Assembly: GCA_010909165.1 (NCBI GenBank)
Contig: VJWM01000260.1
Coordinates: 62,001 to 126,000 of the forward strand
Origin: Anthoceros angustus
Taxonomy: Eukaryota > Plantae > Anthocerotophyta
DNA length: 64,000 nucleotides
Direction: 5' to 3'
A program made the position numbers and the translations under genes. The notes under the pieces were generated by a model. That model did no database searches and had not been told where the DNA came from. It worked only from the letters and a program-made list of their open reading frames with translations. This document shows, piece after piece, positions 1 through 64,000 of the stretch (position 1 is its first letter; each line of letters starts with the position of its first letter).

Positions 1-3000
1 ATGGTATCTTGGGTTTGTTGAAGTCCGTAAAGAGGGCTCCCATATGAAGAGAAAATACCATAACGTTGAGACCAAAGCGAAGTTGATGGTCATAACTCTT
101 GCATCCTACAAGTAATGAACACTTGTGGGATTCTGACCTTCATTCTTCATCGAATTGTGTCTGCCTTCCCCCTCCAGCGCACGGCCACCAATCTTGCTTA
201 GTGTTGACTCCAGAATCCTTTCAACTACCACGGGTTTCATATTGCCCTAAGCGTGATGTAATATTTGTTGGCTCACGTTCTTCCCAATGTGCATGGTATC
301 AATAAATGCCTAATTCATGATAAGACAATATAATATGACAAAAACTATAATAGCGATAAATTAATAATGTATATACTAACAAAAAGAGTTTAAGCAAATA
401 GTTTTAAACAAAACAAAGGACATGTACCTACCTCCCAATACATAAGATGAGAATATTGTTATGATTTTGGTTGCCTGATGGAAATTGTAACTAATCAAGG
501 CGAATTCAAGAACAACATGATGAGAGGTTTCACAGAGGCATATTCCATCAAGCATAGAATGGCCACTGTAAACCCAATCTCAAAGGGCGGTAGAAAGTAC
601 AAACAAAGCGTTGTGGTATGAATGTAATGACAGCTCATGTAGTTAAGGGTGTAGATCACGGAGTCCCATAGGAAGTGGTTGGAACGTTTTGGTGGCATGA
701 CATGTGTCCATACACCCGCTGTATGGGTGGCGCACGATACACAGCCCGGAGCTTTGGAGCACGACAAACCATCAGAGCCTCAATTGCGTGATAGTATGTT
801 TAGACGATTCTATAGGCGGTTTTACGGTATCTGACGTGCCCAAGTGCTGCCACACCTCGCACGATTGGTGGCAGCAACTTCGGCAGGGGGGCCATTTTGG
901 TGTTTACCATCCACTTTTTGCTTAGCATAGGACATTGTCGTTATGCTGTGTTCAGGGAAGAGTGTGTGAGGGTGAGGTTTAGAGATGAACCCGATCGATT
1001 GCCATGCCGACCATGCGACCATGGCGCGCCATGTCGGCGGTCTTGATACATCTGATGTCACAGCAAGTACACCGGATGATTGTGGCGTATGCTCATATGC
1101 ATGGGCATAGGGGTGATGGGCATGCGACCACACCCGCCATGAGCAGGCATACAGTAAGTTTGAGGCCGGGTGATCACGCGGGATTATAGTTTCACTTGAG
1201 ATCACCGATGGCGTCATGCGCCCCAAGTTGCCCGTGGCGGTGTCTGGCGCCGGCGAAAGGGATAAAGGCGCAATCCGAGAAGAGACGGATTGCGATGTTC
1301 ATGATAGCAGACGTATGCCCAGGCGGTGAATGTAGGGCTTTGGGAGTGAGAAGGGATAGCGGTGAGGATGTTTGGAAGGCGATCGCGCGGATGTATGCTG
1401 TGAGTCTCGTCGAATGAGTTTTGCCATTTTGATGTTTACCATCCACTTTTTGCTTAGCATAGGACATTGTCGTTATGCTGTGTTCAGGGAAGAGTGTGTG
1501 AGGGTAAATTGAGGTTTAGAGATGAACCCGATCAGTGCCATGCCGACCATGCAGCCATGGCGCGACACATCCTCACGCTTGATTTGAACAAAGAAAGCTT
1601 CAGATGGTATCTTGGAGTTTGTTGAAGTCCGCTAAAGAGGGCTCCCATATGAAGAGAAAATACCATAACGTTGAGACCAAACTGAAGTTGATGGTCATAA
1701 CTCTTGCATCCTACAAGTAATGAACACTTGTAGGATTACAGCCTTTCTGTTCTTCATCAGAATTGTGGTCTCTGCCTTCCCCCCTCCTAGCGCACGGCCA
1801 CCAATCTTGCTTAGTATTTGACTCCACCGAATCCTTTCAACTACCACGGGTTTCATATTGCCCACAAACGTGATGTAATATTTGTTGGCTCACGTTCTTC
1901 CCAATGTGCATGGTATCCAATAAATGCCTAATTCATGATAAGACAATATAATATGACAAAAACTATAATAGCAGTAAATTAATAATGTATATACTAACAA
2001 AAAGAGTTTAAGCAAATAGTTTTAAACAAAACAAAGGACATGTACCTACCTCCCAATACATAAGATGAGAATATTGTTACTTGATTTTGGTTGCCTGATG
2101 GAAATTGTAACTAATCAAGGAGAATTCAAGAACAACATGATGAGAGGTTTCACAGGCATATTCCATCAAGCATAGAATGGCCACTTTGTCGACCCAATCT
2201 CAAAGGGCGGTAGAAAGTACAAACAAGGCGGTATGGTGTTGTACAAAGATGTGTGAGCATGAGCCCCAAAGGTGACATTCTCACCTACAGTGCCATGCGA
2301 CCATGCGACCATGGCGCCGGCAATTTGTCATGTGGTGGTCGATACATCGATGTCTGTAAGTACATGCGGATGATTGTGAGCGTATGCTCATATGCATGGG
2401 CATAGGGGTGATGGGCATGCATGGACCCACACCCGCCATGAGCAGGCATAAGTTTGAGGAGCCGGGCCGTGATCAGCGGGATTATAGTTCACTTGAGATC
2501 ACCGATGGCGTCATGCGCCTAAGCAAGTTGCCCGTGGCGGTGTACGCCGGCGAGGGATAAAGGGGCAATCCGAGAAGAGACGGATTCGATGTTTGTTGAG
2601 CAGAGATCGGATTCCCATGTAGGCGGTGAATGTAGGGCTTTGGGAGTGAGAAGGATAGCGGTGAGGATGTTTGGAAGGCGTCGCGGATGTATCTTGTGAG
2701 TCTCGAATGAGTTTTGCCATTTTGATGTTTACCATCCACTTTTTGCTTAGCATAGGACATTGTCGTTATGCTGTGTTCAGGGAAGAGTGTGTGAGGGTAA
2801 ATTGAGGTTTAGAGATGAACCCGATCAGTGCCATGCCGACCATGCAGCCATGGCGCGACACATCCTCACGCTTGATTTGAACAAAGAAAGCTTCAGATGG
2901 TATCTTGGAGTTTGTTGAAGTCCGCTAAAGAGGGCTCCCATATGAAGAGAAAATACCATAACGTTGAGACCAAACTGAAGTTGATGGTCATAACTCTTGC

Positions 3001-3560
3001 ATCCTACAAGTAATGAACACTTGTAGGATTACCTTCTTCCATCGATTGTGGTCTCTGCCTTCCCCCCTCCTAGCGCACGGCCACCAATCTTGCTTAGTAT
3101 TTTGACTCCACGAATCCTTTCAACTACCACGGGTTTCATATTGCCCACAAACGTGATGTAATATTTGTTGGCTCACGTTCTTCCCAATGTGCATGGTATC
3201 CAATAAATGCCTAATTCATGATAAGACAATATAATATGACAAAAACTATAATAGCAGTAAATTAATAATGTATATACTAACAAAAAGAGTTTAAGCAAAT
3301 AGTTTTAAACAAAACAAAGGACATGTACCTACCTCCCAATACATAAGATGAGAATATTGTTAACAGTTTTGGTTGCCCAGTGGAAATTGTAACTAATCAA
3401 GGCAGGGAATTCAAGAACAACATGATGAGAGGTTTCACAGAGGCATATTCCATCAAGCATAGAATGGCCACTTTGTACGACCCAATCTCAAAGGGCCAGG
3501 TAGAAAGTACAAACAAGGCAGCTGTCATGGTGTTGTACAAAGATGTGTGAGCATGAGCCC
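1..3560. repeat. Mosaic tandem duplication of TE-derived sequence (about 2.5 copies, period ~1.3-1.6 kb)
   Basis: The block atggtatcttgg(a)gtttgttgaagtccg recurs at ~1, ~1606 and ~2897. The block tttaccatccactttttgcttagcatagg recurs at ~903, ~1435 and ~2728. Copies differ mostly by small indels. Confidence 0.9.
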
Positions 3561-4010
3561 CAAAGGTGACATTCTCACCTACCTGGTGCACTGTGCGCTA
3601 TCCGAACACAAACGAAAGCTATCATGGGACTGTCTCCCTTTCACTTTATGCACAGTGCAGCTTTTGCAAGGGTGCGCTCACAGGTGGAAGCCGCAACATC
3701 CGAGTTGAGTATTACAAGTGGGATCATAGTCATGGAACTGGAGCCAGAGGACAGGCACTACTATTGAACGAGTTGGAGGAGACTAGAAGAATTGCTTTCG
3801 CATGGATGAGAAAGATAAGTTGAAGAGGAAGGAGTACTTTAATGAAGGGAGGGGGTTATCAACTTTGAAGCCAAAAGATTAGGTTCTTAAACTCAACGTG
3901 AGGCGATATATGAAGTGAGGGGAGGGTACAAGTAAAGCCAAGGTTGGATGGGTCTTATATGCGAAAAGAGGTATTTTCGAAAGGTGCTGCTAAGATCGTG
4001 CAACCTCCAA
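3368..4010 (+). pseudogene. Ty3/gypsy integrase remnant (core and C-terminal part)
   Basis: My translation from 3368: FGCPVEIVTNQGREFKNNMMRGFTEAYSIKHRMATLYDPISKGQVESTNKAAVMVLYKDV*, matching the rve core pattern (TDxGxEF...HPQSNGQVE). Followed by LNELEETRRIAF and degenerate KPRWMGxY-like pieces with stops. Partial copies at ~470-600 and ~2090-2235. Confidence 0.8.
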
Positions 4011-4023
4011 ACTTCGAGGCATA

Positions 4024-5000
4024 TGTCATGCCGTGTGATACTAATCTCTGCACTTGGGTTTAATGTTTGATTAGTATTAATTAATCTAATTACTTATCTT
4101 TAAGTAAGTAATTGGTGTTAATTAATCTAAGATGCTTATGTTAATTAAGCATTGATTAGTGTTAATTAATCTAATTACTTATCTTTAAGTAAGTAATTAG
4201 TGTTAATTATAATCTAATGTGCTTATGTTAATTAAGCATTGATTAGTGTTAATTAAACATGGTTAGCAATAGCTAAGTGGATAAGCTCAAGTAATATGCT
4301 TTGGCATATTACTTGCATATTATAGTGTATTCTTAGGATACAATAGCTAAGTGGATAAGCTCAAGCAATATGCTTTGGTATATTCCTTGCATATTATAGT
4401 GTATTCTTGGGATATTTCGGCATATCACGATGCCAATAGGATATCTTAGGAATATGCATGCCAGGGTCTAGTATATATAGACCCTTCCATTGAGGACAAG
4501 CTCAGATCATAGCTTGTCCTCTAGATATGCAATGCAAGGGTGTTGTGAGGAGGCCAAAGCTAAGACTTCGAGAGCGATGTGTGAGGAATTTGCGTGTTGT
4601 TCTCGTGGGGAGAGTGTGTTTGTATCACGATGTGCGAGCTACTCCCTCCTGTTGCTATTGGTTTGCACCTATATATCTACGTATTAGATTTGTTTGCTTG
4701 GTTGTTGGTCGAGGAAGTGCTTACCTCGTGCGACACATATGAAGAAGTGTGGAAAACCTGCACTATCTCAAAAGGTTCTTTGCCTGATGTAACTACGTGA
4801 ATGCTTGTGTGCTCCCATGCTGGCAAGCAAGGCATCTGACTTGTATGAAGTATTTCGAGAAAGCCAGGCCAGGTGCTGGTATAGCAATCTACACATAATA
4901 CAAGGTCAAGTCGCGATGTAAGTGGTTCGATAAGATTAAACAATAAGAGACGATGAGTAGGTGTTGTGATTTCATGATAAGTGTCAGCCCTATTATAAGA
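4024..5000 (+). mobile_element. Probable LTR of the gypsy remnant (AT-rich internal repeats, TATA-like motif)
   Basis: Begins TGTCATG just after the integrase remnant. Contains duplicated AT-rich blocks (4070-4260, 4270-4410) and TATATATA at ~4472. No partner LTR or PBS found, so the boundaries are uncertain. Confidence 0.35.
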
Positions 5001-5439
5001 ACCTACTAGTCGTTGAAGTTAGAGTGCTCTTCTTTTATCTACTAAAGAGGAGGAGGCTACTGAGCTTGCGTGTTCCTGGAGATGGCTTCGTTGGCGATTT
5101 GAGTGCCGTACGACACTCAATTGCTTTATAGGCCAAGGACTAGAAGGAAGGTGGTGCTATGGGTAAGCTTCTGTGAAGGGCACCACAGAGCTAGAAGTCG
5201 TTTTAAGATTTTGAACTTCACATGCGACCTTTGTCTCAACTAGCACGAACCGGAGTAGTTTTTGGGTGAAATGTATCCCGCCACTCCTGCACACATCTGG
5301 CTGCATCAAGAGACTATTGGAGTCGAGGCACTGGGATTGGTGGCGGGTGCACAGTGTTTTGAGAGATGGCCTATACGTATAGGCCATCGTATAGGCCAAC
5401 TCATCGGTGAGCTCCAAGTGCTTCTAGCGATGTTGAGGA

Positions 5440-5600
5440 TTTCTAGGAGAAATAGAGAGCTGGGGAATTATCTTGAATTGATACGGCTCTTAGTTCTGTT
5501 GCTACGGAAGGATCTGATTTTTTGGAGATGGACTAATGAGTGTGAGATAGCCTGGGAAATATTGAAGAAGGCAGGCAGTAGCGCAAGAGGAATTGTGACG
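5440..5600 (+). pseudogene. Possible gypsy RT/RNase H connection-domain remnant
   Basis: LRKDLIFWRWTNECEIAWEILK in ORF 5262-5633 resembles the LLKKDxxFxWTxECQxAFxxLK pattern. No other pol motifs nearby. Confidence 0.35.
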
Positions 5601-7320
5601 AGCTACTCGCAACTTGTACACCTGCACTGGTGAGCAAGAAGAAGCAACTTGCGCAGCATGGTCCAAGTGCTAGAATCAAGCGCAGTTTGGTTGTGGAGTT
5701 TGGACAAGGTGAGAAGGATGATGATGAAGTCGAACCCGCCAAGTTCTTTGCGAGGTTGCTTAAGGGGGTGGTTAGGAAATGGAGTGGTGCACCCAACGGT
5801 GGCACCACCGAGATTGAAGAAACTATAGAGCAGTCACAGGCCAAGCCCGAGATACTAATTGAGTAGTGGTGATGCAATCTGACTGTGTATGATATGTTTG
5901 TAATATGTGTGTGTGACTCAGGGTTGCAAGAGGAAGAGCCCTGTCCTGAATTTATGATCGGGGGGTAAAAGTGATACCGCTCGGACGCACTGCGATGTGC
6001 CAGCGGTGTGGACACGGGCGTAAATGAGCCAAGATTCTGCCCTCATACTTGGTTTCAAGCACTTGCTGATTATAGGCGAAGAGCATAGGAATAGGAGGCG
6101 ATAGGGATTGCCATTTGAATTGGTGTGAATGACATCGCCCTCATCTATATGTGAGTGATGGCCCCTGGAGGCAAGACGGATATATAAATGTATTGTGCTG
6201 TTGAGCCCAAGCTATGCAGAAAGCCGATTGTGGTCTCATCTCTTCATTACTAGGCGTCTCTTATGTATCTTGAGCTGGCTGAAGAGTCATTCCTCATGCA
6301 TACGTACAATTAGTATCCCATGTTGTTTCATCATCTTGAAGTGTTGCTGCGTGAACGGAAGGAGTTCCGTTGTGATTACATTGTGCCTCCCTAAATGCAT
6401 TTTTCAGTCTGGGAGTATGCAAGGCTCATTGCTGGAGGATTGGGTATCACGCTTCAAGTCTGCTTCTCCCTAGTTAGTGTATGGTCACAAGCCTGTACAG
6501 TCAAGTCTTATAGAGGTTAGGGATGTCCATGTAGAGTCCCTGTGAGAAAGCGGGAAAAGTATATTTTGCATTTCATTGTTACCTGCTAACCAGCCCTATC
6601 AGGGGTCTGTGTCTACTTGTCTACTTGTGTGTATGATAACCTAGGAGCAAGATGTCCCCTAAAGCCGTACAAACATCCAACACACCCTCGCAATATTAAT
6701 TATCTAGACTAAGATATAACTGAGTAGTGTTCTAACTAGGGCCGATGGAAATACTGTCCCGACCAGATATTATGTTGTCATCGCGCAGTGCTACATGCCG
6801 GGATTGTTTTCCTTGCCTTGTTCGATCGTTCCATCGTCACGAGACGTCGTCGCCTAATATGTACCTTTTCAGTGATTCTCCGGCACTCCAAGGCCTTGCC
6901 ACTCCTCCACAAAAGGAGAAGGATTCGGAAGAACCTGAATTTTTTACCCTTTGTAATTACCAAATCATGGTTTTGGTGAACATTGAAATCATTTTCTTCA
7001 CAAGGAGGCCTGGACAGCAGACTAACATATATGACCGGGGGACGTAAAAGCAAATGTGTAGGGAGCCCTTGTCATCCTTGGTCCTTATCAGAAAGGTTGG
7101 CGGAGCAGGGGTTACAAAATGAAGTTTTCTCACGGACCATATAGGAGAAAGCCATAAATCTGGGAAATCATTTCACTTCAACGAAACAAATTTCACCTAC
7201 ATATTTGGAGAAGCTTACTGGTAAAAACCTCCTGGGGATTAATGATCCCCCTGCTCTTTCTTGTCCTGGTGGCAACACGATTATGGAGTTATTTCGAGGC
7301 GGCGGAACCATGCTAGATTG

Positions 7321-7650
7321 TATTGAACTTAATTTTTACGTCTTGGTAATGACATTGTTCCACCACTTGTGGCTGCAAAGGAGTTTCTCAATAGGCTAGA
7401 GGACGATGTGGTCGTTCCTTGAGCCTTCTGGCTTGGAAAGGATCCTGGTAGCGAGCGCATCTTGATTAAGACTTTTCACTCTTTGGATGATCGCCTCCAG
7501 GTTATGAAGGCTAGGTCTATGTTACGGACAACTCAGTTATATATCAATGAGGATCTTACACCATTGCAATGGAAGACTAAGAAGGAGAAGTTACCCGCTT
7601 TCAGAGCTGCTCGTGCTGCAGGTTAAGTGGCTTTCTTTCGTGGGGATGAG
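7321..7650 (+). pseudogene. Decayed LINE ORF1-like fragment
   Basis: Frame from 7381: EFLNRLEDDVVVP*AFWLGKDPGSERILIKTFHSLDDRLQVMKARSMLRTTQLYINEDLTPLQWKTKKEKLPAFRAARAAG*VAFFRG. This fits the RLGK..RPILVKF / IxINEDLT / AR..GK.AxF pattern of LINE ORF1 C-termini. Two in-frame stops. Confidence 0.6.
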
Positions 7651-10600
7651 GGTGTTTAGCCCTGATTCGCGCAGTTTCATTGACACTTTTGATTGATTGA
7701 AGATTATTTGGCTTATTTAAATTTTAGCTTTACATTCGTCCAGGTCATTTTACCACAATCTATATAATTATCATATTTCGTTAGTGGACTTAAATAAAAT
7801 TATTATTCTTCTTTGTGGCGAAGCCATGACCGGCGGTGGCTCCGTGGCAACTAACGCCCGGTCTTTCGTAAAAGTCGCCCTAACAACGAAAGAGTGATAG
7901 AATGCATACCTTTTTTGTTGTTGTTGTCGAGGCTGTCGTGTTACAAGCTGCTGGTCTTCGAGCGGCGGAGGAGTAGGCTCGCGTACCTGCAGGTCGTTGG
8001 ACCCAGAGCGCGACGCCGGCAGATCGATTCTCATTTTCAACACAGTGGAGTTCCCTCACCCTGAAAGCGAGGGTTTGAGGTTGGCGCTGTTCCGTACCGA
8101 TCGATGGAATTCCGTCATCTCCAAATTGCTGTGCAGCAGCGAGCCTTTGAGGAAAACCGGGGGAACAGGATGGAACACACGGACCTTGTGGCGTGGGAAG
8201 TAATGTCGCACCAGGCTCTTCCTACGCGTTGCGCAGGCTGAGTTACATCCACGCGCGCTTTAAGCGCGAGAACGGGGATCACGTCTACACTCTACACCCT
8301 GTCCTTGTTTGTCACCACTCCCCTGCAATGCCTCACCGCTCCGCCGTGCCGTAGCCTCAGGCCTGGGCCATGTGAGGCGTCGGCTAGATTGTCCGTATGT
8401 TGTGTTGGTAGCGAGAGTCGCATCCCCTCCCATCGCACCGCACCGCACCGCAGCGCCGTGCAGTGTTGTTACCAGTGCCTTCAAACCCTTACAGCCATAG
8501 ACGTGGTGGAAAGGATGAGTGAGCGTGTACGCGGCCATGTGCAGAGAAGGATTCCGCAGGCCGACAGAAGCGGAGAAGATGCCGAGCTAGTCTACATGGT
8601 GTGGCATGACGTGGGAGTGCGCATGCGCATGGCCATAGGGTTTGTCCCCGGAGCAGCCCCGTCGGCTGCAGGCGCTGGCTGCAGGGATTGGTGGCGGGGA
8701 AGTGCGTGGGGTGGCTGCTGCCGCTGCCGCTGCCGCTGCCGCCGCGCCCGGTGCCCGCTGCGATGGGACATCGCCAACCGGATCGGGACAGACGCGGAGG
8801 CGGGGGAGGAGGAGGTGCGAAAGGCGAAGTGTTCCAGTTGGACGGCGCGGCGGTGGCGGTGTCCCTGTCTGTGCAGGGACGGGTCTACGGGCGCAGGCCT
8901 ACAGGGTGCGCGGGCGAGCTGGGCCCTCGGATCGTGGCGCTATCGGGGACGGGGAAGCGGCCCTCCGCTGCCGTGTCCCCTTTCCCTGGCTCGAGGTGAC
9001 AGATTCCGTGCTCCAACTGCCGTGCCTGCAGGTTCAACTGGTTTTGGCGACATTCCAAGTGCGGTTCAACACACAAGGCTCGACCAGCGGGCTGCGGGCG
9101 CCGGGACAGGCTTTGCACGCGCCACTGCGCGCTTTTGTGCTTCGGAGCCGAATCCTGTAAGGCATATATGCCTTTTTAGCGATTCGGGAATTTCAATGCC
9201 CGCAGCAGCTGCTTTCCGCTTCCCCGATGTGGCAACGGGGGCCGGGGCTTCCCGCGCCGGGACTCCGGGACCCCGGGACCCCGGGACCCCGGGAAAACGA
9301 AACATGCAAAAGAGGGAAGAGTGAGTTCAACCATCAACGGCATGCCGAGTGGGGCAACACGAAAATCATTGCCTGCGCTTACTTTACTGCCGTCATCAAA
9401 TCAAACGCTTCCTCTCACTCCGTGTTCTCCCGTTTCCCTTCTCCGTAGCACGCACTCTGCCATTGCCATTTGCCAGCACTTTACTCCCCTTTCTTCTTCC
9501 TTCCTTCTCTCATCGAGCACACTCTCCCGCACATTTACGCTAAGCAGCAGCACAGTGGCCACCACCAGCAGCCTGCTGCTCCTGCTCTGCTCTGCTCTCT
9601 GGTCCGCCTGCCGCTGCTGCCGCCGCCGTAACGGCTGGGCCACGCCAGGCCAGACCCCGCCTGCCCCCCTTCCAGCCCGGGCTGGGCTGGGCCCTGCGCC
9701 CCGCCCAACGGCTCCGCGGGATTATTACACTCCAGGCCCCAAGACTAAGCAGCGGGGTTAGCGCGCGCAGCCGCGAGCTTAGCCACAAACTCTGCTCGCA
9801 TCGCCACGCCACGCCACGCCGCGCCTCTCCTCGCCTCGCCTCTGCTCGGTTGGAACTGGGCCTGGGCCTGGCCTGGCTATGGCTCCTGCGGCTCATGGCT
9901 CCCGGCACCGCTTCCCTTTCCCGCCTCTGCGTCTGCGTCTGCGTCTGCGCCTGCCCCTTCCGCGCCCCCGGCAGCGTCAGGTATTGTCATTCAACCGGAA
10001 TTGTGCGTCCCGCCCCCTCCCGGCTGCTGCCTGTTTCTTTTCCCCATCCGCTTGCTGCCAATTTGGCGTGGCCTAATCCCGGGGCCGCCTGCTCCCCTGG
10101 CTCTGCGCCACTGCGGGCCGGCCAAGAAGTGGCTCTTGCTACCGCGCAATTCTCTGGCTCGTGCTTTCTCTGCTGCCGGAGCCGGAGCCTGCATCCCGCC
10201 GTCTTTTTCTTGCAATGCCGGCTGCTGTTGAAATTGGCAGCCGCTGTACTGCTCTCCCTGCCGCGGAAGCTGGGACCCGGCTCGGAGGCGGAGTCGCTCC
10301 GGAGACTCGCCCTCGCCCTCGCCCTTCTCCCGCTCGCCCCGCATTCGGTCGTCCGGGGTTTAGGGCTCTGCCAAGATTCTTCAGCTTTTCCGTTTTTTCG
10401 CAATTGCGCAGGTTGTGGCGAAGGCAGTGGTGGGACAGTGACGAGGAGCGCTGGTGTTGAAAACGGGGCACTTGGCACCGCTCTCTCCAAGGCCAGCCGC
10501 AAGGTAACTAACGCCTTCGCAAACAACATTCTTGTCATTCCACCTGTGCCGTGCCTGTGCACTGTAGCAATTTTCACCGCAGTCTCGGTTTTTTTGGCTT

Positions 10601-10876
10601 CCGTTTCTCAGGAATGTCCCTACTGGCAGTTGCCAAGGTTCCAGCAGCAACGCACGGCAAATGGGTCAATCTGAGGTGCTCCCAGAAACCCAGAGTAGAG
10701 GCGTACTGGAATCTGTTCTACCTCAAGAAACGTACAAAGGACTTGGTCACTGCTGTCTAGCTCCACCATCTCTTGCCTACTAACGTCTGCTGCTGTTTCT
10801 CAACCCCCCCTTGTCGCACCAGCTCTCCTCCTGGCTTCCGAGGATGTAGACGCTTGGCCCGCCCTGCCACTTCTAA

Positions 10877-12397
10877 ATGGGGGATAGGATTCCTGGCTCT
10901 CTTCCAGGGGAAAACAGCCCTCGCTACAAGGGGCTTGCAGGATCATCTTCAAAGTTGAACCCCACTCTGCCAGGGAGCTTCGCTGCAGCAGCAGCAGACG
11001 GTCACGCTATTCTTGATTACTACCCCGGCTTGGTCAAAGTGAATCGCAACACCAATTTCGGGGAGGAGGAGGAGGAGGAGGCTGGTGATGACGAACATTC
11101 TGAAGCTGTGCCTGATGCTCACCAGGTGGCAATCGAGCTGGACAGGGCAGCTGCACTGCTGAGAAAGCCGGATACTGCTGACATCCCCATGCGTGATGGC
11201 ATGGGCGACGCAAGAATTAGAGTGGTGGGAGCTGGGGAAGGTGGTAGCCAGCCCGTCGAGGCTGCTCCAGCTGACGGGGATGATATTGACAGAGATGAGT
11301 TTGCTGTGACTGTGGCCGACCCAGGTCCTGGGAAGGCCGAGGAGAGGGTTTACCGCCAGGGAGTTTGGTCCTTGAATGAGAGCATCATATTGCTTGATGC
11401 CAAGAAGAGGGAGCGGGAAATCCTGTCCGGCTCCAAGAGGAATAGCATTTCTGCTGATGAGAAGTGGAAGGCGGTGGCAGAGTTTTGCTGGAGCCATGGA
11501 GTTCACCGCTCCAAGGAGCAGTGTCGCTTCAAGTGGGAGAACACCATGCCAGACTTCAAGAAGGTGAGGGACTACGAGTATGAGAAGGCAGAATCTGACA
11601 AGTCTTACTTTGAGATGGAGAACTGGCAAAGGAAAGAGAAGCATCTGCCACCTAACCTCAGCAAGGAGCTGTACACCATCATGGATTCCTTCCAAGCCGG
11701 GGGAACCACGAGGAGAGTGCTGGGTAGTGCCAAAAGGGAGGTGCGTGAAAGGATGGCGTCAAGGTTAGGAATATCTTCTCAGGTATCTGTGCCTGAAGGA
11801 GACAATCAAGAGGCTGGTGCGGGCGACGCCTTGGTAGAGGGGGAACGAGACAAGGCAGGGGAAGCAAAGCAGGCGGATGAGAAATCAAGAGATGCAGAGA
11901 CCAGGGGAGGGGGTAGGCGCAAGAGGAGAAGGGTAGTGGATAGCAAGGCAGAAGAATTAGCTAAGGTTGAGTCTCAGGCACTGCAGGCCCCACCAGCAGC
12001 AGAGGGGGTGAGGGAAGTAGAGGGCATGCCAGCTGCAGCTAGGGTGAGTGACGAGGTTGCAGGTGCCGTAGCTGCCGTGGAGCTGCTATTGAGAGTAGAC
12101 GGCAGCACACTTAACTATGGGCAATCGGAGGCAGCAAGGGAGCATGTCGACAGCAACATCAGGCTGCAGGGTGGTGGAGGCCTAGGGGAAGCAGGTGGTG
12201 ATGACAAGAATGCTGCCCTGCCTAGCAAACAGGCTCCGTCAGCAGAAGACAGGAAGGATGCTCGTCATCGGGAGTTGGTGGCCTTGGAGAGGGAGAAATT
12301 GGTGGCGAACAAGGAAGCCATGGGCTTGGTGGCCTCCGCTCTGAACAACGTTGCCACCGCCTTTGTAAGGATGGCTGAATTGCTTCAGCAACGATAG
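10877..12397 (+). CDS. Trihelix transcription factor, SH4/ASR3-like clade (Myb/SANT-like domain), intronless CDS, 506 aa
   Basis: WSLNESIILLDAKKRE...KWKAVAEFCWSHGVHRSKEQCRFKWENTMPDFKKVRDYE...SYFEMENWQRKEKHLPPNLSKELYTIMD matches the ASR3/SH4-type trihelix and its SYWxMxxxxRxExxLP extension. C-terminal amphipathic/coiled-coil segment (RHRELVALEREKLV...MAELLQQR). Confidence 0.9.
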   Translation: MGDRIPGSLPGENSPRYKGLAGSSSKLNPTLPGSFAAAAADGHAILDYYPGLVKVNRNTNFGEEEEEEAGDDEHSEAVPDAHQVAIELDRAAALLRKPDTADIPMRDGMGDARIRVVGAGEGGSQPVEAAPADGDDIDRDEFAVTVADPGPGKAEERVYRQGVWSLNESIILLDAKKREREILSGSKRNSISADEKWKAVAEFCWSHGVHRSKEQCRFKWENTMPDFKKVRDYEYEKAESDKSYFEMENWQRKEKHLPPNLSKELYTIMDSFQAGGTTRRVLGSAKREVRERMASRLGISSQVSVPEGDNQEAGAGDALVEGERDKAGEAKQADEKSRDAETRGGGRRKRRRVVDSKAEELAKVESQALQAPPAAEGVREVEGMPAAARVSDEVAGAVAAVELLLRVDGSTLNYGQSEAAREHVDSNIRLQGGGGLGEAGGDDKNAALPSKQAPSAEDRKDARHRELVALEREKLVANKEAMGLVASALNNVATAFVRMAELLQQR

Positions 12398-14099
12398 GCA
12401 AGGCTCGCCGGGGAAGCAGCGTTGATGATGCGAGCACATGCTCTCGTCACGCTTCCTTCCCGTACACACGGCGTACCTGTACATGTAGAAGCTTCTTGCT
12501 CCCTTAGAAGGGATGTGGTGCTTTCATTTTTGCCTGGACGTCACTTCCCAGGGTACAGGAGGAGATACAAGAGAAGGCCACTCAGCTCTTCCAGCGGGGA
12601 CGTCATATCAGCTCATTCAAGGTCATCTGCGTGCTGCTGGTTTGGTGAAGCAGTCGAAGATGGTAGAGGTGAAAATGAGAAACATCCCCATTTTTGTCAG
12701 CAACTCCATATGATGGTCAGCATTTTTGGTAGAGAGCCTGGCCTAATTAGGCTAGCGGCCCTTGAGGGATGGCTAGGCCCGCCAGTGTTTTTGTTTAAAG
12801 GCCATTTTTGCACCGGTGGGCATGGACAACCATCTTACAATATGCGACAGCAGGTCCATTATTGGCGTAATCGACCATGGTGTACTCTACTGTGTACAAT
12901 GTGCAGTGCACTCTGCACATGGCTGCACTTCATCCCAAACTTGCCTCGCTGCTCTCTGGCACATTTGTGCAATTCGAACGAAGAACGCACCAGTCCAGTG
13001 CTCAGGCTAAACAATTTTTGCCTCTCAGGCACCGGAACCAGGTTACCAGCACGGCACTAAGCAGCTGTTTCTCGCAATGCACCCGCCGGCTGTGGTTGCC
13101 TCGGGTTCTTGCATCCTGGTACAGATCAAATAAGTTTGTGCAGAGCGTGAAGGCAATCACAAAGCAAAGGGAGCTGTGAATCCATGATGACACTGTATGA
13201 GAAGGATGCTCCTCCCGTCCAATCACAGAGCATGGCACAACCGCCGGAGGTACAAATCTCCGACCACATTGATTGGGAACTAGCGTCGCTCACACAAATA
13301 AATCCAGGTTGAGTGCTGGAAACAAGGTGGCCATTATTGCGCTACTCCTCGACTGATGGAAGAAACTCTTGGACTGTGTGCCGCACAGCTGCTTTAATAT
13401 GGTCTGTCACTTGGACTGCACTACAATCGAGTGTCGTACAGCCTATGAACGATGCTGTCGTGTTTGCTACCAGATGAGGATCCTGGAATTACTAGGCCGC
13501 TACTTACAGCACACATACGCACTGATATCATGCAGTTGATGCTTTCGACGAGAGTATCTCGGCATTTATCAAAGCATAGATGAGCTAAATCTCCCCCGCC
13601 TTGCGGAATCGCGGATCCCTTCCCACATTTTGCCGGCTGTGCTTTGCTGTGGGGTACCATGACTTAAGAACAGCGTGCCGCCACAACACTGAATGTACAT
13701 AGTACGAAGGCACATCTCGGGAGTACAATTTCGCGATGTGGGTTCCATTGAACGAGGACCTTCGCATAGCGATCTGCCCAATAATTCATGATTTCACTAC
13801 CGAGGTATGTACTACCTATGTACATCAGTAACGTGCCAGACCTTTGTTCCCAATCTCACTTTTCTCCTGTACTCACTATGAGAAGAGGAGGTGGTCACAC
13901 TCCACGTTATTGGCATTCCACTTCCCTTGCGCTGCGTTGAGATTTTTCAATTGCAAAGCCAGGCACCATCATGGGACAGCCGGGCATACGGATTATAATG
14001 GATACGTAGGTAGCGCACGTATCTTATTTTCCAAAATATGTTGGATACTAACAAGTTATATATAGTTATATATTAAGGGAATAATGGGTTTAAACTTGA

Positions 14100-16560
14100 G
14101 GTTAGGTTCAAAGGGTGTTCATGAGCGACATCACATCAGAGTCTTAATCTAGAAGAATATGGAGACTTTATAGATATGCTTAGATGGGACGTCCCATCTT
14201 CATCGAGGGAGTGGGGAAGAAACCACTAAAGGGCCCTAAGCCAAGAGGGACTAGCCCCTACCAATGTTTACCCTGAAACTACCTGTTACCCCCAAGATGT
14301 CGTAGTTTAGACTAAGAATGGACCTACTTCCCGCGGCAGCCAAAGATGTTGCATCTTCCGCATTTGAGGTTGTCTTGTAGATTGTGTTTGCCATTGCCCT
14401 CTATAGGGCAATGGAAAGATGTTGCCAAAAGAAAGCCACCACATAGGAAAGAGGAGACCTACCCCATTCTTACGGGTATGGTAGGCCTTAGCACAACCCT
14501 TGATAAACTTCAAAAACTCCTTGCCCATGGCCCCATGAGTCTCAAGAGCAAGAGGAATGAACACATGGCCTTCCTGCATGGGGGTGTACTTGTAGGCCTT
14601 AGCTGTAGCTCATCCCTCCGCTGCCTAGTTCGGAGTGTTGATGATGATATGCTCATTTACAGTATCCCGAGTAGGCTCTGTTAGCACCACATCTGCAATA
14701 GAGACCTGGTTCCCCTGGGTCAAAAATAGATCAGCCTTGGAAGAAACGTCATTGAGCAATATATATGGGCGCTCTCTGAAAGGAATGAATCCGCTCTCTT
14801 TGGCCATTGAGAACATGACATCTCAGACAGTGTCATGTATTGCATCTGTTGCACTGCCAGTTAGGCAATGAGAGAGGGTTCGCATCGTTGAGGGCCCCAG
14901 AGACATAAGAGAACGAGGCGGAGGTTGGATCAAACCTAGACAGAATCGCATCGCGGTAGAAAAAGAAGCCGGTACGATTTGGAAGGACTGGATGCAAGGT
15001 CGGGCAATAGCCCAGGAACCTGCTCCTTTTCCAGAGCAAGAGTGGAGACTAACTCTTGTATGTCGAGGAATGGAAGAATACAGAAGAAGAACATGATGTG
15101 CCTACCCAGACTGCTTCTCCTTAAGAGAGGCTTGAAGCCTCCTCTAACCATCCCCGAGGAACGAGGAAAAGGGAGGCATGATCTCCCAAGCCTGTGTGGA
15201 TAAGAGGCCCCTAGCCAGCCATAAGAACACTCGTTCAGAGAAGGTACCCCGAGCCATGCACGAAGCAAGAAGAAAGGATACCATATGCCACCTATGGGTC
15301 CCCTAATAAAGAGAGGTCGCTGATGTGAGCCAAATCCTCCTTCAGAGTAGCATCCACGTAATATTGAATAAAGTCTGAGGGCCCCACCGAGACCCTTAAA
15401 ATGCGGAATCCTTGCGAAAAAGCAATATCTCCTTCAGGATTTTGAAGAGAAGGCGTAACTCCTAGCGAGGACCAAATCTTGCACTTTGAAATCTTAACAT
15501 TCAAACCAAGGCGGGAGAGGTCTAGGGAGAAGATTTTGAAAGCTTCCTTGACCTTGTCCATGGCTGTATAATATGACTGTCCTCTGCCATTGATGGAAAG
15601 AGACATTCCGACATTGAGGAGGCCACTGTGGATAGAGCCCTGAAGTGCATCATAACAAAGAGGGCACCCCCAAAGGGATCCCCCTGCCTAGTGCCTGTCA
15701 CTGAGTCAAGCACAGAGACTCCATTCACTGAGGGACCATGCTGATAGTAAAGCTTAGACGGGGAACCATAAAAAGAATGAACAAAAGGTATAAGACTTGC
15801 CAACTACCTGCTCGCATCCTTCAACTCGTTGAAAATGGCCGCCCTGGAGATAGTGTTGAAGGCATTCTCTACATTGAGCTATAGGGCAATCCAGTCCGGA
15901 TGTGACTCGAGAACCGCTTCGACGCCGAAGGCCACCAACTCATAGCCTCTTGGAGTAACTATCCTATACTGATGGGGACTAAGATGAGCTTGGAACTACT
16001 GGGCTCTTGAGATGCACCTTCACGAGGTCTTGAGGAACCGCTAAGGTGCGCTCTTGAGATGTGCCTTCACAAGGTCTTGAGGAACCTGGTCCTGCTTCAT
16101 CGACTCTAAGCTAGATCTTGCTGCACACACATCCTCCTCTTACAGGGACTCCTAGTCCCTCGCCCTGAAGCACCGGAGAGGGGAGGCTACCTCCATGTGG
16201 CCCGAAGGACCACCCCTAGTGCGACGAGGACACCATCGAGGAAGAAAGAGAAACAAAGTCCAAACCGCCTCATACCCGGAGTCTTAGGCGAGGCGCTCCG
16301 AGGGAAGCCAATAGGCAAGGCGGATGTCATCATGTAGTTGCTGTGGGAGATGTAAAAAAAGACAAGGTCTTGGAACACATCTCGTACAGAGCCCGAGAGT
16401 GATTGGACTATGCCCGCAACCACTGCCAAGACTCCGATGGAAGTCAATGGGAGCAGCCTAACGCGGAGTCAAGGGGATAGCAGAATTGGATGATGCAAGC
16501 CTGACCTTTGCCTCCCAAGTAGTCCTGTCAAAAACCTTGTGAACCTTGCACATGCAATTC
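14100..16560 (-). mobile_element. Decayed CRE-like non-LTR retrotransposon (RT plus restriction-like endonuclease)
   Basis: Motifs in order on the minus strand: SALPIGFPRSAS; GVEAVLESHPDWIAL*LNVENAFNTISRAAIF (RT); GTRQGDPFGGALF...MAED (QGDP and degenerate YxDD); LPLKRSSLG; RDAILSRF...HDTV*DVMFSMAKESGF; ADLFLTQGNQVSIADVVLTEP; FIPLALETHGAMGKEFLKFI (RLE domain). Many stops and frameshifts; ends are approximate. Confidence 0.8.
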
Positions 16561-17686
16561 CTCATCTCCTAGGGCTTAAAGAATTACCCACACACGAGAC
16601 AAGGAGTGTCTCTCACAAAAGTGGAGGAAGGGGCAACATGATAATTTTTGAAGGGGGTGAATAATCTCGAAGGGGGTTTTCCGCAAATAATCTATGAAGG
16701 GGGTTTTTGATGGGCCCTAAAACAGCGTTTTGAAGGCATTGCGAAAAACAGCTCCGAAAAAAAGGGTGTCACCCAGTAAAGTTACTACTTTCCATCCAGC
16801 AATGTTTGTGTCGAATGGTGGTCACAAACTCGAACCTACGGGAATAATGCAAAGTAGGAACGGTGAGGAAGGCCGTTCACACTGCCGGGTAAACTTCGAT
16901 TTTGGGAGGAAAATGTGGTTTTGTTATGACACCACAAAAACCAGACGAGGTATTTCCTAACACGTGTATGACAACGGACTTACAACATTAACTCACGGGA
17001 CCCCGGGAAAAAGCAGATTTTGATTTCACTCATTCCCGAGTTCAATCCTTAAAATCATCACTTGGTCGACTTCTCCTCCATTGTCATCATTATCTTGATG
17101 CACTTTGACTCGCGGGTTGTACACTACTAGGAACCAAGTGGGTATGTCACGTTTTTTTGTAACATATATATGTCCTATTGTTACATTATAATGTCCATTA
17201 TAGCAGTTACGGTTCGGTCCCCGAGCCGAAATCGTTACAATTAAATTGTTAGAAGGCGATTCGTTGTAGCGTTTGGTTGAGCGAGGTTGGGCCTCGGGTT
17301 GGTGGCCAGGCGTCTGTGGATGCCCCTTATGGATGCCCCTTTATGCCGCCACTTATTTTTACCACATTACACACGTATTTATCGTGAAAACATATTGACG
17401 TATTTGAATGTATGGGGATTGTATGTACGGCGATGGTGTGTATTGTTCTCGTATTTGGCATACAACATGTAGAATAAAAGCATTAATTCGAGCATTTGTA
17501 AATCGTTGTATCATGTTTTATATAGCGGAGGCCCATGCACCATAAGCCATATGCATATGGCTATCTAATCGTACTCACGGGTATTTGACGGCTTTGTCGC
17601 TCGGGATGCGTTTGCGGCCTTTGGCCTTTTCCGCTCGCGACCTTCTACACACAGTCGGTGCCTTGCGTTTCGCTCGGCCGTCTTTC

Positions 17687-19075
17687 TCAGGTGCATGATC
17701 CCCGGCTTTGCGAAGGAGGGTTCTCCCCTGCATACAGACACCAAACACTGACGATGATGCAGCATACCGAAACAAGAAAGTGACCAATACTGAACACCAA
17801 TCTTACACAAGAAACCGATGACCCGCTTGCTTTTCCCCCGCACGTCTTTCCTTTCAGGGAAGCTGCCCTGGCCCTTGTTACTCGCACTTCCATATGTGGG
17901 GCCACCCCTTTCGTCGAAGCAGAATTTCCCTTCCCCTTGCGGTTTTGGGTCGTCACTGACCTCGGTTCTTCCTGGAATTGTGCACTGTCAGCGTCCGAAT
18001 CACTCCCATCATCAACTGACCTGCCTCCATCTCCTGTGCCGTCTTCCGCATGACCCTCCTCTTCCTCAGTCTCGGCTTCCCCTGCGTTCTCATCCTCCTC
18101 GTCCTCTTCCCCATTGTCCTCTTCCTCATCCTCTTCTTCCCCTTCTCTTTCCCCTTCTTGCCCATCTTCCCCCTCGGCATCCCCATTCTCGTCATCGGCA
18201 TTGTCGTCCTCAGAGCGTACTTCGTCACTTGACATATGGTCCTCAAACACACCATTACCTCCTTCTTGATCCTCCTCCCCGCTATCATCGTCATCTTCGT
18301 CCGCCACATGTTCCCGCCGGTCCGATCTCGTATATCCTGTCGATGTTTGAGGGTCATATTTCCTTCCTTCCTCCTTCTTAGCTCACGCGCGAGAAATCCT
18401 TCCACCCTCCGACCACCTGCCTACAGTTCGGTTATGTTTTTCATAGGACGGAGAGCCCCAAATTCAAGCTCCTCGATCGTTGGATCCCTCCCATGCTTTT
18501 TGGAACTTGTAGATCCATCCCTTCTTCCCCAACGCCATCTTGGTTAGGCCCCTCGCCATCCGCCTTCAGGAGTCTTGCCTTTGCAGCTAGTTGAGCTTTG
18601 GAGGGCAAAAGTTGCCATGTTGTCGAAGTTCAACCCGTGCCCATGTAAGCACCTCTTGCCATACCTTGTCATCCGCCATGGGTGGCTTGAATTTTGAGGA
18701 CCTGTTTCCCCGCACCTGTTTTTCCTCTAAGGCACAAGCCTTGGCTGCGTCTACATACCGTTGGTTCCGACTCCTTGTATGTTGGCTAAAAAAATGGGCA
18801 GCCTGCCCCTTCACTGTCAAGTCCGGAAACTGTGCCAGCACATCTTCGCATAATGTCTTCCTCCTCGACTTTGACAATTCGCTCCACCTACCTGGTATCT
18901 CGTTGGTAGCCTTTGTCCGAATGAGTTCCAAGAATTCCTTGTGTCTTGGAGCTGTCAAGCCCCCGAATAGCAACTCATTCACCTTGCCAACGCCTCCTGC
19001 CCCTCCTTCCACTTCCTCATCCCGGGAGGTTCGCGTTGCCACGGGTGCCATGGGCTGGGCCAGCCTCGAACCCAC
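17687..19075 (-). pseudogene. CACTA second ORF (TnpA-like accessory protein) with acidic C-terminal tract, fragmented
   Basis: ORF 18587-19075 (EFLELIRTKATNEIPGRWSELSKSRRKTLCEDVLAQF...WQEVLTW) and the D/E-rich ORF 17687-18307 lie downstream of the transposase in the same orientation, the usual position of CACTA ORF2. Confidence 0.5.
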
Positions 19076-21979
19076 AACATTCCATGTTTTCTCACCAAAC
19101 CAGCATGCGTGTTGTCCATGTGGTCAACAAGCGAAGGTGGCCCATTTCTGTGATGTAGCCCGATTGCCCACCAGCCACAACAAAGCTCCGACCCCAAGCA
19201 TTATGCAATGCGGCCGACGGTCAAGCGGGAGGTCGGATCGCGCATTTCCTTGACCTCCTGCGAATCGCGCCCGTCGGGTGGGTATAGGGTGAGTGTTGCG
19301 GTGGCAAACTTCCGCCGTCTTCGCCTCCGGATGACCAGTTGCATTGCCATTTGCCCCGATAGTCCGCTCGAAATCGGGTACCTGCGAGCCGCCGGCATCG
19401 GTTGTCATGGGCTTCCTGGATCGGACACTCGCTTGGAATGAGACGGATCGCGTGGTCTTACCGTGTCGGCGGTGTAGAACTCCATGGTGATCGGTGTATC
19501 CCCCCCCACTCGCGTGCAAGTCGGTGTGCGGAGATGGGAGGTTGAATTCCTCAACGCCGCCACCTGCCATGTTCACAGCCATTCGCCTCATGTTGCCGAC
19601 CACCTTTACTGACTTAGTGCGCCAACCATGTGGCTTACCGCCTAATTGGGTCGTATGGAAGGCGTCGGGTTGCGACGACGGACCATCCGGTTACCTTTGG
19701 GTGGTTTCTTCGCCACGTTGTTGAAATGACTTGCACCGGGGAAAATTGGTCCATGGTAGGAGCCATCCAAGATGTCCCGTCGGTGGTGCGGAGATCTGCC
19801 GATAAGATTTGAGCGGTTGTGATGGCTTGTGATAAATGTTCGCCTTTCAAATGACCTGCACAAAACCCCATGCACCGCTCGCATGCGGGTAGCGGCGGTG
19901 GTGCGGAGATGCCGATAAGATTTGAGCGGTGATGGCTTGTGATAAATGTTCGCCTTTCAAATGACCGACAAAACCCCATGCACCCGCTCGCATGCGCGTA
20001 TGAGTGGTCAAGGACACGCATTTTGCGGTGGCGTGCATGTCTTGTTACACTTCAAGTAATCTCTTGTTATGGCATAACGGGTGCCGTCATTCTGACCACG
20101 TTCTGATTTCCATTGAGGGACATTCGAAATCTCTATTTTAGTTTCATTCCTATAGCGAAATTCACACAACTCATATAACATATACTTTGCGAGGCAAGTG
20201 CCTTCCCACGAATCGTGTCAAAGCAAAAAGGTCACCCAACTCGCAAGCTAAGCATGGTTGCAGTCATCGCCAAGCACCCACAACAAATCTACAATCTGCA
20301 AAGCAACTTCCTGTTCCAAATTGGATCCAATTCTCAGGCATGTATGGACAATTCTTTTCTTGCTAGCCTCAAAGCTCCTAGTCACTGTTGTTTCTTCAAC
20401 CCGTGTGCATGACGAGGCGTGTCTCGATTCCGTGAGGCGGCTCAAAACCCTAGCATCCCACAATCCGAGATCGCCAATGTCGCCTCTCGCCATATATGAA
20501 TACATTCGGACTCCATTTCACCCCCGAATCCCAGGCTTGGTTATTCCCATTCGCATATGGCGGTGGTTGGCAACTCCAAAGACATCCAGACAATTGTCTT
20601 GCCTCCACCGCAGGCCGCAAGTAGGTGGTTGGCGTCTTCATGCCCCAACCGTTGGCGCCCAAACGCTGAGCGTCGACGGTCCTTCACCCGGCTTCGCCGC
20701 CGCTTTCACTCTGTCGATTGAACCCTCATGGAGGACACGCCTTTGTTCCGCTCGGGTCATTGCGCAAAGCTCTGGAGGGTCGTTTGCCGCTCGTGGAGCC
20801 ATGTATGGATTGGAGGCGTGGTCTTGCACATACGCGATGATGATGAAGTCGATGCCCCAAGAACATGCGTGGTGTCACATTCCTTTCGCGGGCGGCGTGC
20901 CTCGACAACTTTGAGGCGTGCCAAGCATCATGACGACTCAGTGCACGCGAATGCGGTTGTCCTGACATTCAATATGTCATTCATCTGCCCATTTACCAGC
21001 CCATATATATAGCATGACATATATAGGCAGCGAACCCATGAACCAAGGAACTTCCTCTCATGCCATCACCATGTCCCCACGACATGGTTTGTGCAAAATA
21101 CCATGGTCCAAGGAACAAGGTACATACACAAATGCATAATTTCCGCCCTATGTATCGAGTATCATGACATCCCCATGTTCCAAGGAGCATGGTATGAGCG
21201 GAAATATCATGGTTCGATGACATGGTATCTTGTTGGGAAAAGACCATGTTCCAAGGACACCGCCTCTCCTCAAACATGGTATATAGCATTGTATGAGGAA
21301 CATTAAAATGGAAAGCCGCGTTCTCTCAACGAGGCCATGAGGCGGCGAATATTTCCATGCACGCTTCACACTTGTCCAGACGGTAGCGCCAGCCAATGAG
21401 TCCGTCCTCGTCATGCGCACCTGTCATAATTGCAGCCTTTCTCGGATATAAGGCTTCCATTTCTGCCTCCTCCCTCCCACCCTTTGCCCTCTGGTTTCTG
21501 CATTGAAGACTCCGGTCGGTCAGATTCTGCTGCCTTGGATTTCGCGAGCGCCTTTCATTCAATTGTCGGCCATATTGTCTTTGCGGGCTGCTGATGCTGT
21601 TCTTCGTATCTTATGGTTTGGGCGGCTTTGTAGGTGTGCGGAGTGTAATGGGCATGGCGGCAGGCCCGGATGGAGGCAACGGATACAGCCAATTTCTTGC
21701 CGAGGTGGAGGGCACCATACGCCAAACGTGGGCGGACGCATGGGCACGCCACTTCCACCACGGCGCCCCAACTTGCGATGAAGGCGGCGATGGCTTGCAA
21801 CTTTGCGGTGGGAGGTTTTGGATGCGGGCGTGTCTTTGGAGGTGGGTCATTGTTGCTAGATATTACACATTGGATGGACTGGTGCGGATCTCCCCATTGC
21901 GGAATGGTTTGGAGAAGAGCGGCGGACATGGTGGGTCCTATACTCGGTCCGAGAGCGTTGCGGCGATAACACGCCTTAG

Positions 21980-24950
21980 AGCGGTGAGTGTGTCCCAATG
22001 TCGCGCCATAACTTGACCGCGCCTAAGGTTGCCTTTTTTGTATATGGAAACCCATGTTCATACGTATGTTCCAACTCAAGTCGCATAAGAAGAAAATTCT
22101 ATGAAGCCCCGAGTCATTATTCGACTCGCTCTCCCTCCTGCAGCGCGCACCGCTAAAGCCCTCTATTCTCCGCTGTGCCCATGGAATATGCATTGTGTAA
22201 CTTGATGTGGCCATATGAAAATGTCAACTCCATCGCAACATATGTGCGGTGCCTTTGAACACGAGATCAAATCCACCGTAAGTTTCGCGAATGGATTGGG
22301 ATCTCCCACTTGGATTACACTCAAACCACTTGACCTTAAGGACCATTGGCTCGAATCCGCGCAAACCGTGACTCGAATTATTTCCGCTACATTGCCATAG
22401 TATGTCCGCTGTACACCGTCTCCCATTACATACTTTGTACAAACTCCGCTGTCCTGAGTGGCGCGACGGTCTTTGTCTGCTGCAAAAGTGCGTGGTGGCT
22501 ACCATTGCTCCACATGTGCCTATAAGTAGTCGCGGAAGGCCCATCCATTATGGCGCAACATCGCGATCATAAGATGACTCCCACCTTCCGTAATCCACCG
22601 GCATGAACCCACGCGGAAAGATTTTTGTCTTCGCCAGCATCAACATCCATGACCTCTTCGTTGTAAAGTTGTAGGAAGGGGTCAAGAACCATCGTGTGTC
22701 TCAACACAAAATTGTGGACCTGGTGGAGCTCCGACGTGGTGAACTTGTATGGCTTGCCCATTCCTAACGGTTCACCGTCGCGGTCGTGCTCATCTTTCTC
22801 ACCGTAAATATGGGCTGTTTGCGGATGATGTCACCGAAGGTAAGCCTTTGCAAACATGACAGCCTCCTCTCGAACATACCCCTCTGCCATGCTTCCCTCG
22901 GTTTCTTTGCGTTGTCGGATGTCTTCCTTCCTCCTTCCTAGATATCTTTCAACCGGATACATCCATCTGACATGAACAGGGCCAAGAAGTGCGACCTCAT
23001 CCACGAGGTGAATAATGAGGTGGGTGGAAATATCAAACAATTTCGGTGGGAATTCCCTTTCCAAGTCACACATGACTTTGATGCACTCTGCTTGCATTCT
23101 TCCCACCTCATGCCCTGGGATTCTCCGCTGGCATATCCACCGATAAAGTTTGCTCAACCCGGCCACCGCCTTGTAAACCTCTGGTTTAATTCTTCCCCTT
23201 AAAACAATTGGGAAGTATATTTCCATTAGTACATGCCAATCGTGTGCTTTTAAACTCCCACTTTGCAAGCTAGCTTTTTGCGATGTTAGAAGCATATCCG
23301 GTGGGTAGTTTGATTGCTTGCATTTCCTTCATAACCTTCTCCAAGTCCGAGACGATAACACATACGTCGCCGGAGTATATTGGTCCCTATTGGCTCCACG
23401 AGGCCACAAGTCGTGCTTCCCACCGTATTCTTCCATGTCAACCGGGATTTCAAGTCATCCTTTTCTCCTGTTAGAGTGTGCCGGATAGTCTCCGCATTGT
23501 TTCTTTCAACGTGCATCACATCCTTCTGCCCGCGGCATATCCCTCCAATATGGTAAATATTTGAACCACGACAAGCGACGGGTGCGAACAACCCTCGCTC
23601 CCTCAACTCCTCGATGTTGCTTTCTCCCTATGTTCCATGTCGGAGATGACCGTGGCATAAGTTGGTGCGTGTGGCCGTGAGCGCCTTTCCACTTCGCCAT
23701 TGTACATATGCGAATGAAGGCGCGATGGGGTGGTTGGGTGGCAGCCATCGGTACCCAGATATACCTCCTTTGAAGGTTCTTCGCCCATCGGGATCCTAAT
23801 GCATCCCAACATTCCATACATGCGACCCTTTCACGAAACCCGACAATGTTCCAAGCCCAATCTATCGTGTGCAAAATAGCGCAATCGGAATTTCACTGGC
23901 TGCCTTCCGGAGAAGTCTTCCATTGGTATCCCAGTCCAAAGGTCACTCAACTCCTGCAATAGTGGCTCCATGTAGACATCGAAATCGAATTCGGGACAAT
24001 GTGGGGCCCTGGCACTATAATTGGCATTATGATATTGACAGACTTCGTACTCAACCATGGTGGCAGGTTGTGCACAACCAGCAACACAGGCCAAATGGAA
24101 TGGGATGTAGACTTATGCCCAAAAGGATTAAACCCATCGGTGGCCAGAGCAAAACGAATATTTCGCGGTTCCAAGCCAAAACCGTCCAACCCATCCAGAA
24201 CAGCCCATGCACGTGTATCGGCCATGATGCCCATGGAACCATCCACGCTCCGCATTGTCACGTCTGAAGTCATGGCGCGTCTGGCGTCAAAACATACGAG
24301 TCACCCTAGACTTGAGGGAAAATGCGGAGGACTTTTCGGGTACTCTCCTAGTACCATTGGTAGACCCGTGCAGACACATATCGGCGATGCACATTTCGCA
24401 AATTTCGTGGAAGCATATGGTCCACGGAAAAGCAAGCATCATTAACACAGTGAATCTTTTCGACCTTGGGCCCAAACATATATAGGGTTTTCTTTGCCTC
24501 CGCCATGGACCGTGGCGTGAGTTTTCCGATGGCGCAAGTGACGATAGCCTCCAATATAGTCATGGCAACATCGGATATACCGAACTTGGATTGGATTGAT
24601 AGGAGCGAAGTGTCGCGGTGAGAGAAGTTTACGTGAATGCGCAATGTTTGCAACTGAACAATGGTGTTTCCGCGCAATTTGGCTCTCTTTGTGTCATCAT
24701 GGGCACTTGTTGGGGATCCCAACCGCCATCTTGTCATCGATGTCCACATCATCCACCATGTGCCCGCCCGACATCGAGCGTTCTCGTTCTCCTCGAATGC
24801 GGTGGGTGGGCATAAATTAATACATCGTTCGTATTGATGTCGCCGAGTGGAGGAGACATGTGTTGCTCATCGATGGATTCAAACCGCACCTTATAGCGAT
24901 CGGAATGACGGCATGCCCACGTCTCATCCTCGTGAATGGGCGAGGGGGGC
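21980..24950 (-). pseudogene. CACTA TnpD/Tnp2-type transposase (Transposase_21, DUF4218, DUF4216 regions), frameshifted in this sequence
   Basis: LLSIQSKFGISD...SMAEAKKTL...KVEKIHCVNDAC; EPRNIRFALATDGFNPFGHKSTSHSIWPVLLVVHNLPPW; LKAHDWHVLMEIYFPIVLRG...FDISTHLIIHLVDEVALLGPVHVRWMYPVERYLG; YYGNVAEII. The pieces fall in several frames. Confidence 0.92.
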
Positions 24951-26149
24951 CGCAAATTCCTACGCATTGAAAGCCGAAAAATAAATGAGATGCATAACCT
25001 TAAACAAGTCACGTAATCAAGTAGGAGAACATGCTTGCATATTCCACGGCACTCACGCTTCACGATACCAACGCGGATAGTTTCCTCACAATGTTCGTGA
25101 AATGTGTGCGGGATGGGTGTTGCTATGTTACGGCTGAGCATGGACATAGCATGCGTCGTCAAGTCCGGATTCCGTATACGCGGCATTGCAACCTGATGGT
25201 TCAAACTCAAAATACCCCACCCCGGCCTGAAGAATGTTAACTGCGTGCCGTGTCGTCCATAGAAAGCTGCATTGGAGGGCACCGCTCACTTTCTCCGGAC
25301 GACATGCCGGGTATCAGGCTCGTTGATGAGAAGGATGGGACGCCAACAACGCACTCTGCTTCTCCACATTCGTATTCTCATGGGCGGCATCTATCTGTCA
25401 CACAAAATGTGGATGTTCACAATAGCGACTTCAAATGCCGAGTGGGCCGCCACGACTCTCTCACATACCACGCACCCACGCTTTCCGGTCGATGCCAACC
25501 AGCAACAGGCGAACCTTGTTATATTGTCGATGGACAGCTAACATTGGATGGCATCACTGTCGGGCTTGAGGAGATGGCTGCATTACCACACGCCAATGCC
25601 CCGTGGTACGATGCATTGGTAGACTAGCATTTGCCAACACCAGGTACAGTCGGCGCTCGATTCTTTCCGTTGCATCCATCGGAAGGCTATCGCCGCAACA
25701 ACGTCCAGAGTTCTCCTCATATGCGTGAAGATGTATGCACAGACCGAGAAGAGTTTTCCACAAACCGAAGACATGGAGCTCCCAACAGCACCCAGCACAC
25801 GGTCACAATGTGGCGGAGAAGGTCGCAACCTCCATTTGAAGACGAAGCATTCAAGCTAAATGCGACGATTGCAAGCCTGCACTAGCCGTTTGCGAAGACG
25901 CGTTGCAAGTGGCGGATCTTATCCTAGGTGTTTATTTCTGAGGGCACGCAAGCAAACATGCCATGACGACCGACAACAAGTGCACGATGGCGGAATCGCG
26001 CAGGATGTCCGTGTGGAGTTTTGTAGCACTTCCACAAAGGTGTGTGTAAGCGAAGTTGTTGAATTGAAGTAAAGATGGAAAGCATTGCCTTCCCAAAGTT
26101 CACCAAGATTAAAGCGTGTTTGTCACTCGAGGTTGACTCCCATTCTATT

Positions 26150-29100
26150 TGCACTTTGCATGTCGCTTTTCTGCTTACGACACATTTCTAGCGCCACCGG
26201 ACCGCCATGGATGGCACACCAACAGCCTTACTACTTGCCCGTCTCAATTATGACACCCAACACATGGAGCATGGTATCATTGGCAATGGCGAACCGCCCA
26301 TAGAGTACCATGAAGGCACAAGGCGTGCCGCGGCACAGTTGTGATGGCGGTGCACATTCGGTTCGAGTCCGACTCCGGCGACAAACTCCGCCGGAAAAAC
26401 CGGATGGCACGGATGTCTGCCGTCTCAATTTGGAGTGCAGCCTCGGGCGGTGGAAAGCGATGAGAAGGTGTGCGTGTGGGCGTCCGATTGATGTGCACAC
26501 CCCATATGTGTGGGGAGGGGAGAGGGTAGGTGGGTGCTCCAAGTCATGGAGGCGGCGGGGTTGCGGAAATGCATCATCGGTTTGTCACAGCAGAGCAAGT
26601 TTGGAGGATGATGGGCTGTCTGCGCTGGCGGCGCCGAGCGGAAAGTTTGGGAGCTTGCGAAAGGTTGGGTCTTGGGTTCCTAGGTCGAGCAAAGGAGCTC
26701 GCAATATTCGTGCACCAGCGGTTGAGGCACTCGAGAGAATTGGCGTGAACACATCGTCGTCCTCGGTTGAGGCGCAAGGGAGAAATTGTATTGTGGCCAT
26801 GTTGGGAGAGCACTTGTTCACACTTCGGTGGTGCGGTGGCCCAATTTGGAGAAATTACCTCGGCACCCAACAAGGTGATTGGATTGGTGGGAACTTGCGG
26901 ACGTCATTGCGGAGGAGGCACAATTTCACAAGTGGATGTGGAAACACATATATGTGCGCGAGAGGGGCCCTATTGGGATCAACGTCGTTACCTTACACAT
27001 TTCTACAGCGCCACCGGACCGCCATGGATGGCACACCAAACAGAGCCTTACTACTTGCCCGAAATGTCTCACCAATTACACCCAACACATGGAGCATGGT
27101 ATCATTGGCAATGGCGAACCCGCCCATAGAGTACCATGGCGTGCACGGCAGCTTGTGATGGCGTGCACATTCGGGTTCGAGTCCGACTCCGGCGACAAAC
27201 TCCACCGCCAGAAAAACCGGATGGCACGGATGTCTGCCGTCTCAATTTGGAGTGCAGCCTCGGGCGGTGGAAGGCGATGAGAAGGTGTGCGTGTGGCGAT
27301 GTGCACCCCATATGTGTGGGGAGGGGAGAGGGTAGGTGGGTGCTCCAAGTCATGGAGGCGGCGGGGTTGCCGAAATGCATCATCGGTTTGTCAGCAAGAG
27401 CAAGTTTGGAGGATGATGGGCGTTGCATCTTTGCGGCTGGCCCGATCGGGAGCAGGAAAGTTTGGGAGCTTGCGAAAGGTTGGGTCTTGGGTTCCTAGGT
27501 CGAGCAAAGGAGCTCGCAATATTCGTGCACCAAGCGGTTGAGGCACTCCGAGAGAATTGGCGTGAACACATCGTCGTCCTCGGTTGAGGCGCAAGGGAGA
27601 AATTGTATTGTGGCCATGTTGGGAGCACTTGTTCACACTTCGGTGGTGCGAAGGTGGCCCAATTTGGAGAAATTACCTCGGCACCCAACAAGGCTGATTG
27701 GATTGGTGGGAACTTGCGACGTCATTGCGGAGGAGGCACAATTTCACAAGTGGATGTGGAAACACATATATGTGCGCGAGAGGGGCCCTATTGGGATCAA
27801 CGTCGTTACCTTCGTGGTGGCCCATTATGCGTTAAGGTCCATGCTTACATCATCTACATGTGGCATTGTCACTATTGTGAAGCGCAATTGGATGGGGCAA
27901 ACTTCTGGTATCGATCGAGGGTTTTGTTCACTCACAAGTGGACCATTTTCTTTGCATGCGATTTCAAAGTGAATGACGAAGGCCATTACCGGCCTCGGGC
28001 CGGTGGAAGGCGATGAGAAGGAAGGTGTGCGTCTGATTCGGCGATGTGCACACCCCATATGTGTGGGGAGGGGAGAGGTAGGTGGGTGCTCCAAGTCATG
28101 GAGGCGGCGGTTGCGGAAATGCATCATCGGTTTGTCACAAGAGCAAGTTTGGAGGATGATGGGCGTTGCATCTTTGCGGCGCATCGGCGAGCAGGAAAGT
28201 TTGGGAGCTTGCGAAGGTTGGGTCTTGGGTTCCTAGGTCGAGCAAAGGAGCTCGCAATATTCGTGCACTGCGGTTGAGGCACTCCGAGAGAATTGGCGTG
28301 AACACATCGTCGTCCTCGGTTGAGACGCAAGGGAGAAATTGTATTGTGGCGCCATGTTGGGAGAGCACTTGTTCACACTTCGGTGGTGCGTGGCCCAATT
28401 TGGAGAAATTACCTCGGCACCCAACAAGGTGATTGGATTGGTGGGAACTTGCGACGTCATTGCGGAGGAGGCACAATTTCACAAGTGGATGTGGGGAAAC
28501 ACATATATGTGCGAGAGGGGCCCTATTGGGATCAACGCTCGTTACCTTCGTGGTGGCCCAGTTATGCGTTAAGGTCCATGCTTACAGCCCCATCTACAGC
28601 ATGTGGCATTGTCACTATTGTGAAGCAGCAATTGGATGGGGCAAACTTCTACAGGTATCAGTCGAGGGTTTTGTTCACTCACAACAGGGTGGACCATTTT
28701 GCTGCATATGCAGATTTCAAAGTGAATGACGAAGGCCATTACCAGCTACTCGAGGCGGCAGACATGATCGTTGAGGCCTGCTTCACCTTGGCTGGAGGAC
28801 GACTTCATGCCTTGTTGGCGGGGCGATCACATGGGTACCTATTCGAATAAGGAGCCTGGCGAGCCGGTGGCGGAGAAGGCCGCAACCTCCATTTGAAGGC
28901 AAGCATTCCAAGCCGTCGACGCATTGCAAGCCTGCACTAGCCGTTTGCGAAGGCGTTGCAAGTGGCGGATGCGTATCCTAGGTGTTTATTTCTGATGGGG
29001 CACACAAACATGCCATGACGGCCAACAACAAGTGCACACATGGCCGGAATCGCCATTGCAGGATGTCCTGTGGAGTTTTGTAGCACTTCCACAAAGGGTG

Positions 29101-30300
29101 TGTGTAAGCGGTTGTTGAATTGAAGTTAAGATGGAAAGCATTGCCTTCCCAAAGTTCACCAGTACTAAAGCGTGTTTGTCACTCGAGGTTGACTCCCATT
29201 CTATTTGCCGCACACTTCCTTGCATATGCGCACTCAGCTTACCTTACACATTTCTAGCGCCACCGGGACCGCCATGGATGGCACACCCGAAACAGAGCCT
29301 TACTACTTGCCCGAAATGTCTCAGCCAATTACAGACACCCAACACATGGAGCGGTATCATTGGTATGGCGAACCGCCCATAGAGTACCGCGAAGGCATGG
29401 CGTGCACGACGGCGATTGTGATGGCGTGCACATTCGGGTTCGAGTCCGACTCCGGCGACAAACTCCACCGCCGGAAAAACCGGATGGCACGGATGTCTGC
29501 CGTCTCAATTTGGAGTGCAGCCTCGGGCGGTGGAAAGCGATGAGAAGGTGTGCGTGTGGGCGTCTGATGTGCACACCCCATATGTGTGGGGAGGGGAGAG
29601 GTAGGTGGGTGCTCCAAGTCATGGGCGGCGGGGTTGCGAAATGCATCATCGGTTTGTCAGCAAGAGCAAGTTTGGAGGATGATGGGCGTTGCATCTGCTG
29701 GCGGCATCGGCCGAGCAGGAAAGTTTGGGAGCTTGCGAAGGTTGGGTCTTGGGTTCCTAGGTCGAGCAAAGGAGCTCGCAATATTCGTGCACCAAGCGGT
29801 TGAGGCACTCGAGAGAATTGGCGTGAACACATCGTCGTCCTCGGTTGAGGCGCAAGGGAGAAATTGTATTGTGACGCCATGTTGGGAGAGCACTTGTTCA
29901 CACTTCCGGTGGTGCAGAAGGTGGCCCAATTTGGAGAAATTACCTCGGCACCCAACAAGGCTGATTGGATTGGTGGGAACTTGCGGACGTCATTGCAGGA
30001 GGAGGCACAGTTTCACAAGTGGATGTGGGGGAAACACATATATGTGCGCGAGAGGGGGCCCTATTGGGATCAACGTCGTTACCTTCTGTGGAGTGGCCCA
30101 GATTATGCGTTAAGGTCCATGCTTACATCTACAGCATGTGGCATTGTCACTATTGTGAAGCAGCAATTGGACGGGGCGAACTTCTACAGTGTCGATCGAG
30201 GGTTTTGTTCACTCACGTGGACCATTTTCTTTTGATTTCAAAGTGAATGACGAAGGCCATTACCACTCGAGGCGGCGGACATGATCGTTGAGGCCCGCTT
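26150..30300. repeat. Internal tandem repeats (~0.7-0.9 kb unit, 4-5 imperfect copies) within the CACTA element
   Basis: aaaccggatggcacggatgtctgccgtctcaatttggagtgcagcctcgggcggtggaa recurs at ~26397, ~27215 and ~29476. gagcaaaggagctcgcaatattcgtgcac recurs at ~26687, ~27502, ~28241 and ~29764. 25810-26150 is duplicated at ~28870-29210. Confidence 0.9.
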
Positions 30301-31649
30301 CACCTTGGCTGGAGGGCGACTTCATGCCTTGTTGGCGGGCGATCACATGGGTACCTATTCGAATAAGGAGCCAGGCGGGCCGGTGCGGTGGAGGTATATG
30401 AAGGCGAGTTCTTCATGCACAAGAGCTCAATGAAGATAGGAGTTTGACGTGGGAGGTGAGTGTACTGCCGTTGTTGTTCTTGTGCGGCATTGGTATGGCG
30501 CAAACCATGACGGTTTCAGCGACGGCTCCAAAATGTGGTTTGCCTTTGTTTACGTTTACCACCAAGGATTCCAATCTTCAATCCACCATTGGAAGCACGA
30601 AGTGTGGGGAGTGCGATGTTGTATGTGCATGTGTGGCGCCGCCATTCTGAGGTCTCAAGCCCACAGAGCTCTGCTTTTTGTCTCCATCTTCACACTCACA
30701 ACAGAATCGAGTCGCTTACAACTTCTAAGAACAACAATGTATTCGCGTGACAATCGAATCTGATCTGTTATCCTCACCATCGCAGCGGACATCCGGCATA
30801 GTCAGCAACCTTACCGTATGACTGACCGTCTGCGCGGGTACATTGTCCATCTCGTATGGGTTGGATCGTACGTACATGCCACTTCCAAAAATACGGTTTT
30901 AGGGTACCGGAACAACATCACCATGTCACGGTTTTCCACAAGGCACGTCACGGGCCCGGGATACCCAGTACAAGACAAAACAGGCCAACGTCTCCGCGTG
31001 TGGAGAACCCGCCCACCCGGGTGCGAGCATGAGTGGAACCCACCAAGTGGATGTGGCGTGAGGTTTCCAGCATATTTTAACGGGAAGGTGCATGAAAAAA
31101 GCGAGCATGACAAGAGGCCGGACCACGCGTGGGAGGCGTGGATGAACATAATTACAAGGGAGTTCACGGGCCCGATCGACAATGGAACTAGAACTGGGAC
31201 CTCGGCTCCGGTGTACCAAGTAGTGAAACTATTTTTACTATAGATAAGTGAGAAAGAGGGGACGGTGCGGTTGGAGGGAAGCATCTTGCACCCATTCAAG
31301 TAGAGAGAAGGGTAAGACAATGTAACAAACTTAGGCTTGTGTGAGCCTCCCCATACCATCCGTTGTATAACGTTTGTGATCACCATAACAAGAACTACAA
31401 CAAAAACGTTACATAGGCAGCGAGGTTTCTAGTAGTGGTATTAAGCCATGCAACTCTGAGCTTATCCCTTATCGCTTTTGTCCACACATCTGAGATGTTT
31501 AGGGAGTACCCTCTACACTCGGCCGACCAAATGCTGGCTCGATTTGATGACATTTGCTTCTAAGGTTAGCCTTCATTCCAAGGTTGCTTCTAAGGTTAGC
31601 CCTCGAATTTTTGATGGAAGTGCCACGTACGAAGTGCGTGGAAGGGAGG

Positions 31650-32590
31650 GCCACAATGGCAGCGGAGGAGGTGCGGCCGGCGCCCTCTCGCCTCCACCCG
31701 TCGGGCATAAGTGGTGGTGCGAGGAGGGAGGCGCCCGGCCGGCCGGCTCCGCACACCACCAGCCGTATGCCCTACGGGTGGCGCGTGGAGGGCGCCTCCC
31801 ATCCGCGCCCTCCCATCCGCGCACCACCGTCGGGGTTTACGGTGGTGCGCGGAGGATGGCGGCGGCGGCGGCACGCCACCACCGTATGCCCGATGGGTGG
31901 AGCGCGGAGGCACCGGCCGGCGCCCTCGCTGCGTGCACCACCCGTTGCCCACCCTACGGGTGGCGCGTGGAGGGCGCCTCCCATCCGCGCCCTCCCATCC
32001 GCCGCACCACCCGTCGGGGTTTCAGTGGTGCGCGCGGAGGATGGCCGGCCGGCGGCCGGCCTCCACCACCAGCCGTATGCCCGATGGGTGGGCGAACGGA
32101 GGCACCGGCGCCGGCGCCCTCGCTGGCGTGCACCACCCGTTGCCCACCCTACGGGTGGTTGGCAGCGTGGGAGGCGGCCGGCCCACCTCCACACGCCACC
32201 ATCGGTGGGCCTCTGGGCGGTGCGTGGGGCGCGGCCGGCGCCCTCCCTTAGCACCACCCGTCGGTGCGGGGTGGAGCTAGGGTAGGGCGCCCGGTGGCGT
32301 GCCCTCCCCGGCATGCCACAGTCATGGGCGCCGGCCGGCGCCTCCCCTAACACCACGCCCATGGGCGCCGGCGGCGCCCCTAACACGCCACGCCCACCGG
32401 CGCCCGGCAGCGCCCTCCCCTAACACGCCATGGGCGCGGCGGCGGCTTCCTCCCCTAGCACACCCCTCCCCATGTGCGCGTTGTGCGCCCTCCCCTAACA
32501 CGCCATGGGCGGCCGGCGGCGCGCCCCCCGCCTGCCTCCCTTGGGCGGCCGCCGGCGCCCTCCCCTAACACGCCATGCCTTGCCGGCCGC
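31650..32590. repeat. Very GC-rich short-unit repeat block
   Basis: Recurrent units such as ggcgccctcccctaacacgccatgggcggccggcggc and caccacccg...ggtggtgcgcggagg. Similar units recur at ~33950-34120. Confidence 0.85.
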
Positions 32591-32599
32591 CCTCCTCAT

Positions 32600-35450
32600 A
32601 AATTTATCTTTTAAAATTTATATGTGGTGGCTCAACATGTTGGTAACTTGGGATTGTTGGTCTAGTGTTTGGGGAAAAGGTTTAGTAATGAATAGGTCAC
32701 GGGTTCAAAATCGCATCTTTTAATAACTCAACTTTGTTGATATTAAGGATGCTTGCATGGGCGCATGGGCAACTAACTTTGTTCATTTTAAGGACGCTGG
32801 CATTGCCTTAAAGCCCAAGTGGTTGCATTGAGTGCCAGAAGGTTGAAGACTACGACTGGCGACCTTTTGGATGAGGGTCAGCAAACCCTAGATGCTGTGT
32901 GGCAGTCCACACCGTCAGATGGTGGGCCCAGGAATGATACTATTGAAGACGAGCAAGCAATGGAGGAGAACGATAACTTTGAGGCGGACGATATGGACCG
33001 CATCCGGAATATGGCGGTGGTTCTTGACTCAGTGTCGATGCAAGGCATGGATGAGTCGCCAGGCCTCACTCTTCAATGACTATTGTCGATGCCGATGACC
33101 ACTCCCTCCTTTAGCACATGTTTGTTGCAATGTTCTTACGACGATTAAAATGAGACTCCCTCTAGTACAAGATTGTTTTCATTGTGTTCCACCACTTCAA
33201 AGTAAAAGTTTTCGGTTGTAATAAACATATAAAAATGGCAGCCCTCTAAACATTCTACAAAAGCCAGACGGGCCCACCCTCGTGCTCCAGTTCTAGGGTG
33301 TTCACTTGAAAGTGCGTCTTTTATCAATGGTATGACCTCGGAAAGGGTGTGTGCATTATCAAAGTAGGGCACATATGCTGTTCTAGGTAAGGTGTTCTTC
33401 GTGACAAGGGGGTGCTGTGATGACCGAAGGGGGTCAGTATATCCCCCCCTTCAAAAATTATCGTGTTGGGCTCCATAGAGGAGGAAAGAAAGAAGGAAAG
33501 AGAGAAAGAAAGAAAGGACAAAAGGAAGAATTAAATAAAGTTTAAAAAAGATGAATTAAAAAAGAAAAAGAAAAAAGAAGGAAGGAAAGAAACAAAATGA
33601 AGAGAAAACCCTAGGACATCCATTCCTTGGTACCACAACAATCTGTTATAGCCACACGCTCCGACCTTGCTCGGATAACCCAGTTACCTAACCCCAAATT
33701 GTGTGCGATCGCGAAAAACACTCGAAGGCCGTTGGTTTTGCAGAGCGTGCCGGTGCGCTCGATGGTTCGCACGGGCCTGCCCCGACGAAGATATCGCATC
33801 CGGGCCCCAACGTAACCACCCGAGCCAGGGCCCCCTCTCCACCCCCTGCCATACTCGTCGGGGACACCGCGTGCCTCCGGGCTCGCCTCTTGAAGGGCCT
33901 GAGCGCTGCGATGGGATTGCTCTGTTGCTCGGCATTGCCAGCGGTTCCTCCCCTTCCTCCCTCCCACGTGCCTCGGCCTCCCCTAGCACACCCCTCCCAT
34001 GTGCGTTCGTGACGCCCTCCCCTAACACCACAACATGGGCGGCCGGCGGCGCCCCCCGCCTGCCCTCCCCTTGGGCGGCCGGCCGGCCCCTCGCCATGCC
34101 TTGCCGGGCCCCTCCTCATAAAGGTCTTTAACAAATTTATATGTGGTGGCTCAACATGTTGGTAACTTGGGATTGTTGGTCTAGTGTTTGGGGAAAAGGT
34201 TTACTAATGAATAGGTCCTGGGTTCAAAAATCTGCATCTTTTTAATAACTCAACTTTGTTGATATTAAGGATGCTTGCATGGGCGCATGGGCAACTAACT
34301 TTGTTCATTTTAAGGGCGCTGGCATTGCCTTAAAGCCCAAGTGGTTGCATTGAGTGCGGAAGGTTGAAGACTACATGGCGACCTTTTGGATGAGGTCAGC
34401 AAACCCTAGATGCTGTGGCGGTCCACACCGTCGGATGGTGGGCCGGGGAATGATACTATTGAAGACGAGCAAGCAATGGAGGAGGCGATAACTTTGAGGC
34501 GATATGGACCGCATCCGAATATGGCGGTGGTTCTTGACTCGGTGTCGATGCAAGGCATGGATGAGTCGCCGAGGCCTCACTCTTCAATGACTATCTTGAT
34601 GACCACTCCCTCCTTTAGCACATGTTTGTTGCAATGTTCTTCTGACGATTAAAATGAGACTCCCTCTAGTACAAGATTGTTTTCATTGTGTTCCACCACT
34701 TCAAAGTAAAAGTTTTCGGTTGTAATAAACATATAAAATGGCAGCCCTCTAAACATTCTACAAAAGCGCGAGCGGGCCCACCCTCGTGCTCCAGTTCTAG
34801 GGTGTTCACTTGAAAGTCGTCTTTTATCTTGGTATGACCTCGAGAAGGGTGTGTGCATTATCAAAGTAGGGCACATATCTTTGTTCTAGGTAAGGTGTTC
34901 TTCGTGACAAGGGGTCTTGTGATGGCCGAAGGGGTGATATCCCCTTCAAAATTATCGTGTTGGGCTCCATAGAGGAGGAAAGAAAGAAGGAAAGAGAGAA
35001 AGAAAGAAAGGACAAAAGGAAGAATTAAATAAAGTTTAAAAAGATGAATTAAAAAGAAAAAAAAAGAAGGAAGGAAAGAAACAAAATGAAGAGAAAACCC
35101 TAGGACATCCATTCCTTGGTACCACAACAATCTATTATAGCCACACGCTCCGACCTTGCTCGGATAACCCGATTACCTAACCCCAAATTGTGATCGCGAA
35201 AACACTCGAAGGCCGTTGGTTTTGCGAGCGTGCGGTCGCTTCGATGGTTCGTGACGGGCCTGCACGAAGATATCGCATCCCTAGCGTAACCACCAGCAGG
35301 CCCCTCTCCACCCCCGCCATACTGCTTGGGACACCGCGTGCCTCGGGCTCGCCTCTTGAAGGGCCTGAGCGCTGCGATGGGATTGCTCTGTTGCTCGGCA
35401 TTGCTTGGCTCCTCCCCTTCCTCCCTCCCACGTGCCCTCCCATCCGCGCC
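32600..35450. repeat. Tandem duplication, period ~1520 bp
   Basis: tttatatgtggtggctcaacatgttggtaacttggg at ~32617 and ~34137; the copies stay colinear to ~34100 and ~35450, with many 1-2 bp indels. Confidence 0.9.
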
Positions 35451-36447
35451 CTCCCTTTGCTTCGCTCTAGTCCACTTCCGCCCGATTCTGGGCAGTCTTA
35501 ATATTGGAGGTGAGGTTTAAGAACATTGAAAATCTCTCAAACTGAAGACTACATATGTATGATCTCACACACAAAAAATCACTTAGAGGAGGAGAGAGTA
35601 CAAGCCATAAGTACCAAAAGAGGGGATCTAAATATTCGGGATGCTGATAATGTCTCTTTTCTAGGATGTAAGCTATATATGCAGGGGCTAAATAGCTATT
35701 GCCTATGATACAGGTATTATGAGGTATTTAGAAATGTTGTAGCTGTATAGGCTAAGGCTTGATTCAAGCCGGATATGTTCTCTAAATAGCATACCGAAAT
35801 GGCTAAACCAAAAACGTGCGCAAGGAGGGATTGATGAATCAGTCTTGAGGCACATAGGCGGTTCATGTTTGCTGGTGGTGAGTGGTGGCAACAAGATACA
35901 ACATCATGGAGTTTCCAACGCCCAAGAATTGCTAATAGGCACAATTTTGAAAGCTGTCGAATATGTATGTTGACCTGGCCAAATTGTCATTAGCTTTTAG
36001 AAAATCCTTCGGTGGCGAGGGAGCACCTCTGCTTATGTAGCCAAGCATCAGAGTAATTCTTTGCCCTATTCATTCAATGCAAATACCCAAGGTGGTGTCT
36101 TGTCCATATTTGTGTCTGACTTGATCCGAGCTGGGTTTCATGTGTGTATAGTGCATAACGCGGAAAGGACGTGTTGAGCTCCTAGGAGATTGAATAATGA
36201 ATCAAAGGACTGCCACAAATTTGCCATGTTAAGTAATCTTTATTGTTTGCAGGTAGTACTGGGGCTATTGTCTGAATCCTGAATTTCAAGTCTTATTTGC
36301 TGGAATTCTGTCATGTCAATTGAACTTTTTTGTTTGCTACTGGTGTTGCTTTCTAAATGCTGAATTTCATGTGTCTTATTTCTAACAAGATGCTTGTGCA
36401 GCCTTGATTATTGTTAATTTTATCATTGAACACGCATCACTAGTTCT

Positions 36448-36855
36448 CGAGTGGGAGGAGTGGATGGGATTTGAGGGAGGCGAGCCTGACATCCAATTCC
36501 AATAGCACCAGGTGCACTGTACAGCTCATCATCTTGGCATCATACTCTTCTTGGCGTCTAGGGTTGAGATCTCGGGAAGAACTTCCCGGCCCGAGGATCT
36601 GCTTATTGGGATGGGAATATTCGGCGATCCATCAAGTTTGTGATCTGCATCCGGGTCTTGTAATCTGTACATTGGTAGATTCTTCGGATGCTTCCTGACT
36701 TCTGTTGGATGCTTGGAACTTTCACAGATACGCTGATTAGGCACTGGGCTCCGTTAGCTTTACTTCGAGATCTTGGAGAAGCTTACCTTGTACACCATAC
36801 CAACAACTTATTTGCAATTCGACGACCAATCTTTGGTGAACCCCCCTGGTCCACC
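36448..36855 (+). pseudogene. 3' fragment of a J8/DJC22-like gene, paralogous to 57498-57918
   Basis: EWEEWMGFEGGEPDIQFQ* is nearly identical to the last exon of the 56882 gene, and nucleotide similarity continues ~350 bp past the stop. No upstream J-domain exons are visible. Confidence 0.75.
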
Positions 36856-37049
36856 TTTGCCACATACATTGTAGATGTTTATTCATAAATATCCAATTTT
36901 CGATGGCTGAATAGTCAATTAGGCTTGCAAGCCACACATAGTGGGTGTGCAGGTCAATCTCAACTCATGCCCGTGCCTCTACCTCTAACTATTATTTGTC
37001 AAGTTCATCCCCAAGGTGCAATCCAAGATGAGTTAATGCCTAGAGCACG

Positions 37050-37350
37050 CACACATGTCAGGGCCAATCCAATATGAGTTTAAGCCTAAGATGAGTTGAA
37101 GCCTAGAGCACACACATATGTCAGAGCCAATCCAAGATGAGTTTAAGCCTAGGGCACACACACATGGTCCGACACAAGGATGGAATCTCACCAGAGTAAG
37201 TAGTAGGTTTGTCCCACACCGTTTAAGCCCCAATCCAAGATGAGTTTAAGCCTAGGGCACACATATGGTCCGACACCAGGATGGAATCTCACCGGAGTAA
37301 ATAGTAGGTTTGTCCCACACGAGGATGGAATCTACTGCTGTAAATAGTAG
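37050..37350. repeat. Short tandem repeats
   Basis: Repeats of ccaatccaagatgagtttaagcctagggcacaca and gatggaatctcaccagagtaagtagtaggtttgtcccacac. Confidence 0.8.
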
Positions 37351-38034
37351 GTTTGACAAAGCCTATGCAGTTAGAGTTTACAAAATATTTTTTATTGTAT
37401 TTTGGAAGAACACTCAAGTCCACCTTGTTGTCATAACAAGAATTCCTGATTGTAAGTATATTACTTAAAATAGGCTAACCTCATGGCACAATCGCCTATG
37501 AAGGGACGTTCCATCCATCGTAGTCGCATCCATCATAAATGATAAGCATAATGGTGGGCCATATTGGTATATGTATGTGGTGGTATTACGATAGAGTGAT
37601 AGCATGATTCATAAAGTGAATTGAATTCTTTCTTGTGATAATGGCAAAGTATGAGATCCGGATATAAGGGTTTAGATTTCAGAACACATAAAGCACCCCA
37701 CAAATATGCTTACATTAGAGAATCCTCTAAGGTCGCATATAGTTATAGTTACATGGAGAATAATAACTAATCATGATTAATCTTTACCTTTTCTTTAATT
37801 TAAGAGTAGGAAAATGTAACTCATGTATGGCATAGTTGATAGCCATGAATAAAGTCATCGATCTATGTACATATTGTTATCCTTTGCATTTGTAAAGTAT
37901 GTCATGTTATGCACATGCTTGTTTTTGGCATTTGAAAAGGATATAAAGTTATGCACGTGCGCTGTAGAATGTATTTTCATATAAATGTACTATGAAAGAT
38001 ATGTTGTTCTCTAAAGAGCTCGGCCTCATACCGG

Positions 38035-38500
38035 ACGGCTCCAAGTTGCTGGTATCTTGTCCTCTTGAGAGCACGGAGCCGCCAAGTTGCTGATGTCTCG
38101 TCCTCTTAAGAGCACGGTGGAATGTTGTGTAGCTCGATTCCTGATTGGTTCCAAGTTCCGCATATTTTATTCTTCAGTAGATCCTATGCGGCTCCAAGTT
38201 TTTGATTGGCTCCAAGTTCATATTTTGCCATGCGGCTCCAAGTTCATATTTTGCCATGCGGCTCCAAGTTCATATTTTGCCATGCGGCTCCAAGTTCATA
38301 TTTTGCCATGCGGCTCCAAGTTCGTGATTGGCTTCAAGTTCATATTTTGCCCTCCAGCTCCAAGTTCGTGATTGGCTCCAAGTCCATATTTTGCACTGCG
38401 GCTCCAAGTTTTTGATTGGCTCCAAGTCCATATTCTGTCGTGCGGCTCCAACTTCATGCTTTGCAGTGCGGCTCCAAGTTTTTTATTGGCTCCAAGTTCC
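38035..38500. repeat. Array built on GGCTCCAAGTT (26-bp unit gcggctccaagttcatattttgccat alternating with ATTGG-containing units)
   Basis: Exact 26-bp units start at 38232, 38258 and 38284; the core motif occurs more than ten times; TATATAAA follows at 38512. Confidence 0.9.
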
Positions 38501-39630
38501 TCGGCGGTAGCTATATAAACCTAAAGCGCCCAATTGTTCTCACGATTTGAAATACTAGAGATTGGAGAATTAGATAATGTTTGGGTTCACTTATAACAAA
38601 TTGCTTTAAAATTCTAATGCTCAACATCAACATAAGTCTTCTACACTTATGAAGGAAGGATAGAAAATTTTAGTACGTAAATTAATAACTACAACAAGAT
38701 TCTTTGCGTGCAATTTATATGCGTGTTCGTCCTTCAAACCCTATCTTCCGAAAAATAGAGGTGGTTAAGAGTTAAAGGCTGACCGAAGAGTGAATATTGT
38801 GACCAATGGGAGGACGTTTCATCTTGGACCCTCATCAATGGAAAATTACAAGGCCACGAAACCTGTGAACCTCACACACACACGGCGTAACCGAAAGGAC
38901 ACTCGAGGACCCGGAAACTACCGAGGGATCAATCGGCTTGACAGTCTATTCGAAATATACACGCGCAAACTGTGAAGGGCAAGCACTATGGCAAAAGTTG
39001 TCCGCATCTTGGCTGATGCGTACCAAACGACGGGCCCCACGGATGGCAACCGCAGACACAAAAATCGAAGCCTATGGCACATGTCAGTGAGAGGTCCTTA
39101 CCAAAATGTGACGAAAAACTCCCAGCCCCTGCTTTAGACACAATAGCGTCCACATTCGGAGGCGAGCATATAAGGAATCTCCATATGAACACCCTAGCAG
39201 AGCCTTTTCAGCACGTCTACCAGCCTGGCCCGAAATCACAGGCTCGATGGCAGGGAAAGTTGCGAAGTTGCGAGGAAGGGAGAACCAATTTCGTTCCAAG
39301 CAGGCGAAAGTGGGTACATAAAGTTGGACGAGAAGGAGAAGCATTATATTTCTTTCAGCGAGTGCGGGCAAAAATGGTGACCAAGAGGAAGTAGCTTGAT
39401 ATCCCATGCTGTGTGCTGTAAAGGCAGGAAGGAGCTCCCGGTGCAGTAAACAAAATGAGTTAGATATTTACAATCCAGTGGAGGTGAATCTACAGTGGCT
39501 ACCCTCTCGTCCCTGCTCCAGTCCCAGCGCGGAGGAAAAATCAAACAAAAGGCAAGCAGCCAATGATAGCAAAGTGTGAAACTGAGACGCACAAGTCTGA
39601 TGAAGAGAGGAAAGAATTGACGCAAGGGCG

Positions 39631-40995
39631 TCATACTGGAGTGGTATCCTGCGGGTAGCTGCCCAACACCCGCAAGAAAGTGGCAAACTCTTGCAACTGC
39701 CCGAGCGCGTTCTGCGAGCGGGGATCGGCCATGGAAGCCTCGAAATCAACGTAGAAGAGATAATCAAAGCACTTGGCGGTGCCGTTGTTGCTGTCATCCA
39801 CGACGCGCAGCGGGCGGTTCCTTTGCGGCCTGCTCTCGATCTTGGTGAGGTTGATCCCTCGGAGCGCGAAACAAGACAGCGCCTTGAACAATACCCCCGG
39901 GCCTTCCTCCAGCGTGAAGACGACGCTGGTCTTGAAGGGCCGATCGTTCCTGGGAATGATGGGCTCCCGCGCCAGCATCAAGAAGCGCGTGACATTCCCC
40001 GTGTCGTCCTGGATCCCGTCCGCGAGAATCTCCAGCCCGTAGATGGCCGCGGCCCGGGAGCTGGCCACGGCGCCCGTGTCCCGCATCTTGTGCTCCATCA
40101 CGAACTGCGCGGCCCCGGCGGTGTCGTCGAACGCCTCCCGCACCACCCCGAGCTTGGCCAGGCTGTGCTCGCACTGCGCCAGCGCCTGCGGGTGGCTCAC
40201 CACCCGCCGGAGCTCCTCCTTCTTCACCCCCGGCATCCCCAGCAGGCAGTGGTGCACGCCCAGCTGCACCTCCCCCACGATGTGCAGCCGGTGGCGCAGC
40301 AGCAGGTCGTAGTTCCGGTGGATGCTCCCCCCAATGGAGTTCTCGATGGGCAGCACGGCCCGGTCCACCAGCCAGAGCTCCACCGCCTGGAAGGCCGCCT
40401 CGAACTGCTCGCAGGGCACCGACTCGGAGCTGGGGTACGCCTTGGCGGCCGCGGCCTCACTGTACGCCCCCGGCACGCCCTGGTACGCCACCCGGATGCG
40501 GTCCCCGTGCAGGACCTTCTTCTCCACCAGAGTGAGCGGCTTGGGCAGGGTGACCAGGTCCCTGCTGCCCTCCACGCCGCTGCCGTTCGCCGCCCCGTTC
40601 CCGTTCCCGCCCCCGCTCCCGCTCCCGCTCCCACTCCCGCTCCCGCTGCTGGTGGCCACCACCTGGAGCGCTGCCTCCGGGCGGGCCTCGGTCTCCGCCA
40701 ACGTCGCCCACTGCCCGGTTAGCATCGCGCAGGAGCTCTCCCACTGCGCGCCCCTCCCCACCTGCAGCGCCGGGTCCGCCGCCATGGGCCACGACGCCTG
40801 CCCCACATTGTACCCCGACGCCCGCAAATTCCCGACCCCGCTGCCCTCCTGCCGCCGCGACCCCGCCTGCCTCTGCCCCGAAACGGCCACCTTCACCTTC
40901 CGCTTCAGCCCCGCGGACAGCGCGTCGCCGCTGCAGCTGGACTTGCATTCCGCCACCTTCGCCGCCGCCCCGGCACGCATCGCCAAGGCCGCCAT
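39631..40995 (-). CDS. ADT: Arogenate/prephenate dehydratase, plastid-targeted, intronless, 454 aa
   Basis: [62 protein letters not shown] and the ACT domain KTSVVF...LTKIESRP...[12 protein letters not shown]...LRVLGSYP. Transit-peptide-like N-terminus with WESSCAML. First ATG at 40995. Confidence 0.97.
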
Positions 40996-42420
40996 CGCAG
41001 CAGCTCGGGGCGAGCAGAGCACCCACCGAGAGAAAGATGAGGTCGAAGGACGTCGGAAAGCAAAGAAATGAAAGAAGCAAGGAAAAGGAAGAGAGGACGC
41101 GAGCGCAGCGCACAGGAAGGGCGTGAAGAAGACACGAAGAAGAGCAGGATGGGGAGGACAAGAGAGGGGTTACTCAGATCAGTGACGTCTCAGACGAGCA
41201 ACACGGCAGAGGCCAGGGGCAGGGACAGAGGCAGGGGCAGGCCAGGCCGCACGGAAAGATGGTGGCGACGCCTTAGTGTCGATCGACCGAGGGGGCCGGA
41301 TCGGGCACGCACGGCACGGCCAACACGGACCCCTGCTTTATGCGTTTCACCTGACAAAGAGACGCGGGCGCGCGGGCCCTAGCCGGTGGCCGCCGGTTGG
41401 CGCGTGGGGCGTGACCGGGAATCGGTCAAGGGGCTCCAATTATGGAGCACTGTTACAGCTACAGCGAGGCTCCGTGGCCCTCGCCTCACCGTGGACTGGG
41501 CTCGAGTTCCGCCGTTCCGCCCTTCCGCCCTTGCGCCTGCTCCTACCGGGGCTGTGCTGTGAAGCTATTATTATTATTATTTGTATGGAGCTGGTGGAAA
41601 CGGTTTTACTGTAGCGCCGTCCCCCGGAACAGGAGCGGCACGTGTCCGCGCCATTATTACACTCCCACGTGACCGACCGGGGATTCCCGGTGGACCGCCC
41701 GGGCCACAACCACAAATCGATGGCGCGAATCCCGAACGGGGAACGGGGCTGGGGGGCTGGGCAACCGTCCATGTGCTCTCTGTGCTCCCCTGCAACCTCC
41801 AATAATGCAATAATGCAGGGCTTGGGGGAGTGGTTCGCGGTAGGTACGACTCGCTCCACTGTCGTGCTCCCGTCGTCACTGCGGCTTTGGAAGGTTCCGC
41901 TCCGTTGGTTGTCGTGGCTGCAATGTGAAAGCGGGTTCCTGGTTCCTGGTTGCTGGTTGCTGGTTGCTGGAGGAAGACGATGAAGCAGGCTACGTTGTGA
42001 GCTTGTTACATTTGTGCAGATGATTGCACAACAATGCCTCGGATCCGCCTCCCTTTACATCGCTTGCTGTAACTGTTTTGTACCTATAATGTACATGGAT
42101 CAGTTGTTGTACAATGATTAGGGCACGATGTTGCCCACGCGCAAGATACCCGCCGGAAATGAGCTTGGCGTGTTTCCGCTCATCCTTGATTCTCCCAGGA
42201 GTCGTGACACCGACTGCCTTCGCCACCATCACGCTCCAAACCTTGCAACTTCCTCCAAGATAAGCACGCCTGGAAGGCAGGAGAACTGCATGCAAGAGGA
42301 GGAAAGAAAGGGGAAGGAAGGGGAAGGAAGGGAAAGGAAGGGAAAGGAAGGGCATCGCTATTGCAACGGAGTAGGCTGGGGCTCGGGAGGAAGTAGCGAG
42401 ATCCAGGTCCATCTGCAGGC

Positions 42421-43417
42421 ATGGCCCAGGCAACACAACTGATTTCTGCAGCTCGTACGCCATCGCAGCTACGGCAGGAGGCCCCGTGGCTGCAATCTTG
42501 CACCACTCCTCATCGGAGTCCGCGTGCTCGACCTGAGCATGGCATGGCCGAAACAGACCTCCGCGGCGCCAGTGCGGGTGTCCGCGCATCTGCCGGGGAA
42601 ACCAGGTCGATGCACCCGCACCAGCACCATCACCGGCTGGATCCTTACGCAATTCTGGGGGTCAGCAGAGGCGCATCAAGGCACGAAATCAAGCAAGCTT
42701 ACCGTCGCCTTGTGCTCCGGGTAACCACCCAAGGCAAATCCGATTCCAACATGTCCCGATTCCCGATGCATGCAACTGCTAGACCGGGTGCTGGCAGCTA
42801 TTGCTATTACACTACCAAAATCTTGCCGCTGACTCCTTCACAATGCGACTGTGCAGTACCACCCGGACGTCTGCCGCGATGAATACAGCGGGCCCGAGTT
42901 CCAGCGCATTCACGCTGCTTACGAGGTACGTATGCGCTGTGTACGTTGTGCAACGCAATTTGTATCGGTACCAGTACCGGCATCGCTGCTGCTGCGCATG
43001 ATGCGAACTGCACTGCTACCAGAATCTGCAGAATGGCTAGAAAACAGAGAGGGACGAGGCCTGTAGCACCAGCGTCACGTGCATTGGCCGTTAACAAAGC
43101 TCGAATGAATTGCGTTTCTCGCCTGGCCCAGACCCATGACATTTCCTGTTGTCATTGGCTGGCAGAAAATTGTGAACTCCTGGAGCCGCCTCGTACCTCG
43201 AGAGGATCAAACCGCTTGGAACGCCGCTCCCTGCTATCAGCAAATGTCACATGCAGGGGAACGAGAATCATGTGATAACCTCTATTCCCCTCCAGATAAT
43301 GGCAGTTGCACTTGCTATTGCTACATCAACGGCACCTGCCATTGCAATCGCACGCACCATTCAAACTCCCGGCAGTCTTCCAATTCCAAGAGCTCATCGC
43401 GCTGGGAAGACTGGTAG
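42421..43417 (+). CDS. J8/DJC22-like plastid J-domain protein, divergent paralog with Cys-rich C-terminus
   Basis: Exons 42421-42720, 42857-42925 and 43166-43417 (GT-AG, all phase 0): ...DPYAILGVSRGASRHEIKQAYRRLVLR|YHPDVCRDEYSGPEFQRIHAAYE|KIVNSW...RWEDW*. HPD motif intact; intron positions match the 56882 paralog. The exon 3 acceptor is inferred. Confidence 0.82.
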
Positions 43418-44012
43418 CACGCCATTCATGGAAATCCAAGCAAGAGCTCAAGTATCTATAATTTGCAAACCCCGACCACTAGTACTACACTGAGCTAGCC
43501 TGCAGCTAGCTAGCTAGATTGTACATGAAAATGTTAACAACAACATTATACAACCCTTTTCTGGGGAGCAAAAGGAAGGCCTAGCAGAGGCTGGACAAGA
43601 AGATAAAAAGACGAGAATCTGGACAACGGGAGCGCAGCAATGCAGACTTGGAGCACATGTGAAATGCACCAGCTTGAGGCTGGGATTCCTCCAGCCCCCG
43701 TCTCCAACCGGAACAGCAGGCTCCTGAGAGTACCACAATCATGTCACAGGCTGGGGACAAAAAAAAAACCCAGCAGCAGTAGTGGCACCATCCAGGAGCT
43801 GCAGTGCCGTGCCGTGCCGTGCCATGCCCTTGCCATGCACATGGACGACGACTGAAAGGGGCCCCTCCTCCCAAGGCCCAGATTGCGGCAAACGCATGGC
43901 CATGGCATGCGTTTGCCACGTCGCAATTCCGAGTGATGTCAACAAATTGCGTGGAAAGAATGGTACAGGCAACGCTAGCTAGCTAGGGTTTCCACTCCAG
44001 GAACGCACGACG

Positions 44013-44939
44013 TCACACATTGAGGAAGAAATGGTTGTCAGGCGATGCACCTGCGTAGGCGAAGGCGGAGACGGCATCGGGACGGTCCGCGTCCAGATCC
44101 AAGGGGCCCGGGAGAGTGAGGAAGCAGTCGAAGTTGAGCTCGTACTCGTCCAGCTCCAGCTCCAGCAAATCGTCGATACGCGCGATGGAAAAGTCATGGT
44201 GGCCATGCTTGGAGCTGGCCATGTGCGTGAGGTAGGCGAGAATGAGCTTCTCGTTGTGGAATCTGCGGAGCTTGCCCGTGAGCACGCCGTCGAAGGCGTG
44301 CATGATGCGCTTGCACATGGCGTCGGCCCAGTCCACGGGAGTGCCGGCGTACTCGGCGTAGACGACGCTGAGGAATTTCCAGGGCACCTTGCTCTGATTG
44401 GAGCGCTCGTAGAAGAATTGGTAGCGCTGCTTGCACAGGTCCCGCAGCTTCTTGGGAGTAATGCTGTTCAATTTCACCTGCTTGTTGGCGGCAGGCAGCG
44501 CGGAGTGGTGCTGGATGAAGAAGTCGCGGGAGTGGAAGCAGGCCGCCTCCTCGAAGGGCACTGTGCCCGGCTGAAACCCTGGCATGAAGCGCAGCAGCGT
44601 GTCGGGCGAGATTTTGATCACGGCGCCCTTGAATTGCACGGTGCAGTCCCGGATGCTCACGCCCTGGATGTCCGCCACGGAGATGGAACCCAGCTCCACC
44701 TCCTCCTCCCGCTGGCCCTGCTGCTGCTGCCGCTGCTGCCTCGGCCCCGGCCCCGGCCCCGACCCCGGCCCCGGCCCCAGCACACAGTCCGCGAAGGCGG
44801 CCCTGCTCCCCTCGCCGGGCGCGTCCGCCTCGGGCTCCGGCTCAGGGTCATCAAACCCCATGCTGGCCATGCTTTTTTGCGCGGCTCCGGCTCCGGCTCC
44901 GGCTCCGGCTCGCTCACCAAGCCGCCGCCGCGGCGGCAT
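44013..44939 (-). CDS. Hypothetical intronless protein, 308 aa (low-complexity N-terminus, globular C-terminal domain)
   Basis: Intact ORF from ATG 44939 (MPPRRRLG...) with strong G/C third-position bias like the neighbouring ADT gene. Globular part: LRDLCKQRYQFFYERSNQSKVPWKFLSVVYAEYAGTPVDWADAMCKRIMHAF. No family recognised with confidence. Confidence 0.7.
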   Translation of the reverse strand: MPPRRRLGERAGAGAGAGAAQKSMASMGFDDPEPEPEADAPGEGSRAAFADCVLGPGPGSGPGPGPRQQRQQQQGQREEEVELGSISVADIQGVSIRDCTVQFKGAVIKISPDTLLRFMPGFQPGTVPFEEAACFHSRDFFIQHHSALPAANKQVKLNSITPKKLRDLCKQRYQFFYERSNQSKVPWKFLSVVYAEYAGTPVDWADAMCKRIMHAFDGVLTGKLRRFHNEKLILAYLTHMASSKHGHHDFSIARIDDLLELELDEYELNFDCFLTLPGPLDLDADRPDAVSAFAYAGASPDNHFFLNV

Positions 44940-46074
44940 GGCGTGACATCCCCCTTCACCTCCCCAGCCTCGCCATAGCCGACGGTGACCGCCCCCCACT
45001 GGGCTCGGAGTCTGGGAAGCGCCTATGCCCTGGCCTTGCCCTGGCGATGTCCCGCGTACACACGCGGGCGCGGCCCTGCTCTCCTCTGCCTCGTCCCCCG
45101 CACTCTGCACTCTCCACTCTGTGCACTTGCACCACTGCAGAGCATCTCCCCACGTGTTACCTTGCGCTGCCTGCGGAATATGCTCAGCCCCGGTTTGACA
45201 TTGTAAACGCCAGCCCAGCCAACCAGCCAGCCAGCCAGCAAGCCTGCCAGCTGATGTCGTACAAGTCAACCTTCCATTCACTTCACCACTGCCCTTATAT
45301 GTACACCCTAGCTATCTATTTCATATGACCCCACAATGTTAGGTTCACACAAGTGTATCGGGGCATACGCAAAGGGCTTATATTTGGTTATACAAGACTG
45401 TCCGCTGGCCGTATTCGGAATTTCAGAGTAGTTGCACGGGGCTACCACCTACCGGCACGTCCAACCTAAAAAATATTTAAATTAAATATTATATTTTTAT
45501 AAAATAATATTTATGACACTACTACATGTAAGAAATAATGAGTAGCTCTAATTTCACATGTTTCAATACCCTCCTTACAACACGCTCTCGATGCCCACAT
45601 TTGATCATCAATTTCCACATGTTTTAATACCCTTCTTGCAACACGCTCTCAATACCGTCTATTGGTCATCGACGAGAGGTGATCAATATGGCTTCATCAA
45701 ACCTGGAGATACAAATCTTGCTCGAGGATTTAGGACACTACCGTTCGAATGTAGTTGAGCTGTTGTTGGAATAGTAGTTGGCCACTTGGCAAACTAACCA
45801 ACCATAACACGAACATTACATCTATCCATGGACCTCCTCAAGGATTTAGGATACTACCGTTTGAATGTAGTTGAGCTGCAGCTAAAATAGCAGTTGGCCA
45901 CTTGGCAAACTAACAGTTGGCAAATTAACCAACCATAACATGAACACTACATATATCCATGGACCGGTTCGCACTGGAGGCTCGGTCAAACAACACGAAT
46001 TGAACTACGGATATGAACTAGAGCCACTCAGGAAAAGCCAATCAATTCCATTGAATTGAACTGTCTACCACCTG

Positions 46075-49000
46075 TGCATGGTCATGGAGAGCACTTGAAA
46101 ACGAACAGCTTGAGAGCATTACAGGAATGTGTTGAATTGAAAGTGTGACAGAGTGCAAAAGGTCTGATCGTGAAACAGTGTGTTTGCTCAGCTGAATTCA
46201 GAGCAATTGACGTCTTGGACTTCCAACTCACAATGCCACCTGCAAGCATAAAGATAGAACCACTAGTGAATTTCCTTGTGTCAAGATCTCCCACCCAATC
46301 TACGTCGGTCCAGCCAATAAGCTTGGTTTGCGCATTAGGACCTCCTTTACACTGAATTCCACGGGTTCTTGTCCGTTGTAGATATCTAAGGATTCTGTTG
46401 GCAGCCACCCAATGCAACTTGCCGAGATTGGATAGGAACTGAGATACATGTCCATTAAGACATGCTACATCTATTTGAGTGTACCGAGCTAAATGTTGAA
46501 CACTACCAACTACTCCAGCATATGGAACTAATTACATCTCTGCAGTTTCAATATGTGATTGAGGTGATATTGTTTTGCTTAGCCAGAGCATGTTTGCATG
46601 GGTGTATTAGCTGGTTTGCAACAAGACATCTGATACTTGGTTGGCAAATTAGAGACATAGATGCCTTGAGGTAAAGTGATACTATGATGAGATGGATCTT
46701 GAACAACCTGAATGCCAAGGCAATATGTCATACTACTACTTTCTGTCATCTTGAATTCTTTCCTAAGGTCAGACTTGCACTCAACTAAATATGTCTCGTT
46801 GTTAGAAACCATAATGAGGTCATCAACATAAAGATTCATCATTAGAAGCTGCTTCCAACGGTTTCTAATGAAGACACTCGCATAGCTGACACCCACACTC
46901 TAATGAACTTTTGATATATAGCCTAGGCTGAGCAAATGTAGTTGAAAGCTTTCATACAAGCCTCTTGGAGACTATTTGAGTCCATAAAGTGTTTTCTTAA
47001 GTAGGCAGACCTTGGACTCTTGGCCTGGAGCTTCATATCCTGGAGGCTATTGTGCGTAGATTTCCTCCTTTAAGATTCCATGTAGAAAAGCCGTCTCCAC
47101 ATCTATTTGGTGTATAAAGAGACTGTACAGAGCAGCTAAGGCTATCATCACGCGAAGAGAGGTGAGCTTGACTACCGGGCTAAAAATGTTTGATTCTGAG
47201 AAGTCAACTTCTTTCTTCTGCATGAACCCCCAGGAATTGGATTCTAGTCCCGCAAGGGCTCCTTTAACGGGAACTATATCAACACTGAAAAGAGCATGAG
47301 CAGAAAGCCGTTGGGACTTCTCGAAAGTAAGGTCATGAAACTTTACACTGGGAATCCCTCTGGTCGATCTGGTGGATCGTCTTGTAGTCTCAGGAACAAG
47401 TTGATCATGCACGAAAACATGCGGATCTACCCCTATTCCCCCTTGTTACTGAGCAAGATCAAGGAAAAGAGGGTGGCCGACATCGGGAGCCATTTGTAGG
47501 ACAGGGTTAGCAGAAGGGGTGAAAGGAGTCCCCCTTGTCGCAAGGCTGTTGGAATTAGAGTCTGAATCAAAAGACGAGTGAGAGTCCGCTGGAGAGACCG
47601 GAGCAGTGTGGTGAGATGGCGCGGGTATCACCACAGCAGGTTGAGGAGCAGGGGTGATCGCGGGTTGCTGGAGGTGGTTGAAAAACATCTTCCTGAAATG
47701 TGGTGACTATAGGTGGGCGAGTCATGTCATTGACGGCGCGGCCGGCTGCAGAGAGAGTATCGGGAGAAGGACAACCAATCTCTATTTTCTAAAACACAAG
47801 CCTGAAGCGTTTCCCAGCTTCTAGGCTTTTCAAGCCTATGCTGAAAATCAAACTGGACAGAAGATCAAAATCTTCCGATAATGCAAGAGAACTTACCTCC
47901 CTTTTCTGAGGATCATCTCCTGTCTCACGAAATCCAACATCAAAAGATCGTTCTGTATTCTCATCAGCAACTAGGCAAGGCCGAAAGACGGCATCGGTCG
48001 ATCATGGATGGTCTGTGTAGCTCTCTTGCCACAATTGTTCTCCCCAATCATTTGTGGGCAGAGGCCGCTGCTGCTATCTGCTATGTTCAAAATAGATGCG
48101 GGACTTCCACTGTACCCGACAAGACACCGTATGAGATCTGGATGGGGAAGAAACCAACTGTCAACCACTTGCATATATTTGGGTGCACCGCTTACAAATA
48201 CGTTCCGCTGGAGATAAGAAAGAAGTTTGACCCCCGCTTTGTCAAACTCATCTTTGTGGGCTATGGAGAAGCTTCTGAAGTAAAGGGTTACCGCCTTTTC
48301 GATTGCCACAAAATTAGTTTCACCCTTGCTCGCAATGTGATTTTTTATGAAGCTTCTCTGTGGCTGAAGTCATCCAGCAAGACGTACATGTGCAACTTTC
48401 TTATCAAGGTAGCTGTCTGCATAGGGCCACAAAGATCAACGTGCACTAATTCAAGGATACTTGATGTGTGTGTATGAGATCTAGGGTAGGACTGGCTATC
48501 ATGTTTGCCAACTACACAGCCAGGGCACAAAGGTAAAGCCCGCAACTTGGGTGGTAATCTGAAGACTAGATTTTTGGTGCATATCCTCTGCATGGCCTAA
48601 AAGTGTAAGTGTGCTAAGCGCAAGTGCCACAACTTAGTGCTAGCATCTGTTTGGGAAGGTGCTAAACTATGTGTGGGATGTGCAGAAATTGAGGTTTCAG
48701 GCAGGATGCCGAAAGCGACGTAGAACAGTTTGCCACTTGGTGGATAAAAGAGCTTGACTAGTTGCCCTGAGGTGTTTCTAAATGGCTATGAAGCAACCTT
48801 TACGAGAAAAGATAATTTTGCTAGTTGGTGAATTAGTGGCCTATGTGACTGAAAACAAATTGTGTGTCAGTGCAAGGACATGCTGGACGTCTTTGATGAA
48901 GGCTGCTAGCATGGTTCTAGAGTTGCACGTTGACCATGCCATTACCAACTGCCATGTGTGGAGAGCCATCTCCCATGTAGACAGGCTGTGAAGCGAGTAA

Positions 49001-49860
49001 AGAGGTATAATAGAAGAACCAATCCCTCCGAGGGAACACGTGCTCAATTGCGCCACTGTCTAGGAGCCACATGTCTTGTGTCGACTTTTCACTATTTAGA
49101 CTACCAGGCATAGCACGTAGGAAGGGTCTTGTCCAGCAGCTTGCGTAGTGTTAACTGAAGCTGGTGCTGAAGTAGGGTTGTTAATCCATGCAACTTTGTC
49201 CTGTTTCTTTTTCCTACAGTCAGGTGCTATGTGCCCTGGTTTCTGACAATAATGACATATCTTATTCCTATTTTCAGGATTATTAAAAGGAGGGATCTAT
49301 TGGGATCCTCCGAAAGTGGAAGAAGAGGGTTTTCCATGTTTCCAATGTTTCTTATTTCCAACGAATAGAGCAGAGCTACCCCCAGATGTACTGGAGGAGG
49401 AACGAGTCTCCCTCAACCTAGCTCCTTGCTAATAATGATATCTGGTTTGTGCAAAGTTAATGGATTGTTTGACAAGTTTGTTGGTTGTCCTTTGATGTAG
49501 AAGAATGATTTCTGAATTCGAAAGACTAGGTTGCGTCATACGTCTACAGAAATCATTCTTGGTTTTGCTTCTACTACGTTCATGAGAATGTCTGGAGTTT
49601 CCAGCACATTGTGGACGGAGCCTTCGGCTGTCCATGATGTTGCCTCTCGATGTTACTAGGACAGAGTCATGATCAGCATCTGTCCATGCTTGACTTTTGC
49701 GCCAAGCATATTGAATGCTCTTCTTGTCATGCTTTGATACCACGTGCGTGGTCATGGAGACCACTTGAAAACGAACAGCTTGAGAGCATTTCAGGAATAT
49801 GTTGAATTGAAAGTGTGACGGAGTACAAAAGGTCTGATCGTGAAATGGTGTGTCTGTTCA
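46075..49860 (-). mobile_element. Decayed Ty1/copia LTR retrotransposon
   Basis: 116-bp direct repeats at 46075-46190 and 49745-49860 (TG...CA, 10 mismatches by my count). PBS TGGTATCAAAGC (tRNA-iMet type) at 49731-49742. Zinc knuckle CHYCQKPGHIAPDC (~49250), protease WLLDSGA, ELVHVDLCGP, RT FIHQIDVETAFLHG / LYVDDLI, and RNase H start WTDVDWVGD. Most of RNase H and the PPT are missing; no clean TSD. Confidence 0.92.
49731..49742 (-). other. Primer-binding site (tRNA-iMet type) of the copia element
   Basis: The reverse complement TGGTATCAAAGC lies 2 nt inside the 5' LTR. Confidence 0.85.
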
Positions 49861-51522
49861 CATGAGACATGTAACGAATCGACGAGCTTCATGACACTCT
49901 TGAGCTGCTTTCACACTATTTATGCTTAACTAAAATTGAACCAAACCCCTTCGAATAGATACAATGAACTGAATAATGATTTCTATTTATTTTAACCTTA
50001 TAGTTTAACTTTTATCGTTTCATATCGTTTTAGGATTTATTATATTTCCTCAGTTCAGCCGAATAATGGAGGATTTGCAAATAGTTTAATTCACAAATCA
50101 GTTCAATCTAAACTAAACACTACACTCCACCACATCAGCCAACCACATGCCACATCGGATTGTGTCCGAGTTCTAATTCAAGTAATTCAAATCCGCCATG
50201 TTGGTGGCATGGATGGTTCATTCATGTATCATCACTAGGCGCTGAAATGGCTTCTCAAGAGTGCGATTCAAGCTTTCAAAGCTCCGGTCTCATATCACAA
50301 ATGGGCTAGAGCATCTCCCACTGCTTGAATACATTGAGAGCTACTGGATTATGCCAATATAACTTGAAGAGGCAGAAGTTGCAACAACCTTAAGTAATAG
50401 AGGGAAGAATGGGCTTAAGCTCAATTATTATACTCAATTGAACTTGTTAAGGGCAATTAATTTTTTTAGCTTAAGAGTATTGAGTTTGGTTCTTAAGCTC
50501 AATAATTAATTACCTTTAATAAAATATTATTAACTAATCAACTCAGACGGCTGATTAGCAATTTGATTTTAGTAATTCCTAAGTTTTTAATTCTGGATGG
50601 CAATTCATCAGATAAACCCCGTTGAACAAAACTAAACAGAATTGCAAATCGCGCGTTGAGCCTAGATGGATTAACAGTTGGACTTCGTGAATTGAATTGT
50701 AATGTGGTTCATACTAACTTCGAGTGTTGTAGTTCCTTTTCTATTTGTTTTCAAATAGAAGTTCTTTAAATGCCCTTGTAGCCTAGCTTGCCCCATAGGC
50801 CATTATGCCTACTTTTGCTTGTTGGAATTCCACCATCATTTCCTTAATTATAGTCACTGTAGGTCACGTTAGGAATGCCCCCACTCGGGCCGCCCCATCG
50901 TAGTGCCTCACCCGGCCGCGAATGCCCGCAAATGGCTGCACTTCGCCGTGAATGCCCCTCTTGACTTGCCGTGAATTCCCCACGCAGCCCGCATTCAACC
51001 ACATCAGATTCTTGCCCACATCCAACCACACCAAATTCTTGCAGCACATGAGTGTATGCCCCATCCAAATTGTCTTCTCATGAGAGGTAAGAAAGACACT
51101 TAAGTGCCTTCCTCTCATTAGAAGTAGGAAAGGCAAGTGTTTGCCTTCCCTCATGGGAGGCAAGAGAGGTGACTTCTTGAGACAAGAGCCAAAATGAAGA
51201 GCCCTAACTCGAATCAACTAATCATCTTTACGCCTGTTCAAGAGGGGCCTTATGTTTCTAAGATTTTTTTTTAATTTGGTATTTTGAATATAAATCAAAA
51301 CAACCCCGGGGGAGAAATCTTCAGCAGAGGTTCTGATTCCCCTATGTTACACATCGTATTATCCTAACAGGAAGAGACTATACTCTTCCCAAGGTCATCT
51401 AAATACGTGCCTAGATACCATCACAGGTTATGTGGGACTTGGGAAAAACTCCCTCACCCACTAAAACTCCCCACCTTTACCTTTGCTAGAGAATAAGGGC
51501 TGCCATACATTGCTGCGTTGGC

Positions 51523-53520
51523 TCCAATATGTTTCTAAGATGAGGATTCTTAAAATCTTCATGAGATCTTATCCCTTTGTCACAAGCCATGCGAACATCT
51601 AGAAGAGCATGTCTCTGATATTACCCATAGTCACTACATGAACTCTGGGTTGGGCTCTCCAATGTCACTTAAATTGGACATCATGCTTGTCTCACACTTT
51701 ACCCTTCTACTGTACAATCAAGATGTAGATTGTCTTTACCCTTCTGCTGTACAGTCAAGATGTAAATTGCTCCATCGTCCTCAATGACAACAATAAGCTA
51801 TTGCAAAAAAGCCCCAAAATGGGTTGGCGGGTGTAAGCATAGTTTGGTGATACACTTTAGTACCATATGGCTTGGTACACTCGGTTACTTTGAAAAGAAG
51901 AGAGAGATGTGAGAGAGTGAATTTACGTTTCCATTAACATAATATTTCAATGTATTTTAGTTTTACTTTAATATACTTTAATGCTACTATTATTTTACTT
52001 TAATATACTTTATTCTTTTTGATTTCTTTTATCCGTTGATAAGTCAACCACGCTTACCCCAATTTGACCTCACGTGGATGCACTCCCGCTATTGCCATCC
52101 GGGCCCGCCGAGACAAACCCTGGATGCATCTCTTGCACTTGCTTGCTCACATCGGCCGATAGTCGCGCCGGCGGGCTTCGACATTCTGCTATTCCAATAT
52201 GTTTCTAAGATGAGGATTCTTAAAATCTTCATGAGATCTTATCCCTTTGTCACAAGCCATGCGAACATCTAGAAGAGCATGTCTCGATATTACCCATAGT
52301 CACTACATGAACTGGGTTGGGCTCCAATGTCACTTAAATTGGACATCATGCTTGTCTCACACTTTACCCTTCTCTGTACAATCAAGATGTAGATTGTCTT
52401 TACCCTTCTCTGTACAATCAAGATGTAAATTGCTCCATCGTCCTCAATGACAACAATAAGCTATTGCAAAAAAGCCCCAAAATGGGTTGGCGGGTGTAAG
52501 CATAGTTTGGTGATACACTTTAGTACCATATGGCTTGGTACACTCGGTTACTTTGAAAAGAAGAGAGAGATGTGAGAGAGTGAATTCGTTTCCATTAACA
52601 TAATATTTCAATGTATTTTAGTTTTACTTTAATATACTTTAATGCTACTATTATTTTACTTTAATATACTTTATTCTTTTTGATTTCTTTATCCGTTGAT
52701 AAGTCAACCACGCTTACCCCAATTTGACCTCACGTGGATGCACTCGCTATTGCCATCCGGGCCCGCCGAGACAAACCACGGATGCATCTCTTGCACTTGC
52801 TTGCTCACATCGGCCGATAGTCGCGCCGGCGGGCTTCGACATTCTGCTATTCCAATATGTTTCTAAGATGAGGATTCTTAAAATCTTCATGAGATCTTAT
52901 CCCTTTGTCACAAGCCATGCGAACATCTAGAAGAGCATGTCTCTGATATTACCCATAGTCACTACATGAACTCTGGGTTGGGCTCTCCAATGTCACTTAA
53001 ATTGGACATCATGCTTGTCTCACACTTTACCCTTCTACTGTACAATCAAGATGTAGATTGTCTTTACCCTTCTGCTGTACAGTCAAGATGTAAATTGCTC
53101 CATGCGTCCTCAATGACAACAATAAGCTATTGCAAAGCTGGCCCCAAAATGGGTTGGCAGAGCTGGGTGTAAGCATAGTTTGGTGATACACTTTAGTACC
53201 ATATGGCTTGGTACACTCGGTTACTTTGAAAAGAAGAGAGAGATGTGAGAGAGTGAATTTACGTTTCCATTAACATAATATTTCAATGTATTTTAGTTTT
53301 ACTTTAATATACTTTAATGCTACTATTATTTTACTTTAATATACTTTATTCTTTTTCAGTTCTCTTTTTATCCGGTGATAAGTCAACCAGCCGCTTACCC
53401 CAATTTCAGCCTCACGCGTGGATGCACTCCCGCTATTGCCATCCCGGGCCCCGCCCTGAGACAAACCCTGGATGCATCTCTTGCACTTGCTTGCTCACAT
53501 CTGGCCGATAGTCGCGCCCA
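51523..53520. repeat. Three tandem copies of a ~660-bp unit
   Basis: ccaatatgtttctaagatgaggattcttaaaatc at ~51524, ~52192 and ~52852; the copies differ mostly by small indels. Confidence 0.92.
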
Positions 53521-53539
53521 GGACGCAGGCTCAGCACAT

Positions 53540-54080
53540 TGCGCGCTCGAGTTCTGGCAGTTGTAATCAACCCTTGTGTGCAGTTTTGTGGGTAATTACC
53601 CTTGTGTGCTGGAAACGGGCTCATACTATCGCACTCAAGCTTCGGCGATTGTATCAGCGCTTGTATGCAGTTTTGTGGGTAATTAGGCTTCTGTGTAGCC
53701 ATCAGCCGCAGCCTAGTGTGCGGCGATCAGCATTGTGTGAGGTAATCAGCCTTGTGTGCAATTTTGTGGGTGATCAGCTGCCTTGTGTGCACTAATTAGC
53801 CATGTGTGCATGTATCATCCTTGTGTGCAGTTTTGTGGCTAAATAGCCTTGTGTGCTTTGTGTGCGGTGTGTGCCTTTGTGCTACCTTGTGAGCTATGTA
53901 GGGCTTCTGTAAGAAGCCCTCCCTTCCCTTATGTGCAGGACACGGGCTTACCACATACAAGCTCGAGCTGCGGCGGCTGGAATCAATGGTAGCCTAGTGT
54001 GCGGCGATCAGCAGTGCGTGAGGTAATCAGCCTTGTGTGCAATTTTGTGGGTGATCAGTTGCCTTGTGTACACTAATCAG
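53540..54080. repeat. Degenerate short repeats (ttgtgtgcaRttttgtggg core)
   Basis: The core recurs several times; 53712-53790 is duplicated at ~53990-54075. Confidence 0.7.
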
Positions 54081-56398
54081 CGTGGAGCTCTCCAGGTATT
54101 CAACATTCCTCTGTAGTTATTTTGTTAGATGATTCACATGGACAAATCTACGTTATTACACAAATTAAATAAACGAGGAAGTATTTACTGTTACTCATAC
54201 ATCAGGATAAACCTACACTTTGATGCACTAGTACCATGGAGAGAGCCTCTCGCATGCATCCCCATACTCATGCACATTATATTTGTCCCAACTTGGTGAT
54301 GTGGGTATCTATCCAAATAAAGGCCAATGGCTGCAAAGTTGGGAAGAGTAAGTGGGACAAAGTCTCCAAGCTGCAAAACGTAGGCAAAAATGACAGACCA
54401 AAACGAAGGCATGTATTATCCTCCTCAACCCCTGCCCATGTTCTTTGCGACGACATTACAAACATAGAAAGCGACGACAGTTGGAGATACATCCACAGAC
54501 AGTGATAACAGTAGGAGATGTATCTTCTAGGATTTCTGCTCTATGATCGTTTACAATTGCAATTGTTGTCTCTTCTAGTCCTGAGGGTTTTCAAACCGCT
54601 ATCGTCTTCTCTGGTTTTTTGTTTTGTCCTTTTGAGGCCTGAAGCATTGCACTATTGAGTACTAAGTCCTAGATTCTATGCTAAACAATAAAAGCACGTA
54701 TCTTTTTTTTACGAAATCATTGATCATATATGCCGCCCTTATAGGATTTTGATCATTGATCTTCAGAAAATTTTGCTGAATTATAGCCACAATCTCATCT
54801 TTATGAACTTATCATTATACCTTCATTCTAATATCAGCCTGACCTTGACGAAGATTTATGGCAGACTTTAAGATTTGTGGACGATTGTTTTGGTTTCAAC
54901 ATTGGACTCTCGATGCCGCATACCTGAATTTGATAGTGGCTCATAGTGGTTGGTAGGTTTTATTTGTAGCTTAATGTCGGCCATCGGCCTTGACGTGCAT
55001 GAATCAGCAATGGCAAGATTCTGTACTAGAAAAGGGCAACCATGTTACACTTTATGTTAAGATTTGGACCCCGAACTGCATTGTTGCAATTGGCGTGCGC
55101 AATTGTTAGCAAAACTATTAGTAAGTTATAGTAATGGCTTATGACTTGCTCGTGGAGACTGCGCATCCTTGTAATTTGCAGGACAAGCATTGAATTGGCA
55201 GTAATTTATCGTGGTAAGTACAAGATGAGTCGTGCTTCGAGTTTCTTGAAGTGACTACAAAATAGTCTCAAGTGTACGAACTCTCACAAGTATCATCTTC
55301 TACTACGTGTTGAGTATGCAAGGTAGGAGGCTTAGACTCGCACCCCTCTTGCCTTGATCAAATTAACTCGCTGATTAGAAGAACTTACATAGGTCCCCTT
55401 TGCCATTGGTAACAACATTGAACTTTGACCAGCTAGGGTGCTCACTTCTTCGTTTTTGCCCGTCTGCTGTTCTTCAGCTTTGTTTCGTTGCTCAGCTTGG
55501 CTCCATGTTGAGAACTCAAATGTATATTCATTTTTTATAGAGTGGCTTAATTCTTTAGGAAAAATTTCTCTCACATGAGAATTCAACGTGCCCATTACAA
55601 TGTTGAAGACATCTTACTAGTATGAATCTTGATAGATAATCGATGCCCGTGTCAAACTATTCCCGGAGGAAACCAATTTCAACTATAAAACATGACATAA
55701 ATAGATTTAGTCGGAGCACTTGACATCTATAATTTGGGACCTTTTTTTTTAGCGAATTTGAGACTTTACATAAGATATTTCAAAATATGCATGGAAGTCT
55801 CGCAATGGGATTTCATCAAGAGTGGTCCCGTAGAGTGCGATCACATGGAATATGAAGTAAGCCTTTGTTGAGGTATATTCATTTCCAACCTTTTATGTGA
55901 GCTTAGTTATTTCAGTAAGTGCATTCTGTTTTAGGATATTTACTTCAAACCTTATCTGTAAAAAATTACTACGGTTGTAAGACTACCCATTCGGTCAGAC
56001 TTTGTGGTAGAAGGTTCTGAGTATGTAGTCCATTTCCACTTCGGGGCCGCTAGGGGGGCTGACGTTATAACGCAACCAGCAATCACGCGTACATGTATAT
56101 CTTAGGTGGGATATGAAGATCGGAATCTGGTCGTGGAGCGGTTAGCGCACCAATTTTAGAACCTTATTTATAAAAATATGATTTATTCTGGCTGATTATT
56201 GGTACATTGATCCGCAAACATTCAGACTATAGGGGGCTACAGGAGAAGAAAAATTGATTTGGGAACATGTGGTGAGCGCTGCGGGCTCGTAACCCGCATG
56301 ATGTCGTGGAGTCGAGTCACCAAACGCGTCAGAGCAGGGATCCCGTGGTCTCCAAGCGTCCAGACCAAGCAAGGAAACGCCATCCGGTGAGCTCGCGC

Positions 56399-56558
56399 CA
56401 CGTGCCAGTTTCTGAGCTGAGCAAGCAGCGAAGTTACCCACCTCGATCATTCTGCGGCGTCAGCAGCAGGCGCCGGACCTGATAATGCAAAGCACAGTGC
56501 GCGGCGGGGCCCGCCCTGACGTGGCCTCTATCCCCCTCCTCCCTTTCAGGATATAAAT
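56399..56558 (+). promoter_or_regulatory. Probable promoter of the J8-like gene: G-box, TGACGTGG and TATA box
   Basis: CACGTG at 56399-56404, TGACGTGG at 56517-56524 and TATAAAT at 56552-56558, followed by a CT-rich leader and the ATG at 56882. Confidence 0.6.
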
Positions 56559-56881
56559 CAGGCCCGTAACTCTTTCCTCTTCTCCGCCCTGTCTTCATTT
56601 TCGCGTCTCGGTTTGCCGTCGCCCTCGCTTTACCTTTGCGCCTCGGTCGTCTCCGCGTCCCCTTCACCTCACGCACTGGGCGTTTTCCCTTTTGTGGCTG
56701 CAGATTGTCCCCGTCCTGGTGCGCACTGTAGCTTCGTACCAGGGTCTGCATTGCCGCCGCTGCCCGCTCACATCGCGGGGCATCGCTACCGAGAACCTGT
56801 AGCTACAAAGCCAGCTAGGTTGAGGAAGGAGGAGTGAATTGCAGCAGGGAGTTTGCGGATTACGCATATCACGAATTCGAC

Positions 56882-57555
56882 ATGGCGCAGGCTGCGGCAG
56901 GCTCGTCTTGGATCCAGCAGATGCAGTCCGTTTCCTCCAGCGCTGCCAGCCCCCCCGGGCAGGCCGGTTCCAAGGGCATAAAGTGCCGTCAGAGAATTTC
57001 TGTCAGAGCGCATGCCGGGAGCCCTTCCCCCTCCTCCTCCTCCCCCTTCTCCTCCTCCCTGGATGACTACGAGGTGCTCGGAGTCTCGCATGGCGCGTCC
57101 AAGACGGATGTCAAGAGTGCGTATAGGCGGCTCGCTTTGCAGGTGACAGCCCTGGCTCCAGGTTCCACTGAAGTCGTCGTTGATTGCGGATGATGCTTGC
57201 CTGGTTTTGTTGCTGACACGCCTTCTTGTACTACAGTTCCATCCCGATGTGTGCAAAGGAGACCACTGCGAGATGAAGTTCAAGCGAGTGCAGACGGCCT
57301 ACGAGGTACGGTCAATTAGGGCCAATTTCGCTGGTGGGGTTAATTTGTGATTCCGGCGGACTTGAGGGATGAACTTATCTTGCAACTGCTCTTTCTTGGC
57401 AGGGTGTTGTCAGGCAACTCGATGAGGCCGACACGGCAGAGGATCTCACGGATTTCTGCTGGGAGGGTATGATGGGAGTAGGCGATGAGTCGTGGAGCGA
57501 GTGGGAGGAGTGGATGGGATTTGAGGGAGGCGTGCCCGACATTCAATTTCATTAG
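56882..57555 (+). CDS. Chaperone protein DnaJ 8-like (J8/DJC22-like), chloroplastic, 160 aa
   Basis: Exons 56882-57142, 57237-57305 and 57403-57555 (GT-AG): transit-peptide-like N-terminus, DYEVLGVSHGASKTDVKSAYRRLALQ|FHPDVCKGDHCEMKFKRVQTAYE|GVVRQL...WSEWEEWMGFEGG. HPDVC and WEEWMGxEG are hallmarks of Arabidopsis J8. Confidence 0.9.
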
Positions 57556-58387
57556 CACCAGGTGCTCTGTACAGCGAGTCGTTGTGGCTTGATTCTTTTT
57601 TTTTGGCGTTCAAGGTCGAGACATCGGGGATGCTTCCCGGCCTGAGGATCTGATTACCGGACGGGACTTTTCGTTGATCCATCAAATTGGTGATCTGCCG
57701 TCTGGGTCTTGTAGTCTGTAAATTGGTAGTTTCTTCGGGTGCCTCCTGACATATGTCCCATGGAGGCCTGTACAGTCACAGGTAAAGCTGATTAGGTATC
57801 TGGCTACCTGCTCCCTAGGCTTTTTAGCTTGAGATATCGGGGAAGCTTGCCTTGTACGCCTTACCAACAGCTTATTTGCAATTCGACGACAAATCATCGG
57901 TGGACCCCTCTGGTCCCCCTTCACTGTATTCGGTATAGGTATTCGCATTGTGTCTAAGTCTGGTCCACTTTCTGGCCGGTCTTTGGGTGCAATTTCGTCG
58001 CATTCTATGGACTGGGCCCGTGGCCTACTTGTTGCAAAAATCTGAAGGAGCTTTTCACGTCCATCAACATGTGCGTTTACCAAGTCATGTATGCTTTGCT
58101 TCGGTGTGAAAGCCCTGTCAAGATGCTAACAACAAACCCACGAATTCCACATGGTATATACGAAAGTAAGAAAATCTGGGGAAGAAAAGAAGCAAGATTG
58201 ACTAGGTAAAGGTGCAGCTGTATGTCGTGTTTCATTAGGTGGGTATATTAGGTAGTTCAAAATGAAGTTCACCAATACATGGGACTCGGAGTCATAAAAG
58301 TTTCAGTTTGTTTGAGGCAAAATCGCTGCTGCCCCACATCAATCACAGTGCCTAAATCCCTCACATATGGTAATTCTACGCTAATTC

Positions 58388-59308
58388 TCATGGCCTATGA
58401 GTGCGAGGTGTAACAAAAAACTGGTACTTGTTTGAAGCAGGGTCTATGACAACATGGAAAGCGTAAAACTGGGTGAACACTCCGATGATGAGGGCTATGA
58501 GGACAACGAGGATGGGCAGAACACAATATACCCTGGGGGTGAGTTTTGGTGACCTTCTTGTTGGTTTCTTGACAGCTCTCTGCCTCACGGCCTTTGGAAC
58601 TTGCCCCTTCTGAGTTTCTTCCAAGTTGTTGTCTTGTGCGCCTTCTGGTACCGGTGGTGGTGATTCTGGTGCTGCTACTACCTCTCCAGCTTCCATTGGG
58701 AAGTCCATCTCAATCTCCTTGTCGGGGACACTGGCAGTCGTTACCGAAGGGCTATCAGTTACTTGAGCTTCCATTTTAGCCCTCAATGCTGCTGCCTGTC
58801 TTGATCGAGTTGTGACGGAGGGGGAGTTCAGATTGGGACTTGAATATTTGGCTGGCGACGCCTCCTGCAGACAGAATTGAAATGCGCTGTTAGTTAATTT
58901 GCGCTTTCTAAGTTGCATGTTTCGTGGCCAAGAAGCCTTGAGCTTGTAAGTCTTGAGCAACCAGAGCGCAGCAGGGCAGAACCTTCTTCCTCCTCGGTTT
59001 TGCCTGCTTCGGTTCCGCTACAATTGAGTCGTCTCCTAATTGCGTACCGCCGATGTTGATGTTCGGTGTCTGCATTGCCAAATTTCTGTAGTACTGCTTT
59101 GTTTGCTTCTGCAAGTCGAAACCATCCAGTCATAAAACACAGAAACGTCGCCAGGAATCGCTGCAACAGGAACGGAAGAAATTAATCGTACACCGACCGA
59201 GCTTGGAAGTGATACTTTGTTCTTAGTGAGCCATGAAATAAGCTCTGGCACGGTCATGGCCATCAACTCCTCCAAAGGCGTATCAGCAACCACGGGTCCG
59301 CTATCCAT
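58388..59308 (-). CDS. LEM-like/HeH-domain single-pass membrane protein (LAP2beta/emerin-type architecture), 237 aa
   Basis: Exons 59308-59198, 59108-58983 and 58864-58388; both introns GT-AG, phase 0; start context acaATGg. Spliced N-terminus LEELMAMTVPELISWLTKNKVSLPSS|KQTKQYYRNLAMQ, basic clusters KPRRKK and KKPTRRSPK, hydrophobic helix VYCVLPILVVLIALIIGVFTQFYAF, short tail. Confidence 0.8.
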
Positions 59309-60132
59309 TGTTCCAGAATACAAATAAAGCTCCGCAGGCAGAAACGCAGAGCGATATGCAGTACTAGTTACAGAGTTCTCAACCGAGCAATATGCTAGGC
59401 CAAGGAATAAGGCTTAGCCTCCAGCCAATCACTCACTCTTTCACCTTTGGTCGACTCGGGACCTGTCTCACCACGGATATATCAGAAACCACTAACAAAG
59501 AAGGATCTCAATTCTGAAACAAGAGAGGCAGAATATCACAACGGTCACACTGTTACACACCCTGAGCAGCGCGCCTGTCTATCATAGTGAACAAGAATGT
59601 GCTACGAGGCGGACAAGAAGGGATTAAGAAGGGACTATCAAGGAAAAAAGAGCCGTTTCAATCAGACACCAACCTCGCATCTAAGTTTCCCCCAACTGGC
59701 AGCATTTACGTCCAAATCTGCTTCCTCCTACAGGTCTGAGAAAGGAGGTGACGGCAGAGGCTGTATTTCTTGTGCCCCGGCCAGACTACTGTTCATTGGC
59801 TCGTCTTGCTACAAGCACAGACGCGCGCATTCCCGCCTTTGGCAGTCGGATGGACCGGTTCCAAGATCGGTAGTGTGGACAGTGGCGTGTGGAGCTCTGG
59901 GAGCGAGTACTTCGGGGTTGCGAAGGAAAGAGAGTTTGAATCGCCCGGAAAACGGTCCACGGTCCTCCTAACATGACAACGTAGACCAGACCGGTGGAAG
60001 TTACCTAACCGCAGTCCATCCTTGGGATTGCTAACTACTTACAAAGCTCCGACCCACTAACAACGTTGCAATACATTGACGATGAATTAGTGCTTCATGT
60101 ACAAGACTTCTTGCATCCCTGCTGGTTGAGCC

Positions 60133-63100
60133 TCACCCTTCCTCTTCGCTGTCGTAATCTTCATCGTCACCGAATGTGAACAGAGACGCATCAGCTGCAT
60201 TTGCAGCAGCCATGGCTTTGAAGTCGCTACCGGTGGCACTATCGTCGGGCTGCTCCACTCCGCTCGTCTCGGCACCAGCCGGGACCTCGTGACCCGGCTC
60301 TTTACCGTCTGCTGCACTGCCCACCACCTCCTGCGGGGACGACGGGATCTCCTTTTGAGGAGGTTCACCTGGAGCCACCTCGGTGCCCCCACTTGTCTGC
60401 TCTACCCTCTCAACACCCTGTCCAGCCTTGGACACTTCATGGGAAACCCTGTCCGCTTCCTTGGCTGCACCTTCAGTGGCCCCGGCTGCTGAAGCACCTT
60501 CTGCATTGTCCGCACTACTGGGCTTCGCACCAACCACCCAAGGGTTTTGTGTAATCCGCACCCTGTCCATGGCGTTACGCATACTTGACAAGGCATTGGA
60601 GAAGGCCCCAAGAGAGTTGCTACTTGGAACTTCACCTTCTTCACTTTGTTGAGACTTGCTTTCTAGTTCCTTCTCCTCTGTCGGCTTCTCCTCCTTCTGT
60701 ACAGCCCTCTTGGAGCTTCTATGAGACCCAGACTTGCTGCCTTCTTCTCCGTCGCTGTCGGAGAAAATATCGTCAGCTTTGGCATCTCCAACTGCACCTG
60801 TGCTTTCTTGACTTCCCAGTTGCTCTGCAGGTTTCGCTGACGGTGGAGCAACAGCAGGTTGGGCTGTTTGCACCGGTCTTCTGGCAGGAAGTGGTGCATC
60901 GAAATCCAAAATCACTACCTCAACTTGAAAACCTGGTGAAGGTAGTTTTCGCTGCACATTCAGTGGGTGCGGGTGAGGGCAGTGTTCACTGGTTAAAGGG
61001 CATCCACAATCCTAGAGAGAGAATGTCACCTTGTCAAACCCATCGAGTTCAAGTGAGTTCAGTATCAACCGGTTTTCCATCATATTTGTGTTCAGCCAGC
61101 TGATAAGAACAACGTCATGGACCAGGGTAAGATTCGGACACATTGCAAGGAAATGAAAAAACACTTGAACTTCATTTACAGAGGAGTCAGACCAACCAGT
61201 AGAAATCACCATGCCGATCTTGGAAATGAACTTTAAAATCCCCATTCAGTTCAGCAACGCAACGTTCACCGGGTAAGGCGAAAACTACAATGCCTTTCCT
61301 TGGCGCGTTAAACCAGAAGTCATCTGGCTGCCCGGCCAAAAGGTCACAGACAGGGACAACGGAATTCAGATGTCGGAGATTGCTTAGAGCCTCACAATCA
61401 ACCAACGCTAATTATAAGCAAGAGACGGCCCACCATCATGTCTTTTGTCCTCGGATGCTTCTTTGTTGAAAACAGCACACCTGATTAGCAACAGCCATTC
61501 TGCAGCTTTAGAAAGGCGGAAACCAAAAGGAGTGGAGTGTTCGCAAGGAGAGAGAGAGTCATCGGTCGATCCTACTTACCATTGTGATCAGATATCGTAA
61601 TGGCAGGCCGGATCCAATAAGGACACTTGTGAAGACGTATCCCCCTGAAGATACACCTGAGAAGGGGACGTACGGAAATGATCGTACAGTGTGTAAGGAG
61701 CCGCTTGGACAAAGTTTCAGCAAACGGCTGGAAATGATGGAGCAACAGTTCAGATACCAACTTTCTGACACTTGAAGTTTCTCCGTTGAAGTCACGTAGG
61801 ATTCGTTCAAAGTACTTAACATACCGCTGACATAGTTGTCACAAAAACACCAAATAAAACTGAGTCAGAAGAGCAAGCATGCGTCCCCCCCTAAGGTACA
61901 ACTATGTGAACGTGACAGAAGGCCTATTCATTTCAAACACTACCTGTGCAGAAATTTTGGAGAGAGAGTGCTCACCACTTGACTGGGCAGGATGAGTCCT
62001 CTCCCATCTACACATCTCTTCTGGTTATAGTACTGAATCGATTCTTCAGCTGTAGGAAAGAACTGCACAAGAAAAAAGCCACTTAAGATATGACCAGCGC
62101 TACTAACTAGGTGCCAAGCAGTAGGAGATAACAAAACTTGATCTCCGCCAATCCACAGGACCTAGTACTGTGTTCAGAGACATTTTTCATACCTTCAGGT
62201 AAAGAAGAAGGGAAGATATCATAAGGCCAGTCCTTGCTTTTCCAGCTTTACAATGAACCACAACCACGTTCTCCAAATCCCCCTTCAGCCAAGAGTAGGC
62301 ACTTTGACAGAAGGCGCCAATCAAATGCAATGGCGGACAATTGTGGTCATTAAAGGGGAAGCAAGCCACCTGATTCATTTAATTGCGAAATAAATTTAGC
62401 CACTTCTCATAAATCCTTACAAACAGACTCTGAAGGGCTGCTGCATTGAACATGACGGAGTGTAAAATTCTCTTTTACCTTGCCTTCGAACAAAGCAGCA
62501 TCATACAACCGCTCAGAGCAAAGATTGTAGACCTTGTACTTGCCCTGTAGCAAAGATTGCACGTGAGAAAAGCCACCTGGTCCAACCCAGAACCAAACCT
62601 ACCTCATGCAACCTGGTCTCACCTTATGACGTGTCTCAAAAAACTGAACAACATCTTCCATGTGGTTGCGATAGAGACCCTGCAACGATAAACGTGGGAC
62701 TCGTCAACCTGTTGGGCGACATCAACCTTGGCCGCCTTCGTAATCACAGGATAATCACAGACGAGACAGACTTCATCTACCTCCACATAACCAAGAAAGC
62801 CTGAGCTGATGTCCCCAGCTGGGAAACCCATGGCGATAACGTTCTCTGTGATGTATGTCATATCCAGGTCAAAAGTTCCCTCCTGCACGATTAAAACACA
62901 TGTTTTTCCTTGGCCCATCATCACTCATGAGTATCCTTACTAGCGTGAATGAAAGGCAAAGTCTCCAGGACTGATGGGTGAAGCCACCTGATAACGTCTT
63001 TTGTTTTGAGACACCATGTGCCTTGCTTTGATTTGGACGACTTTCACTGCATTCCTTGACGTGTCCAAAAAGCCCTTGGTGAAGGTCCCCAGAGCACCCT

Positions 63101-63563
63101 CTGTGACCGGTGAGACCTGGGATCTGTGCTCTGCTGGAGCTGCATCAGCAACGGGAGTCTTGGCCACCGCCCGCTTTCCAAAGCCTCCTGTCAGAAGGCT
63201 GAACGTGGACCTGGGAGCCTCAGCCTCAGCCTGCTGTGGCTCTGGGGCAGCTGACGACGGCATTCTGAAGCCTTTTGCCCACGATGTGAATCCTCCTGCG
63301 AGGGTGGGCTTCGGAGGAGCTTCCCCGACAGATTTTGGTGATGCAGCGTGGGAGGCAGATGGAGGGGGAGTAGGAGTTGGCACGTGATCAGAAACCACCT
63401 GGACTTGCTGCTCATCCTGTCCCTGCTCCTGCTCCGTCTCCTGCTCCTGCCCCAGCTGCTGGGCAGCGTCATCTGGAGGGCCAGCCGACAGCAGCGGCTG
63501 CTCCGGAATGCCCACAGCTTGGAGCTCGTCCGGGTCAGGAGTGCGGCCCACCAAGCTGCTCAT
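60133..63563 (-). CDS. PTEN2: PTEN2-type phosphoinositide phosphatase, 12 coding exons, ~757 aa
   Basis: Exons 63563-62988, 62882-62781, 62679-62623, 62544-62479, 62369-62193, 62062-61976, 61826-61762, 61656-61580, 61480-61434, 61327-61197, 61099-61030 and 60951-60133; all GT-AG and in frame. Motifs ARHMVSQNKRRYQEGTFDLDMTYIT, FNDHNCPP, HCKAGKART, PSQVRYVKYF, a C2 region and the terminal FTFGDDEDYDSE. Confidence 0.96.
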
Positions 63564-64000
63564 CGCTCTCAGATCTACCACCACCCAGACTTACGCTCCT
63601 CTGCCCTTCTTGCACCTGCCCCGCATGATGCTGCTACCCCGCGGAATGAAGCTCCATCCATGCGACCAAGTCCGATCTCTCGACGCAGATCCGAGGCGCC
63701 AGCGATCAAGACGTGCGTAGATGCGTCAGACAGGCGACCAAGCTATTAACACTCAATCGATCGAGCCTTAACCTAGAAGAGTGGCAACACTTGGGCCGAT
63801 CATGCCGTTAATTAGGCCCCTCGCCCCATATGTAAGTTCCATGCCTCTCACTTCCTATTTTCTGTTTACTGGAAGGGCATGCACGGATCCTCGGAGCGCT
63901 TTAGTGATCGCCCTGGGTGTGTCAGGACCACGACTGACAGGCGCACTGGCTTCTTTCGTCTTGTGCAAGCAAGCAATCTTGTTATTACGACATCCCAATG

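Follow-up and report, generated by a model that had tools for sequence, protein, structure and literature searches.

We analysed a 64-kb window of plant DNA, and this report concerns a three-exon gene on its minus strand. The joined segments 59308-59198, 59108-58983 and 58864-58388 give 714 nt, which encode a protein of 237 aa plus a stop codon. In the mechanical ORF list the gene appears only as fragments, with exon 1 starting at the first ATG of ORF 59036-59323. This list and our exon reconstruction both agree with the initial annotation, which had described fragments only in the ORF track and an N-terminal domain split by an intron. The features of the gene are given below in order of transcription; P0001 is a homologous protein and L001 the contig that encodes it.

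59198..59308, minus strand: exon 1, residues 1-37, start codon at 59308-59306; predicted helix 1 and extended segment of the LEM-like/HeH domain; ends ...VSLPSS
59064..59278, minus strand: candidate LEM-like/HeH domain (coding 59278-59198 and 59108-59064, with intron 1 inside), residues ~11-52; placed from sub-threshold Pfam matches, PDB 1H9E, hhalign and an AF2 model
59109..59197, minus strand: intron 1, 89 nt, GT-AG, phase 0; cuts the domain between S37 and K38; missing from the transcript contig L001
58983..59108, minus strand: exon 2, residues 38-79; predicted domain helix 2 (KQTKQYYRNLAMQ), linker and basic cluster KPRRKK (59000-58983)
58865..58982, minus strand: intron 2, 118 nt, GT-AG, phase 0; missing from L001
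58388..58864, minus strand: exon 3, residues 80-237 and stop codon 58390-58388
58778..58825, minus strand: basic motif SPSVTTRSRQAAALRA, residues 93-108; common to all three family members; low-confidence predicted helix
58664..58726, minus strand: acidic motif PDKEIEMDFPMEAGEVVAAPE, residues 126-146; 20/21 identical between the window protein and P0001
58544..58570, minus strand: juxtamembrane basic cluster KKPTRRSPK, residues 178-186
58457..58531, minus strand: single predicted transmembrane helix VYCVLPILVVLIALIIGVFTQFYAF, residues 191-215; from hydropathy and an AF2 helix (pLDDT 79-91) at the homologous position of P0001
58391..58456, minus strand: C-terminal tail, predicted luminal, residues 216-237 (22 residues), net charge +2; stop codon homologous in P0001

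The gene has no paralogue within the 64-kb window. The window's other genes are in keeping with a plant and include an intron-less prephenate/arogenate dehydratase, a trihelix Myb/SANT-like ORF and copia fragments; no tRNA or Rfam matches were found. ORF 57682-58083 lies between the gene and a convergent J-domain gene.

Both introns have weak donors (TCG/GTCGGT for intron 1 and AAG/GTTCTG for intron 2), and the splice model therefore needed outside support. A search with exon 3 retrieved one relative, P0001 (238 aa), with 50% identity over 97% of exon 3. Its source is L001, a 1165-nt Logan contig from run SRR33208242, in which the ORF is uninterrupted. When L001 was aligned to the window, the only long internal gaps were exactly the two proposed introns. 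Three codons upstream of the first Met, the contig has a stop in frame, so that the N-terminus of P0001 is complete, and with the ~380 nt that extend beyond the stop codon it resembles an assembled transcript.

A phmmer search of P0001 against 1.84 billion representatives identified a further member (P0003; 225 aa, E 1.6e-4). This is KAJ7521985.1 of the lycophyte Diphasiastrum complanatum, encoded on a 49-Mb chromosome record. Exact exon reconstruction gave three exons and two phase-0 introns for the Diphasiastrum gene. Its first intron falls between ...VALPTQ and RKPKAFY, at the same aligned residue and in the same phase as the window intron, which falls between ...VSLPSS and KQTKQYY; the second lies inside a poorly alignable linker. 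The three exons, two phase-0 GT-AG introns and 237-aa product described initially were thus upheld by the gaps of the L001 transcript and by the intron position in Diphasiastrum.

We compared substitutions between the window gene and P0001 and found saturation at synonymous sites (pS 0.79). In the N-terminal domain, where conservation is highest (78-83% identical), pN is nevertheless only 0.09, so the sequence is not a product of chance. The pN values rise to 0.21-0.30 in the two short motifs and in the membrane span plus tail, and to 0.37-0.55 in the linkers. Taken with the transcript and the intron position, these patterns show the gene to be old and under purifying selection, which is concentrated on the N-terminal domain and strongest there. 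A chance splice of ORF fragments is ruled out by the uninterrupted homologous transcript, the intron position in the lycophyte and the strength of purifying selection. The locus is a real plant gene, of an expressed type, whose 237-aa product is a predicted tail-anchored (type II) membrane protein.

The initial annotation had also raised an alternative splice that would extend the protein into ORF 57682-58083. We rejected this 3' extension as the main isoform: the P0001 transcript reads through the alternative donor to the homologous stop codon, the tail encoded there is conserved, and ORF 57682-58083 has no family match.

The family numbers three members in the data searched, namely the window protein, P0001 and the lycophyte protein. 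Word-seeded searches with exon 3, P0001 and the family alignment returned no additional members, nor did two scans of metagenome contigs. One further phmmer match, the low-complexity repeat protein P0002, was set aside because it matched the basic linker through composition. Neither phmmer among the 1.84 billion representatives nor the word-seeded search with the family alignment detected an angiosperm relative; this lack of matches is weak evidence, because members are only ~24% identical across lineages and a gene of this kind is easily overlooked in annotation. Between the window and the Diphasiastrum locus no synteny was detected, and only copia-type retroelement fragments match.

We then considered the identity of the N-terminal domain. 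Pfam and the other databases were queried with the window N-terminus (58-79 residues), with exon 3, and with P0001 as a full-length proxy. The window N-terminus matched HeH (PF12949) with E 0.014 and 15.5 bits against a gathering cut-off of 28.9, and Thymopoietin (PF08198) with E 0.021 and 14.9 bits against a cut-off of 28.6. P0001 matched HeH with 13.1 bits and Thymopoietin with 14.9 bits, and the lycophyte protein matched HeH with 16.7 bits, all sub-threshold. The matches of these two proteins to HeH and/or Thymopoietin have E-values of 0.006-0.08 and fall at the same residues as those of the window protein. The Pfam gathering threshold for HeH or Thymopoietin was reached by 0/3 members (~13-17 bits versus ~29). 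The Pfam search gave no match to SAP (PF02037), LEM (PF03020) or Rho_N (PF07498) in any of the three members, even at E<=10, and no family that spans the full-length proteins. The comparison among these Pfam families, which the initial annotation had proposed as a check, therefore showed HeH and Thymopoietin recurring below threshold and no better score as SAP or LEM.

The initial annotation had aligned the 40 residues at positions 11-50 with a human LAP2 string and had counted 15 identities. We confirmed the count of 15/40, and the LAP2 string agrees with the PDB entries 1H9E and 1GJJ as they appear in HMMER output. These two LAP2 LEM-like entries were also the best two matches when we searched 177,635 solved-structure sequences. 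Of the two, 1H9E ranked first with a profile of the three plant sequences (E 0.01), and it was likewise the top match with the single queries P0001 (E 0.062) and window (E 0.25). The domain of the lycophyte protein alone gave no match to PDB sequences.

For profile-profile comparison with hhalign, the reference set consisted of human LAP2, taken from the PDB output, and of Naegleria D2V886 and yeast Heh2, both taken from the OCR'd supplement of Koreny and Field; the Heh2 string is missing one residue. The plant profile aligned to LAP2, Naegleria and Heh2 over 34 gapless columns with a probability of 95.9%, a P-value of 5e-9 and a score of 41.3; the profiles are thin (three sequences on each side, Neff 1.6), because the family numbers just three members in the searched data. 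In controls, 300 column shuffles of the plant alignment scored 7.9 on average (sd 1.7, maximum 14.7), and the reversed alignment scored 8.9. The probability was 95.0% when LAP2 was left out and 94.6% when the lycophyte sequence was used alone. The signal was weakest against Heh2 alone, the string with the OCR deletion.

We also examined the predicted fold. The AF2 model of the domain consists of a short helix, a helix at residues 24-33, an extended segment and a helix at residues 45-54, with a core pLDDT of ~84. Foldseek against the PDB returned no significant match (best E 1.9). The 50 matches listed consist largely of Rho N-terminal, emerin LEM and SAP domains, and 1H9E is not one of them. 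In the AlphaFold/Foldseek comparison put forward in the initial annotation, the model thus had a helix-extension-helix, and a significant structural neighbour did not emerge. The modelled fold is consistent with a LEM-like/HeH assignment, but it does not discriminate within the LEM/SAP helix-extension-helix superfold.

These results bear on whether the N-terminal resemblance is homologous or is convergent and generic, in which case any short helix-extension-helix with an L..L...V.LP...K pattern would score alike. The second possibility draws on the brevity of the domain (34 aligned columns), on single-sequence E-values that all lie between 0.006 and 0.25, on the lycophyte protein having no PDB match of its own, and on LEM, SAP and Rho_N folds being inseparable by Foldseek. 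The profile-profile score, however, lies ~19 sd above the column-shuffled controls and is robust to leaving out members on either side. In the gapless alignment, the invariant Lys of the plant domain (K45 of P0001) falls opposite the Lys in the RK pair of LAP2, and the placement of the domain at the extreme N-terminus of a protein with a membrane anchor matches LAP2 and Heh independently of the sequence score. We therefore regard convergence as quite improbable. At the profile level there is good support for homology to the LEM-like/HeH class, and we consider such homology highly likely. The LEM-like identity proposed initially for the intron-split domain is accordingly upheld at that level (95.9%, with 1H9E as the top structure), at scores below the Pfam gathering thresholds.

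The remainder of the protein has the layout of a tail-anchored membrane protein. No N-terminal signal sequence was found. A linker of ~140 residues, largely disordered, follows the domain and contains two basic clusters and two conserved short motifs. In the full-length model of P0001, only the domain and a helix at residues 190-219 (pLDDT 79-91) are confident; the rest is of low confidence or disordered, save for a weak helix over the TTRS motif. This basic motif has the pattern SPS-x-TTRS[RK]QAAALRA in the three members, and it may resemble arginine-anchor nucleosome-binding peptides. The acidic motif has the pattern PDKEIEMDFP-x-EAGEVVAAPE; by eye, a nearby acidic stretch with a DF pair can be made out in Diphasiastrum. 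The basic cluster KPRRKK, at residues 74-79, corresponds to RPRKKK in P0001. In the lycophyte protein, the basic clusters do not occupy conserved positions.

The hydrophobic span comprises 25 residues, with a mean KD of 3.05 over the best 19, and the 15 residues that precede it have a net charge of +6. It is the only hydrophobic span, and Pfam gave no match to an MSC domain. The elements named in the initial annotation (KPRRKK, KKPTRRSPK, one hydrophobic span of ~24 aa, here 25, and a short tail) are all present in the sequence. The type II layout that it likened to LAP2beta and emerin is borne out by the position of the span (residues 191-215 of 237), the charge of +6 before versus +2 after it, and the AF2 helix; most of the protein would accordingly face the cytosol or nucleoplasm. 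A LAP2beta/emerin-like architecture with a LEM-like domain is thus supported in silico, as a prediction from models and sequence.

KASH proteins of the outer nuclear membrane likewise have a C-terminal span and a short luminal tail. Plant KASH proteins of the WIP/SINE type end in ...VPT/PT. The tails of the three members end in ...THRP, ...IRQP and ...IFQR, with no plant KASH-type ...VPT, and we rejected the KASH reading on this C-terminal motif. Taken together, a KASH-type protein or the absence of a real gene, to which the weak splice donors might have pointed, is very improbable given these tails and the transcript, intron and selection evidence above.

On this basis we propose that the protein is a minimal LAP2beta/emerin-like tether that would link chromatin to the inner nuclear membrane through its LEM-like/HeH domain, without BAF. 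We judge this reading to be moderately probable. The proposed mechanism draws on established knowledge of LAP2beta, emerin and Heh1/Heh2. The C-terminal anchor would be inserted post-translationally into the ER membrane, and the nucleoplasmic part, at ~21 kDa, would be small enough to pass the pore membrane to the inner nuclear membrane. This access may be aided by the basic clusters, as possible nuclear localisation signals. The protein would then be retained at the inner membrane through direct DNA binding by the LEM-like/HeH domain, the kind of binding described for the LEM-like domain of LAP2. Tethering of chromatin to the envelope without BAF would follow from this direct binding, as in a minimal LAP2beta/emerin or in the HeH end of Heh1/Heh2/Lem2. 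The BAF question raised by the initial annotation is moot, because the match is to the DNA-binding LEM-like type and not to the BAF-binding LEM type.

The same protein, with the same fold, could instead be tail-anchored in the ER, the outer nuclear membrane or the outer membrane of an organelle, with the HeH domain in the cytosol and bound to an RNA or protein partner. A tail anchor is not in itself a signal for the inner nuclear membrane, the net charge of the tail is positive (+2), and the basic clusters are conserved only in part. Folds of the HeH type are also known from RNA-binding settings, one example being the Rho N-terminal domain that is dominant among the Foldseek matches listed. 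The sequence signal, however, points specifically towards the nuclear-envelope LEM-like/HeH families and not towards Rho_N or SAP, and the KPRRKK/RPRKKK cluster is conserved between the window protein and P0001. With 25 residues and a KD of 3.05, the span is of the long, strongly hydrophobic kind that is typical of ER-inserted tail anchors and not of mitochondrial or plastid ones. We consider a location elsewhere unlikely, though less so than convergence, and return to the inner-nuclear-membrane tether as our working interpretation.

We placed this candidate against published surveys of nuclear-envelope proteins. Direct DNA binding is a property of LEM-like and MSC domains, and BAF binding a property of LEM (PMC5630835). 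Koreny and Field traced LEM-like and MSC to the last eukaryotic common ancestor and found LEM to be restricted to Holozoa (PMC5630835). In their data, the MSC proteins of plants (Physcomitrella, Amborella and Arabidopsis) lack an N-terminal LEM-like domain, whereas those of Acanthamoeba and Naegleria have one (PMC5630835 supplement); in another survey, the combination of HeH and MSC outside opisthokonts was found only in Naegleria (PMC6240307). According to a 2023 review, the N-terminal LEM domain was lost from plant MAN1 (PMC9980628). A 2025 review describes LEM-domain proteins as having no functional plant homologues, BAF as absent from plants and PNET2 as a candidate analogue (PMC13280194). 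Plants nevertheless retain a MAN1/Lem2 homologue with the MSC domain and without the N-terminal LEM/HeH (PMC9980628, PMC7285967, PMC5630835 supplement). Both reviews describe plants as devoid of LEM-domain proteins; the initial statement that flowering plants are generally described as lacking LEM/HeH proteins has to be qualified by this MSC-bearing homologue. Our literature searches found no published paper on a plant HeH tail-anchored protein and no published plant protein of such a kind. The lycophyte copy is on file as "hypothetical protein O6H91_19G077600", with no Pfam domain.

It is possible, and we suggest it tentatively, that the ancestral LEM-like/HeH module survives in plants, at least in lycophytes and the lineage of the window, detached from MAN1 and carried on an emerin/LAP2beta-like tail-anchored protein. 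The gene is also relevant to the question of whether the green lineage kept the HeH module of the last eukaryotic common ancestor. If the proposal is true, the protein would be the first direct, BAF-independent tether of DNA to the inner membrane known in land plants, and the LAP2/emerin-type layout would either predate animals or have arisen twice. The attachment of plant chromatin to the nuclear envelope is poorly understood, and unrelated proteins such as PNET2 have been proposed as stand-ins (PMC9980628, PMC13280194). The present plant gene, in which a tail anchor is joined to a LEM-like/HeH domain, offers a concrete, small candidate for a direct chromatin-envelope tether in seedless plants. 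The case also illustrates that short genes whose sole recognisable domain is cut by an intron can evade annotation and domain databases.

We compared the protein with known systems. It resembles LAP2beta/thymopoietin (TMPO; 1H9E, 1GJJ, PF08198) in the ~40-residue helix-extension-helix at the protein start, which aligns without gaps at 15/40 identity, and in the long disordered nucleoplasmic region that leads to a single C-terminal span and a short luminal tail. The plant protein differs from LAP2beta in lacking the second, BAF-binding LEM domain and the lamin-binding region, in its length (237 aa versus ~450 aa, about half), in matching below the Pfam gathering threshold, and in its occurrence in plants, which are said to lack BAF (PMC13280194). 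Like emerin and LEMD1-type proteins, it is a small type II tail-anchored protein with an N-terminal module of the HeH superfold, a disordered linker and a C-terminal anchor; however, emerin has a BAF-binding LEM domain (PF03020), whereas the plant members have no LEM match at E<=10.

Heh1/Src1, Heh2, Lem2, Man1 and the protist MSC proteins (Naegleria D2V886, Acanthamoeba XP_004337553) share an N-terminal HeH/LEM-like domain (PF12949) with the plant protein, and the plant profile aligns to Naegleria plus Heh2 at 95.0% probability. The basic clusters in the linker recall the nuclear localisation signal plus linker of Heh1/Heh2. All of these proteins have two spans and a C-terminal MSC winged-helix, whereas the plant protein has one span and no MSC. 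Plant MAN1 (Arabidopsis F4KH17 / NP_199468; Physcomitrella A9RFH2) is likewise a nuclear-envelope protein of the LEM world and a candidate inner-membrane DNA binder (PMC9980628). It is the product of a different gene and represents the converse case: it has two spans and MSC and has lost the N-terminal LEM/HeH, whereas the protein described here has HeH without MSC.

PNET2/NEMP, the NEAPs and SUN1/2 are proposed or shown to link the inner membrane to chromatin or the nucleoskeleton (PMC13280194), but they share no Pfam family with the plant protein, show no sequence relation that we could see, and have other topologies and domains. SAP (PF02037) and Rho N-terminal (PF07498) domains have the same superfold and are non-significant Foldseek neighbours, but none of the three members matches them at the sequence level. 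Because it shows neither a LEM match nor two spans with an MSC domain, the protein stands outside the LEM family proper and outside the Lem2/MAN1/Heh family. It fits best in the LEM-like/HeH class, where its architecture makes it a new variant.

The HeH gene, which encodes a 237-aa candidate tail-anchored LEM-like/HeH protein (window 58388-59308, minus strand), shares the window with the following features:
Window 10877-12397, plus strand: 506-aa ORF encoding a DNA-binding domain of the Myb/SANT-like (trihelix) type (PF13837, E 5e-9)
Window 39631-41022, minus strand: uninterrupted 463-aa prephenate/arogenate dehydratase ORF (PF00800, E 7e-59, and an ACT domain)
Window 46214-47184, minus strand: fragments of degenerate Ty1/copia-type polyproteins, interrupted by internal stops
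Window 56834-57350, plus strand: J-domain (PF00226) in two separate ORFs

The division of the J-domain between two ORFs indicates an intron. This gene and the HeH gene converge, their 3′ ends facing each other across ~57.4-58.4 kb. The dehydratase ORF carries an N-terminal extension of ~170 residues that includes an (SG)n/(GN)n run, and its product from Met10 had no exact match in the protein collection. It lies in the GC-richest part of the window, one of two GC-rich islands (8001-10000, 63%; 40001-42000, 67%; window mean 50%); several AT-richer blocks (39-41% GC) occur at 36-38 kb and 50-56 kb. Neither tRNA genes nor Rfam families at gathering score were found across the whole window (1-64000).

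We compared the window with the flanks of the Diphasiastrum complanatum homologue (KAJ7521985.1), whose locus also contains degenerate copia-type fragments:
L002 (DNA of the lycophyte locus) 2809-3023 and 20189-20425: Ty1/copia-type polyprotein fragments, likewise interrupted by internal stops

Because such fragments were the sole similarity, no synteny was detectable between the two regions.

A phmmer search with a 238-aa relative of the HeH-gene product returned P0002, an 820-aa protein of seven near-identical repeats of ~85 residues each, which aligned to the basic linker, RRRKKK...KSKS...TRKSR, with an E-value of 2.6e-5. We rejected P0002 as a homologue, judging the linker match compositional. 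Two conserved short motifs stand within the otherwise fast-evolving linker, one of them also present in the lycophyte protein:
Window 58664-58726, minus strand: PDKEIEMDFPMEAGEVVAAPE
Window 58778-58825, minus strand: SPSVTTRSRQAAALRA, the motif shared with the lycophyte protein
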